Translations under genes and position numbers: made by a program
The notes under the pieces: generated by a model
Database searches by the model: none
The model's input: the letters and a program-made list of their open reading frames with translations, nothing else
What the model was told of the DNA's origin: nothing
Assembly (NCBI GenBank): GCA_035528275.1
Contig: DATKYV010000010.1
Coordinates: 1 to 52,077, forward strand
From: Terriglobia bacterium
Lineage (GTDB): Bacteria; Acidobacteriota; Terriglobia; UBA7540
DNA: 52,077 nt
Direction: 5' to 3'
Shown: piece after piece, positions 1 through 52,077 of the stretch
How positions within the stretch are numbered: the stretch's first letter is position 1
How the letters are laid out: each line of letters begins with the position of its first letter

Positions 1-3000
1 CTCCGAAAGTCCCAGCTCCCAGGGAATGCCGGCGTGCCGGATGGAGGAGACGGGTGAGGCGCCGGTGCCGCCGTCATACCCGCTGATGAGGATGACGTCG
101 GCGTGTGCCTTCGCCACTCCCGCCGCCACCGTGCCCACGCCGGACTCCGCCACGAGTTTTACGGAGATTCGCGCCCGCGAGTTGGCATTCTTCAGGTCGT
201 AAATCAGCTGCGCGAGATCCTCGATGGAGTAGATGTCGTGGTGGGGCGGTGGTGAGATGAGCTGCACGCCGGGGATCGAGAACCGAATCCGCGCCACCAC
301 TTCATCCACCTTGTGGCCGGGCAACTGGCCGCCTTCACCGGGCTTGGCGCCCTGGGCGATCTTGATCTGCAGTTCATCGGCGTTGACCAGGTAGTTCGTG
401 GTGACGCCGAAACGTGCCGAAGCCACCTGCTTCACCGCGCTGCGGCGCAGGTTGCCGCCGGCGTCGGGGAGGAACCGCGCCTCGTCCTCGCCGCCCTCGC
501 CCGTGTTCGATTTGCCGCCGATGCGGTTCATGGCGATGGCCAGCGTCTCGTGCGCCTCCCGGCTGATCGAGCCGAATGACATGGCGCCGGTGGCAAAGCG
601 CTTGACGATCTCGGAGGCGGGTTCCACTTCTTCCAGCTGAACCGGCGATCCGGCGGGGTGGAATTCCAGCAGGCCGCGCAGGGTCTGAAGGTCGCGGTTC
701 TGCTGGTTGACAAGATTCGAGAATTCCCGGAACGACTCGAACTTCTGCTGCCGCACGGCGTGCTGGAGCTTGCTGATGGTCTGCGGATTCAGCAGGTGCC
801 GCTCGCCGCGCACGCGGAACTGGTAGTCGCCGCCGATGTGAAGCTCGGTGTCCGACTCCGTCGGCGGCTGCATCGCGAATTCGTGCTTCATCATGGCTTC
901 GCGAGCCAGCACGTCCAATCCCACGCCCTCGATGCGCGAGGGCGTGCCCGCGAAGTATCGCTCCACCACCGCGCGGTTCAGCCCGATGACTTCGAAGATC
1001 TGAGCCCCGAAATAGCTCTGCAGGGTCGAGATGCCCATCTTCGAGAAGACTTTGAGCAGGCCCTTGTCCACCGCCTTCCGGTAATTCTTCAGGACCTTGT
1101 CGAAGGTGTAGTCGGGCGGGAACTGGCCGCGCGCGTGCAGGTCTTCGAGTGTCTCGATGGCGAGATAGGGATTGACCGCGCTGGCACCATAGCCGATGAG
1201 CAGGGCGAAGTGCATCACCTCGCGCGGCTCGCCCGACTCCACGATGAGCGCCACTTGGTTGCGCGTCTTTTCGCGGATCAGGTGGTTGTGAACGGCCGAG
1301 ACGGCCAGCAAGCTGGGAAGGGGCGCGTTGTTCTGGTCGATGCCCCGGTCGGAAAGAATCAGTATGGTGTAGCCCGACTTGATGGCGAGCGAGGCCTGCC
1401 GGCAGAGTTCCTCGACCGCCTTCTCCATCTCCGCGGCTCCGTCCACGCGGCACAGCATCGGCAAGGTGGTGGCGAGGAAATCGCCGCGGCTGACGCGTCG
1501 CAGCTTCTCGAGGTTCCAATTCGTCATGATGGGATGAGTGATCTTGAACGTGTGGCAGTGCTGCGGTGTCTCATCCAGGATGTTGCCTTCCGAACCGATG
1601 TAGCTGTTCAGCGACATCACCAGGTCTTCGCGGATCGGGTCGATGGCCGGATTGGTGACCTGGGCGAACATCTGCTTGAAGTAGTTGAAGAGCATTTGCG
1701 GCTTGTCGGAAAGGCACGCCAGCGGAGTGTCGATACCCATGGACCCGACGGGCTCCTGGCCGTTCAGCGCCATGGGGATCATGACGTGCCGGAGATCCTC
1801 GTCCGAATAGCCGAAGGCGCGCTGGCGCATCAGGATGGTGCGATGGTCGGTGGGCTGCACGCGCGGTGGGTCCGGCAACTGCTTCATGCGGATCTGGTTC
1901 TCCTTCACCCACTGGGCGTAAGGCCGGCGTGCGGCGAGCTCGCGCTTCACTTCTTCATCGGGGATGATGCGTCCCCGCGAGGTGTCGACCAGGAACATGC
2001 GGCCGGGTGCCAGGCGGCCCTTGAGGACGATCTCCTCCGGGTTGATGGGCAAGACCCCGGTCTCCGAGGCCAGGATCGCCAGGCCGTTCTTGGTCACCCA
2101 GTAGCGCCCCGGCCGGAGTCCGTTACGGTCCAACTTGGCTCCGATCACTTGCCCGTCGGTAAAGCAGACGGCGGCGGGGCCGTCCCAAGGTTCCATCAGT
2201 GAGGCGTGATACTCGTAGAACGCCTTGACGTCCTCGGGCATCGTGGGGTCGTTTTCCCAAGCGGTCGGGATCAGCATCTCCATCACGTGCGGCAAGCTGC
2301 GGCCGGCGAGCATGAGCAGTTCAACAGCATTGTCGAGGCTGGCAGAGTCGCTCCCGCCCGGCGTGATGATCGGCTCGAGTTTCTTGATGTCGTCGCCAAA
2401 CAGCGGTGAGGCGAGCACCGACGTCCGCGCGTGCATCCAGTTGATGTTGCCGCGCAGCGTGTTGATCTCGCCGTTGTGGCAGATGTAGCGATACGGGTGC
2501 GCCAAGTGCCAGGTGGGGAAAGTGTTGGTGGAAAAGCGCTGGTGGACCAAACAAATCGCGCTTCGCACTTCGGGGTCCGAGAGTTCTCGGTAGAAGTCCG
2601 CGATTTGGGGCGCGAGCAGCAAGCCCTTGTAAACGATGGTGCGCGAGGAGAGCGAGGAGATGTAGAAGAAACCCTTCTCTCGGAGATCGGATTTGGAGAT
2701 TTCGGTTTCCGCGCGCTTGCGAATGACGTAGAGCTTACGCTCCAGCGCGCCGGAATCCATGCCGTAAGCCCCGCGAATGAAGACCTGTTCGATGTAAGGT
2801 TGCGTGCTGCGCGCCAGGCGGCCGATGGCGTTGCCATCGATGGGGATGTCGCGCCAACCGAGGACGGTCAAGCCCTCCTCGCGCACGATCTCTTCGACGA
2901 TCCCCTCGCAGGTCATGCGTTCGTGTTTCTCGACCGGGAGGAACACCATGCCCACGCCGTATTGGCCGGGAGAAGGCAGCGAGAAACCCAGCGGCCTGCA

Positions 3001-3234
3001 CTCGGCCTCGAAAAAGGCGTGGGGGATCTGGATCAGCACGCCCGCGCCGTCGCCCGTCTCGGGGTCGCACCCGCAGGCGCCCCGATGCGTGAGGTTCACC
3101 AGGATCTGGATGCCCTTCTGGATGATGTCGTGGGACTTGCGGCCCTCGATGCTGGCTACAAAGCCGATCCCGCACGCGTCGTGTTCGAAGCGTGGATCGT
3201 AAAGGCCCTGGACTGGTGGCAGACCATGCTGCAA
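1..3234 (-). CDS. gltB: glutamate synthase large subunit, N-terminal ~1078 codons; the 3' end runs off the window
   Basis: Reverse-strand translation from 3234 reads [65 protein letters not shown] (amidotransferase Cys1 motif). At the window edge it reads [40 protein letters not shown] (FMN-domain motif). There is no in-frame ATG after the upstream TAA, so TTG at 3234 is the nearest plausible start. With no stop in the window, the ORF track omits it. Confidence 0.95.
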
Positions 3235-3370
3235 CGGACTATCTCCTGTGACCGTCTGACTCGCAGAAGCCAAGCTCCCGGAACGGACACCGCTGCCTTC
3301 GCTTACACCCTTGATGGCGGCAGCTTTAACTGATTGTCTCCAAATGCTCGAGGCAGGTGAAATCAGAAAT

Positions 3371-3389
3371 ATTTATCCCGGGGATAAAT
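3371..3389. promoter_or_regulatory. perfect 9-1-9 palindrome ATTTATCCC-G-GGGATAAAT, a candidate protein-binding site upstream of gltB
   Basis: Read directly. It is an AT-rich perfect inverted repeat in otherwise GC-rich intergenic DNA, about 140 nt upstream of the gltB TTG start. Confidence 0.35.
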
Positions 3390-3530
3390 CCGACGAAGGG
3401 GCACCAACGCATTACTGGCTCGCGAGGTCAAGAAGGGCGAGCAAACCCTCACCTTGCGCAACGACGAGGGCATACCGCTGTGGTCGAGGAGCCGCTGGCG
3501 GTAAGAACCCAGGGTGGCTTGGGTCTGGCA

Positions 3531-3564
3531 GGGGAGGACGGCATGTGGTCCTCCCCTTTGTTTT
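3531..3564 (+). terminator. rho-independent terminator-like hairpin with no plus-strand gene upstream
   Basis: GGGGAGGAC (3531-3539), an 8-nt loop, GTCCTCCCC (3548-3556), then TTTGTTTT. The reverse strand has no T-tract, so it is plus-strand specific. Confidence 0.55.
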
Positions 3565-3611
3565 GCCCGTGCGCGTCGTCGCCCGCAAACGGCGGTCCGT
3601 CGAATTTCTGC

Positions 3612-3641
3612 TTGACTTCATTATGAGCATATGCTCATAAT
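3612..3641 (+). promoter_or_regulatory. sigma70-like promoter TTGACT-N18-CATAAT overlapped by the perfect 20-bp palindrome TTATGAGCATATGCTCATAA (3621-3640)
   Basis: TTGACT lies at 3612-3617 and CATAAT at 3636-3641. The palindrome spans the spacer and the -10 element, and the ATG of the next gene is at 3668. This is the classic geometry of a repressor operator. Confidence 0.55.
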
Positions 3642-3667
3642 GCATCTGTTGCGGGAAGCGAGTAGAC

Positions 3668-4516
3668 ATGCCCAGACCACCCCTTTGCCGCCGCATAGCT
3701 CAAAACCCTGGTGCCAACTACTTCAAACCGCGAGGCATTCCTCTCCACGAGCTCGAAGAAGTCGTGCTGGCCGTTGACGAACTGGAGGCATTGCGCCTGG
3801 CGGACCAAGAGGGGATGTATCAGGATCAAGCGGCGGAGCTGATGAAGATCTCGAGGCCCACCTTTGGCCGGATCGTTGAGACCGCGCGCCGCAAGGTGGC
3901 CGAAGCCTTGGTGGAGGGCAAAGCCTTGAGGATTGAGGGAGGGAATTTCGAAATGGCAGACTTGCGGAGTTTCCAGTGCAGCGAGTGCGGTCAGACGTGG
4001 CAAGTGGCGTTTGGGACGGGTCGGCCGACGGAGTGCTCGGACTGCCACAGCCGCAAGATTCACCGTGCCGCCGGGGGTCGCGGTGGGGCGCGGCCCGCGC
4101 GCAAATCCCCAGGGAGGAAACGCATGAAAATCGCGGTGGCTACATCCGACGGCATTCATATTTCGCCGCATTTCGGCCGCAGTTCGCATTTCCTGGTTTT
4201 CAGCGTCGAGGAGGGAAGAATCCTCGGCAAGGAACTGCGGAGCAACACTTTCACTGCCCACGCCCGGGGCGAATGCCACGGCGACGGGCAACACGATCAC
4301 GGCGCGCACAGCCACGCCTTAATCGTACAGGCGCTTAGCGACTGCGGAGCCGTCCTCTGCTACGGCATGGGATGGCGGGCCGCGGAAGCACTGGGCCAGG
4401 CGGGGATCCAGCCCTACCTTCTGAGAGAGCAAGCCACTCCGGAACGGGCCGTCGCCTTGCTCCTCGACGGCAAGTTGCAGCCGGCGAGTCAAGATTTCTG
4501 CCGACAGCATGAGTGA
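3668..4516 (+). CDS. fusion protein: DUF134-type HTH domain + CxxC..CxxC zinc ribbon + NifB/NifX-like cofactor-binding domain
   Basis: The N-terminus (CRRIAQNPGANYFKPRGIPLHELEEVVLAVDELEALRLADQEGMYQDQAAELMKISRPTFGRIVETARRKVAEAL) is DUF134/UPF0251-like. FQCSECG...ECSDCH is a zinc ribbon. MKIAVATSDGIHISPHFGRSSHFLVFSVEEG... is NifX/NifB-like, with a His-rich insert HGDGQHDHGAHSH. Confidence 0.8.
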   Translation: MPRPPLCRRIAQNPGANYFKPRGIPLHELEEVVLAVDELEALRLADQEGMYQDQAAELMKISRPTFGRIVETARRKVAEALVEGKALRIEGGNFEMADLRSFQCSECGQTWQVAFGTGRPTECSDCHSRKIHRAAGGRGGARPARKSPGRKRMKIAVATSDGIHISPHFGRSSHFLVFSVEEGRILGKELRSNTFTAHARGECHGDGQHDHGAHSHALIVQALSDCGAVLCYGMGWRAAEALGQAGIQPYLLREQATPERAVALLLDGKLQPASQDFCRQHE

Positions 4517-4701
4517 AGGGCGCGCCGGTCAGGAGGTGGACCAAGGATTCTCGGACGCCCGTGCAGGTGCTCACCCATTCAGTTGAGGTGAGTTCTTATC
4601 TCGAAGCGATGCAATTCGGCGCGTTGGACTACATGGACAAGCCCGCCAGCGCAAACGAGGTCCTGAAGCTGGTGGCCGCACGTGTTCGCAGCCGGAACTA
4701 G
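4513..4701 (+). pseudogene. remnant of a response-regulator receiver domain (C-terminal part only)
   Basis: TPVQVLTHSVEVSSYLEAMQFGALDYMDKPASANEVLKLV matches the beta4-alpha5 end of REC domains (xVIxLTaxxxxxxxxxAxxxGAxDYLxKP). The N-terminal half with the phosphoacceptor Asp is absent. Confidence 0.55.
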
Positions 4702-4721
4702 ACCATCCGGCAGGTGCCGCT

Positions 4722-5471
4722 ATGCCGAAACTAGCGTGGGTGGTGATCTTCAGCTTGCTGGGCAGTCTGGGGGTGGTTTTGGGAGCGGGGGTGCTGCTGC
4801 TTTCTGTGGCGGAAAGACGCCGGCGCTTGCTTCCCAGCCTCGTCAGTTACGCAGTAGGGACGTTGCTCGGGGCTGCTTTTCTGGGGATGCTTCCGCGAGC
4901 ACTTGAAGGGGGGCGTGTTAGCGCGGTGCTCTCAACCACGCTTTTCGGTGTCGTCCTGTTTTTCATTCTGGAGAAATGGGTTCTGTGGCGGCACTGTCAT
5001 CAGGCCGAGTGCGATATCCACTCTTCGGCCGGGCCGCTGATTCTGGCCGGGGACGCGTTTCACAACTTTGTGGACGGGTTTGCGATTGCAGCTGCCTTTC
5101 TGGCCTCGGTTCCACTAGGGATATCCACTTCCTTGGCGGTGATTGCCCACGAGATTCCTCAGGAACTCGGGGATTTCGCCATCCTGCTGGACAGTGGCTA
5201 TGGCCGAAGTCGCGCGCTCGTCTACAATCTGCTTTCCAGCGCAACGACCCTGCCGGGAGCATTGATTGCCTATTTCGCGCTTTCAGCGCTGAGCAGGACT
5301 ATCCCTTACGTCCTGGCCATTTCCGCCGCCAGCTTTATCTATATTGCCGCCGCCGACTTGATTCCTGGTCTTCACCGCGAGATGAGTCCCCACTCCGGCC
5401 TGCGGCAGATGGTGTTACTGCTGGCCGGGATCGTCACCATCCTGCTCCTGCGAATGGTTGATATAAGTTAG
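4722..5471 (+). CDS. ZIP family (ZupT/GufA-like) divalent metal transporter
   Basis: Polytopic membrane protein carrying the ZIP signature HEIPQELGDFAILLDSG. Confidence 0.85.
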   Translation: MPKLAWVVIFSLLGSLGVVLGAGVLLLSVAERRRRLLPSLVSYAVGTLLGAAFLGMLPRALEGGRVSAVLSTTLFGVVLFFILEKWVLWRHCHQAECDIHSSAGPLILAGDAFHNFVDGFAIAAAFLASVPLGISTSLAVIAHEIPQELGDFAILLDSGYGRSRALVYNLLSSATTLPGALIAYFALSALSRTIPYVLAISAASFIYIAAADLIPGLHREMSPHSGLRQMVLLLAGIVTILLLRMVDIS

Positions 5472-5524
5472 AAGGGGGAAAGGGACGTGCCGCCGCGGCG
5501 AGTCCCGAGGGTCTCTCTTTCTCC

Positions 5525-5570
5525 AAAAAAGGACCAGAGCAAGAGAATCCCGCTGCGGCCCGCGGGTCCC
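5525..5570 (-). terminator. possible terminator after the OsmC-ending operon
   Basis: On the minus strand, a GC-rich imperfect hairpin (GGGACCCGCGGGCCGCAGCGGG...GGTCC) is followed by T6 (A6 at 5525-5530 on the plus strand). Stem pairing is ambiguous. Confidence 0.3.
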
Positions 5571-5577
5571 TCCGGGG

Positions 5578-6033
5578 TTATGCCGCCGTGGCCACGCGAA
5601 AGTCCGGAAAAATCTTCACCTGGGCCGTGATCGAGTTTGTGATCAAGCACTTCTTGTGGGCGCTTTCGATGATTTCGCGGGCCTTGGAAACGTCATCTTG
5701 TGACTTCACCACGATGTGTGGGTGAAGGAGGATTTCGGTGAAACGGTAACTGCCTTCCTGGAATTCCAACACACCTTCGGCGTCCGATTCGTAAGCGGCA
5801 ACGGCCAGGCCCTTGTTCTCCGCGAAGGCCGCGAAGGTCATCAGCGTGCACACATTGACGGAGGCCACGAACATGTCTTCCGGAGTCCAGATTCCCGCCT
5901 CGCCCCTGAATTCCGGGGGACTCGAAACCTCCACATCAGGCTTGCCCGACGAACAAATCACACCGCGCCGTCCTGATTTCCAGCGCACTTCGCTCTCAAA
6001 TCGAAAGACCTTATACGTTTTCTTGGCTTCCAT
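5578..6033 (-). CDS. OsmC/Ohr family peroxiredoxin-like protein
   Basis: MEAKKTYKVFRFESEVRWKSGRRGVICSSGKPDVEVSSPPEFRG...PEDMFVASVNVCTLMTF...HKKCLITNS is OsmC-like with two conserved Cys. The start at 6033 is preceded by GGAGGA; the 20 N-terminal codons in the ORF track look spurious. Confidence 0.8.
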   Translation of the reverse strand: MEAKKTYKVFRFESEVRWKSGRRGVICSSGKPDVEVSSPPEFRGEAGIWTPEDMFVASVNVCTLMTFAAFAENKGLAVAAYESDAEGVLEFQEGSYRFTEILLHPHIVVKSQDDVSKAREIIESAHKKCLITNSITAQVKIFPDFRVATAA

Positions 6034-6089
6034 GGAATCCTCCGGCGGCCGAGGTGAGGTTAGCCTGATAACGCAAAATGGCCCCCACA

Positions 6090-6392
6090 TCAAGAAGAGA
6101 TGCCCGGAGACGCGCTGGCGTTACGGGCATCGGCGCGGAGGCGACGCATCGCCTGGCGGAACTCTTCCTTGCTGGGAAACGAGATGGCCTTCTCATGGCA
6201 AAGCTGGGCGCAACTATCGCAGCCCGGAACGCATCGGTAAGGATGGGCCACAACCGGACGCCCGGAGTTTCGATCCCACTCGAAGACCTCCGCAGGGCAA
6301 AAGTTGAGGCATTTCAGGTCTGAAAGACAGATGGAGTAGTCGATTTTCGGGAACCAAGGGAGTTTTTCCCTGAGATGTTCCGAGTTTTCCAT
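6090..6392 (-). CDS. small ferredoxin-like Cys-cluster protein
   Basis: MENSEHLREKLPWFPKIDYSICLSDLKCLNFCPAEVF...RCVPGCDSCAQLCHEKAISFP has two Cys clusters (C-x5-C-x3-CP and C-x3-C-x2-C-x3-C). GGAGG precedes the ATG at 6392. Confidence 0.7.
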   Translation of the reverse strand: MENSEHLREKLPWFPKIDYSICLSDLKCLNFCPAEVFEWDRNSGRPVVAHPYRCVPGCDSCAQLCHEKAISFPSKEEFRQAMRRLRADARNASASPGISS

Positions 6393-6477
6393 CAGCGTGA
6401 ACCTCCGTTCTTTCCTTCCTCGTGCCAATCGCGCAACCCCCACCGACGAGTCGACCGCCGGCGGGCACAACCTCCGC

Positions 6478-6777
6478 TCATGCTGCCTTTGGGCCGGGCG
6501 TCTTCTTTACCACGTCATCCCGTCGAACGCCCTCGGCCAAGAACGACCGGTAAAGCTCTTCGAGGGATTTTGCATAGACCGCCTCGAAGCCGGGCTCAAT
6601 ATAGTTGCCCGCCGCCCGCACCCCGGAAATGAGTCGCTCCTCCAAACCTGGTTGCCCGGGCCGCCAGCCCTCGCGGTAAACGTCCTCGAGCAGTTGGTCC
6701 AGGCCCGTCAATCCCGCCTTCGAAGTGCCGATTTTGATGATTCGGACGCCGCGATTGCCGCAGCAAGACCGACCCAT
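6478..6777 (-). CDS. hypothetical 99-aa protein with N-terminal vicinal cysteines (MGRSCCGN)
   Basis: The ORF sits in operon context with coding-like composition. I do not recognise the family. Confidence 0.6.
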   Translation of the reverse strand: MGRSCCGNRGVRIIKIGTSKAGLTGLDQLLEDVYREGWRPGQPGLEERLISGVRAAGNYIEPGFEAVYAKSLEELYRSFLAEGVRRDDVVKKTPGPKAA

Positions 6778-6858
6778 GGTGCCCTTCCCGACGGCGCTGG
6801 ATTCCAGTCTCCCTCCGCTGGCGCCGTCAGGAATGTGACGGCTCCGAGCAGTCTCCTG

Positions 6859-7554
6859 TCATGAGAAGACACCGAATATGTAGGCCAGCGAGAAGTAGAT
6901 TCCGACCAAGACGAAGATCCCTCCCGTGACGCGGCGGGCCCACTTTTCTATTTGCGTCAACTTATTGAACGCCTTGCCGACCCACTGTGCGCCCAGGCCG
7001 ATGAGGATGGCGAAGGCGAAGACCGGCAGACCCGTCCCGATGCCGTAAAGTGAAGGCAACGTCACGCTGGAGCCCGTATTGAGGGCGAGCGGAATCAGGC
7101 TGCCGAAAAACAGCGCTGCCGAGACCGGGCAGAACGCCAGCGCGAAAATCATCCCCAGCGGCAGGCTCCCCCACACGCCCGCCGACTCCGCCCAACGCTG
7201 GAGCCTCTCTCCTCCGACCGAAGTCGAGAAGCGCAGCGGGATCACATCCAGGAGGATGAGGCCCACCAGGAGCAGGAGTGGTCCCAGGACCTTGTTCATA
7301 TACGTCTGAAGAAACATCGCCACTTCCGGAATAGAAAGCAGACTGGCCACCAGCAGGGCGCTGAGGATGAGATAGGTGAGCGTTCGCCCGAGGGTGTAGA
7401 GAATCCCTGTGGCCAGAACGCGGCGGGCGCTTCCCACCCCGCGGGCAATGAAGGAAATCGCCGCCACGTTGGTGGCCAGCGGGCAGGGACTGATGGAAGT
7501 GAGGATGCCCAGCCAGAGCGCCGTCGCTGCTGCGAGAACGATTCCTTCGCTCAT
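6859..7554 (-). CDS. DsbD_2/CcdA-like polytopic membrane protein (ArsG-family-like)
   Basis: GILTSISPCPLATNVAAISF and FCPVSAALFFG motifs sit in a hydrophobic protein. This resembles proteins annotated as ArsG-family permeases or DsbD_2 (from memory). Confidence 0.8.
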   Translation of the reverse strand: MSEGIVLAAATALWLGILTSISPCPLATNVAAISFIARGVGSARRVLATGILYTLGRTLTYLILSALLVASLLSIPEVAMFLQTYMNKVLGPLLLLVGLILLDVIPLRFSTSVGGERLQRWAESAGVWGSLPLGMIFALAFCPVSAALFFGSLIPLALNTGSSVTLPSLYGIGTGLPVFAFAILIGLGAQWVGKAFNKLTQIEKWARRVTGGIFVLVGIYFSLAYIFGVFS

Positions 7555-8027
7555 GACGCCTCCAGGTAGGACCGCACTTCATCCTGGACGTAGCGCTGGA
7601 AGGCGTCCTTGCGGTTGACCAGTTCCCAGACGCGGCGCAGGTTCTTCCACTCCGTCTGCTTGCCGTCCTTGAGCTTCACGACGATGACCGACTTGGTGAA
7701 GAGCTGGTAGTCGCCGACGAAATGGCGGTTCGCCCGTTCTTCAATGTTCACCACGCGCCATTCCAATTCTCCGCTCTTCAGTGCGCCGGCGAAACCCTGT
7801 TCAAGGGCTTCCCCGGAAAGAGCCTCGATCTTCCGACACGTGCTGCATCGGGCGTTGGTATGAAAGTAGTACGCAATGACTTTGGGGGAGGACGACTGAT
7901 GTTCCGCTGGTAGGGCAGGGGGCGAATCGGCCTCCGCGGCGCGGGGAGTCTCGCGGATGACCATGACCGCGACCAGCGTTGCCAGAGAGAGCAGCAACGA
8001 GACCTTGACGATAAATTGCGTTTTCAC
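7551..8027 (-). CDS. membrane-anchored thioredoxin-like protein (ArsF-family-like)
   Basis: An N-terminal TM segment is followed by KVIAYYFHTNARCSTCRKIE (CxxC). Its stop overlaps the start of the downstream gene by 4 nt (ATGA). Confidence 0.7.
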   Translation of the reverse strand: MKTQFIVKVSLLLSLATLVAVMVIRETPRAAEADSPPALPAEHQSSSPKVIAYYFHTNARCSTCRKIEALSGEALEQGFAGALKSGELEWRVVNIEERANRHFVGDYQLFTKSVIVVKLKDGKQTEWKNLRRVWELVNRKDAFQRYVQDEVRSYLEAS

Positions 8028-8066
8028 CAGATTCCCTCCTCCGTTTGATGCACTCCTGGATGGGGC

Positions 8067-8357
8067 TCAAATCTGCGAGCAACCGCAGCCGAGACCCGGG
8101 CCAAAGGCCGTCGCCTCGGATTCGAGGATCTTCTTAACCTCGCCGACCGACGGAACTTGTCCTTGGATCTTGACTTCTCCGTCCACGGCGAGCGCCGGAG
8201 TCCGCATCACGCCGTAGCGGAGGATGACGCCGATGTCCGAGATCTTTTCGAGCTTGTACTCCAGCCCTAATCCCTGCGCCGCCGCCTTGACGTTCGCGGC
8301 TAACTTCTGGCAATTGGGGCAGCCCGGGCCCAGGATGTCCAGTCTCATGGGAATCAT
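8067..8357 (-). CDS. thioredoxin-fold 'redox-active disulfide protein 2'-like protein with a C-terminal GCGC tail
   Basis: MIPMRLDILGPGCPNCQKLAANVKAAA...TPALAVDGEVK has a CPNC active site and ends ...GPGLGCGCSQI. GAGGAGGAG precedes the ATG at 8357. The upstream 96 codons of the track ORF belong to a different, decayed gene. Confidence 0.8.
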   Translation of the reverse strand: MIPMRLDILGPGCPNCQKLAANVKAAAQGLGLEYKLEKISDIGVILRYGVMRTPALAVDGEVKIQGQVPSVGEVKKILESEATAFGPGLGCGCSQI

Positions 8358-8376
8358 CTGCTCCTCCTCGTGGTGC

Positions 8377-8645
8377 TCAATACCTGGCGGTACGAGGAGG
8401 CTCAGCCCTCGTGCTCTTCTGCCGCCGGCCCGACCACGGCCGCCTGAGCCCCGGCCTCCTGGCGCAACTGTCGCAACCCAGCACGCAATTGTTCGGTTGC
8501 GAGACGACGACCCGCGCCGTCTCTTCTTCCCAGGCGAAGACGCCGCTCTTGCAGAAGTCCAGGCAATCCTGGTCGGCGATGCAGGTGTCGTAATTGATGG
8601 TGGGGAACCAGTGGATTTTTCCCGCGGAATCGTCACGCTCGACAT
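8377..8645 (-). pseudogene. frameshifted, degraded paralog of the ferredoxin-like gene at 6090-6392
   Basis: MSSVTIPREK (ATG at 8645) continues in another frame as IHWFPTINYDTCIADQDCLDFCKSGVFAWEEETARVVVSQPNNCVLGCDSCA. Nucleotide alignment with the paralog (gaa aaa ctc cct tgg ttc vs gaa aaa -tc cac tgg ttc) shows one missing base at an A5 run near 8616-8620. The final Cys / AISFP segment is also missing. Confidence 0.6.
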
Positions 8646-8686
8646 AACAGGTCCTTTCGGTCCGTCTCCGCGCCAGTCGCCGGCGC

Positions 8687-9097
8687 TCAGGCCGCGGGCG
8701 CGGCGGAGGCGAGCTTCTTGGATTCCTTCTTGCGGATAAGGGCCTCGACCGCTTCTTTCAACCGAGCTAGGATGCCGTCGTTGTTGGTGCCGCGGATATC
8801 CAGCGGGACGAATCGGCTTTCGGGAAACTCGGTTTTGCGCATCACCTTCTTAAACAACTTGAACTGAGCTTCCGGGGCGCAGGCGCCGCCCACCACGTAG
8901 GCTTCCGGGTCGGGGGCACACTCCCGCATGATGTCGGCGACGAGTTCGTTCCCGCCCTGGCCGCAGAGCTGTGGGTGAACAATGGTGTAGTCGACGTCCA
9001 ATTCAGACTCCACCTGGAAGGGCAGTGTATTCATGTCAGTGTTTTTGAATGACGGGCAGAGCCCCTTACAGTTGCAGAGCAGAATCTTGATCTTCAT
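8687..9097 (-). CDS. Cys-rich 136-aa protein; resembles a standalone version of a Cys-rich segment of HdrA/Qmo-type heterodisulfide-reductase-like proteins
   Basis: MKIKILLCNCKGLCPSF...HPQLCGQGG...YVVGGACAPEAQFKLF...VPLDIRG. The similarity to the HdrA 'CxC...AACSP...NIR' region is recalled from memory, not verified. Confidence 0.65.
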   Translation of the reverse strand: MKIKILLCNCKGLCPSFKNTDMNTLPFQVESELDVDYTIVHPQLCGQGGNELVADIMRECAPDPEAYVVGGACAPEAQFKLFKKVMRKTEFPESRFVPLDIRGTNNDGILARLKEAVEALIRKKESKKLASAAPAA

Positions 9098-9148
9098 GGT
9101 GATCCTCTTCGGGAACTGGATTCCTTCCTCTTTCCCGTGCTTGAACCG

Positions 9149-9580
9149 CTAGGCGGCCCGGGCGTCGCCGTTTTCTTCCCCTTGCCCCTCATCGCTCGCC
9201 GGCGACGCGCTGTCGGTTGGGCTTGTCACGATCTGCAATCCCAGCGACTTGAGCCTCCCTGAACTTTCCAGGGTGTTCAGCAGCTCCAAGTCAGCCCGAA
9301 AGGTTTCGGACGATGGCAGCACTTCGCGCAAAAACGCGCGGAGGGCTTGGATTGCCGGTGAGTCAGGAGCCAGCGAGTAACAGACACGCGGGCCTTCACG
9401 CTGATCTTTCACCAAGCCAACGCGGCGCAGATAAGCTAAGTGGCGGGAAATGAACGGCTGAGACAAGCCGAGGACTGACTGCAGGTCACAAACGCAACTG
9501 CTCCGCTCGGACAATATGTTCACAATTCGGAGCCGATTGGCGTCTGCCAACGCCCTGAACAGCTTCGCCATTTGCGTCAT
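9149..9580 (-). CDS. arsR: ArsR/SmtB family transcriptional regulator with a CVC metalloid-binding-type motif
   Basis: MTQMAKLFRALADANRLRIVNILSERSSCVCDLQSVLGLSQPFISRHLAYLRRVGLV. GGAGAG precedes the ATG at 9580. Confidence 0.85.
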   Translation of the reverse strand: MTQMAKLFRALADANRLRIVNILSERSSCVCDLQSVLGLSQPFISRHLAYLRRVGLVKDQREGPRVCYSLAPDSPAIQALRAFLREVLPSSETFRADLELLNTLESSGRLKSLGLQIVTSPTDSASPASDEGQGEENGDARAA

Positions 9581-9590
9581 ATCGCTCTCC

Positions 9591-9613
9591 GCATATATGG
9601 CTAAGCATATGAG
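9591..9613 (-). promoter_or_regulatory. operator-like AT-rich element just upstream of arsR (9580)
   Basis: The minus strand reads CTCATATGCTTAGCCATATATGC. It contains ATATGCTTA, which is also found upstream of the second arsR and, with one change, in the 3621-3640 palindrome. Confidence 0.4.
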
Positions 9614-9818
9614 GTGCCAACTTCTCCCAATCAATGCGACCGTGGCCCGTCCTTGTCTGATGCCTTGGGACTCACCGCAGGGGAGGGCTGAACCGGTTCC
9701 ATCGAGGCTTTGGCCGCCGCTGGTTGTGCGTGGTCTCGCCCAGACGTCGGTCTCTGCTGCGCGGGAAGTGAGGGCTCTGAGGAACCCGTTTTCCCCCCAT
9801 TGCCAGGGCGATAAATAC

Positions 9819-9863
9819 TTGCCGTTTTTGAACTCTTATTGTATATGCTTATAGACGCATATA
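9819..9863 (+). promoter_or_regulatory. candidate promoter TTGCCG-N17-TATATG with overlapping inverted repeat TATATGC-N8-GCATATA
   Basis: Read directly. The inverted repeat at 9842-9863 overlaps the -10 element and lies 15 nt upstream of the arsR2 ATG (9878). Confidence 0.4.
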
Positions 9864-9877
9864 GTCGCGAGGTGTTC

Positions 9878-10285
9878 ATGTCGGAGCTGGAAGGCTACTT
9901 TCGAGGATTGGCGGACACTACCCGTCTGCGAATTGTCAACCTACTCTTTTGGGGGGAGCTGTGCGGTTGTGACATTCAGCTTGTGCTGGAAACCTCGCAG
10001 CCCAACGTTTCGCGGCACCTGGTCTATTTGAAGCACGCGGGGTTGGTACAGGATCGGCGAGAGGGCTACCGCGTCTTTTACAAATTGGCCGAGCCGGGCA
10101 CCAAGACAACCAGGGAACTTTTCGAGTTTCTCCGGGTAGCCTTCAAACGTGACCGCAAGCTCCGCAACGACCTGCGAGTGTTGAAGGAGGCGATCAGGGA
10201 GGGAGCCTGCACGATTCAGCAGACTCATCCGTTCCCCAGATATACAGATAGCCCGCCGGCAGGTCGGCCCTCGGAGAGCACTTGA
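9878..10285 (+). CDS. arsR: ArsR/SmtB family transcriptional regulator (second copy, divergent)
   Basis: MSELEGYFRGLADTTRLRIVNLLFWGELCGCDIQLVLETSQPNVSRHLVYLKHAGLV has an ELCxCD motif like As(III)-sensing ArsR. GAGGTG precedes the ATG at 9878. Confidence 0.85.
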   Translation: MSELEGYFRGLADTTRLRIVNLLFWGELCGCDIQLVLETSQPNVSRHLVYLKHAGLVQDRREGYRVFYKLAEPGTKTTRELFEFLRVAFKRDRKLRNDLRVLKEAIREGACTIQQTHPFPRYTDSPPAGRPSEST

Positions 10286-10367
10286 ACAATGAATCTGGGG
10301 TCGAGTCACTGTTGGCCCGTTGCGCGCATAGGGGCCCAGTGGAAGCGGAAAGGAGAAGGAATTCCGC

Positions 10368-11510
10368 ATGATTGAAGCAAACCTGGCAACTGAAAACTTT
10401 GTGGTGCGGGCAATGAAGAGGTTTCAGAACTTCAAGATGCTCCCCGTATTCGTGCTTGTTAGTATGGCCATAGGGATTGGCATCGGCAAGCTCTACGGGA
10501 TATCGAACTTTTCGCTCACCCCGCCCATTGACGCCATCAAGTCGATCTTCCGAGGGACCTACGTATTCAACTTGCCCAATTCCTTGGCTTTGGGTGTAGT
10601 CGTCGGACTTTTTCTGATGATCTACCCGGCCATGGCGAACATACGGTTTGGTGACTTCGGCAAGGCGGTAAAATCACCCAAGCAGCTGCTCGTCGTTTTG
10701 CTTCTTAACTTCCTGGTGGCCCCTTTCTGGATGTATCTCCTGGCTACCATGTTCTTCCCGAAGGGTAGCGATTTCCATACGGCCCTGGTCCTCTACGGGC
10801 TGGCCCCGTGCATCGCCATGGTGATTGTGTTCACGTTTCTTGCGCTGGGCAACAACGCTCTGGCGGTAGTGCTCGTGGCCATGAACTCGATTATGCAAAT
10901 GATCCTCATCCCGATCTACGCAAAATGGCTGCTGGGCTCGGTTGATTTCAGTGTTGCCGTGGTGGCGGAGAGCGTCGTGCTGTACCTGGGTCTGCCGCTC
11001 GTGGCCGGATTCCTGACACGGCGCTGGGGGGTTGCCCGCTACGGCGAGGCGGGCTTCGGAAAGGTGAAGACCGTCCTGGATACTCTTTCCATTCTGGGCC
11101 TGCTTTTCACGCTTGTTGTCATGTTCGCTCTGAAGGGTGACCTCATTCTGGGCAGGCCGCAAATCATCCTGCACCTGGCGGCCCCGATGGCGATCTTCTT
11201 TTGGACGATGTTTCTGCTGGCTTATCTTGCCGGCTGGAAGCTGCGCTTCGGTTACGAGGATTCGGTGGCCGTGGGATTTAACTCGACCGGGCGCGACTTT
11301 GAGATTGCCATTGCGATTGCGATTACCGCGTTCAATCCGACCGTTGCACTGGCGACGGTTGTTGGTCCCCTGATTGAGGTTCCGGTGATGCTGGTTCTCG
11401 TCTGGTTTGCCCGCAAGACGCGCAGGGCGTTTTTTGGCACTGCACCAGGGGACAGGCCTTCCGCAGTCGGCAACAAACCAACCGAGGCGTATGAGAAGGT
11501 GATCCAGTGA
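10368..11510 (+). CDS. acr3: ACR3 family arsenite efflux transporter
   Basis: Polytopic membrane protein with LYGLAPCIAMVIVF and GRDFEIAIAIAI, matching the ACR3 signature regions (R/P-CIAMV, NFELAIAVAI). Confidence 0.85.
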   Translation: MIEANLATENFVVRAMKRFQNFKMLPVFVLVSMAIGIGIGKLYGISNFSLTPPIDAIKSIFRGTYVFNLPNSLALGVVVGLFLMIYPAMANIRFGDFGKAVKSPKQLLVVLLLNFLVAPFWMYLLATMFFPKGSDFHTALVLYGLAPCIAMVIVFTFLALGNNALAVVLVAMNSIMQMILIPIYAKWLLGSVDFSVAVVAESVVLYLGLPLVAGFLTRRWGVARYGEAGFGKVKTVLDTLSILGLLFTLVVMFALKGDLILGRPQIILHLAAPMAIFFWTMFLLAYLAGWKLRFGYEDSVAVGFNSTGRDFEIAIAIAITAFNPTVALATVVGPLIEVPVMLVLVWFARKTRRAFFGTAPGDRPSAVGNKPTEAYEKVIQ

Positions 11511-11767
11511 AGAGCGAACCCGATTGCTACGGACAGATGCTCCCTTCGTTGCGGACGCCAATTCTCAACCGGCCCGAGAGCGGCAAAGTGTTTGGCTATC
11601 GCGCTGACTATTCTGGAATGGTTGCCAAGGATCGCTTCGTGTCAGTGGACCGCGTTGCCTGGAAGCTGTGTGTTGCGTGCCCCGAGTTAGAAACATGCTA
11701 TCGGTTGTCCTGCGGCAGGCTTCTGTTGGTCTTGAGGACTCTGCCGCAATCTGCGTACGGGTCGTGA
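11507..11767 (+). CDS. hypothetical Cys-rich small protein, translationally coupled to acr3
   Basis: The GTG start overlaps the acr3 stop (GTGA). Contains PDCYG...WKLCVACPELETCYRLSCG. Family not recognised. Confidence 0.5.
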   Translation: MKSEPDCYGQMLPSLRTPILNRPESGKVFGYRADYSGMVAKDRFVSVDRVAWKLCVACPELETCYRLSCGRLLLVLRTLPQSAYGS

Positions 11768-11846
11768 TGGGCCGGATCAAGAAGGCGTCGGGCACAGACC
11801 TTTGGGCCCCGATCGTCCCTTCGAACGCGGGGCACGTGATCCTGTG

Positions 11847-12007
11847 TTGAGGGTTCTCATGCTCTGCACCGGCGATTCTGCGCGCAGCCATACGGTAGAA
11901 GGTGTCCTTCGGTCCTTTTCCCGAGGGCAGTGGGTGGTTGAAAGCGCGGGGATCACCAGTCCCGTATCAACCCTATCGCAGTAGCGCGTAAGACTCCTGG
12001 CGTAAGT
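11847..12007 (+). pseudogene. arsC: decayed LMW-PTP-type arsenate reductase (frameshifted and truncated)
   Basis: RVLMLCTGDSARSHTVEGVLRSFSRGQWVVESAG matches the ArsC N-terminus (CTGNSxRS P-loop, here N>D). The continuation SRINPIAVARKTPGVS is in another frame, and the remainder is missing where the next gene begins. Confidence 0.6.
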
Positions 12008-12021
12008 CGCCCGGTCCGAGT

Positions 12022-13164
12022 CTATTCGCGCGCCATCTTGTTGTAATGGACCAGCAGGCTGCTTTCCTCGGTTTTTCCCAGAGCTTCAAGGGCAACGATT
12101 TGATAGGCGCTGGCGGAGATTTCAGTCCGCCTGTAAATGCCCGGCTCCATCTTGCCGGTCACGTGCCCCTGGTCTTGGAGGAGAAACTTCTGGGCTTCTT
12201 CCGGAGAGGGCACTCCGCCATTCTTCCGCCAGGGTGGTGTTGTGTAATGGCCACTGCGACTTTGGGCCTCAACCACGTAAGAGCGGAGGAGCTTGGGCCA
12301 GTATTTCCGAAAGAGCTCGGCGTTGGAGAAAACGTCGCTCCAAACCAATTCTCCGTCAATGGCCACCACCACGCCCACAGCGTCCCGCCCGCGAAGCTGG
12401 TCGCGAAGTTCGCGTTCGTAGTCGGACTCAATCGAAGTGGCGATTTCGTCCCAGTCCCGACGGGCGCGTGGACTAGCCAGGACTTCCGCGTAGTCCGCAG
12501 TGGGCGCAGCCGCTTCCGCCGCCACAGCGGAGCGTGACACAGAGTTCCACACTCCCTGCTGGCTCTTGTAGACCTGGGCCTGCTTGCGGATCTCGGGATG
12601 GGCCATCAGCTTGGCGGAGCCGAAGCCGCCGCCTCCGGCTGACCAGCGCCCGTGCTCGACGCAGAAGACGGTCAGGGGGAGCGGGTCGCTTTTGGGCGGG
12701 ACAACGAGGTCGGCGCCGATGACCCGGTTTTGCTTTCCGCCGGAAACCACTTCGCCAGCCAGGAGGATGAGCGGCTGTGAGGATTCATTGATTAGAACGA
12801 GCTCGTTGACGCTCGCTCCACCACGCGGCTCAATTGGAACTGGTCCCGGCCAACGCTCTCGAGTACGGCGGCGCATCATAGCGGGCTCGATCTGGCCGCG
12901 CTCCACAATCCTGACGACGCCCGATGCCAGGCCATCGTCGAGCGTGAGGAATCCCGAGGTATCCCCCTTGAGCGCCGACGCCACGGGGAAGATGCTCAGG
13001 TTGCCGCGCGTAATCGGCTTCAAAACCCGCCAACTTTCTCGAAACTGTTGGACGTCGGAATCCCCTTGAATCTTGGGGGACGGAGGGCGTCGCATCTCCG
13101 CCACAAGCGGAGCCACCAGCACGAGCGATGCGATCACAGACAGGCGCTTCCAGCTCTTATTCAT
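12022..13164 (-). CDS. secreted protein of a DUF6569-like family
   Basis: Signal-like N-terminus MNKSWKRLSVIASLVLVAPLVA. LILLAGEVVSGGKQNRVIGADLVV...LTVFCVEHGRWS matches the GExxxGxKQNR...CVExGRW pattern I recall for DUF6569. GGGAGG precedes the ATG at 13164. Confidence 0.7.
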   Translation of the reverse strand: MNKSWKRLSVIASLVLVAPLVAEMRRPPSPKIQGDSDVQQFRESWRVLKPITRGNLSIFPVASALKGDTSGFLTLDDGLASGVVRIVERGQIEPAMMRRRTRERWPGPVPIEPRGGASVNELVLINESSQPLILLAGEVVSGGKQNRVIGADLVVPPKSDPLPLTVFCVEHGRWSAGGGGFGSAKLMAHPEIRKQAQVYKSQQGVWNSVSRSAVAAEAAAPTADYAEVLASPRARRDWDEIATSIESDYERELRDQLRGRDAVGVVVAIDGELVWSDVFSNAELFRKYWPKLLRSYVVEAQSRSGHYTTPPWRKNGGVPSPEEAQKFLLQDQGHVTGKMEPGIYRRTEISASAYQIVALEALGKTEESSLLVHYNKMARE

Positions 13165-13380
13165 GGCATGCCTCCCGGGCCGACAGCTTCGCGTAATAGT
13201 GCCCATCGGCCTTTTACGCCTTTTGAACGCACCAGGCTGCGAGTCTTGCAGGGAATATCTTTGCTGGCATCCGAATAAAGGGTTGAAGGGGGTAAGGCGG
13301 GCTTCAATTCTTCTGCAAGAAGGGGTAGGCTGAGCGTTCCAGGAGGCAGAGAAGGAAACAATGAATCTGGAGGTTGAATC

Positions 13381-14817
13381 ATGTTAACCCGGCCCAAAGC
13401 GTTTTGCCTGAGCCTGACCGCCGCGCTACTTCTTGCCAGCCCTCTCCTGGCTGAGACCACTGCGACGTCGACGCAGGAAGACCAGAAGGAAGTTGCCGTC
13501 ACCGTCTACAATTCAAACATCGCGCTAATACGCGATGTCCGCCTGCTGAATATTCCCACCGGCGAGGTCCATTTGCGATTCATGGACATCGCCGCGAAGG
13601 TGAATCCCGCCACCGTGCACATTGTTTCGCTCACCGCGCCCAAGGATTTGCAGGTCCTCGAGCAGAATTACGAGTACGACCTGTTGAACCCACAGAGGCT
13701 GCTCGAGAAATATGTGGGCAGGGAACTGACGCTGGTGCGTCTGGTGACGGAAAACAATTCAACGAGGGAAGTCCCCGTCAAAGCCACCCTGCTGGCGTAC
13801 AACCAGGGGCCGGTGTGGCAGGTCGGGAATGACATCATCACCGGCATGGGCGCCGACCGCTACATCTTTCCCGACGTGCCGGAGAATCTCTACAGCAAGC
13901 CGACGTTGGTCTGGCTGCTCGAAAACAAGCGCGGGGGCGAGCAAAGAGTGGAAGCTTCCTATCTGACCAACGATCTGAACTGGAATGCCGACTACGTGCT
14001 CACCGTCGCCGCCGACCAGAAGGCCGCCGACCTGAACGGCTGGGTCACCATCGTGAACAAGAGCGGCACGGCGTTTGAGAACGCGCAGCTTCAGCTCGTG
14101 GCGGGCGAGGTGCATCGTGTTTACGAGGCACGGATTCAGCGTAAGGCGATGGCCATGGAAGCCGTTGGAGCCGCTGCTCAGCAGTTCGGCGAAGAGGCGC
14201 TCTCCGAGTATCATCTTTATACGCTCGACCGCCGAACGACGCTTCATGACAACGAGACCAAACAGATCAGCCTGCTCGGTGCGACCGGCATCGGCATTGA
14301 AAAACATTTCGTGGTTGACGGGCAGGAGTACTACTACCGTAATCCGCAGCGGCCCGGCCAGCCCATCAAAGACCCCGTCAAGGTCTTTATCAAATTCAAA
14401 AACTCGAAGGAGAATTCGCTGGGGATGCCGCTGCCGGCAGGAACGGTGCGCGTTTATCAGGGCGATTCCAAGGGGCGGGTGCAATTCATCGGCGAGGACC
14501 GCATCGATCACACGCCCAAGGACGAAACGCTGGACCTTCACATCGGCAACGCCTTTGACGTGGTGTCGGAGCGCAAGCAGACGGACTACGAGAAAATCGC
14601 CTCCAACGTCTATGAAATGGAGTTTGAGATCACCCTGCGCAACCACAAGCCGGACCCGATCACCGTGGAGGTCAACGAACCTCTGCGCGGCGACTGGACG
14701 ATGCTCTCTTCGAGCTTCAAGTACGAAAAGACCGCGGCGTTTGCCGCCCGCTTCAACGTTCCGGTGGCTGCGGACGGCGAATCGGTGTTGAAGTATCGTG
14801 TACGTGTCCGCTGGTAG
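13381..14817 (+). CDS. secreted DUF4139 (MuiA-like) domain protein
   Basis: Signal peptide, then VAVTVYNSNIALIRDVRLLNIPTGEVHLRFMDIAAKVNPATVHIVSL...LEQNYEYDLL, typical of the DUF4140/DUF4139 architecture. Confidence 0.8.
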   Translation: MLTRPKAFCLSLTAALLLASPLLAETTATSTQEDQKEVAVTVYNSNIALIRDVRLLNIPTGEVHLRFMDIAAKVNPATVHIVSLTAPKDLQVLEQNYEYDLLNPQRLLEKYVGRELTLVRLVTENNSTREVPVKATLLAYNQGPVWQVGNDIITGMGADRYIFPDVPENLYSKPTLVWLLENKRGGEQRVEASYLTNDLNWNADYVLTVAADQKAADLNGWVTIVNKSGTAFENAQLQLVAGEVHRVYEARIQRKAMAMEAVGAAAQQFGEEALSEYHLYTLDRRTTLHDNETKQISLLGATGIGIEKHFVVDGQEYYYRNPQRPGQPIKDPVKVFIKFKNSKENSLGMPLPAGTVRVYQGDSKGRVQFIGEDRIDHTPKDETLDLHIGNAFDVVSERKQTDYEKIASNVYEMEFEITLRNHKPDPITVEVNEPLRGDWTMLSSSFKYEKTAAFAARFNVPVAADGESVLKYRVRVRW

Positions 14818-14845
14818 AAAACTGCGCCTGGGGTGATTTCTTGCA

Positions 14846-15364
14846 ATGTGCGCTGGTGCTTCGGCCGGAGTGATTCGAATTCGCCCCGCCAATCCCGACG
14901 ACGCGGAGCGAATCGCAGCGCTCGCCACGCAACTCGGATATCCTTCAACTCCGGCGCAGGTTGCCTCGCGCCTGGAGCGCCTGCTGCGCGACGACGAACA
15001 TGCGATTTTCGTCGCCGCGCAATCCGCCCTCGTCGTCGGATGGGTTCACGTTTTTGAGAAGCACCTCTTGGAGAGCGAGCCGGAAGCCGAAATCGGCGGG
15101 CTGGTGGTGGATGAGAACCATCGCCGTGCCGGTGCCGGGAAGCTCCTTATGGAGCGCGCAGAGGAGTGGGCTCGATCAAGAGGTCTGAAATCGGTTTACC
15201 TGCGCTCCAACGTCATTCGAAAAGAAGCCCACGCTTTCTACGAAAAGCTTGGCTACCATGTAAGTCAAAACCCAGACGGCGTTTCGCAAGACGTTGTAAT
15301 TGCGGCTCGACCTAAACAATCAGCATACAGTCGCCGTAGCTGTAGAAGCGGTAGCGTTCTTTGA
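14846..15364 (+). CDS. GNAT family N-acetyltransferase (apparent +1 frameshift 12 codons before the expected end)
   Basis: IRIRPANPDDAERIAAL...GLVVDENHRRAGAGKLLMERAEEWARSRG...AHAFYEKLGYHV. The canonical tail VKTQTAFRKTL-stop (ending at 15299) lies in the +1 frame. The annotated frame instead extends 31 codons into queA. Confidence 0.8.
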   Translation: MCAGASAGVIRIRPANPDDAERIAALATQLGYPSTPAQVASRLERLLRDDEHAIFVAAQSALVVGWVHVFEKHLLESEPEAEIGGLVVDENHRRAGAGKLLMERAEEWARSRGLKSVYLRSNVIRKEAHAFYEKLGYHVSQNPDGVSQDVVIAARPKQSAYSRRSCRSGSVL

Positions 15365-16397
15365 CCGCGTGCTGATAGGAACGGAGCGTAAAGTCCCGGC
15401 CCGCGAAGGCACAGACCAGCATGAGAAGGGTAGATCGTGGCAGGTGAAAATTGGTGAGCAGCGCACCCGTGACCCGGAACTCGAATCCAGGATAGATGAA
15501 TAGATTCGTTTCGCCGCGGCCGGGAGCGATCCGGCCGGCATGTTCGCTTGCCGCGTGCTCCAGCGTGCGGACGCTCGTTGTGCCAACGGCGACGACCCGG
15601 CGACCCTCATCAAGCGCGCGGTTGATGGCTTTCGCCGCCGTGTCGGATATCTCAAATCGTTCCGATTCCATTTTGTGTTCTTCGACACGCTCCATCCGTA
15701 CCGGCTGGAAAGTTCCCAGCCCCACGTGGAGGGTGATCTCGCAAGCCTCCACACCGCGGGCGCGCAGGCTTTCAAAGGCTCGCTCCGTGAAATGAAAACC
15801 CGCCGTCGGGGCGGCCACCGCGCCCCGGACTTTTGCGTAAACGGTCTGGTAGGTTTCGCGGTCCGCCGCTTCATCGGGGCGGTGGATGTAGGGCGGCAGA
15901 GGGACGTGACCCAGGCGATCGATGGCATCCTCGATGCTGCCCTCGCGCGCTGCCAGCCGAACGCGGCGCACACCGTACTCACCACGGCTCAGCACCTCGG
16001 CTTCCAGTTCTCCCTTGCCGAACACCAGCGCTTCACCCACGCGCACTTTGCGTCCGGGATGCACGAGTCCCTGCCAGATATCCTCGCTCTCCTGGCGAGT
16101 CAGCATGAGTTCGACTTCGGCGGTGAGGAACTCGCGGAGGGCGGGATTGTGCTTGCCGATCTGCTGCGCGCCTTTTCCACGCCGCCGGCCGAGGAGCCGC
16201 GCGGGAAATACTTTGGTGTCGTTGAATACCAAGAGGTCGCCGGGCCGGAGGATTTGGGGGAGGTCGAGAAATCTCCGGTCCTCGAATCGTTGCGCGGCGC
16301 GGTCGACGAGCATCATCCGCGAGGCATCGCGTTCGGCGAGAGGCCGTGAAGCGATTAACTCGGACGGGAGCGGATAGTCGAATTCGGCAAGAAGCAT
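15312..16397 (-). CDS. queA: S-adenosylmethionine:tRNA ribosyltransferase-isomerase
   Basis: MLLAEFDYPLPSELIASRPLAERDASRMMLV...LLVFNDTKVFPARL...VAAPTAGFHFT...GTTSVRTLE...NFHLPRSTLLMLV. The upstream 409 codons of the 770-aa track ORF are antisense to the next gene. Confidence 0.93.
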   Translation of the reverse strand: MLLAEFDYPLPSELIASRPLAERDASRMMLVDRAAQRFEDRRFLDLPQILRPGDLLVFNDTKVFPARLLGRRRGKGAQQIGKHNPALREFLTAEVELMLTRQESEDIWQGLVHPGRKVRVGEALVFGKGELEAEVLSRGEYGVRRVRLAAREGSIEDAIDRLGHVPLPPYIHRPDEAADRETYQTVYAKVRGAVAAPTAGFHFTERAFESLRARGVEACEITLHVGLGTFQPVRMERVEEHKMESERFEISDTAAKAINRALDEGRRVVAVGTTSVRTLEHAASEHAGRIAPGRGETNLFIYPGFEFRVTGALLTNFHLPRSTLLMLVCAFAGRDFTLRSYQHAVKERYRFYSYGDCMLIV

Positions 16398-16490
16398 CCT
16401 GGAGCGATTGTAGCAATGAAGCCGGCTCGTTGTCCGCAGCGGCGACGGTGCTCCCAAAGCGGACGGCGCCGCTTGTGGTAGAGTAGGTGC

Positions 16491-17657
16491 ATGGAATTGC
16501 CCGCCGTCACCATCACCTCGCGAGGCATCGACCGCATTCTCTCCGGCCACCTTTGGATATATCGCAGCGACCTGGCTGATGAATCGGGCGCCGAGGCGGG
16601 AGCCATCGTCCGCCTCGTCGACCACAAGGGGCGTTACTGGGGCCAGGCGCTTTACAGCAGCACGTCGCAGATCGCCTTGCGCCTTCTCACTCGCGAGGAA
16701 CGGCCGTTCAGCCGCGCCTTCCTGGCCGAGCGCATCGCCGCCGCGGCGTTGTTTCGCGAGCAGGTTGTGGATGGGGCGCGCGCTTTTCGGCTTGTCGCCG
16801 GCGAGGGCGATCTGCTGCCCAGTCTCATCATCGATCGCTACGGCGAATGCTTTGTTATCCAAACCCTCAGCCAGGGAATGGACCGACTGAAGCCCTTGGT
16901 TGTCGAAATCCTCCAGGAGCGGTTCGAGCCGCTCTCCATCATCGAGCGCAATGACGCGGGCGTGCGCGCGCTGGAGGGTTTGCCCGAGCAGAAAGGACAT
17001 TTGGCGGGCGAACCGGTTGATAAGGTCGTCGTGGAAGTCGGCGGCGTCAAGCTCTGCTACGATCTGATGGCGGGGCAGAAGACCGGCGGCTTCCTTGACC
17101 AACGCGAGAACCGCGTGGCGGCGCGAAAGTATGCGCGCGGCCGGCTCCTCGATTGCTTCACTTATTCCGGAGCTTTCGCGCTCGAGTTGGCCCGGCAATG
17201 CGATTCCGTTCTCGGCGTGGAGATGTCCGCCGAAGCATTGAAGCTCGCCGAGCGCAATCGGGAGCTCAACGCTGCGAAGAACGTCGAGTGGAAGGAAGCC
17301 AACTGCTTCGACTTCCTGAAAGCCGCCGACCAGGATGGCCTGCGCTTTGACACCGTGGTGCTTGATCCCCCGGCCTTCGCGCGCCAGAAAGCGAACGTCG
17401 ACTCGGCGCTGCGCGGCTACAAGGAACTGAATCTCCGAGCCTTCAAAATCCTGAATCCCGGCGGATACCTCGTCACCTGTTCGTGCTCGTTCCACATCAG
17501 CGAGGCCGACCTTCTGGAAGTTGTCGCCAGCGCGGCGCTGGACGCTCACCGCACGGTCGCTGTGGTGGAGAGGCGGACGCAATCGCGCGACCACCCCATC
17601 CTGTTGACCGTCCCCGAAACTCACTACCTGAAGTGCCTGATCCTCCGGATTCTGTGA
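16491..17657 (+). CDS. class I SAM-dependent rRNA methyltransferase (RlmI-like, PUA + MTase)
   Basis: GHLWIYRSDL...GQKTGGFLDQRENR...VVLDPPAFAR...GYLVTCSCSFHI. Confidence 0.88.
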   Translation: MELPAVTITSRGIDRILSGHLWIYRSDLADESGAEAGAIVRLVDHKGRYWGQALYSSTSQIALRLLTREERPFSRAFLAERIAAAALFREQVVDGARAFRLVAGEGDLLPSLIIDRYGECFVIQTLSQGMDRLKPLVVEILQERFEPLSIIERNDAGVRALEGLPEQKGHLAGEPVDKVVVEVGGVKLCYDLMAGQKTGGFLDQRENRVAARKYARGRLLDCFTYSGAFALELARQCDSVLGVEMSAEALKLAERNRELNAAKNVEWKEANCFDFLKAADQDGLRFDTVVLDPPAFARQKANVDSALRGYKELNLRAFKILNPGGYLVTCSCSFHISEADLLEVVASAALDAHRTVAVVERRTQSRDHPILLTVPETHYLKCLILRIL

Positions 17658-17750
17658 TCGCGGCCGGCGACGGTGATGCGGTCGCCATTCCGTGCCTGCC
17701 GCGACACGACACTTGAAGAGTGGAAGTGATACGGGCTAAAGTTCTCGAAG

Positions 17751-18863
17751 ATGCGCATTCGTGCCTTCCTGCTTCTGGCGATGGTGGCGGCTTGGGGCGA
17801 GTTGCAGGCTGCTCCGGGCACGGAAATACTCAAGTTTTTGATATCCGTCGAACAGCAAACCCTCACCTTACCCTATGCCCTCCGTGCAACGCTGCATCTG
17901 CATAATTCCGGCCAGGCGGCGGTCTGGCTCTATCGTCCCGTCCGCGAACCGACGGGCAACGGCTCGGCGCTCGAGGTCCGGCTTGCTCCTGCCGATGAGG
18001 CGGCTGCGGCAACTCCCGGACGCGGAGTCGTATTCGAGCGCGCCGGGTTTCCACGCCCCCGCCTGGTGCGGATCGACCCGGGGGATGATTACGAGGAAAA
18101 GACAACGCTCAAAATCGTGCCGGCTCGGGCGGGAACCAACGGAGAGGGCGAAGCGGTTTGGGGTCGCTATCGATTGACGGCGGTCTACAGCGCCCGGTAC
18201 TCCAACGCCGCGACGCTGGAACGAATTCTCGGCGTCGATCTCTGGGAGGGCGAAGTCACGAGCAATACCGTTGAGATCGAAGTCCAGCCGCCCGCGGGAA
18301 AGGGCAGGATATCCGGCCGGGTCAGGACCAAAGAGTCGCAAAGCCTCATCGGTGCGGTGGTATCGCTCAGCGACGAGCAGGAGCGCCTTGTCGATCAGAC
18401 GCGAACCGATCTCGAAGGCCAGTATGAGTTCCAGAAACTTCCTTGGGGCGTTTACTGGGTTGTGGTCCGACGGAGGGACTACCCCGAAGACACCGTCCAG
18501 TTCCGTCACATCGGCCTCGACGAACAGGAACCCGAGGGCGCCATGGATTTTCTCATTTTGCCCCGCGAAATCTATGAAGCCCGGGAACTTTTGCACAAAC
18601 CCGTGCTCTTTCGCATCACGGACCGCGAAGGACGCCCGCTGGATAAGGTCCGACTCGAAATCGTCTGGTCGAGCGGCAGGGTTCTGGAATCTATCAAGGA
18701 GGATGTGGCGGATGACGGCACGGCCGCCCTGCAACTTCTTCCCGGACGCAACTACGTGACCCTCAAACGCAGCGGCTGCCGGAAGCAAGAGCAGCGCGTC
18801 GACGTCGCCGAGGGAGACGGGATCGACGGGTTCATCCTTCATTACGATTGCAGCGCAGAATGA
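17751..18863 (+). CDS. secreted hypothetical protein with a carboxypeptidase-regulatory-like domain
   Basis: Signal peptide MRIRAFLLLAMVAAWGELQA. ISGRVRTKESQSLIGAVVSLSDEQERLVDQTRTDLEGQYEFQKLPWGVYWVVV fits the CarboxypepD_reg pattern. Confidence 0.7.
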   Translation: MRIRAFLLLAMVAAWGELQAAPGTEILKFLISVEQQTLTLPYALRATLHLHNSGQAAVWLYRPVREPTGNGSALEVRLAPADEAAAATPGRGVVFERAGFPRPRLVRIDPGDDYEEKTTLKIVPARAGTNGEGEAVWGRYRLTAVYSARYSNAATLERILGVDLWEGEVTSNTVEIEVQPPAGKGRISGRVRTKESQSLIGAVVSLSDEQERLVDQTRTDLEGQYEFQKLPWGVYWVVVRRRDYPEDTVQFRHIGLDEQEPEGAMDFLILPREIYEARELLHKPVLFRITDREGRPLDKVRLEIVWSSGRVLESIKEDVADDGTAALQLLPGRNYVTLKRSGCRKQEQRVDVAEGDGIDGFILHYDCSAE

Positions 18864-19041
18864 AGGTCCGAATCAGCAGCGGCCAGGAACGGGCCGAAGA
18901 AGGATTCCGGGCGCTTGTCGATGCAGCGGGATTTCGCGTGACGCCCACCCCGCAGAGCGGGGCGGGCATGGCGGGTGGCGGATCCACGGCTTTGCCGGGA
19001 CAGGTCTATCGCGCTTTCTGCGATGTGTGCGATGGAGCGAA

Positions 19042-19431
19042 TTATCCTTTGGGGCTATCCTGTCCCGCAGTTACCCTCAGCGACATCAAATGCCTTTTCA
19101 ACTCCTCAGCGCCCAAACCTTTTAGGGAAGTCCTGTCCGGCGCCCAGTGTTCCCAGTCACCGTCGCCGTACATGAAGAGCGTGCCGTGTTGGGGATGGGA
19201 GTAGAGAATGGTCTCGCCGTCAACGTCTCCTTTGGAGAAACCGAACTCGACGGCAACCTCGTGACGCCCGCCGAAAGCGATGTCGTGCGCTACGCGATTC
19301 CATCCCGGGGCTTCCAGCCGTTTGAGCTCATCCAGACCTTCGACGCCGAGCTCTTCGGCGCGCTTCATTGCGTCCTGGAGAGCCCTCAACGCTTCCGCCA
19401 GATCTGCTGCCCGGTTTTCCTTCTCGGCCAC
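19042..19431 (-). CDS. hypothetical protein (start uncertain)
   Basis: The track ORF's N-terminus overlaps the upstream gene. The GTG at 19431 (preceded by GAGGGTGAA) would give MAEKENRAADLAEALRALQDAMKRAEEL.... No family recognised. Confidence 0.45.
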   Translation of the reverse strand: MAEKENRAADLAEALRALQDAMKRAEELGVEGLDELKRLEAPGWNRVAHDIAFGGRHEVAVEFGFSKGDVDGETILYSHPQHGTLFMYGDGDWEHWAPDRTSLKGLGAEELKRHLMSLRVTAGQDSPKG

Positions 19432-19487
19432 TTCACCCTCGCCAGCCCGCGGAGGAAAAAGCCTTCCAGCGATGTTCGCTTCCTCTG

Positions 19488-20837
19488 TCAGTAGAAATTG
19501 TACGTCTTCGGATTCACCACTTCGGGAAACGGCATATCGCCGAGGTGGTAGCGTTCGGGCGTGTAGTCGCGTTTGGAATTCCACACCGCGTCCCACTCGA
19601 TGACCTTGCCGCTGTAAGCCGCCTCCCTTCCCATGATGGCCGTCAGGGTGGACTCGGCGACGTTTCGCGCCTCATTGAGCGGCTTGCCGGCGCGAATGCT
19701 CTCAATCAGGTCGCGATGCTCGGCTTCAAGGCCGTCGGGTGTTTCGCCCTCGTAGCGCCACTCCTTATCGCCGGCGATGGTGTCCTTGCAGTTGCTGGTT
19801 CCTTTTCTCCCCAGCACCTCCACCCCAACGCGATCCGTGCCGTTGTCGATCTGGCGGTTCTGGCTGAAGAGCCGTGTGCCGTTCGCATACTCATACTCGA
19901 TGGCAAAGTGGTCGTAGATGTTGCCGAACTCGTCGCTGGTGCGGCTGATGCGGCCGCCCATTCCATAGGCGCGCACTGGATGCTCGCCCATGATCCAGTT
20001 GACCTGGTCCAGGTTGTGGATGTGTTGCTCGACGATGCAATCGCCGGAGAGCCAAGTGAAATAATTCCAGTCCCGCAATTGCCATTCGGCGTCGCCCCAG
20101 CCCGGCTGACGAGGAATGGTCCACAGCTCGCCGATGTTGAAGTAGGCGCGAACTTCAAGGATCTCGCCAATGGCGCCGTCCCGAAGGCGCTTGACGGTCT
20201 CCATGATTTCCCGCGAGTGGCGTCGCACAGTGCCGGCCAGGAAGCCGAGCCCTTTTTTCTTGGCCATCTCGCCGGATTCGATCACCGACCGCGCGCCGGG
20301 AGCGTCCACCGCCACCGGCTTCTCCGCAAACACATGCTTGCCTGCTTCCACGGCGGCGCGGATTTCCCGGGGACGAAATTGCGGCGGGCTGGCCAGAACC
20401 ACGTAGTTGACCTCGGGAAGACCGAGAACCTTCTCGTACGCATCGAAGCCCACAAAACAGTTGCGCGCGCTGACCTCGTTGCCCACCAATTTGAGCTGCC
20501 CCCGGCAATGATCCAGCCGGTCCTGGAACAGATCGGCCAGCGCAACTATTTCCACGTCGGTGGCCTTGGCGCGCGAGCCCGGCGCGGCGTTCTCCGTGTG
20601 ATATCCGCTGCGTGGCGGTGGATAGATAACGTCGGTCGGAGCCAGGAGGAGATTCAGCGCTGCTCCTGTTCCGCGTCCTCCACAGCCGATGACGCCCACC
20701 CGGATTTTCCGGTCGTCCGGCGCGCCGCGGCCGGCGCCGGCGAAGAGGAATTGAGCCGCCGCCGCGGCCCCAACCGCCGAAGAGCTTATGAACTGCCGGC
20801 GCGAAACACCGATCCCTGATTTCTTCGTATTTGCCAT
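19488..20837 (-). CDS. Gfo/Idh/MocA family oxidoreductase with a Tat signal
   Basis: MANTKKSGIGVSRRQFISSS (twin-arginine), IRVGVIGCGGRG Rossmann motif, and GKHVFAEKPVA. GGAGGTGG precedes the ATG at 20837. Confidence 0.88.
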   Translation of the reverse strand: MANTKKSGIGVSRRQFISSSAVGAAAAAQFLFAGAGRGAPDDRKIRVGVIGCGGRGTGAALNLLLAPTDVIYPPPRSGYHTENAAPGSRAKATDVEIVALADLFQDRLDHCRGQLKLVGNEVSARNCFVGFDAYEKVLGLPEVNYVVLASPPQFRPREIRAAVEAGKHVFAEKPVAVDAPGARSVIESGEMAKKKGLGFLAGTVRRHSREIMETVKRLRDGAIGEILEVRAYFNIGELWTIPRQPGWGDAEWQLRDWNYFTWLSGDCIVEQHIHNLDQVNWIMGEHPVRAYGMGGRISRTSDEFGNIYDHFAIEYEYANGTRLFSQNRQIDNGTDRVGVEVLGRKGTSNCKDTIAGDKEWRYEGETPDGLEAEHRDLIESIRAGKPLNEARNVAESTLTAIMGREAAYSGKVIEWDAVWNSKRDYTPERYHLGDMPFPEVVNPKTYNFY

Positions 20838-21049
20838 GATTTCCACCTCCGGGGCATTCGATATGAAGTTCAGATTTCACCGAACTCGGTCCCAGATTCT
20901 ACACCTCTCAGCGAGAGTCGGTGGCAATATCCAGCCGAGGCGGAAGGTCATCGGACGGCGGGATTGAGGACGCCTCAAATCGCACGCGTGGCATAATGGC
21001 CGGCTTGGGAAAATCATAAGGCGGGAATAGAACAGATGGAGTTTCAAAG

Positions 21050-21886
21050 ATGACGGACGGGTTCAGACTCATGTGCGTTCTGGCGCATCCCGATGACGAG
21101 TCGCTGGGGACGGGCGGGACACTCGCGAAATATGCCAGTGAAGGCGTGGAGACTTATCTCGTCACGGCGACGCGCGGCGAGCGCGGGCGGTTTGGTGACG
21201 CGAAGGAATCACCGGGCTTGGAAATGGTGGGCAAGGTCCGCGAGGCCGAGTTGCGCGCCGCGGCCCAAGAACTGGGCGTTCGGGAAGTCAACCTCCTGGA
21301 CTACATTGACGGCGAGCTCGACCGCGCGAATCCGGTGGAAGCTGTGGCCAAGATTGTTTCCCATCTGCGGCGGGTGAAGCCCCACGTGGTCATCACGTTT
21401 GGGCCGGAGGGAGCCTATGGGCATCCCGATCATATTGCCATCTGCCAGTTCACGACCGCCGCCGTGGTGTGTGCTGCCGATTCCACCTATGAATGTCAGG
21501 GAAGCGACGGGGCCCGCCAGGCGGCGCATCGCGTCTCAAAGCTCTATTACATGGCCTGGCCGCCGGGCAAGTGGGCGGCGTATCAAGCGGCGTTGAAGGA
21601 TTTGAAGTCGAAGGTGGATGGCGTCGAGCGGCGCGCAACACCCTGGCCCGATTGGGCGCTCACCACGCTGATTGATACCAGCGCTCACTGGGCGAGGGTT
21701 TGGCGAGCCGTTTCCTGCCACAAGACGCAGATGGCCATTTACCGCAATCTGGAACACCTGCCCGCCGAACATCATCAGGCTCTCTGGGGCTCGCAAGAAT
21801 TCTACCGCGTTTTCAGCCTGGTCAACGGCGGCCGGAATCGCGAGGCGGATTTGTTCGAAGGAATGCGTCGGCTGGCGGATGCTTGA
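21050..21886 (+). CDS. PIG-L/LmbE family deacetylase
   Basis: LMCVLAHPDDESLGTGGTLAKY...VITFGPEGAYGHPDHIA. Confidence 0.88.
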   Translation: MTDGFRLMCVLAHPDDESLGTGGTLAKYASEGVETYLVTATRGERGRFGDAKESPGLEMVGKVREAELRAAAQELGVREVNLLDYIDGELDRANPVEAVAKIVSHLRRVKPHVVITFGPEGAYGHPDHIAICQFTTAAVVCAADSTYECQGSDGARQAAHRVSKLYYMAWPPGKWAAYQAALKDLKSKVDGVERRATPWPDWALTTLIDTSAHWARVWRAVSCHKTQMAIYRNLEHLPAEHHQALWGSQEFYRVFSLVNGGRNREADLFEGMRRLADA

Positions 21887-22009
21887 ACACAAGAGGCTGG
21901 GGACGGGATGACGGGGACTTTGCAGGTCTGCCTATACGGACCTCTCGACCCGCAAGAATTACCACAAGCGGGAATGCAGAGATCACCTGCTGCGACCGGC
22001 CATTGCCCC

Positions 22010-23749
22010 TTAGTTCGGGGGAAGGGGGGACGCGGCATCCGTCTTGACCTGTCCCGTCAAGGGACCTTCAACCGCCACTTCCCTGCGCGTTAAATGGGGA
22101 AACAGCGGCGTCACCATGAAGGGCATCTTCTCCCGCGCACTGAGCGGCGCAGCGGGTTTGCTCTTCATCATTTCCACGCGACCGTTCCAGGGGTCAACTT
22201 TGAGCCGGGTGCCGAGCGGGAAAGCGGCAATTTGATCGATCTGGCGCGGCTGTAATTCCGGGGCGACGCTCTTCAGCTCCACCATGCGGTGATTGTGCCC
22301 GTTCTCGGCCAGACGATTTCCCATGTGGGCGCCGAACATCTGCTTGAGGAGGGGAGCCTCATCGGCCATAGCGCGCAGGAACAATCCGGCGGTGCTCAAC
22401 TTGTTTCTGTAGGGCGAGTTTTGCAGAAGCTCGAGAGCCTTGGTGTCAGCGGCGGACTCCTGTTGCGGGTCGCGCTCGAAATCCAAAGCGCCCACGATGT
22501 CCTCGTCGTCAATCAAAAGACGATCGTTGAAGGCGTAGCGTGTGTCCGTCACATGGCCCAGAACAAGGTGGGCGAGCTCGTGGGCGAGGACCGTGGCGAG
22601 AGTGGCCTCGTCGGGCAGGACGTCTATGAGCCCCCGGCTGATAACGATGGTGTGGCCCACCGTGAAGGACTCGAAAGGCAGGGTCAACATGACGCGGCAG
22701 CGGATGGGTGGCAGGTCGTCGAGCTTGTTAGTCACCATCAGATTGTTGACGACGGTATCGAGCACTTTGTCGACTTCGCCGGGGGGCGCAATCAGACGCG
22801 CCTTTTCCAGCCGCTCGAGGACGTTGTTTTCCGCTTCGGTCTCCCATCCTCGCTGGCTCGCCAGCGGGGAGAGGTCCTCTCCTTCGCTGCTATCGCGCAC
22901 CGGCGCCGGCGCTTCCACGAGGATGCGGGTGAGTTCGTCTTCACGAGCTGTGGTGCTCAAGTCATACCCCCAAAAACGTGTCTGCGCCCGGAACGACGTG
23001 GCCCGGGAGTTCACGCTAAGGAAGGTGGGGGGAGTCATGCCCGACTCTTCGAAATAGATGATCACCGGCAGCCACACCCCGGGCTGCAAATTCTGCCGCC
23101 AGCTGTCGAAATGATAGTACACGTGGAATCTGGGCGGCCTGGTGCGGACGCCCTTGAAGCGTACGATGGTGTAATCGCGGTCCTCCACCCAGATTCGTCC
23201 TTTGAACCGTCCGGAGCCCGAACCCTGGCGAGGAATCAGGTCGAACACCAGGCAGCGGACGTCGCCCAGGAACTCGCTTCGGACAAACTGAAAATGATAG
23301 TCCTGGCGATCGAGTCCCTTGGGATCGATCACGACCGCCTCCACAAAGCTGTCCAAGTTGTAGTGAAACTTGAACGGGCGGGTCAAAGCTTTGGCCAGAA
23401 AGCGAGGAAGGAAGTTGAATCGTGAGTGCGACTGGGGGAGGAACGACTGCGATTCGACGCGCTTGTCGAGTTCCAGTCGCCCCAGGTAGTAAAGGTCGTT
23501 GACGGGCACAGAGCCCAGTTCCTGGTCAGGCCGAACGAACTGGAGATAAGTCTCAACGCGCGGGCGGTACTTCGAGAGAGTCAGGATGACCTCGTCTTCC
23601 CGCGCGATGATGCGGTCCTCTACCTGGCGCACCACTTCGGATTCTTCCTTGGGCGGTTGAGCTTCTTTGGGCGCGCTCCGGCCCGGAGCGGGAAAGAGAA
23701 CGAGCCCCGCCAACAGCCACGCGATGAGAACGAACCGTGAATTCTTCAT
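22010..23749 (-). CDS. secreted M48-type zinc metallopeptidase with a large N-terminal domain
   Basis: Signal-like MKNSRFVLIAWLLAGLVLFPAPG, plus the HEXXH motif in TVLAHELAHLVLGH. The upstream part of the 776-aa track ORF overlaps the TonB gene in another frame. Confidence 0.8.
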   Translation of the reverse strand: MKNSRFVLIAWLLAGLVLFPAPGRSAPKEAQPPKEESEVVRQVEDRIIAREDEVILTLSKYRPRVETYLQFVRPDQELGSVPVNDLYYLGRLELDKRVESQSFLPQSHSRFNFLPRFLAKALTRPFKFHYNLDSFVEAVVIDPKGLDRQDYHFQFVRSEFLGDVRCLVFDLIPRQGSGSGRFKGRIWVEDRDYTIVRFKGVRTRPPRFHVYYHFDSWRQNLQPGVWLPVIIYFEESGMTPPTFLSVNSRATSFRAQTRFWGYDLSTTAREDELTRILVEAPAPVRDSSEGEDLSPLASQRGWETEAENNVLERLEKARLIAPPGEVDKVLDTVVNNLMVTNKLDDLPPIRCRVMLTLPFESFTVGHTIVISRGLIDVLPDEATLATVLAHELAHLVLGHVTDTRYAFNDRLLIDDEDIVGALDFERDPQQESAADTKALELLQNSPYRNKLSTAGLFLRAMADEAPLLKQMFGAHMGNRLAENGHNHRMVELKSVAPELQPRQIDQIAAFPLGTRLKVDPWNGRVEMMKSKPAAPLSAREKMPFMVTPLFPHLTRREVAVEGPLTGQVKTDAASPLPPN

Positions 23750-23774
23750 AGGGTTACCTTGGTCCTTTGGCTTT

Positions 23775-24878
23775 CTAGCCTGCCAGTTGAAAAACCACCC
23801 GTAAGGTGGCCGGGAAATCCACGGGCTCTCCGTCCCGCTGCGCCGGTCTAAAATGAATCTGCTCGGCGGCGCGCCACGCCGATTCGTCCAGGCCGTGCCC
23901 CAGCCCCTGCACCACACGCAGGACACGCAGTTTTCCCGAGGCTGTGAAGACGACGGCCAGAACAACTTCGCCCTGCACGCCGAGTTTCCGCGCCTCCTCA
24001 GTGAACTGGGGATTGGGCTTGGAAAGAATCTCCACCGGAACTTGTGCCGGCTGTTCGGATGCAGACGTTTTCGCGGAGGGCTTTGGGGCGACGGGTTTGA
24101 CATCGAAACCACCCGCCCGCACGCCGCTGCGGCCGGAGCCTCCGCCTCCGCCGTTGCCTCCACCTCCGACGGCAACGCCGTTGCCGAAACCGGCGCTGGC
24201 GACAGTTCCTCGAGCGCCCCGAGTTCCACCCGTGCCGTTCCCGTAGCCCTCCCCTTCAGGCAAATCGAACGATCCCAGCTTGGCGACATTGCCGAAACTG
24301 CCTCCTTGCGCGTCACCGGGCAGGCCGTTGGGGCTTCCAAAACCTCCGGTCTGGACCTTCTCCGCAGGCAGGTTCAGTGTTGCCGCCGCCGAACTTCCTC
24401 CGAAAACTCCCGTCCGGACAGGAGTGAGCAGTGGCCTGGGTCCTGCCACTACAGACGGGAGCGCCGGGTGCGTCGCCTCCGGAACTGCCATCGGGGTCGG
24501 AACGGGGGGAGGAACCTGACTCGCAATCTTGGGAGGTTCGGGATTCGGGGAGCGATCGGGCAGCCGCGTCAACGGAAACTGAATCTGCTCTCGCTGGGGA
24601 TTGGGAGCCTCCAGGACTGGCCTGGGTTTTGGCAGCCGCGGCACACGGACTTCTTCCGGCCTTGGCGGTTTAATGAGTTCGATATACACAGGCGCTTTAC
24701 TGAGAAACGGCTGCATTTCACTGGGAATGATGATTCCCGCCGCGAGAATGCATACAAGAGCCAGTACCTGCGTTCCGACTCCGATCCCGAACGAGGCCCA
24801 GCGACGCACCCGCTGCTGCGGAGTGTCTTCAAGCGTCGAAAAGATGCGAACAGCCCCACCCGGCACGCGCTTCTCCAA
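23775..24878 (-). CDS. TonB family energy transducer
   Basis: N-terminal TM segment, Pro-rich linker (KPPRPEEVRVPRLPKPRP), a Gly-rich tract, and the C-terminal TonB domain KPNPQFTEEARKLGVQGEVVLAVVFTASGKLRVLRVVQGLGHGLDESA. Confidence 0.8.
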   Translation of the reverse strand: MEKRVPGGAVRIFSTLEDTPQQRVRRWASFGIGVGTQVLALVCILAAGIIIPSEMQPFLSKAPVYIELIKPPRPEEVRVPRLPKPRPVLEAPNPQREQIQFPLTRLPDRSPNPEPPKIASQVPPPVPTPMAVPEATHPALPSVVAGPRPLLTPVRTGVFGGSSAAATLNLPAEKVQTGGFGSPNGLPGDAQGGSFGNVAKLGSFDLPEGEGYGNGTGGTRGARGTVASAGFGNGVAVGGGGNGGGGGSGRSGVRAGGFDVKPVAPKPSAKTSASEQPAQVPVEILSKPNPQFTEEARKLGVQGEVVLAVVFTASGKLRVLRVVQGLGHGLDESAWRAAEQIHFRPAQRDGEPVDFPATLRVVFQLAG

Positions 24879-25252
24879 CGAGCAATCCCCCGCCCTGAGG
24901 GGAACAGATCCAATTGATCCGAACTTAGCGGCTTCCCTGTGGTAGCCATTCTAGCCGGCGGCCCGAAGGCTGTCAACCGCGCAAGAACCTTGGCTGAAGT
25001 TCAGCCCGGCCGTTCCGACAGAATGTCCTGGATGAGGTGTTCTTTCGCCTGAAGAATAGCGGCTGGATTGGGTCGTCGTTTCCCTCTGATGTGGTCTTTT
25101 CGGGAGATCCGCCGGAGCCGCGACTCATGGCGTCCATCGCCCCCGTTGGGGCGACCCGGGACGTCCTCGAGGATGTCAGGCCTACGAGTCTGCTGTTTCC
25201 CCAGTGATGCGTCTGCGGTTGAAGGCTCGAAGTCTCGGCTTGGGGGATAGTC

Positions 25253-25483
25253 CTAGTTGTTAGTGTTCAGGTGCAGAAACTCGGCGAGCAGCTTCTTGCC
25301 CTGCTCGGCGAGATGGGAATGTCGCTGGATGGCCATGGCATACTTTCGAAAGGTGGCGCTTTCGAGGTCACTGGGGTCTGAGAGGTCGAGCGGAGGAGCC
25401 GTGCGCTGGCGTTCTTTTTCCGCGGCTTCGACTTTGTCCACCCACTCCAACCATTGGCTCCAGACCATCGTGGTGTTACTCAT
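25253..25483 (-). CDS. hypothetical 76-aa protein
   Basis: ORF only. Overlaps the upstream small ORF by 8 nt. No family recognised. Confidence 0.4.
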   Translation of the reverse strand: MSNTTMVWSQWLEWVDKVEAAEKERQRTAPPLDLSDPSDLESATFRKYAMAIQRHSHLAEQGKKLLAEFLHLNTNN

Positions 25484-25646
25484 TGTTTCGGGCTCCTCTC
25501 TGTAACGTCTTCTCAGCGACTATGGGCACCGCGGTCGGTTGCTGAGAGTCCTCGCCGACCCTTTCGAGCAATTGGAGGAGGAGCAGCATGCCCAGGGCCA
25601 TCAGCACTCCCCAACCTGTCATCATCTGTCCGCTTTCGAAAGCCAT
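25476..25646 (-). CDS. hypothetical small membrane protein (~56 aa)
   Basis: MAFESGQMMTGWGVLMALGMLLLLQLL has one TM segment. The start was chosen inside the 113-aa track ORF. Weak call. Confidence 0.3.
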   Translation of the reverse strand: MAFESGQMMTGWGVLMALGMLLLLQLLERVGEDSQQPTAVPIVAEKTLQRGARNNE

Positions 25647-25808
25647 CGCGGTTGCCCTCGTCGTGCAAGGCGGATTCGGAACGCCCTCTTTACCGTACGG
25701 CGCCAATGTTAGGGGAAACGACCCATCCGCACAAGAGTACGGAAGTACCCCCGTCTTTGGCCCCTTCGTGCCAATGACTTCCGCGGGGAGCCGGCATATG
25801 ATGGCATC

Positions 25809-26336
25809 GTGATTCACAGGGTCTTACAACACGCATTGACGGAATGGGAAGCGTTGAAGAGCGCGCCGATCGCGGTCGTCTTCGTGATCCTGATCGCCTT
25901 TCTCGTCGCTTATGCGGTCGTCAGATGGTTTTACTCGGCGCAGTTGCATGAGGTGAGAGAACGGCTGGCGGGAATGGACGAAAGACTGGCTGCCAAAGAC
26001 GTGCAACTGGCCGAGTACCGCCAGCGGCTCCACCTGGCTGCCTCGGAACGATTCAGCTGCTCGGGACTCTCGAACGCCGATCTTAAGGGAAGCGCTCTGA
26101 ACTGGGTCAACCAGCTGCGCGAATCCCTGGTCCTCGACGACGAGGAAGCACCGGCGGTTTCTTGTGATCAGTTGAAGGCGGATGCCATTGTCCTGAGAGA
26201 TGAATTGCTGTCACGTTTGCCGTCGTATGCCCGCGATGACCGGTGGTTTTCCTTCTATGAACGCATCGAGGATACGGCGGGAATGGCCGTGGTGGCAGAA
26301 GACCTGGAGCGCCTGGCGGACAGCCTTTCCGGATAG
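25809..26336 (+). CDS. hypothetical membrane-anchored coiled-coil protein
   Basis: GTG start. TM segment APIAVVFVILIAFLVAYAVV followed by a helical region (LHEVRERLAGMDERLAAKDVQLAEYRQRL). Confidence 0.5.
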   Translation: MIHRVLQHALTEWEALKSAPIAVVFVILIAFLVAYAVVRWFYSAQLHEVRERLAGMDERLAAKDVQLAEYRQRLHLAASERFSCSGLSNADLKGSALNWVNQLRESLVLDDEEAPAVSCDQLKADAIVLRDELLSRLPSYARDDRWFSFYERIEDTAGMAVVAEDLERLADSLSG

Positions 26337-26444
26337 GCGCCGAACGCGCTCGGACTCCTTACGTTTCTTCGTTCTCCCCACGCGCAAATCATTCGCTGCG
26401 CGAACCACCAGGCGTCTTGAAGTGGAGTTTTGGGTGAAGAATGA

Positions 26445-27263
26445 TTACTGCGTAGGCTTCTTTCCTGACCCGGTCAGGAGTTTGAAGTCGCCCTTAATGG
26501 TTCCCCAGGCGAGTTCCACATACTCATTGATGGCCCTTTCGGCCTTGCCAAGGCCATCCGAGGTCGGACAAAGATCCGCCGGCCCGAGGTTCTTGTGAGC
26601 GGTAGACCAGTAGCCGGCTGGCGCGGCGATGGGGTCTGCTCCCACCTTCTTGAACATGGATATGGCCTTCGCCATATGCGAGGCGGAAGTAACCAGAATG
26701 AATGGGTCTTTCCCGACGATCATGCTGACGAGTTGAGCCTGTTCCTCGCCGCCCTCGGCTTTGGTTTCGAGAATCATATCCTGGCGCCGCACTCCCAGCC
26801 CCTGCCCGGCTACCGCCATATACTCGGCCATCGGGTAAGTGTCGCGCCCGGGACCCCCGGATAGAATGAGCTTTCGTCCGCCGAGTTGCTTGTAGAGCCT
26901 GATGCCTTCAACAAGCCGAACCAGCGAGTCTTCACGGGCTTGGTTGGACATGCGAATTTGCGGATCGGAAATTTCGGACGCACCCAGCACCACGATGTAC
27001 TTCGTGCCCCGCACTTGGCGGCTGGTCTCGGGATCGGTAGGCAGAACAAGCCTCGGGTATTGGTGCTCGAGCGGGCGGAGCAGTATGTTCGAAAAGGCCG
27101 GGTTCCCCAAGAGGAGAAGAATCGCCACTCCCATGAAGACCACGAATTTCCCAGCCGCCTGCTTTTTCGTGCAGCAGAGGAGGAAAAGACCTGTGAGAAG
27201 GATTGCGGTACAGAACGGAACGGGAAGAAGCAGAATGGACATCAGTTTCTCCAGCGTAAGCAT
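26445..27263 (-). CDS. YdcF/ElyC (DUF218) family protein
   Basis: N-terminal TM segments, then YIVVLG...LILSGGPG...PFILVTSASHMAKA, typical of DUF218. Confidence 0.8.
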   Translation of the reverse strand: MLTLEKLMSILLLPVPFCTAILLTGLFLLCCTKKQAAGKFVVFMGVAILLLLGNPAFSNILLRPLEHQYPRLVLPTDPETSRQVRGTKYIVVLGASEISDPQIRMSNQAREDSLVRLVEGIRLYKQLGGRKLILSGGPGRDTYPMAEYMAVAGQGLGVRRQDMILETKAEGGEEQAQLVSMIVGKDPFILVTSASHMAKAISMFKKVGADPIAAPAGYWSTAHKNLGPADLCPTSDGLGKAERAINEYVELAWGTIKGDFKLLTGSGKKPTQ

Positions 27264-27395
27264 CGTCTCCTCTTTTCAGCGGCGCCTATGCCGCGCGCTG
27301 GACCCCTCCGACCCAGAGACTGCGGGCGCCCATTCTGGATAATTACCGCTTGTCGGCCCGAAGGGCGCTCGAAACAGGCCGCGCGGCACGTAACG

Positions 27396-27590
27396 TTAAC
27401 TGGCGATTTGAAACTTGGAGGCAAGCGCCAGGAAGACTGAGTTGACTTGCTCAGCCACCGTTCCCATCGCGGCAGCCGCTCCGAGTGCAATCGCCGCCGC
27501 AATAAACGCGTATTCGACCAAATCTTGGCCGCTATCCTCGGAGTGAAGCGCACGCAGGACTATTCGAATCCGCCCAAGTTCGTTTCGCAT
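27396..27590 (-). CDS. flp: Flp family type IVb pilin
   Basis: The EDSGQDLVEYAFIAAAIALGAAAAMGTV Flp motif in a 64-aa ORF. GGAGGA precedes the ATG. Confidence 0.8.
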   Translation of the reverse strand: MRNELGRIRIVLRALHSEDSGQDLVEYAFIAAAIALGAAAAMGTVAEQVNSVFLALASKFQIAS

Positions 27591-27876
27591 GTTTTTCCTC
27601 CGTGCCCAAGGGTAGCTCGCCGGGGGCGCCTCTCCAATGGCACGGAAGTACTAAAGTCTCGACACACGAAGGAGATAGGGGCCGGCAGTGCGATGGCGGG
27701 TCTGGCGGCTGGGAGTTGGCTTATGACCCGGGATCAAGGTTCCTATCCGAAGCCGCCCTGGCGCCATTCGCATGCGATAAGTGGTTTATATGCAATAAAG
27801 TAGAAACAACAGCGGACAAGACCGAAAAATCGTGTGCCACGAGGGTCTTGTGACTTCTGCCTGAGAATGTTAGCCT

Positions 27877-28254
27877 TTGCCTGCCAGGCTCGCTCGGAAC
27901 ACAGAGGTCACTGTGGGTGTAGCGAACATCCGTGGAAGCATGCGCGTTCCGTTGGAGCTGCCCGTTCAGGTCCGCTGGAGGGCTACCGGCGGCCGCACGC
28001 AACGGGCGGAAGGGAAGACGAGCAATATCAGCGGCAACGGGCTGTTCATGGCGATTCCCAGGCGTCTGAGGCCCGGGGCCCGAATCGCTTTCACTATCAT
28101 GTTGCCGGCTGAAATCGTCAAGATCCCTATCAAGCTCATCTGCCGCGGGCGCGTGGTGAGGCATCACAGGTCCAACAACCTTAAGGGTGTGGCAGCAATC
28201 ATCGACGATTACAAGCTCCTCCCCGTGAAGCCCAGGCGTCGGGTCAGGAAATAA
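27877..28254 (+). CDS. PilZ domain protein
   Basis: IRGSMRVPLELPVQVRW...GKTSNISGNGLFM fits the PilZ RxxxR ... D/NxSxxG pattern. Confidence 0.65.
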   Translation: MPARLARNTEVTVGVANIRGSMRVPLELPVQVRWRATGGRTQRAEGKTSNISGNGLFMAIPRRLRPGARIAFTIMLPAEIVKIPIKLICRGRVVRHHRSNNLKGVAAIIDDYKLLPVKPRRRVRK

Positions 28255-28378
28255 GCCAGAAGCTTCCATCGTCGGCGGATGAGAGAGACTACCTGGTGCC
28301 GAAAAGGGCCTCTCTCACTCTCAGATCGGAAAGGCTCCCTGTCTTTAGCCGGGCGGGGAGCGAGCAGGAGGTACCCAA

Positions 28379-29332
28379 ATGGGACGCGTCGCCTTGGCCG
28401 TTTTCCTGTTGAGCGCCGCATTTATGGTGGGGGAGCCGACGGAGGCTGTTCTGGCTTCCGGGTCCTACCAGGTGGTTCATGGCTGGCCCAAACTGCCCGA
28501 CGGGTTCGCTTTTGGACAAGTCTCAGGGGTGGGGGTGGATTCGCACAACCACGTCTTCGTTTTTCACCGAGGCGACCACCCCATCATGTGCATTGACGGC
28601 GCGACGGGAGAAATCATCAAGTCCTGGGGCGACGGCGTCTTTGAAACTCCCCATGGCCTCGCCGTAGATGGCAAAGACAACGTGTGGGTTACCGACCTTG
28701 GCCTTCACCAGGTCTTCAAGTTCAGCCACGACGGCGAACTATTGATGACCCTGGGAGAGAAGGGCGTTCCCGGACTCGATGGCACCCACTTCAACAAGCC
28801 CACCGACGTGGCGATTACCCCCAGTGGAGAGTTCTACGTTTCGGACGGATACGAAAACAGTCGCGTGGCGAAGTTTTCGGCGCAGGGGAAGTTCCTTTTC
28901 GACTGGGGAACGAAAGGCGACCAGCCCGGCGAGTTTGACCTCCCTCATGGTATCGCGCTCGACCGCCAGGGTCACGTTTACGTCGCCGACCGCACGAATT
29001 CCCGCGTTCAGGTTTTTGATGGAAACGGGAAATTCCTTGCTGAATGGAAAAGCGCGGAGATCGGTCGTCCGTGGGATGTCGCGGTGGGACCGGACGGCAT
29101 CGCCTACGTCATGGACGGCGGCGACATGAACCCCAAGCCTCCCGACCGCGGCCGCGTGGTGAAAGTCGACTTGCAGGGAAAGGTCCTGGATGAGTTTGGT
29201 TCCTTTGGAAGCTACGACGGGCAGTTCTACTGGGGGCACGCTGTGGCGGTGGCGGCGAACGGCGACGTCTACGTCACAGACGTCCACCTGGGCATGCGCG
29301 TTCAGAAGTTCGTGAAGTCGAAGGGGAAATAG
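28379..29332 (+). CDS. secreted NHL-repeat beta-propeller protein (peptidylglycine amidating lyase-like)
   Basis: Signal peptide plus repeated blades: PHGLAVDGKDNVWVTD, PTDVAITPSGEFYVSDGYENSRVAKF, PHGIALDRQGHVYVADRTNSRVQVF. Confidence 0.85.
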   Translation: MGRVALAVFLLSAAFMVGEPTEAVLASGSYQVVHGWPKLPDGFAFGQVSGVGVDSHNHVFVFHRGDHPIMCIDGATGEIIKSWGDGVFETPHGLAVDGKDNVWVTDLGLHQVFKFSHDGELLMTLGEKGVPGLDGTHFNKPTDVAITPSGEFYVSDGYENSRVAKFSAQGKFLFDWGTKGDQPGEFDLPHGIALDRQGHVYVADRTNSRVQVFDGNGKFLAEWKSAEIGRPWDVAVGPDGIAYVMDGGDMNPKPPDRGRVVKVDLQGKVLDEFGSFGSYDGQFYWGHAVAVAANGDVYVTDVHLGMRVQKFVKSKGK

Positions 29333-29405
29333 CCGCAGAAAGCCGCGTGGTAGGACACCCACGCTAACTTTCGGAAGATGATTCGCATTCGAGGCGGCCC
29401 AGCAG

Positions 29406-29752
29406 ATGGCCAGGCACCACTCACCGCAATTCCTGGTGCTCGTCGAGGACGCGAAGGGGCGCATTCGCGAGATTAGCGCCAGGGACCTGAAGGGAAAGCT
29501 CGATGGGGGAGAGAACTTTCACTTGATTGATGTGCGCGAGGCCGAAGTCTGGGCCGCCGGCCATCTCCCACGGGCCCAGCATTTGTGCAAGGGAATCCTG
29601 GAGCGCGACATCGAAACCACCGTTATTGCGGCGGCGGTTTCCGGTCGGCGCTCTGGGCCGATAACATGCAGAAAATGGGATACCGGCGCGTCATGTCACT
29701 CGCCGGTGGCTGGCGCGGCTGACGGGAAGCAGGTTACCCCACCGAAGTTTGA
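29406..29752 (+). pseudogene. decayed rhodanese-domain gene (internal out-of-frame deletion plus an in-frame TGA at a conserved Trp position)
   Basis: Frame 1 reads HLIDVREAEVWAAGHLPRAQHLCKGILERDIETTV. The active-site part YCGGGFRSALWADNMQKMGYRRVMSLAGGWRG continues in another frame and ends at TGA (29720-29722). The in-frame tail REAGYPTEV then runs to a stop at 29750-29752. Confidence 0.7.
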
Positions 29753-30032
29753 CCCCAAGACCCTGCCTTCAATTCCACATCCTTCTCTTGGGTCAACGAG
29801 GACAGACGACTCTCCTCCCCACCGGTAGGCATCCGGATCCACCGAGGTTTCTGCGAGAAGGTTTTCAGCCCAGCCGGGAGCGCTGGGAGCGCGAATCTCA
29901 TAAAACTCCCACTCGCCGCGGGAGGGTTCTTGCAGGCCCGGCAGAAAATCAAGCCCCTGAAACCCGTCTCTGTCGTTTGTGTTTTGGGAATGCGATAGAA
30001 ATTCAGCAAATGCAAGCCCAGTCGCGCCTGGG

Positions 30033-30995
30033 CTAGCGGCCTCGGGCGGTTGAGTCGAAGAACTTGATGAAATCGTCGGCGAGGCCGCGCCCCACCTTAG
30101 TGATGCTGTAGCCCCGCAGCGAAAATCCGCCACCTTTGCTGGTGGCCCACAAATCGCCATCGACATTGCGCGCGCGCAGAACCGCGCCGGCCTGGTTTCC
30201 CGCGTTGAGCAGGACTTGCCGGCCGGTCTGCTGGACCGAGAGCGTGAGGTCGGCCTCGGCGGGCGAAGAGACCAGCCGCAGTCTGCCCCACCTGCTGAGC
30301 TTCTCGTCGATAGCGGTCTTCAGTGCGGGGTTGCTCCCTGGGCTGACGGAAATGCAGAGGGTCTTCGCCGAACCCAGCAACTCCGGAAGATTGATCTCCG
30401 CAGGTGACACCGCCGGCGCGCTTGTGCCGGCCATGGCGGGGGCAGCCTCCGTCGGAGCCTTGGCGGAAAGCTTGGCCTTGACCGTCCACACATCACCGGG
30501 TCCGAGCTGAACGGACTGTTGCCAGCTTTCGTAACCCTTGGCAGAAGCGCGCAGGCGATAGGAACCCGGTTCCAGCCCGGACAGAACCAGCCTACCTTCC
30601 GGGCTGGTTGTGCCACGCGGTTCGTCGTTCAAATATATGTCAGCCTCACCGGGGCTGGTTTCGATCTGAAGGGTGGCTTTTGCCGGTGAATTGGGCGCAG
30701 CAGGTTTGCGGGAAACGGCGCGTAAGGCTGCAATCAACTCGTTGCTCGCACCCGCCTGGCGCAACTCTGACTCGACTGCGGAGTCGACTTCAAAACTAAT
30801 CCCTCGTTCTTCGGCCAGCGCCGCCACGCGGCTGCTCGGCACGCCGCCTTCGAGGAGCGATACGACATCATTCCTGGTTAGGGCCTTCTCCTGCTGCGCG
30901 GCAAGCATCGCGGGCAAGAGCGCCGTGACGAATGCTAAGAAGGCCAGGGTTTTGAAAAAGGGAAGAATCCTGTGTGCGGCAGATCCAACGGGCAT
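30033..30995 (-). CDS. PEGA domain protein (secreted or anchored)
   Basis: Signal/anchor FLAFVTALLPAMLAA, plus the PEGA unit SPGEADIYLNDEPRGTTSPEGRLVLSGLEPGSYRLRASAKGYESW. Confidence 0.75.
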   Translation of the reverse strand: MPVGSAAHRILPFFKTLAFLAFVTALLPAMLAAQQEKALTRNDVVSLLEGGVPSSRVAALAEERGISFEVDSAVESELRQAGASNELIAALRAVSRKPAAPNSPAKATLQIETSPGEADIYLNDEPRGTTSPEGRLVLSGLEPGSYRLRASAKGYESWQQSVQLGPGDVWTVKAKLSAKAPTEAAPAMAGTSAPAVSPAEINLPELLGSAKTLCISVSPGSNPALKTAIDEKLSRWGRLRLVSSPAEADLTLSVQQTGRQVLLNAGNQAGAVLRARNVDGDLWATSKGGGFSLRGYSITKVGRGLADDFIKFFDSTARGR

Positions 30996-31317
30996 GAGCG
31001 GGACCTCCGGAAGGTATTGGCTGCCGGCGTTGCTGAAAGAAGCGTAGCAATTCCCTGTGGCAATGACAATCGGCTTCCACGCAACTGTCGTCCCCGGGAC
31101 AATTTGGCAGTCGGAAGGATTAGGTTGGGCTGCTCGTCTTCGAGGGATTCTTCCACGCCCAATTCAAGGCCAAGCCCATAGAAAATTCTCCGCTGGTCAG
31201 TGCCTTGGGAGTTAGGTAGCGAGGACGGACGCAACCAGTGTTACGCGGCGCGTGGTGAACCCAACATCTCGCCGAGGCGGCCATGTGGGACACTGCGGGC
31301 CACTTCGCGGAAGGGAC

Positions 31318-32412
31318 TCATCGCACGGAAACATATCCTCCTTCCACTCCGCGTTTGGAGAGCACGATCTGCCAGGACTGGTTGCTCCGCGCTCGAAACG
31401 ATCCGGCGCAAGCCAGCAGATAGTACTTCCACATGCGGTAGAAACGCTCACCGTAGCGGGCTTGAAGATTCGGCCAGTGCCCGGCGAAATTCCAAAACCA
31501 CGCCACTAACGTCTTGTCGTAATCGGCCCCGAAATTGTGCCAGTCCTCCATGACAAACAAGCCTTCGATGGCAGTCCCCATCTGCTCGACGGAGGGAATC
31601 ACGGAATTGGGAAAGATGTACTTCTCAAACCACGGATCAGTGTGCCGCACGGATCCTTCACCGCCGATGGAATCGAGAAGAAACAGACCGTCATCGGCAA
31701 GGTGATCGGCGACGATGCGCATGAAGGTCCGGTAGTTCCTGCCGCCCACGTGTTCAAACATGCCCAGGGACACGATATGGTCGTAGGTCCCTTCGATATC
31801 CCGATAATCCTGAAGCTCAATCCGTATGGGCAATCCCGCGCAGAGCTGCCGTCCCAATTTCGCCTGTTCCTTCGACACCGTGTTTCCGACGCCGGTGACG
31901 CCGTAATGCTCCGCGGCGTATTTCAAAAAACTGCCCCAGCCGCAGCCGATGTCTAGGACCTTCTGACCTGCCTTGAGTCCCAACTTGCGACACACGAGGT
32001 CCAGCTTTGCCTCCTGCGCTTCGTCCAGGGTCCTGGCGTTTTTCCAATATGCGCAGGTGTAGACCATTCGCCGATCGAGCATAGCCCGGTACAGATCGTT
32101 CCCGATATCGTAGTGCCGCTCGCCGATCTCAAAGGCTTTGGATCGCCGCTGGGGGTTGACGAAGGCCATGCCGAGGGCCCGCAACAACGTCTTCCAGTCG
32201 GACCGGATCTTGGCGGCCAAATCAGCTCGCAAAGCGCGATGAAAGAATTCGTCGAGCTGTTGGACATCCCACCAGCCATCCATGTAGGACTCGCCGAGCC
32301 CTAGCAAGCCCTGGCTCAACACGCGGTCGTAGAATCCTTCATTGTGGATCCGGATGTCCCACGGCCGATTGCCATTAATTCTGATATCAGCAAGGGCGAA
32401 GATGCGCTCCAT
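31318..32412 (-). CDS. cfa: cyclopropane-fatty-acyl-phospholipid synthase
   Basis: GESYMDGWW...HYDIGNDLY...VLDIGCGWGSF...SLGMFEHVG...RMWKYYLLACAGSFRAR. The start at 32412 (MERIFAL) lies inside the longer track ORF. Confidence 0.9.
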   Translation of the reverse strand: MERIFALADIRINGNRPWDIRIHNEGFYDRVLSQGLLGLGESYMDGWWDVQQLDEFFHRALRADLAAKIRSDWKTLLRALGMAFVNPQRRSKAFEIGERHYDIGNDLYRAMLDRRMVYTCAYWKNARTLDEAQEAKLDLVCRKLGLKAGQKVLDIGCGWGSFLKYAAEHYGVTGVGNTVSKEQAKLGRQLCAGLPIRIELQDYRDIEGTYDHIVSLGMFEHVGGRNYRTFMRIVADHLADDGLFLLDSIGGEGSVRHTDPWFEKYIFPNSVIPSVEQMGTAIEGLFVMEDWHNFGADYDKTLVAWFWNFAGHWPNLQARYGERFYRMWKYYLLACAGSFRARSNQSWQIVLSKRGVEGGYVSVR

Positions 32413-32593
32413 GGTTTCTCGCCCCGGCGAGTGGGCCGTGTTCTTAACGGTGTGGGCTGGTGAGGTCGGGAAACACTTTGCAGTACCAGGGTGATTCCGT
32501 GAAGGTGAAGCGGATTCGTGCGCGACCGAAGCATCCACCACGGCGGGCACCTCCAGGAGCTTCGTGCGGTGGCCGCGGGTTGTTCCCGTCAGA

Positions 32594-32622
32594 AACCGGG
32601 TCGCGAGGCCAAGCGACCCGGA
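32594..32622 (-). terminator. possible terminator downstream of the GH172-like gene
   Basis: The minus strand reads CCGGGTCGC-TTGGCCTC-GCGACCCGG followed by TTTCTG: a perfect 9-bp stem but a short T-tract. Confidence 0.3.
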
Positions 32623-32726
32623 ATACCACTTTGCAGTTTATCAAGGCGGGTCGCGAAATGCGAGCCTCGGCCGGGCATAGCAGGGCCGCGGCCCGCAAGG
32701 TGCAGCTAGGGTTTCACCGGAAAGGC

Positions 32727-33899
32727 TCAGGGTTTGCCCATGGTGGGGCCGCCGGTGTCGAACTGTCTCGGAATCCGATCGCCCACCCCCGGCAACGGGG
32801 CGAAGGGCTTGTGCGGCTCGGTCTGATACCAATAGGCCACGGTATAGAAGTTGTCGGAGCGGTGATTGGCGTGGCCGCTCTCGATGGTGACCTTGATCGA
32901 CTTCTCGAAAGTGACCGGCGAATCGGTATGGAAGCGGTAGACCATCCACTTGGCGCCGCGGTCGTCGCCGCCGTTCATGGGGTTGCCGTAGCGCTGGTAG
33001 GCGAATGTGGGCCGGGTTCCGCCGAAGGGATTAATACCGCATCCGCCGTAGCACCACGCGCCGAGGTAATAGTCCTCCGAGCCCGTGCCGTTGATTTGTG
33101 GGGTTGTGGCCCCATCGATGAGAATCATCTCGTCGCCCTCGCCCCACCAGTCGCCCTGATTTTGAAGGATGCTGTGCGTGACGCCCACGTAGTGTCCCCG
33201 GCCCTCCGCTTCCAGGATAACGTAGTTGCCCTCACCCCGCAGGTTCTCCTTGTTGTTCAGCTTATCGTCGCCGTTCTGTTGCCAGTCCGTCGTCCAACCC
33301 TTGTTGGGCGCCGCCTGTCGGTACTGCGCGTGGAAGTAGGCGAGGCTTTCGGGTAGCGAGGGGTGCTTCTGATAATCAATGTTGTAGTAGAACGCGCCGA
33401 CGGGAAACTCGCCTTCATTCGTCACCGTGATTCTCGCCGACCGCCGGAAGGGCATGGGAAAGAAGCAATTGAGCGCTTTCTGTGAGCCCACCGACAAGGG
33501 AGCCGATTCGTAGAGGAAATACTCCCCCAGCCCCAATCCGAAGAAATCGCCGATGGGCGATTCAACGCTGGGACTTTCTTCGCCGTCCCAGTACATCCTG
33601 AGAATGATCTTCTTCAGATGGTTTTGCTCCTGAGTGGCGATCGTGATCCAGATGTGAGTGATGATGCCTGGTCCCTCCAACTCGGCGATGGCGCGCGTCT
33701 CTCCCGACTTGATTTTGTTCTTCCAATTGCCATCGTCGTTGGCGCCGGTGCGGTCGAAGCTCGAGGCGCGATGGACGGTGTAGTCCTTCAGGAAAGGGAG
33801 GCTGCTGATCTCCTTTTGCACGTCTTGCCCTGCCACGGATAAGCCGGTGCAAACCACCATGGCGCTTGCGGCCAGTGCGTGAATGAAATTCGCTTTCAT
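32727..33899 (-). CDS. DUF2961 / glycoside hydrolase family 172-like protein (secreted)
   Basis: SSFDRTGANDD...GPGIITHIWIT...ILRMYWDGEE...PIGDFFG...NCFFPMPF...GTGSEDYY. Confidence 0.85.
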   Translation of the reverse strand: MKANFIHALAASAMVVCTGLSVAGQDVQKEISSLPFLKDYTVHRASSFDRTGANDDGNWKNKIKSGETRAIAELEGPGIITHIWITIATQEQNHLKKIILRMYWDGEESPSVESPIGDFFGLGLGEYFLYESAPLSVGSQKALNCFFPMPFRRSARITVTNEGEFPVGAFYYNIDYQKHPSLPESLAYFHAQYRQAAPNKGWTTDWQQNGDDKLNNKENLRGEGNYVILEAEGRGHYVGVTHSILQNQGDWWGEGDEMILIDGATTPQINGTGSEDYYLGAWCYGGCGINPFGGTRPTFAYQRYGNPMNGGDDRGAKWMVYRFHTDSPVTFEKSIKVTIESGHANHRSDNFYTVAYWYQTEPHKPFAPLPGVGDRIPRQFDTGGPTMGKP

Positions 33900-34259
33900 G
33901 GTTCTCTCCTTGCGAGGAGTATCCGCGACATCCGGGGTTTATTTGACTGGAAATCAACGATCGCGGAGAGCGCGGCCATTGTTGGTCCGCGGGCGCGCGA
34001 AAGTCAAGGCCGGACAAAGCAAGGTGAGGGAGTGCGGCGCCCCCTAAGCCCAGTAGGGCCCGGGAGGAGTTCCGCGCGCGGGAGAAGTCATGTCGCGACG
34101 CGCCCCGTGCGCATCGCACGGGTGTTTTGTCCATTTCGGTGCACAAAAACAACTTTGTGCCTGACCCGCGCATCCTTATTGGAAGCGAGCGAATGCGTTC
34201 AGCTAGCGCAGGCGGAGCAGTTCGCGCGCCAATTCCCGTTTGCACGGAGCCCATTGACC

Positions 34260-34952
34260 ATGACAAGAATGAAATTTCTCGCCCCTCTACTCCTGATTGC
34301 AGTGGTTGGTTTCCTGCCGGACGTTGCGCGGGCCCAGGGAGTTCGCGTCTTCGCCATGGGCACCGGGTCGTTTCTTCTCAGCGAAAAGTTCTTCGAGGTG
34401 GCCGGTGACCCTTTCCGCTCCAACTACGCTCCCGGCGGGAAGATCATCTTGGGAGGCGAATACTCACGAAACAAGGTCCTGGGCTTCGAAGTCGCTTACG
34501 CCTACGGTCGAAACAATCTTCGCGTAGCCGACCTCAATGCGTCTCCTGTCGATGAAGCGGGCTATGGCGTCCGGATCCAGCGCTTGAACGGGAACCTGGT
34601 TCTTCACAGCCCTGTGGAACTGTTCCGCCTGCGGCCCTACGTGACCGCGGGGATTGAATTCACCCGTTACGCCCCGACTAGTGAAGCCAAGGAATTGGGG
34701 TTTACCGGGGGTTTTGCCGGCCAGTCGGCGATGCTCGAGGCCAATAACAAACCGGGTATCAATTACGGCGGGGGCGTGGAATGGAGTCTGCTGCCGAAGC
34801 TGGGGCTGCGCCTCGACGTGCGCGACCATGTCACCGGAACGCCCCGTTTCGGCCTCTCGCAGAATTCGTCGAGCGGCGCCATCTTTCCCATCAGCGGAAG
34901 CGCCCACAACGTGGAAATCTCCGCCGGGTTCACACTGCATTTCGGGGATTGA
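34260..34952 (+). CDS. outer-membrane beta-barrel protein
   Basis: Signal peptide MTRMKFLAPLLLIAVVGFLPDVARAQ, alternating beta-strand pattern, and an aromatic C-terminal region (ISAGFTLHFGD). The upstream part of the track ORF is spurious. Confidence 0.75.
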   Translation: MTRMKFLAPLLLIAVVGFLPDVARAQGVRVFAMGTGSFLLSEKFFEVAGDPFRSNYAPGGKIILGGEYSRNKVLGFEVAYAYGRNNLRVADLNASPVDEAGYGVRIQRLNGNLVLHSPVELFRLRPYVTAGIEFTRYAPTSEAKELGFTGGFAGQSAMLEANNKPGINYGGGVEWSLLPKLGLRLDVRDHVTGTPRFGLSQNSSSGAIFPISGSAHNVEISAGFTLHFGD

Positions 34953-34978
34953 GCCGCCGGAGGGCGGCCATTCCAGCC

Positions 34979-35413
34979 TTAGACCACGCGGCGGTGCCAG
35001 TACTCGCGGAAGGTGCGAACCTGCTTCCCGTAGAAATCGGCGAGGAGGATGCCGGCCAGTTCCCGGCGCTCGCTCGTGGGGCGGTGCGTGTATGAGCAGG
35101 TCCACTCGGCAAACAGGGCGTAGCGAGACAGGAAAAAGTTCACCACCCCAAATTGAATCTTGTCCTGCTTCTCAGTGGCTTTCTTCCAGTAGGCGGCGAT
35201 GTCCTCGCGCCCCACGATGGGTTTGCCGAAGGGGTTTTCCCAGTAGTGCGCGTCGCGGGTGAAGAGACTGGCGGCAAGTTCCGCATTCCGGGTTTCCCAC
35301 ACTTCCTTGTAGGTGGCCAGGAATCTCTTGGCGGTGGCGGCATCGAGTTTGGCGCGCCGCCTGCTTCCCGATGCGGACTTCTTCCCTGAGGTCCTTGCCA
35401 TGCGTCCCTCCAC
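34979..35413 (-). CDS. NTF2-like (SnoaL/DUF4440-type) protein
   Basis: FLATYKEVWETRNAELAASLFTRDAHYWENPFGKPIVGREDIAAYW is typical of the SnoaL-like fold. The basic N-terminal tail makes the start uncertain. Confidence 0.65.
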   Translation of the reverse strand: MEGRMARTSGKKSASGSRRRAKLDAATAKRFLATYKEVWETRNAELAASLFTRDAHYWENPFGKPIVGREDIAAYWKKATEKQDKIQFGVVNFFLSRYALFAEWTCSYTHRPTSERRELAGILLADFYGKQVRTFREYWHRRVV

Positions 35414-35560
35414 TCCGTGGGCCGTCTTTTCCGCAGCAGCAGCGATACAGAGGTCAAGCAGCGGGCGCCTCGGGCCTGCAAACCGTCTTTCGTATGAGAA
35501 CCTCGATTCTAATCCTGCGACGGCGAGGGAGCAAGGCGCGCCCCGATTGTACTTATCGCA

Positions 35561-35588
35561 TTGACTGCGCCGCGGGCTTCGCTACACT
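35561..35588 (+). promoter_or_regulatory. sigma70-like promoter TTGACT-N16-TACACT upstream of the radical SAM gene
   Basis: Read directly. It would give a leader of about 110 nt containing short inverted repeats (GACAC-N9-GTGTC, CGAGGC-ATG-GCCTCG). Confidence 0.35.
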
Positions 35589-35702
35589 GGGCGAAGATGA
35601 CGACTGCGGACACCGTCAAACAGTGTCAGACAAATTGACCTGCGGCGAGGCATGGCCTCGTTGTCTCATCGTGTGTGCCTTCGCAGGAAGGGGGCCGCGG
35701 CC

Positions 35703-36803
35703 ATGAAAGAACCACCGAGAAGGCAATTCATCAAGTCGTGTTCGTTGCTGGCGCTTTCCGGGTTCGGACCTGCTTGGGCCTCCCTCTCTCCTGCCTGTGG
35801 ACGAACGGAGAAGAGGGCGGCGAGTACGGGGCCGGCAGGAGAGGGTCATGTCGATCAACCTCCGGCTCAGATTGACCCGAATTTCGAGCCGGCCTATCTG
35901 AAGCTGCACCGCAACGGAGAGTTGAAGAAACGCGGTGAAGAACTCTGGAAGATCATGGAAAGTTGCCGTCTCTGCCCCCGCCAGTGCGGAGCCAACCGCC
36001 TCGCCGGCGAGAAAGGCTTCTGCCAGTCCACATCACAACTCGAGATCGCGGCGTATCACCCGCACTATGGAGAAGAGAGGCCGCTGGTCGGCCGGGGAGG
36101 GTCCGGCACCATCTTTCTCACCCACTGCGGTCTGCGGTGCGTGTTCTGCATCAACTGGCAGATCAGCCAGGGAGGCCAGGGCGAACGGCGCAGGATCGAA
36201 GAGATGGCGGCCATGATGCTCCATCTGCAACAGATGGGCTGCGGCAACATTAATCTCGTGACTCCGACTCATTACTCTGCGCACGTCCTGCTGGCGGTCG
36301 GTTTGGCGGCGGCGAAAGGGCTGCGGCTGCCGCTGGTCTATAACACCTGCGGTTGGGAGCGCCCGGAAATCTTGAAAATGCTCGACGGCGTCGTGGACAT
36401 CTATCTGCCGGACTTCAAGTACTCGGATGGGAAGATGGCGGAGAAGTACTCGTCGGGAGCAGACACCTACCCCGAGGTCACTCAGCAGGCGCTGCCTGAA
36501 ATGCACCGTCAGGTCGGAGTGGCCAAGCCTGCCGCCGACGGCCGGATGTACCGAGGGCTGATGATCCGTCACCTGGTGATGCCGAACCGCGTGGGCGGGA
36601 CGAAGGAGGTCATCGAGTGGATCGCGCAGAATCTCCCCAAGGACACCTACGTCAACATCATGTCCCAATACCAGCCTACTTATAAGGCCTTCGACTATCC
36701 CGCAATCGCCCGCCGCATCACCCGCCAGGAATACGTGGAAGCCGTACAATGGGCCCGGGACGCGGGGCTCACGAATCTGGACCTTCAGGGGTATCGAGGA
36801 TAA
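35703..36803 (+). CDS. radical SAM protein, PflX-like (activase family), with a Tat-like N-terminal extension
   Basis: The CGLRCVFC CxxxCxxC motif, ESCRLCPRQCGANRLAGEKGFC, and N-terminal MKEPPRRQFIKSCSLLALSGFGPAWA. Confidence 0.85.
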   Translation: MKEPPRRQFIKSCSLLALSGFGPAWASLSPACGRTEKRAASTGPAGEGHVDQPPAQIDPNFEPAYLKLHRNGELKKRGEELWKIMESCRLCPRQCGANRLAGEKGFCQSTSQLEIAAYHPHYGEERPLVGRGGSGTIFLTHCGLRCVFCINWQISQGGQGERRRIEEMAAMMLHLQQMGCGNINLVTPTHYSAHVLLAVGLAAAKGLRLPLVYNTCGWERPEILKMLDGVVDIYLPDFKYSDGKMAEKYSSGADTYPEVTQQALPEMHRQVGVAKPAADGRMYRGLMIRHLVMPNRVGGTKEVIEWIAQNLPKDTYVNIMSQYQPTYKAFDYPAIARRITRQEYVEAVQWARDAGLTNLDLQGYRG

Positions 36804-36970
36804 GTTGGACTGGACAATCCGGCAGGCGAACTCCGTAATGGCCGGCAGGAATACAGCCGAGGGATGATTCAACCTCTGGTCCTTCATCGTCAGGTGAACG
36901 GAGCGCTGAAGCGGCCGCAGGAATAGAGACCCCTGGCGGATTGCGGGATAGGAAAGTCGGAGGTAGGGTG

Positions 36971-37438
36971 ATGCCCAAAAAACTGTTCGCGGGGAGAATG
37001 TGGGGTCCGGTTCTGTTCGGATTGGTGATGACGTGCTTGCTGATTCTCTCGTCCCAGCCCCTGGCCGTCGCGAAGAAGAACAAGGAGAAAATCAAGGAAC
37101 GACTCCGGTCCCTTCAAGTGGTTCACGTGGTGGGAGAAGGACCGGTGGCCCGCTACGTGAAACAAAATATCGAGCAGAAGACCTGCCTTAGGGAGCCGGA
37201 GGAGAACGAAGGCGCGGAGGCGATTCTCACAGTATGGCAAGAAATCCGGCCCTGCCAACTCGGCCTTTCGGGAGTGTGCCTTTCCGTTAACGCAAAGCTG
37301 ACCGACGCCCAGACCAACGAAGTGCTCTGGTTTCGAACCGACGACCAGTTCGGGAGTCGAATGTCCATCGGAGTTGACGAGGCCGGAGGGAAGTGGGTCT
37401 TGTGGAATCTCGCTTCAACTTGCTGCAAGAAGCGTTAG
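36971..37438 (+). CDS. hypothetical secreted or anchored small protein
   Basis: MPKKLFAGRMWGPVLFGLVMTCLLILSS hydrophobic N-terminus; C-terminus ...STCCKKR. No family recognised. Confidence 0.5.
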   Translation: MPKKLFAGRMWGPVLFGLVMTCLLILSSQPLAVAKKNKEKIKERLRSLQVVHVVGEGPVARYVKQNIEQKTCLREPEENEGAEAILTVWQEIRPCQLGLSGVCLSVNAKLTDAQTNEVLWFRTDDQFGSRMSIGVDEAGGKWVLWNLASTCCKKR

Positions 37439-37473
37439 CCGCGGTCCCGGCGGGCGGTTTTTGGGGGACATCG

Positions 37474-38469
37474 GTGAAAGCCCTTGTAGTGTTGCTGGCC
37501 GTCGGAATCGCGAGCCGGATGGTTTATCCAACCTTCGCGCGGCCCCACGATATGACGATGCCAACCCAAGCGCCCAAGCACGAGTTTGCTGAAGTGAACG
37601 GCCTTCGGCTGCACTACGTCACCGTGGGTGAGGGAAAGCTCATCCTGTTCGTTCACGGCTTTCCCGAGTTCTGGTACGAGTGGAAGAACCAGCTCACGGA
37701 GTTTGGAAGGGATTTTCGGGCCGTAGCTCCCGACCTGCGCGGCTACAACCTTTCTTCGAAGCCTTCCGAGATTGAGGCTTGCGCAATCCCCCTGCTCGTC
37801 GAAGACCTGCACCGGTTGCGCGAGCACCTGGGCGCGAAGCGGTTCATTCTCGTCGGCCATGACTGGGGCGGCGTGGTGGCGTGGTTTTACGCCCTGTACC
37901 ATCCCGAGAATCTGGAGAAGCTCATCATCATCAACGCGCCCCATCCCGGTGTATTCGGCCGCCAGTTGGCCGAGAATCCCGAACAGCAGAAGGCCAGCCA
38001 ATACATGCTCATGTTCCGCAGCCCGCAGGCGGAGGAATTCCTTTCCGCCAACAACTACGCGGCGCTCGAGGCAAGTGTGCTTGCACCCGGATTGGCCCGG
38101 GGTTATTTCAACGGGGAAGACCGCAGGGCCTATCTCGATGCGTGGTCCCAGCCGGGCGCGCTGACCGGAGGCCTGAATTACTATCGCGCCGCCCGCGTTG
38201 GTCCACCCGCGAACGATGCCGCACCCTCCGGTGACGCGGCTGCTCCGCCTCCGCTCCCACCCGGGCTTTCGTCTCTCGAGGTTCGCGTTCCGACGCTCGT
38301 CATCTGGGGTGAGAAAGATCCTTTTCTCCTCCCTGGTAATCTGGATGGGCTCGAAGAGTTCGTCCCCGACCTGACGGTGAAGCGTGTTCCGGACGCGGGG
38401 CACTGGATCGTTCACGAAAAGCCCGATCTGGTTAATGCTACAATCCGAGATTTCATTCAGGGGCGATAA
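37474..38469 (+). CDS. alpha/beta hydrolase (epoxide hydrolase / haloalkane dehalogenase-like)
   Basis: LHYVTVGEGKLILFVHGFPEFWYEWKNQ...LVGHDWGGVVAW. The start is uncertain: GTG at 37474 gives a hydrophobic N-terminus, and the track start at 37393 overlaps the previous gene. Confidence 0.85.
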   Translation: MKALVVLLAVGIASRMVYPTFARPHDMTMPTQAPKHEFAEVNGLRLHYVTVGEGKLILFVHGFPEFWYEWKNQLTEFGRDFRAVAPDLRGYNLSSKPSEIEACAIPLLVEDLHRLREHLGAKRFILVGHDWGGVVAWFYALYHPENLEKLIIINAPHPGVFGRQLAENPEQQKASQYMLMFRSPQAEEFLSANNYAALEASVLAPGLARGYFNGEDRRAYLDAWSQPGALTGGLNYYRAARVGPPANDAAPSGDAAAPPPLPPGLSSLEVRVPTLVIWGEKDPFLLPGNLDGLEEFVPDLTVKRVPDAGHWIVHEKPDLVNATIRDFIQGR

Positions 38470-38578
38470 GGCGAAGATCTTGCATGCTGATTGGTCGGGC
38501 CTTCGGGCGCGAGCTATTGGCGCAAGTCGTCGTTGAACGCGAAGCGCGCTCAGAGACTTCCATCACGGGAGAAGAAGA

Positions 38579-39904
38579 ATGAGACCTACGGTTGTTTCTG
38601 TATGTTCGGTATTCGCGCTGGTGTCGGGCTTGACACTCGGCGTCTCCGCGTCGCCAGCCGGCATGCCTGCGGACCCGACAGCTGCCACCACCCACGATAA
38701 GGAAATCGCCCGGGCGGCAGAAACCCTGCGCCCAAAATTGGTCGAGATGCGCCGCGATTTCCACATCCATCCCGAACTTTCGAACCGCGAAGAGCGCACT
38801 TCACGCGTGGTGGCGGAGCGCTTACGCGCCCTGGGCCTGGACGAAGTGAAGACGGGTGTGGGCAAGTACGGCATCGTAGCGCTGCTCAAGGGCGGGAAAC
38901 CCGGTCCCGTGGTTGCCGTGCGCGCCGACATGGACGCGCTGCCTATTCAGGAAACGATCGAGGTGCCCTACAAATCCCAAAACCCGGGCGTCAAACACGC
39001 CTGTGGCCATGACGTTCACATGACCGTCGAACTTGGAGTGGCGGAAATCCTGAGCCGGATGCGCGAGCAGATTCCTGGGACCATCAAGTTCATCTTCCAG
39101 CCCGCCGAAGAGGGCGCGCCGGCGGGGGAGGAGGGCGGAGCGGCCCTGATGATCAAGGAGGGTGCGCTCGAAAATCCGCGTCCGCTGGCCATCTTCGGTC
39201 TGCACACGATGCCGATGATCGAGGTGGGCAAGATTGGTGTGCGCTCGGCTTCAGCCATGGCCGCCGCGGATAGGTTCGCCATCACGATTCGAGGCAAGAA
39301 GGTCCACGGTGCGATGCCCCACCAGGGGATTGATCCCATCGTGGTGGCGGCCGAATGCGTCACCGCGCTGCAAACCATTCGTAGCCGGCGGATCAACACG
39401 CTCGACCCGCTGGTGATTTCCGTGGGGAGCATTCATGGCGGAAATCGGTTCAATATCATCGCCGACGAAGTGAAGCTGGAAGGCACGATTCGGACTCTCG
39501 ACAAGGACGTCCGCCGGCGAGTTCATGAGCTCTTAAGGGAAACGATAGCAGGTATCACGTCAGCCTACGGTGCAACCTTTGAGCTGCAAATCGAACCGGG
39601 TGCCGCTCTCACCTATAATGATCCCGCGCTCGTTGAAGAAACCCTGCCCACGATGCGCCACGTACTGGGCCAAGAGAATGTCCTTACCGTCCCGCCCCAG
39701 ATGGTCTCCGAAGATTTCTCATACTTCCAAGAGGTCATCCCGGGGTTCTATTACTACCTGGGGGTGGGGAACAAGGCCAAAGGCATCACCGCCCTCTGGC
39801 ACACACCCGAGTTCGACGTCGATGAGGAAAGCCTGGTGGTGGGAGTGAAGGTGATGGCCGGCGTTCTGCTCGACTATCTTCAGCGCCACGCCGAGGAGCA
39901 GTAG
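38579..39904 (+). CDS. M20 family amidohydrolase (aminoacylase / hippurate hydrolase-like), secreted
   Basis: Signal-like N-terminus, MRRDFHIHPELSNREERT, VAVRADMDALPIQE, and ACGHDVH. Confidence 0.88.
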   Translation: MRPTVVSVCSVFALVSGLTLGVSASPAGMPADPTAATTHDKEIARAAETLRPKLVEMRRDFHIHPELSNREERTSRVVAERLRALGLDEVKTGVGKYGIVALLKGGKPGPVVAVRADMDALPIQETIEVPYKSQNPGVKHACGHDVHMTVELGVAEILSRMREQIPGTIKFIFQPAEEGAPAGEEGGAALMIKEGALENPRPLAIFGLHTMPMIEVGKIGVRSASAMAAADRFAITIRGKKVHGAMPHQGIDPIVVAAECVTALQTIRSRRINTLDPLVISVGSIHGGNRFNIIADEVKLEGTIRTLDKDVRRRVHELLRETIAGITSAYGATFELQIEPGAALTYNDPALVEETLPTMRHVLGQENVLTVPPQMVSEDFSYFQEVIPGFYYYLGVGNKAKGITALWHTPEFDVDEESLVVGVKVMAGVLLDYLQRHAEEQ

Positions 39905-39998
39905 CGGGCCAGCACCGATTCGAGAAAGACGCGGACTTCAGCGCCGGGTCAAAACCTCGAGTTGATTCTCCCCGCTTGAAGCGCGCATGACACGGCAA

Positions 39999-41045
<1,047 letters not shown>

Positions 41046-41046
41046 G

Positions 41047-42891
41047 TCAGTTCTCCGATTCCTGGGAAACGATGGAGTCCGTGACGCTGCGCGCGTCGAT
41101 GGGAAGACCGTCATAGTGCCGCACGCTTCGCAGCTTCTTGATGTTTTCCACGTCGAACTCCAGCTTCAACAAATCGTACATCTGCGCGTCGCGGTTCTGA
41201 TCGACGACGTAAACGCGCCGGTGGCGGGCGACGAAATCCCTGACCTCTTCGTTGAAGGGAAATGCGCGCAATCGGCAGTAGCCGGCGCTGAGCTGGTGAT
41301 CCTGTTTCAATTGGTCGAGCGCTTCTTCCGCCGCCCAGTGGCTGGTGCCGTAAGCGATGATGCCGATTTCGGCGGACGTGTTCCCCTCGATGACCGGGCC
41401 GGGAACCCTTCGGCGGGCGGTTTCGAACTTGCGGGCCAGCCGGTCCATGTTGTTGACGTAGTCCTCGGGGCGCTCGCTGTATTTGGCCTTTTCATTGTGG
41501 CCGCTGCCGCGTGTGAAGTAACCGGCCGCCGGGAGCGGCGTGCCGGGCAAAGTGCGGTAGCCGATGGCGTCCCCGTCCACGTCACGGTATCGCTCGAAAT
41601 GACCCAGGCGCTTGATGTCCTCGACGCTCAGGACTTTTCCCCGAGCGATGGGTTTCTCAGGGTAGGGAAACGGATCCGCCATCCAGTTGTTCATCCCCAA
41701 GTCCAGATCACACATGACGAAGACCGGGGTCTGGAGTCCCTCGGCGAGATCGAAAGCCTCGATGGCCATGCTGAAACACTCTTCCACCGAGCAGGGGAAC
41801 AGCATGGGGTGTTGGGTGTCACCGTGGGAGAGGAAGGCGGTGGAGAGAATGTCTCCCTGCGCGGTTCGCGTGGGCAGTCCGGTGGAGGGCCCCACCCGCT
41901 GGATGTCGAAGATGACGGCGGGGACTTCCGCGTAGTAGCCGAGGCCCACAAATTCGCCCATCAAGGAGATGCCCGGTCCGGAAGTGGAGGTCATGGCGCG
42001 CGCTCCCGCCCAGCCGGCGCCCAGCACCATGCCGATGGCCGCCAGCTCATCTTCCGCCTGGACGATGGCAAACGTCGCCTTGCCCGTCTCCGGATCGAGC
42101 CGGTAGCGCTTCATGTAATCGATCAAGGTTTCGCAGAGCGAGGACGAAGGGGTAATCGGATACCAGGCCACGACGGTGACGCCCGCAAACATCGCGCCCA
42201 GCGCCGCCGCCGAGTTGCCGTCGACAAGGATCTTTCCGCGCGTGGCGTCCATGCGCTGCAAAGCGAAGCGGTCGGCCTTCTCCAGGTTCTTCTCCGCGAA
42301 TTCGTAACCGGCGCGCGCGGCGTTGAAGTTCAGCTGCGCGGCCTTCAGTTTCTTACGGAACTGCTTCTGCAACGCCGTCTGAATCTCTTCCATCTCGATC
42401 CCGAGCAGCTTGGCGAGCACCCCGTCATAAATCATGTTGCGGACGAGCTTTCGCAGGCGGGCGTCGGGGCAAACCGGCGTCACGAGCTGGTCGAAGGGCA
42501 CGGGATAAAAGACCACGTCGTCGCGGAGCCGTTTGAGGTTCAGGCGCTCGTCATAGACGACGGCGGAACCGGGCCCCAGGTTGCGCACGTCCTCTTCGGC
42601 GGTCTCGGGATTCATCGCCACCAAAAAATCAATCTCTCTTCGGTGCGCGACGTAGCCCTGCTTGGATGCTCGGATCGTAAACCACGTCGGCAGGCCGGCG
42701 ATGTTCGATGGGAAAAGATTCTTGCCGGAAACAGGAATCCCCATCTGCAGTATGGCGCGCAGGAGGACGGTGTTGGCCGTTTGGCTGCCCGAACCATTGA
42801 CGGTAGCAACTTGAATGCTGAGGTCGTTGACAACTTGCGCTGGGGTGGGAGAAGGGTGGGCTTCCTTTGCCGCCCCATGAGTGGCTGACAT
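41047..42891 (-). CDS. korA: 2-oxoacid:ferredoxin oxidoreductase alpha subunit
   Basis: VATVNGSGSQTANTVLLRAILQMGIPVSGKNLFPSNIAGLPTWFTIR...WYPITPSS...AEDELAAIGMVLGAGWAGARAMTSTSGPGISLM. Confidence 0.92.
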   Translation of the reverse strand: MSATHGAAKEAHPSPTPAQVVNDLSIQVATVNGSGSQTANTVLLRAILQMGIPVSGKNLFPSNIAGLPTWFTIRASKQGYVAHRREIDFLVAMNPETAEEDVRNLGPGSAVVYDERLNLKRLRDDVVFYPVPFDQLVTPVCPDARLRKLVRNMIYDGVLAKLLGIEMEEIQTALQKQFRKKLKAAQLNFNAARAGYEFAEKNLEKADRFALQRMDATRGKILVDGNSAAALGAMFAGVTVVAWYPITPSSSLCETLIDYMKRYRLDPETGKATFAIVQAEDELAAIGMVLGAGWAGARAMTSTSGPGISLMGEFVGLGYYAEVPAVIFDIQRVGPSTGLPTRTAQGDILSTAFLSHGDTQHPMLFPCSVEECFSMAIEAFDLAEGLQTPVFVMCDLDLGMNNWMADPFPYPEKPIARGKVLSVEDIKRLGHFERYRDVDGDAIGYRTLPGTPLPAAGYFTRGSGHNEKAKYSERPEDYVNNMDRLARKFETARRRVPGPVIEGNTSAEIGIIAYGTSHWAAEEALDQLKQDHQLSAGYCRLRAFPFNEEVRDFVARHRRVYVVDQNRDAQMYDLLKLEFDVENIKKLRSVRHYDGLPIDARSVTDSIVSQESEN

Positions 42892-43126
42892 TGGACTCCT
42901 TTATGAAGCCCGCGCTATTCCGAGGGTTGCCTTCCCAGCCCGACTAAAATGGGGCTTTTCAGGCGGGATGAGCAAGACTCTTGCCAATTCCCGGCCGTTT
43001 ATCGCACTCCATCCAACATGTCATGGCCGGGTTCGGCCGGGTGGGATTCTCTCGCTCCGGGACGCGAGCTCGAGCGCAATCTCATACGCGCCCGGCGTGC
43101 GAAGGAACCATTCGCCCACACACTTT

Positions 43127-43135
43127 ATTATAGCA
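43127..43135 (-). promoter_or_regulatory. extended -10 element TGCTATAAT upstream of korAB
   Basis: The minus strand reads TGCTATAAT, about 236 nt upstream of the korA start. No convincing -35 element. Confidence 0.3.
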
Positions 43136-43255
43136 GAGAATGCGCGTGCGGCGTGGTGATGGGCGGGACGCTGGGGAGAGGCGCATCTTGCCGGATGAAT
43201 CGCCAGGGATGCGCGGTGCACGCACGCCGCTCGGTGGGCCGGGAAGCTTCGAGGC

Positions 43256-44416
43256 CTATTTCCTGGAAGCCGCCCTGTCGGCTTCCTTCTCCGCGGAGGC
43301 CGATTGCCCGAGGATTGAGGAGAGCATCGTGGCGATCTTCGCCCGCAGAGCCTGCTCGGTGGACTCGACGACTTCACTCTTCCGCGCCGCGAGCTCATCC
43401 GCCACATCGGCCCGAAACGTCTCAAGGGCTTTGTCGAGGCCGGCAATAGATCGCTCGGAGCCCTCAGCCATGCGGGTTTCCCCGGCCGCCACGACGATCT
43501 GCATTCGCGCTTCGAAGCTCTGCAGCGCTTCCCGCACGATCTCTCCCATGGTATCGGCCCGGAAGGTCTCCAGGGCGGACTCGAGTTCGCCGGTAACCCG
43601 GCCGGCCTGGTCGGTCATCCGGGATTCCGCCGCCGCCAATGCTGCCTCAACGTGCCGTTCGAAAGCCTGGGACGATTGAAGGGTAATCTCCGCCACCGCG
43701 TCGGCCCGGCAGGCCTCCACGGATGACTTGAATCCAGCCAAAGCCTGCTCGGCATGGGCGTGAATGCGCGTTTCCAACTTGGCCGCGGAATCCTCCAGGC
43801 GTTCCTCGATCTGTTGGAAAGCTTCCATCACGATCTCTTCGGATTGCCTGCGCAGGTTGGTGATGAGCGATTCGACAACCGCCGCCGAGCGTCTTTCAAC
43901 ATCGGCGGCGAGCTGTTCGGGATCGGGCCGGGGGGCGGGCGCAGGCACCGGCTGGCGCGCAGGCCCCAGGCCGGCCACTTTTCCGGCGTCACGCGCGGGG
44001 GCGGGCACACCGTCAATCATTTCGGCCTGCACTTGGGCCCAGTCCTCCGGCGGAGTCTCAATCTGCCAGAGGTTGCAGGGGTGGATCAGTTGGACGGCAA
44101 TGAAATGGATGCTTTCTCCAGGCTCGGGCTCTTCGACGTGGACGCAAATCGCCTTCTCGGCTTTCCCCGTCGCCGGGTTTTCGACGGTAATCTGCATCCC
44201 CACCATAATGTACGTTCGGGTCCGGAGCCTGGCGCCGTGTAGATTGACGGTGGTGGTCTCGGTGAGCTCTCGAAAGGGCTGGCTGGAAGCGTCGCGTCCG
44301 AAAATGGCGATCGGCACGGCCGCCTCAACCCGCGTACTGCGACGCGGGCACGTCTGGGTGCCCTGGGACGGCACCCGTCTGGCAAAGGGGCTATGGCTCA
44401 TGGCTCGGTCTTCCAC
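43256..44416 (-). CDS. PilZ-domain protein with a C-terminal helical repeat region
   Basis: N-terminal RRSTRVEAAVPIAIFG...TTTVNLHGARLRT is PilZ-like. The C-terminal half has about 49-residue repeats marked by SVEACRAD / ALETFRAD / ALETFRAD. Confidence 0.7.
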   Translation of the reverse strand: MEDRAMSHSPFARRVPSQGTQTCPRRSTRVEAAVPIAIFGRDASSQPFRELTETTTVNLHGARLRTRTYIMVGMQITVENPATGKAEKAICVHVEEPEPGESIHFIAVQLIHPCNLWQIETPPEDWAQVQAEMIDGVPAPARDAGKVAGLGPARQPVPAPAPRPDPEQLAADVERRSAAVVESLITNLRRQSEEIVMEAFQQIEERLEDSAAKLETRIHAHAEQALAGFKSSVEACRADAVAEITLQSSQAFERHVEAALAAAESRMTDQAGRVTGELESALETFRADTMGEIVREALQSFEARMQIVVAAGETRMAEGSERSIAGLDKALETFRADVADELAARKSEVVESTEQALRAKIATMLSSILGQSASAEKEADRAASRK

Positions 44417-44630
44417 TGGAGAAGAGGGTCTCGGACGGCATGCATCGAAGCGAGGGGCAATTGCGAGTTCGTTCTACGTTTCGCCGGCTGGACCGTTCAA
44501 CCTTCGGGGCGTTCCCGGCTGAAGGCCACGAGGTGGTGCCTGACTTCTCCAGCCACCGATGTGGTGAGGTGGATTCTAGCAATTCTTTACTCCTGTTGCA
44601 ATGACTAATCTGAGCTACGGGGCGCATTTC

Positions 44631-46070
44631 CTATGCTTGCGGAGCGTTGGGGGCGGGTACGAACGGCCAATCGCCCTTCTTCCAGGCGAGGATGAAGTAG
44701 GCGATCACGCCGGTAATGATGGTGCCGAACGCGTAAAGCATGTATTTCCAGCCTCCCGGCTGGAAGGCGGGGCTCGAAAAGACGTAAAGCCAGCCCACCA
44801 AAGCCAGGATGGCGGGGACGGGATAAAGCCACATCTTGAAGGGCAGGCGAACGTCGGGGCGATAGCGGCGAACGATCATCAATCCAATAATCTGCCCGAC
44901 GAACTGCACCAGGATACGCGCCACCATCAGGCCGGCGATGATGTCTCCCAGTTCGAAGAGGCTGGCGATGATGCAGAGCCCGCCAATCAAGAGAAGTGAA
45001 CGGTGGGGGAATTCCCCTTTGGGGTGCAAGGTTCCAAACCAGCGAAAGAAAGCCCCGTCTTGTGCGGCAGCATAAGGAATGCGTGAGTAGCCGAGCATCA
45101 AGGCGAATACCGAGGCGAAGGCGGTGAAGAGGATCATGATGGTAATGGCGATGGCGCCCCAGTCTCCGTAAACCCTTCCCATGAAAACAGACGCCACGGC
45201 GCGGTGAGCCTGGCTTCCCTCCTGCACCATCTCCCGCCAGGGAATGACGGAAACGAAGCTGAAAGAAAGAAGAAAATCGATGACCGTCACGGCGAGGATG
45301 GAGAGGATCACCGCGTAAGGGATGGTTCGCTCCGGTTTCTTGACCTCCCCTCCCAGGTAGCAGACCTGGTAGTAGCCCAGGTAGTTGTAGAAGACCAGGA
45401 CGGTTCCGTTGCCGAGCCCGATGAGGAAGGCCCAGTTGAGTTCGAAGGCTCCGGGGGGGAAGTCGAACGCGAGATGGGTGTTCATCTTCACCAAACCGGT
45501 GATGATGATCCAGCCCGTGGTAACGAGCGTCGTAATCCACAGCACGAGCATCAGCTTGGCCACGTCGTGGATCTTCCGGTACAGAGCAAACATCACCAAC
45601 GCCGCCAAGCCCGCCGCCATGAGCTTCATGCCCCAGGGGTGTTTCCCCAGGTCCACCCAAAGGAAGCTGAGGTACTGCGTCATGCCGATGGTGCCGGAGG
45701 CGATCTCCAGCGTGCCGCTGAAGAGGAACTGCCAGATGAACATCCAGGCCATCAGCTTGCCCCAGCGCAAACGGCCGAAGCTGTCGCGGAGAAAAACGTA
45801 GGAGCCGCCCGAGCCGGGCAGGGCCGCGCCGAGTTCCGCCACCACCAGCCCGTCGGCGATGGCCAGAACCGCGCCCACGAACCAGCTCAGCAGGGCCTGT
45901 GGACCTCCCAATGTCGCCAGGATCAGCGGGACCGTGATGAACGGTCCGATGCCGATCATGTTCGACATGTTGATGGAGGTGGCGTTGAGGATCCCCAACC
46001 GCCTTTGGAGCTGCGGCTGGGCGCCTTCGCTTTCGGGTGAACCTTGGGGCTTCTGGGGGGATTCGCTCAT
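44631..46070 (-). CDS. APC superfamily amino acid permease
   Basis: LGILNATSINMSNMIGIGPFITVP...AELGAALPGSGGSYVFL in a polytopic protein. Confidence 0.88.
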   Translation of the reverse strand: MSESPQKPQGSPESEGAQPQLQRRLGILNATSINMSNMIGIGPFITVPLILATLGGPQALLSWFVGAVLAIADGLVVAELGAALPGSGGSYVFLRDSFGRLRWGKLMAWMFIWQFLFSGTLEIASGTIGMTQYLSFLWVDLGKHPWGMKLMAAGLAALVMFALYRKIHDVAKLMLVLWITTLVTTGWIIITGLVKMNTHLAFDFPPGAFELNWAFLIGLGNGTVLVFYNYLGYYQVCYLGGEVKKPERTIPYAVILSILAVTVIDFLLSFSFVSVIPWREMVQEGSQAHRAVASVFMGRVYGDWGAIAITIMILFTAFASVFALMLGYSRIPYAAAQDGAFFRWFGTLHPKGEFPHRSLLLIGGLCIIASLFELGDIIAGLMVARILVQFVGQIIGLMIVRRYRPDVRLPFKMWLYPVPAILALVGWLYVFSSPAFQPGGWKYMLYAFGTIITGVIAYFILAWKKGDWPFVPAPNAPQA

Positions 46071-46262
46071 AGCACTCGCTGTGAAGGGGCGAGTTTAAGA
46101 GCGCGCAGAATACTTCACCCGGTGCGAGTTGGCAAGCAAAAGCCGAGTGCGCGTGGGAGATTTTTCACAAGCCGGAAACGGGCGCTGCAAGAAGCTCGTA
46201 GGGCGAAAGGGTCGGGAGTTGGCGGCGCCGCGTTCGGATGGGATCATGGCGCGCACCAGGAT

Positions 46263-47009
46263 TCATCCCAACTCGGCGGCAATCCGCATCAGGTCCACTT
46301 CCGCGAATTCCGCGCAAACCCACTCGGCGTGGCGCAGCTCTTCCACCTCCCGGCTATGAGTCAGCGCCAGGCACTTCATCCCCGCCGCGTGGGCGGCATC
46401 GATGCCGGCCGGCGCGTCCTCGATGACCAGGCACTCGACGCCCCGCAAGGGCGTTTCCCGGAATGGCGGGAGTTGTTGAAGGCGCGCCAGCGCGATCCGG
46501 AAGACCTCGGGGTCGGGCTTCGACCGCTGGCAATCGTCGGCGGTGGCGAGGACTGCGAAGTGCTCTTTGAGGCCGAGTTTGGCGAGCAGGTGCTCGATTT
46601 CTCCTCGCAGACTGCCGCTGGCGATGGCCAGGGGATAGCGCGTCGCGACCTTTCGAACGAAATCCACGGCACCCGGCATGGCGGGAAGACCATCCCGGAT
46701 GATCTCCCCGTAAGCCCGCGCCTTCCAGGCGATCAGCTCATCCCGCCGAGCGCCATCGATGGGCCTCTGGTGCGTGGCGTAGAGATGTTCGATGATGCCG
46801 CGGTCGTCGAAGGCGAGATAGTCGCGGTAATACTCTTCTTCCGAAATCTCCCAACCTTCCTGCGCTGCCATTTGCTGGGTGAGCCGCATGATAATCGGTT
46901 CGCTGTCCACCAGGATGCCGTCGAAATCAAAGATCAGCGCGCGCAGCAAGCTTGAGAACTCTCCGAAGCCGAAAAAATCAGGCCAGGCCGGCCTTGTCCC
47001 GGCGTCCAA
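46263..47009 (-). CDS. HAD family hydrolase (beta-phosphoglucomutase-like subfamily)
   Basis: LIFDFDGILVDSEP...IASGS...LVIEDAPAGIDAAHAAGM. The true start may be an internal TTG just before LLRALIFDFDG. Confidence 0.85.
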   Translation of the reverse strand: MDAGTRPAWPDFFGFGEFSSLLRALIFDFDGILVDSEPIIMRLTQQMAAQEGWEISEEEYYRDYLAFDDRGIIEHLYATHQRPIDGARRDELIAWKARAYGEIIRDGLPAMPGAVDFVRKVATRYPLAIASGSLRGEIEHLLAKLGLKEHFAVLATADDCQRSKPDPEVFRIALARLQQLPPFRETPLRGVECLVIEDAPAGIDAAHAAGMKCLALTHSREVEELRHAEWVCAEFAEVDLMRIAAELG

Positions 47010-47208
47010 TCCTCAGCGGAACTCTGAGGCGGTGAGCCGAGTCGGGCGGGCAAAAGCACGTTATGATACACTTGATTTTTCGGGGGCTGCAAGAATCGGA
47101 CCCCACAGCGAGGGACAGGTGGCCGGGCGGCGCAGACGGCCGTGTGACCTGCTCATCGGCTGTCGCATCGAATAAACCCATGACGCGAGTTGGAGGGAGC
47201 GGCGGAAG

Positions 47209-47934
47209 GTGACACAGGGACTCAGCATTCCCCTGGCTTTTGTGGCGGGCGTGGTCTCGTTCCTCTCACCGTGCGTTCTGCCGCTGGTTCCGGGTTACAT
47301 TTCAATGCTTTCCGGAGCTTCGATGGAGGAGTTGAAAGCCGGAGCGGGCGGGGAGTTGGTGGGCCGCATCTTCCGCAATTCGGTGGCCTTCGTCATCGGG
47401 TTCTCGGTGGTCTTCATCATCCTGGGAGCCTCGGCCACCTGGGTGGGCAAATTCCTGCTGGCCCAGCGAACGATATTCAACGTTGTGGCGGGGATTATCA
47501 TCATCGTCTTTGGATTGCACCTCACCGGACTGATCAGAATCCCCTTCCTCTATCGTGAAGCGAGGATGAATACGGGCGCGCCGCGGCGAGGCCTGCTGGG
47601 TTCTTTCGTGCTGGGATTCGCTTTCGCGTTCGGCTGGACGCCATGCATCGGTCCGATTCTCACGGCGATTCTGAGTCTGGCGGCCATCCGCGAGACCGTC
47701 TTCCAGGGAATGTTTCTGCTGGCAGTCTACTCGGCGGGCCTGGCGATTCCGTTTCTGCTCACCGGCCTGGGCCTCAGCCAGTTCATGAAATTCTACGGTG
47801 GATTCAGGAAGCACCTGCAGGTGGTGGAAGTGATCTCCGGCGTTCTGCTCATCGGCATCGGCGTGCTGATGGCATTCAACAAGTTCACCATCCTTTCCGG
47901 TTATTTTGGCTTCCTGAACCGGTTCACCCTGTAA
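47209..47934 (+). CDS. ccdA: cytochrome c biogenesis thiol-disulfide transporter CcdA
   Basis: GTG start; FLSPCVLPLVPGYISMLSG and GWTPCIGPIL motifs. Confidence 0.9.
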   Translation: MTQGLSIPLAFVAGVVSFLSPCVLPLVPGYISMLSGASMEELKAGAGGELVGRIFRNSVAFVIGFSVVFIILGASATWVGKFLLAQRTIFNVVAGIIIIVFGLHLTGLIRIPFLYREARMNTGAPRRGLLGSFVLGFAFAFGWTPCIGPILTAILSLAAIRETVFQGMFLLAVYSAGLAIPFLLTGLGLSQFMKFYGGFRKHLQVVEVISGVLLIGIGVLMAFNKFTILSGYFGFLNRFTL

Positions 47935-47943
47935 GGAGAAGGG

Positions 47944-48777
47944 TTGCATCCTGTCCTCTTTCGTATCGGGTCTTTCGCGCTGCCCACGTACGGCCTGCTG
48001 ATGGTCGCGGCCCTGGTGGTGGCCTTCTATACGGTGCTCCGGTTGGGGAAGCGAGAGGGATTTGATTCCAACCGGCTGTTCGATTTCAGCACCTGGCTGA
48101 TTGTGGTGTCGTTGGTGGGAGCCAAAGTGCTGTTGATCTTGACGGGTTGGACGTACTACTGGAAAAACCCCGGGGAGATTGTGAGCTGGGCGACGTTCCA
48201 GGCGGGTGGGGTCTTTTACGGAGGCTTCATTGCCGCTGTCTTGTTCGCCATATGGTACGTCCGCGTGCACCGGCTACCCATGTGGAAGGTGTTCGACGTC
48301 TATGTGCCCGCCGTGGCCCTCGGCCTGAGCGTCGGGCGATTGGGATGCTTTGCGGCGGGGTGTGATTACGGCAAGCCGACCGATTCCTTCCTCGGCGTCG
48401 TCTTCACGAATCCGTGGAGCCACCAGGTGACCGGCGTGCCGCTGGGCATTCCATTACATCCCACGCAGCTCTACGAATCGGCGGTATCTCTGCTGATTTT
48501 CGGGATTCTCATCTGGTGGTTCCGGCGCAAGAGCTACGACGGGCAGCTGTTCGTGCTCTACCTTGCCCTTTACGCCGTAGCTCGATTCTTTCTCGAGTAT
48601 TTGCGGGGCGACGAGGACCGCGGATTCGTTTTCAATCATATGTTTTCGACCTCGCAGTTCATCGCCCTGCTGGCGCTGGCCTCAGCCGCGGGGCTGACGG
48701 TCTATTTCCATCGGCGCCGCGGCGAGGCTGAACTCGCCCCGCAGGGCGAGCCGGCCCCGAAACGCGCGCGAGGCTGA
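47944..48777 (+). CDS. lgt: prolipoprotein diacylglyceryl transferase
   Basis: TTG start; FALPTYGLLMVAALV..., GRLGCFAAGCDYG, and LHPTQLYES. Confidence 0.9.
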   Translation: MHPVLFRIGSFALPTYGLLMVAALVVAFYTVLRLGKREGFDSNRLFDFSTWLIVVSLVGAKVLLILTGWTYYWKNPGEIVSWATFQAGGVFYGGFIAAVLFAIWYVRVHRLPMWKVFDVYVPAVALGLSVGRLGCFAAGCDYGKPTDSFLGVVFTNPWSHQVTGVPLGIPLHPTQLYESAVSLLIFGILIWWFRRKSYDGQLFVLYLALYAVARFFLEYLRGDEDRGFVFNHMFSTSQFIALLALASAAGLTVYFHRRRGEAELAPQGEPAPKRARG

Positions 48778-48815
48778 AATCTCCTGGGGTGTGTTCCGGC
48801 AAGGAAAGGAGTCAC

Positions 48816-49643
48816 GTGAAGAGGGGTAAAGTCTTGGTGGGTGCCTTCCTGGCGATTCTGGCCGTGGCGGGTCTCTACCTCATCAACCGCTACTGGATCG
48901 CCCCCGCAACGAGCCGCTCCGTGAAGACTACTGGGGATCATCCGATGTCTCCGGCGTTCTCATTGACTGACCTCAACGGGCGGAATCTGGAGCTGGCGAG
49001 CTACAAAGGCAAAGTCGTTTTGCTCGATTTTTGGGCGACCTGGTGTGGGCCGTGCCGCATTGAGATTCCCGGATTCGTGGGTCTCCAGGATCGTTACCGC
49101 GAAGAGGGGCTGGCGGTGATCGGAATCTCCTTGGACGACAGCCCGGAGCCGGTGCGGGAGTTCTACCGCGAGTACAAAATGAACTACCCCGTGGCCATGG
49201 GCGACGAGAAGGTGTCGGAGCTGTTCGGTGGAATCCTCGGCCTTCCGACCGCCTTTCTGATCGGCCGCGACGGGAGAATTTATTCCAAGCACATCGGGGC
49301 GACGGACATTTCCGTTTTTGAAGAGGAAATCAAGGAGTTGCTGGCCGCGGAGTCCGCGCAGGAGGCGGCGTCATTCAAACCCGCGGCGCGCGCCCGGCCT
49401 TCGGGAAAGATCGAGCTCGGTGACCCGGCGGAAGTCGATTCCGAAGTCCCCGGTGTGAATCTTTCCAAGCTGACCCCCCAACAAGTGGCGGCTTTCAAAA
49501 AGCACCTCGAAACCATGCAGTGCGACTGTGGATGCAAGTTGAATCTGCTGAAGTGCCGCCTCGACGACCGCTCCTGCGGCGTCAGCCGGCGGCTTGCCCG
49601 TCAAGAGTTGGAAAGGTTCATGAGCGGGACGGCCAAGCTCTGA
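48816..49643 (+). CDS. TlpA/ResA-like thiol:disulfide oxidoreductase with a C-terminal Cys-rich extension
   Basis: The GTG at 48816 follows GGAAAGGAG. TM anchor, VVLLDFWATWCGPC, and C-terminal QCDCGCKLNLLKCRLDDRSCGVS. Confidence 0.85.
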   Translation: MKRGKVLVGAFLAILAVAGLYLINRYWIAPATSRSVKTTGDHPMSPAFSLTDLNGRNLELASYKGKVVLLDFWATWCGPCRIEIPGFVGLQDRYREEGLAVIGISLDDSPEPVREFYREYKMNYPVAMGDEKVSELFGGILGLPTAFLIGRDGRIYSKHIGATDISVFEEEIKELLAAESAQEAASFKPAARARPSGKIELGDPAEVDSEVPGVNLSKLTPQQVAAFKKHLETMQCDCGCKLNLLKCRLDDRSCGVSRRLARQELERFMSGTAKL

Positions 49644-49726
49644 CTGGCGATGGGTTTTGACATCCAAATCCGGACAGATCAGTGGAGCGGATCAGAAGCT
49701 GGCTTGCATAAGCTTGCTCGAGTGAT

Positions 49727-51292
49727 ATGCGAAATTCCCGCCGCAGCTTTCTAAGAACCTCCGGCTTGATGCTCGCCGCCGGCGCGCTGCCCTCATGGAT
49801 TCACGAACTTGAGGCGGCGGAAGCCGCGGCTGTGGATAAGGACAAGCTCGCGGACCTTGCCCTGTCCACGGCGAAGAGTCTGGGGGCAAGCTACGCCGAC
49901 ATTCGCATCAATCGGTATCGTGTGGAGTACATCAGCACGCGCGAGAAGCAGGTCCAGCAGGTCGGGCGCTATCAGAGCTTCGGGTTTGGAGTCCGCGTCC
50001 TGGTGAACGGCTCCTGGGGTTTCGCGGCGAGCCGCGACGTGGCTCTCGAGGAGGTTGAACGGGCCACGCATCGGGCGGTGGAGATCGCGCGCGCCAATGC
50101 GGCCTTTCAGACGAAGCCCATTCGATTGGCGCCAGCGAAGAAGGCGACGGCCCACTGGAAAGGTAACTTCCGGCAAGACCCCTTTGAAATTCCGATCGAC
50201 AAGAAAACTGAGTTTCTGCTGAAGATCAACGAAACGGCTCTGAAAGTGAAGGGCGTGAGTTTCGTCGATTCGTCGGCCTACTTCTTCAACGAGCAGAAGT
50301 TCTTCGCTTCAACCGACGACGTGCGAGTCGAACAATACCTTATCCGCAGCGCCCCGTTTTTCAATGTCACGGCCGTCGACGCGGCAAAGGGGGATTTCCA
50401 GGAACGCGCGTCTCTGGGCGCACCGCAATCGGTGGGCTACGAATACCTGGAGGAATACCCCTGGCTGGAAGAGGCCGAACAGGCCGGACACGAAGCCGTG
50501 GAGAAGTTGAAGGCCAAGCCGGTTGAACCCGGCGCATACGATCTGGTCCTCGATCCCACCCACCTCTGGCTGACCATTCATGAAAGCGTGGGGCATTCGA
50601 CGGAGCTCGATCGCGCCCTCGGTTGGGAAGCCGATTTCGCGGGCACCAGCTTCCTGACGCCGGAAAAGACCGGGAAGTTCCGCTTTGGCTCGAAGATCGT
50701 GAATTTCTTTGCCGACCGTACCCAACCCACCGGCCTCGCCACCGTCGGGTATGACGATGATGGCGTTCCCGCGCAGCGCTGGTACCTGGTGAAGGACGGC
50801 GTGTTTGTCGATTGGCAGACGACTCGCGAGTTGGCTCCGCTGATCGGGCGCGAGACTTCTTATGGCTGCACGCATGCGGACAGTTGGGGAAGCGTGGCCT
50901 TCGCGCGCATGCCGAACATCTCTCTGGAGCCGTCGAAGGAGAACGTCTCTCTCGATGACCTCCTCGCGGACGTGAAGAAGGGCGTCCTGATTTACGGCAA
51001 CGGCAGTTTTTCCATCGACCAGCAGCGCTACAACTCTCAGTTCGGTGGACAGACGTTTTGGGAAATCAAGGACGGCAAGCGCGGCGCCATGCTGCGCGAC
51101 GTGGCCTACCAGTCGCGAACCCCCGACTTCTGGGGGGCCTGCGACGCTCTGGGCGGGGTCGCGACCTACGCTCTGGGCGGCGCCCTCAACGACGGGAAAG
51201 GCGAGCCCATGCAATCCAACGCCGTCAGCCACGGCTGCCCGGTGGCGCGTTTTCGCGGCATCAATGTTCTGAATACCGGGACGAAGGGTTGA
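49727..51292 (+). CDS. tldD: TldD-family metallopeptidase with a Tat signal
   Basis: MRNSRRSFLRTSGLMLAAGALP (twin-arginine), FGFGVRVLVNGSWGFA, and HESVGHSTELD (HExxxH). Confidence 0.88.
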   Translation: MRNSRRSFLRTSGLMLAAGALPSWIHELEAAEAAAVDKDKLADLALSTAKSLGASYADIRINRYRVEYISTREKQVQQVGRYQSFGFGVRVLVNGSWGFAASRDVALEEVERATHRAVEIARANAAFQTKPIRLAPAKKATAHWKGNFRQDPFEIPIDKKTEFLLKINETALKVKGVSFVDSSAYFFNEQKFFASTDDVRVEQYLIRSAPFFNVTAVDAAKGDFQERASLGAPQSVGYEYLEEYPWLEEAEQAGHEAVEKLKAKPVEPGAYDLVLDPTHLWLTIHESVGHSTELDRALGWEADFAGTSFLTPEKTGKFRFGSKIVNFFADRTQPTGLATVGYDDDGVPAQRWYLVKDGVFVDWQTTRELAPLIGRETSYGCTHADSWGSVAFARMPNISLEPSKENVSLDDLLADVKKGVLIYGNGSFSIDQQRYNSQFGGQTFWEIKDGKRGAMLRDVAYQSRTPDFWGACDALGGVATYALGGALNDGKGEPMQSNAVSHGCPVARFRGINVLNTGTKG

Positions 51293-51310
51293 AGACCGCA
51301 GGAGAATCGG

Positions 51311-52077
51311 ATGTTGCTCAGCGAGAAAGAAGCTAAAACCCTCTGCGGGAAAGTCCTGGAAAGCGTCAAGGCGGATGACGCCGAGGTCCTCGTCCAGAGT
51401 GAGGACTATTCACAGCTTCGATTTGCGGCCAACAACTTCACCACCAACGGGCGGCGCGAGGATATGGAAGTTAACGTCACCGTCTGGATGGATGGGAAAA
51501 AGGGCTCGGCCTCGAGCAATGAAACCGACGATGCGTCGCTCGTGAAGGTTGTTCGTCAGGCGGAGTCGGTGGCGGGCATTTCGCCAGTGGACCCGGAGTA
51601 TCTTCCCACGCTCGGTGCGCGGAAATACAAGCCCGTCGGGGGCTACGTCGAAGCCACTGCGGACCCCGACCCGACGGCGCGTGCCCGGACCATTCACAAA
51701 ATCATCGCTTCGTGTGAAGAGGCGGACGTCACAGGGGCCGGATTCCATCAGGCGCGCGGCGAGGTGGAAGCGGCGGCGAGCAAGCACAGCAATTTCCGTC
51801 ATTACCGCCGGAGCTTGGCGAGCCTTTCGCTCACGGCGCGCACGCCGGATGGTGGTGGCTCCGGCTACTTCTTGCGCAATCACTTCGACGCGTCGAAGCT
51901 CGACACCGAGCGCATCACCCGTGAGGCGATTCAAAAGGCGCTCCGTTCGCGCCAAGCGAAAACCCTGGATCCGGGGACCTACACCGTCATTCTGGAGCCG
52001 CAGGCGGTGGCGGATCTCCTGGGCTATTACGCCACGCTTGCCTTCGATGCCCGCAGCGCCGACGAAGGCCGCAGTCC
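51311..52077 (+). CDS. PmbA/TldE-family partner protein, N-terminal part (runs off the window)
   Basis: MLLSEKEAKTLCGKVLESVKADDAEVLVQSEDYSQLRFAANNFTTNG... is typical of the PmbA N-terminus. No signal peptide visible. Confidence 0.8.
   Translation, partial: MLLSEKEAKTLCGKVLESVKADDAEVLVQSEDYSQLRFAANNFTTNGRREDMEVNVTVWMDGKKGSASSNETDDASLVKVVRQAESVAGISPVDPEYLPTLGARKYKPVGGYVEATADPDPTARARTIHKIIASCEEADVTGAGFHQARGEVEAAASKHSNFRHYRRSLASLSLTARTPDGGGSGYFLRNHFDASKLDTERITREAIQKALRSRQAKTLDPGTYTVILEPQAVADLLGYYATLAFDARSADEGRS

Follow-up and report, generated by a model that had tools for sequence, protein, structure and literature searches.

The window analysed here, a stretch of 52,077 nucleotides, belongs to a soil acidobacterium (Acidobacteriota, Terriglobia-like) and carries an arsenic-resistance operon on its minus strand at positions 5578-9580. 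Nine reading frames follow one another on this strand in the order ArsR, P2, the remnant of a ferredoxin gene (Fd1), ArsE-like, ArsF-like, ArsG-like, P7, a second ferredoxin (Fd2) and OsmC. Recomputed coordinates and gaps agree with the preliminary description, which had reported nine same-strand frames separated by a 4-nt overlap up to 85 nt, and all motifs quoted there were found (SSCVCDL; LLCNCKGLC, GGACAP and DIRG; CPNC with GCGCSQI; ARCSTC; SPCPLATN; MGRSCCGN; and the cysteine spacings of Fd2). Its count of nine genes holds for the frames, but only eight are intact genes, the third being a pseudogene. The gaps measure 51 nt from ArsR to P2, 41 nt from P2 to Fd1, 39 nt from ArsE to ArsF, 81 nt from ArsG to P7, 85 nt from P7 to Fd2 and 56 nt from Fd2 to OsmC, while ArsF and ArsG overlap by 4 nt. 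These short gaps and a terminator-like hairpin located 12 nt past the osmC stop codon (5549..5566, minus strand; a weak assignment, as the consensus scan returned 10 sites in the region versus 5.5 expected) favor the interpretation as an operon, whose genes would be co-transcribed.

The first gene, arsR1 (9149..9580, minus strand), encodes an ArsR/SmtB repressor (NF033788, 87.9 bits with a cut-off of 55; PF01022, 54.3 bits). The As(III) site suspected from its vicinal cysteines is borne out by position, the CVC of SSCVCDL being placed as in the As(III) site of type-1 ArsR proteins; among ArsRs encoded upstream of P2 homologues, the six amenable to alignment all keep it. A block just upstream of arsR1 that is conserved in five orthologous upstream regions (9581..9619, minus strand) is a candidate promoter and/or ArsR operator. 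It contains TGGCACCTCATATGCT with sigma-54-like -24/-12 spacing, an ATATG-N6-CATAT palindrome and a GGAGAG ribosome-binding site, and GG and TGCT are invariant across the five regions. The sigma-54-like pattern matched twice in the window versus 1.65 matches expected by chance and is therefore not significant on its own. Back to back with the operon, the plus strand carries a divergent arsR2 with a CGC motif (NF033788, 80.8 bits) and an ACR3 arsenite efflux gene (TIGR00832, 252 bits, under its cut-off of 282.8) at 9878..11510; together with the operon they form an arsenic island.

Because genes 4 to 6 pass the NCBIfam cut-offs for ArsE, ArsF and ArsG, the core of the operon is the known arsEFG cassette, which is enclosed by a second, uncharacterised set of Fe-S and Cys-rich genes. 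The earlier proposal of a wholly undescribed system thus fails for these three genes, which NCBI's pipeline annotates routinely. Gene 4 (8067..8357, minus strand) encodes a thioredoxin-like protein with CPNC and a C-terminal GCGC tail (TIGR00412, 98.2 bits with a cut-off of 62; PF13192, 89.3 bits); its motif and fold had been recognised before, but its membership of the ArsE family had not. The CxxC is invariant in 15 homologues, among which the Cys tail is confined to the window and the Acidobacteriota MAG locus L004. Gene 5 (7551..8027, minus strand) combines an N-terminal membrane anchor with a thioredoxin-like domain (RCSTC) and gene 6 (6859..7554, minus strand) encodes a DsbD_2/CcdA-like membrane protein; as had been suggested, they belong to the ArsF family (NF040494, 116.9 bits, cut-off 60) and the ArsG family (NF040495, 290.1 bits, cut-off 200; PF13386, 54.6 bits). 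Anchor and RCxxC were kept in every full-length ArsF homologue aligned, a Pfam search did not place ArsF in the Pfam thioredoxin family, and the charge pattern around the anchor was not decisive for topology. In ArsG, the Cys of SPCPL is invariant in 13 of 13 homologues and that of FCP in all 12 covering that region. NCBI annotates the cassette on Bacteroidota plasmids as arsR-trx-arsF-arsG-permease.

The second gene set begins with P2 (8687..9097, minus strand), a stand-alone domain of 136 aa. The preliminary description as an HdrA-like module is supported by profile and fold: P2 resembles the N-terminal Fe-S domain of HdrA, albeit with weak matches (E about 3e-3). A profile comparison aligned it to HdrA residues 9-90 (E 0.003) and to residues 29-102 of the PDB HdrA chain 9sfi_A (E 0.33), and the top Foldseek matches of its model (pLDDT 76) were the HdrA chains 8rvu_A, 7bkd_A and 5odc_A (probability 1.0, E 3e-3 to 1.4e-2). 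P2 is not HdrA itself, since it scores 15.5 bits versus a cut-off of 1400. A Pfam profile search found no family for P2, and its more than 768 homologues are named only "hypothetical" or "HdrA-like polyferredoxin". Five cysteines (C8, C10, C14, C45 and C73) are invariant in alignment A1.

Both ferredoxins are of a 7-Cys type. Alignment of the Fd1 DNA (8377..8645, minus strand) with the intact copies in L004 and a further locus, L084, revealed that the suspected decayed paralogue is a true pseudogene, and both lesions could be located to the nucleotide: one nucleotide is missing at the 8620/8619 junction, and at 8459/8458 a deletion of 73 nt has taken away the last cluster Cys. Using Fd2 as query, tblastn found 50% identity over 8458-8619 of the remnant. 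The intact Fd2 (P8; 6090..6392, minus strand) reads C-x5-C-x3-CP ... C-x3-C-x2-C-x3-C. Its Fer4-type matches stay just under the Pfam cut-offs (22.7 bits versus 25.5), and it weakly matches a Thermoplasmatales zinc-ferredoxin model. The Cys spacing 5-3-21-3-2-3 is constant in about 35 P2-linked ferredoxin copies.

P7 (6478..6777, minus strand), a protein of 99 aa with an N-terminal CC and a GNYI motif, belongs to an unannotated family. Profile searches returned no NCBIfam or Pfam match, and its AF2 model (pLDDT 85.6) matched no fold in the PDB (best E 1.3). The CC is missing from several family members, two of the fusions described below included; the family has 60 representative homologues and was aligned (A2). 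Natural fusions join P7 to ArsE (P0127 and P0168, twice independently), to Fd (P0150) and, through one transmembrane helix, to an ArsF domain (P0151). The last of these, known from just one sequence on a contig of 2.1 kb, suggests that the ArsF domain lies outside the cytoplasm, opposite a cytoplasmic domain, and hence probably faces outward in the window as well. Elsewhere, P7 occurs as Trx-DsbD-P7 in unrelated contigs and in the arrangements ArsP-ArsE-Trx-DsbD-TauE-P7-P2-Fd, ACR3-P2-Fd-ArsP-P7::ArsE, ArsM-P7::ArsF-ArsC-ACR3 and, in L089, ACR3-GcvH-DGC-P7-OsmC-Trx3-DsbA-VKOR. The terminal gene (5578..6033, minus strand) encodes an OsmC/Ohr-superfamily protein with both cysteines expected for the family (PF02566, 61.6 bits, cut-off 27.5) and is also terminal in L004 and L084.

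The gene combination extends beyond this genome, as the preliminary description had proposed to check. In L004 the complete set of nine recurs in unchanged order (48-85% amino-acid identity) between different flanking genes, and L084 holds six of the nine in matching order, ArsR-P2-Fd-P7-Fd-OsmC, without arsEFG; the arrangement is not due to chance. The locus is thus made of two separable modules and not, as first described, one indivisible nine-gene unit; comparison across genomes shows it to be a composite, with arsEFG inserted into ArsR-P2-Fd-P7-Fd-OsmC in the window and in L004. Among 77 P2 loci surveyed across genomes, 47 have a structural ars gene (ACR3, ArsC, ArsM, ArsDA or ArsEFG) within 8 kb. 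ACR3 was found at 28 loci, ArsC at 23, ArsM at 18, ArsA and ArsD at 15 each, ArsE at 15, and ArsF and ArsG at 12 each; a P8-type ferredoxin was present at 31, nearly always directly downstream of P2. The Fe-S/Cys-rich gene set recurs beside arsenic genes in several bacterial phyla, and P2-Fd accompanies ars genes in general rather than ArsEFG in particular. Outside ars islands, P2 adjoins SufC-SufBD, FeS_assembly_P and 2-oxoacid:ferredoxin oxidoreductases, for example in Nitrospira, where it lies with Suf/PFOR genes. Since the module exists without arsEFG and P2 keeps company with many other ars or Suf/PFOR genes, P2-Fd need not serve ArsEFG.

We tentatively favor a model, to which we give slightly less than an even chance, in which one ArsR, derepressed by As(III), controls two separable modules of the arsenic island: the arsEFG cassette as a Cys relay across the membrane, and a Fe-S module. 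The anatomy of such a relay, already noted in the preliminary description, is present in the CxxC of ArsE, the two membrane cysteines of ArsG, the anchor and CxxC of ArsF and the P7-TM-ArsF fusion. Cytoplasmic ArsE, with its CxxC and, in this lineage only, its GCGC tail, would hand over to the membrane Cys pair of the CcdA-like ArsG, from which the transfer would continue to ArsF, whose anchored CxxC domain would face outward. The cargo could be reducing equivalents sent outward, following the CcdA pattern; alternatively, the trivalent (organo)arsenical would itself be handed on, in the way that MerP-MerT passes Hg(II). P2, the 7-Cys ferredoxins, P7 and OsmC would constitute a cytoplasmic Fe-S redox module. 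When the dithiol reductants normally used are poisoned by As(III), this module may provide low-potential electrons for thiol-based defences against arsenic, with P7 as a putative adaptor docking on ArsE, ArsF or ferredoxin. The relay model is weakened by the fact that the P2-adjacent ferredoxin is dead in this window, and by work on Shewanella, in which Chen, Zhang and Rosen (2019) reportedly assigned nitroreduction of trivalent roxarsone and nitarsone to ArsEF and a role as efflux permease to ArsG. To our knowledge, theirs is the sole experimental work on ArsEFG, and it does not describe an electron relay.

An unlikely but substantial alternative is that the system works as in Shewanella: ArsE and ArsF would reduce the nitro group of Rox(III)/Nit(III) in the cytoplasm and ArsG would export the amino product, P2 and the ferredoxins being the missing electron donors. 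All three proteins pass NCBIfam models built on the Shewanella system and keep the E-F-G order, nitroreduction could naturally draw on low-potential Fe-S carriers, and P2-Fd adjoins ArsE/F/G in about 15 loci; however, it is linked to ACR3, ArsM and ArsC as often. Thioredoxin folds with CxxC only would presumably lack a flavin or metal centre able to carry out the six-electron reduction of a nitro group, the ArsF domain appears to face outward, and ArsG retains the CcdA Cys pair. Moreover, such cassettes are spread across soil Acidobacteriota, Armatimonadota, Bacteroidota and oral Prevotella, where selection by synthetic nitro-aromatic arsenicals is unlikely. Judged by its sequence features, the cassette appears more consistent with a thiol relay than with a nitroreductase and a pump.

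We regard as equally doubtful a scenario in which the two modules share nothing but the regulator. ArsR-P2-Fd-P7-Fd-OsmC would then serve as arsenic-induced damage control, replacing or repairing Fe-S/ferredoxin-dependent electron flow and supplying a peroxiredoxin while lipoamide and dithiols are blocked by As(III), and the inserted arsEFG would work alone. The intact module in L084, the Suf and oxidoreductase neighbours of P2 and the recurrence of P7-OsmC with the lipoyl carrier GcvH in L089 are in line with this scenario, as is the absence of P2, Fd and P7 from the Bacteroidota arsEFG cassettes examined. Yet other organisms have P7 joined to ArsE or to ArsF in one polypeptide, and P7 follows Trx-DsbD pairs in unrelated contigs; these observations argue for a direct interaction of P7 with the relay proteins. 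It is very improbable that the signal is not a metalloid but a persulfide, another thiol stress or a metal cation, with a general envelope thiol-redox system lying beside ars genes by chance: sulfide and sulfite sensors exist among ArsR/SmtB proteins and the arsR1 product weakly matches BigR, CmtR and TsoR models below threshold, but the CVC sits where type-1 ArsR proteins have their As(III) site, 47 of the 77 P2 loci, spread over several phyla, include bona fide ars structural genes, and P7 fusions and neighbours also occur in ArsR-ACR3, ArsC and ArsM operons.

Returning to the favored Cys relay with its Fe-S module, several components resemble known systems. P2, whose alignment covers HdrA residues ~9-102 with the cysteines of hpqlCgqgG and gACaPe, resembles the N-terminal [4Fe-4S] domain of HdrA and the MvhD-type electron-transfer domains found in heterodisulfide reductase complexes; unlike HdrA, it stands alone without FAD or ferredoxin domains, and its ars linkage and fifth invariant Cys (C14) also set it apart. 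The 7Fe ferredoxins of the Sulfolobus and Azotobacter types carry [3Fe-4S][4Fe-4S]. Fd2, predicted from its sequence to be an Fe-S protein, shares with them three cysteines in the first motif and four in the second, but differs in its second motif, C-x3-C-x2-C-x3-C, and forms a separate subfamily marked by PREKIxWFPTIDY near the N-terminus and an AIxFP..EELR helix near the C-terminus. P7 recalls the metallochaperone ArsD, with vicinal cysteines on a flexible N-terminal tail and a place in ars operons, although the two share no sequence or fold similarity.

Genes 4 to 6 match ArsEFG of Shewanella putrefaciens 200 in their E-F-G order downstream of ArsR and in passing all three cut-offs; the window differs by the GCGC tail of ArsE and by embedding the cassette in a six-gene Fe-S/CC-protein/OsmC module that is absent from the annotated cassettes examined. 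In CcdA/DsbD-type relays, a cytoplasmic thioredoxin passes electrons to CcdA and from there to an anchored periplasmic thioredoxin-like protein (ResA, CcmG or TlpA). ArsG has the DsbD_2 fold, its two invariant cysteines lie in separate membrane segments, and its likely partners are a cytoplasmic and an anchored, presumably outward-facing CxxC thioredoxin fold, the latter outside the Pfam thioredoxin family; in contrast to such relays, ArsEFG stands under ArsR in ars islands and not in cytochrome c maturation loci. In the MerP-MerT-MerA system, Hg(II) is handed between Cys pairs across the membrane. Although ArsEFG has no sequence relationship to Mer, would act outward and has no identified MerA-equivalent reductase, it resembles MerP-MerT in its soluble CxxC proteins on both sides, its membrane Cys pair and its metal-sensing regulator, and this likeness provides a precedent for the movement of a thiophilic ion by ligand exchange.

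The putative operon at 5578-9580 on the minus strand consists of nine reading frames, arranged in the order arsR1, P2 (a 136-aa protein resembling the HdrA N-terminus), Fd1, arsE, arsF, arsG, P7 (a 99-aa protein with a CC motif), Fd2 and osmC. All motifs quoted in the preliminary description were found in them, and the intergenic spacing is as claimed there, from a 4-nt overlap between arsF and arsG up to 85 nt. The third gene had been described as decayed, and it is indeed a pseudogene: compared with its intact orthologues in two related loci from other genomes, L004 and L084, Fd1 shows two lesions. One took 1 nt out of an A-run (between 8620 and 8619); the other deleted 73 nt (between 8459 and 8458) and with them the last of the four Cys in the second cluster motif. 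Gene 3 is thus a dead paralogue of gene 8, which leaves the operon with eight intact genes. A programmed frameshift was ruled out, since the 73-nt deletion also strips the last cluster ligand. Due to the two lesions, the Fd1 ATG reads in frame into arsE, resulting in a 192-codon open reading frame (8067-8645, minus strand) from which a gene caller could derive a spuriously long ArsE; the real arsE start is the ATG at 8357, preceded by the ribosome-binding site GAGGAGGAG. In the Terriglobia MAG locus L014 (8391-8772), the ferredoxin gene 3' of P2 is likewise split into two overlapping frames, by a frameshift or an assembly error, and would, if real, provide another example of its decay. A terminator-like hairpin follows osmC, the last gene, at 5549-5566, in a weak scan that found 10 sites against 5.5 expected.

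Genes 4, 5 and 6 pass curated NCBIfam cut-offs, and the core of the operon is therefore the named arsEFG cassette. Gene 4, which had gone unrecognized as ArsE while ArsF and ArsG were identified correctly, belongs to the MTH895/ArsE thioredoxin-like family (TIGR00412, 98.2 bits; cut-off 62) and gene 5 to the ArsF family (NF040494, 116.9 bits; cut-off 60). Gene 6 is ArsG at the equivalog level (NF040495, 290.1 bits; cut-off 200), with 42% identity to the PGAP-annotated Fulvitalea ArsG and a DsbD-type transmembrane domain (PF13386, DsbD_2, 54.6 bits; cut-off 24.9). The three genes lie contiguously under ArsR in the order E-F-G, with a 39-nt gap followed by the 4-nt overlap. Their cysteines are strongly conserved: the GPGCxxC of ArsE is invariant among 15 homologues, its GCGC/GCC tail being confined to this lineage; ArsF homologues keep the N-terminal anchor and an invariant RCxxC; and the ArsG cysteines in two membrane segments are found as SPCPL in 13 of 13 homologues and as FCP in all 12 that cover the region.

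Since this core is already named and routinely annotated, the cluster is not categorically new, and its earlier presentation as a candidate undescribed system could not be upheld as a whole. PGAP-annotated arsR-trx-arsF-arsG-permease cassettes occur on Fulvitalea and Prevotella plasmids, without P2, ferredoxin or P7. The full gene combination does recur beyond this genome: L004, from an Acidobacteriota MAG, reproduces the complete nine-gene order; its Fd1 is intact, and its flanks differ from those in the window. The locus L084 carries ArsR-P2-Fd1-P7-Fd2-OsmC without arsEFG, at 67% identity to the window's Fd2 and 66% to its OsmC. The layouts of L004 and L084 thus show the nine-gene cluster to be a six-gene module into which arsEFG has been inserted, between Fd1 and P7. 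The existence of the six-gene module without arsEFG also speaks for a reading in which two independent modules merely share one regulator.

The novelty lies in the composite architecture and in the finding that ars islands of different phyla repeatedly contain three unnamed components: P2, its 7-Cys ferredoxin and P7. None of these three families has a name, a Pfam or NCBIfam model or a solved structure, and they recur under ArsR beside ACR3, ArsC, ArsM, ArsDA, ArsP and ArsEFG in Acidobacteriota, Nitrospirota, Armatimonadota, Obscuribacterales and others. Literature on ars operons with heterodisulfide reductase, ferredoxin or cytochrome c biogenesis proteins yielded no P2, ferredoxin or P7. 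Arsenic resistance genes have mostly been discovered via other occupants of ars operons, and the three families are candidates for new ars functions that may couple Fe-S electron transfer to thiol-based detoxification.

The locus is an arsenic island. The opposite strand encodes another ArsR, this one with a CGC motif, and an ACR3. After ACR3 comes an apparent ArsC remnant (11802-11984, plus strand), a thioredoxin-type (LMW-PTP) arsenate reductase of which the N-terminal ~34 residues are left; a full-length ArsC query across the window returned nothing beyond them. Gene 9 is an OsmC-domain protein (PF02566, 61.6 bits; cut-off 27.5) that reached none of the cut-offs for the Ohr, OsmC and SACOL1771 subfamilies (64.7 bits versus 166). 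Just past osmC, the plus strand encodes at 3668-5471 a ZIP/ZupT-like metal transporter and a 282-aa protein whose N-terminus is DUF134-like and which also carries a NifB/NifX-like cofactor-binding domain.

ArsR1 has a winged-helix HTH_5 domain (NF033788, 87.9 bits, cut-off 55; PF01022, 54.3 bits, cut-off 22) and a CVC(DL) metalloid site, SSCVCDL, in the region of the DNA-binding helix at the type-1 As(III) position. The CVC is kept in aligned ArsRs encoded upstream of P2 homologues; ArsR1 lacks the third Cys found in the R773 site. Directly upstream of arsR1, a conserved block (9581-9619, minus strand; TGGCACCTCATATGCTTAGCCATATATGCGGAGAG) contains GG and TGCT elements that are invariant in five orthologous loci at exact sigma-54 -24/-12 spacing (TGGCAC-N5-ATGCT), as well as an ATATG-N6-CATAT palindrome. 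Within the window alone, the sigma-54-like pattern is not significant (2 matches versus 1.65 expected). The block could be a promoter, an operator or both, and the palindrome could serve as the ArsR operator. No inverted repeats were detected in the arsR1-arsR2 intergenic region at seed 6, and no sigma-70 consensus promoter was found.

P2 matched no Pfam or NCBIfam family, and its more than 768 homologues are labelled just "hypothetical" or "HdrA-like polyferredoxin". Their alignment revealed five invariant cysteines, C8, C10, C14, C45 and C73. Three concordant lines suggest, weakly, that P2 resembles the N-terminal Fe-S domain of HdrA. It aligns with positions 9-90 of the 771-position NCBIfam HdrA model (E 0.003); its profile matches residues 29-102 of HdrA in the PDB (E 0.33), with C45 and C73 aligned to HdrA cysteines; and the top Foldseek matches of its predicted structure (pLDDT 76) are the HdrA chains 8rvu_A, 7bkd_A and 5odc_A (probability 1.0, E 3e-3 to 1.4e-2, TM about 0.5). 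A full HdrA with FAD and polyferredoxin parts is excluded for this 136-aa single-domain protein, whose score of 15.5 bits falls far short of the 1400 cut-off. An arsenic-binding ArsD analogue was set aside in favor of the HdrA N-terminal-like Fe-S domain, based on the profile, PDB and Foldseek matches.

Scanning one genome per species gave 77 P2 loci in Acidobacteriota, Nitrospirota, Armatimonadota, Obscuribacterales, Myxococcota and others, whose neighbors were identified by tblastn with the window proteins and ars queries. Structural ars genes lie within 8 kb of P2 at 47 of the 77 loci (ACR3 at 28, ArsC 23, ArsM 18, ArsA 15, ArsD 15, ArsE 15, ArsF 12 and ArsG 12), and ArsR is present at 40 of the 77; examples are ACR3-ArsD-ArsA-P2 (L069), P2-ArsC-ACR3 (L071) and ACR3-P2-ArsM (L012). 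This general association of P2 with ars genes of all kinds is again consistent with two modules under a shared regulator, as is the occurrence of P2 in Suf and PFOR contexts. Loci without structural ars genes come mostly from Nitrospira. In one of these, L038 (5656-7851), P2 lies outside any ars island beside the alpha and beta subunits of a 2-oxoacid:ferredoxin oxidoreductase; in another, L052 (7553-14076), it adjoins genes for DksA-like, SufC, SufBD and FeS_assembly_P proteins and a 1117-aa PFOR, also with no ars island. The Nitrospira contexts hint at a general role of P2 in Fe-S or ferredoxin metabolism.

A ferredoxin of the gene 8 type accompanies P2 at 31 of the 77 loci, nearly always directly downstream. 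Fd2 itself scores just below the Pfam Fer4 gathering threshold (best 22.7 bits versus 25.5), and its cysteines are spaced C-x5-C-x3-CP ... C-x3-C-x2-C-x3-C. The 7-Cys spacing 5-3-21-3-2-3 is identical in about 35 copies of the P2-linked ferredoxins; a canonical CxxCxxCxxxC first motif was found in only two (L082 and L055), neither adjoining ars genes. With its sub-threshold score and three-Cys first motif, Fd2 is not a bacterial-type 2x[4Fe-4S] ferredoxin with two CxxCxxCxxxCP motifs, and scores of 20-31 bits, well under the cut-off of 99, place these ferredoxins outside the HgcB family. Two further neighbors were observed at such loci. A ProC-like NADP oxidoreductase (F420_oxidored plus P5CR_dimer) recurs beside P2-Fd or ArsFG, confirmed by Pfam in L014 and judged by eye in L013, L018 and L034. 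In both L030 and L085, Pfam identified a TauE/SafE-type membrane protein encoded between ArsG and P2 or P7.

P7 had no match in NCBIfam or Pfam. A word-index search recovered just one near-identical cluster of homologues, and exhaustive phmmer was needed to uncover the family: 60 representative homologues of about 85-110 aa, with a near-invariant N-terminal CC, an NY(I/V) motif with invariant N58, E65 and Y68, all labelled "hypothetical protein". The AlphaFold model is confident (pLDDT 85.6) and predicts a flexible CC tail, a beta hairpin and three helices, and Foldseek found no fold counterpart in the PDB (best E 1.3); with neither a family nor a fold match, an ArsD-like or other known fold was rejected. 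Natural fusions link P7 by sequence to ArsE, ArsF and ferredoxin: P0127 and P0168 join it to an ArsE-family domain, P0150 to a ferredoxin, and P0151, via a single transmembrane helix, to an ArsF-family domain. Because P7 has no signal peptide and is fused elsewhere to a cytoplasmic Fe-S domain, P0151 implies that the ArsF CxxC domain would be extracytoplasmic.

The P7 neighborhoods in other loci are ArsR-controlled thiol-redox operons, including Trx-DsbD-P7 (L083), ArsR-ArsP-ArsE-Trx-DsbD-TauE-P7-x-P2-Fd-SufC-SufBD (L085), ArsR-ACR3-P2-Fd-ArsP-P7::ArsE (L086; :: denotes a gene fusion), ArsM-P7::ArsF-ArsC-ACR3 (L080), ArsR-P7::ArsE-HD followed by two FAD/Fer4 proteins (L091) and ArsR-ACR3-GcvH-DGC-DGC-P7-OsmC-Thioredoxin_3-75aa-DsbA-VKOR (L089, 2647-8298). 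At L089, P7 adjoins OsmC again, and the cluster also encodes a lipoyl carrier and another type of transmembrane thiol oxidoreductase pair. No recognized ars or thiol-redox neighbors were seen at P7::Fd (L082) or P7-ThiF (L090).

We propose a working model in which As(III) would free ArsR1, and an ArsE/ArsG/ArsF relay would then carry outward either reducing equivalents or the trivalent arsenical itself; the latter might move by ligand exchange, by analogy with MerP-MerT. Low-potential electrons would be supplied to the relay, and to further thiol-based defences such as OsmC, through the Fe-S proteins P2 and Fd2 and through P7. A broader version, which we consider rather unlikely, is that P2 acts with the 7-Cys ferredoxin and P7 as a so far unrecognized arsenic-inducible Fe-S electron-input system in several phyla, functionally analogous to ferredoxin:thioredoxin reductase, that would keep thiol defences reduced under As(III). 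As(III) poisons lipoamide- and dithiol-based reductases, ferredoxin-level electrons would substitute for them, and the defences kept reduced would include the ArsE-ArsG-ArsF relay, ArsM, ArsC and OsmC. If so, ArsEFG would be misnamed, being a CcdA-type transmembrane thiol relay or a path for As(III) hand-off and not a nitroreductase with a pump. Besides the two-module reading, the published model competes with the relay: ArsEFG is reportedly a nitroreductase acting on Rox(III) or Nit(III), plus a pump that exports the amino product, and P2 and the ferredoxin would then act as its electron donors. The relay, nitroreductase-donor and two-module readings are not mutually exclusive.

The cluster is a useful lead for arsenic microbiology that changes no principle; the fusions and conserved cysteines provide testable grounds for revisiting the ArsEFG mechanism, which may be a transmembrane Cys relay instead of a nitroreductase plus permease. 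Two features, the anatomy and the P7-TM-ArsF fusion, bear on a possible disulfide exchange between ArsG and thioredoxin-fold proteins at the two faces of the membrane. A CcdA-type relay consists of a cytoplasmic thioredoxin, a membrane Cys pair and an anchored external thioredoxin-like protein, and the anatomy of ArsE with its invariant CxxC, ArsG with its membrane Cys pair and ArsF with its anchor and RCxxC is like that of such a relay.
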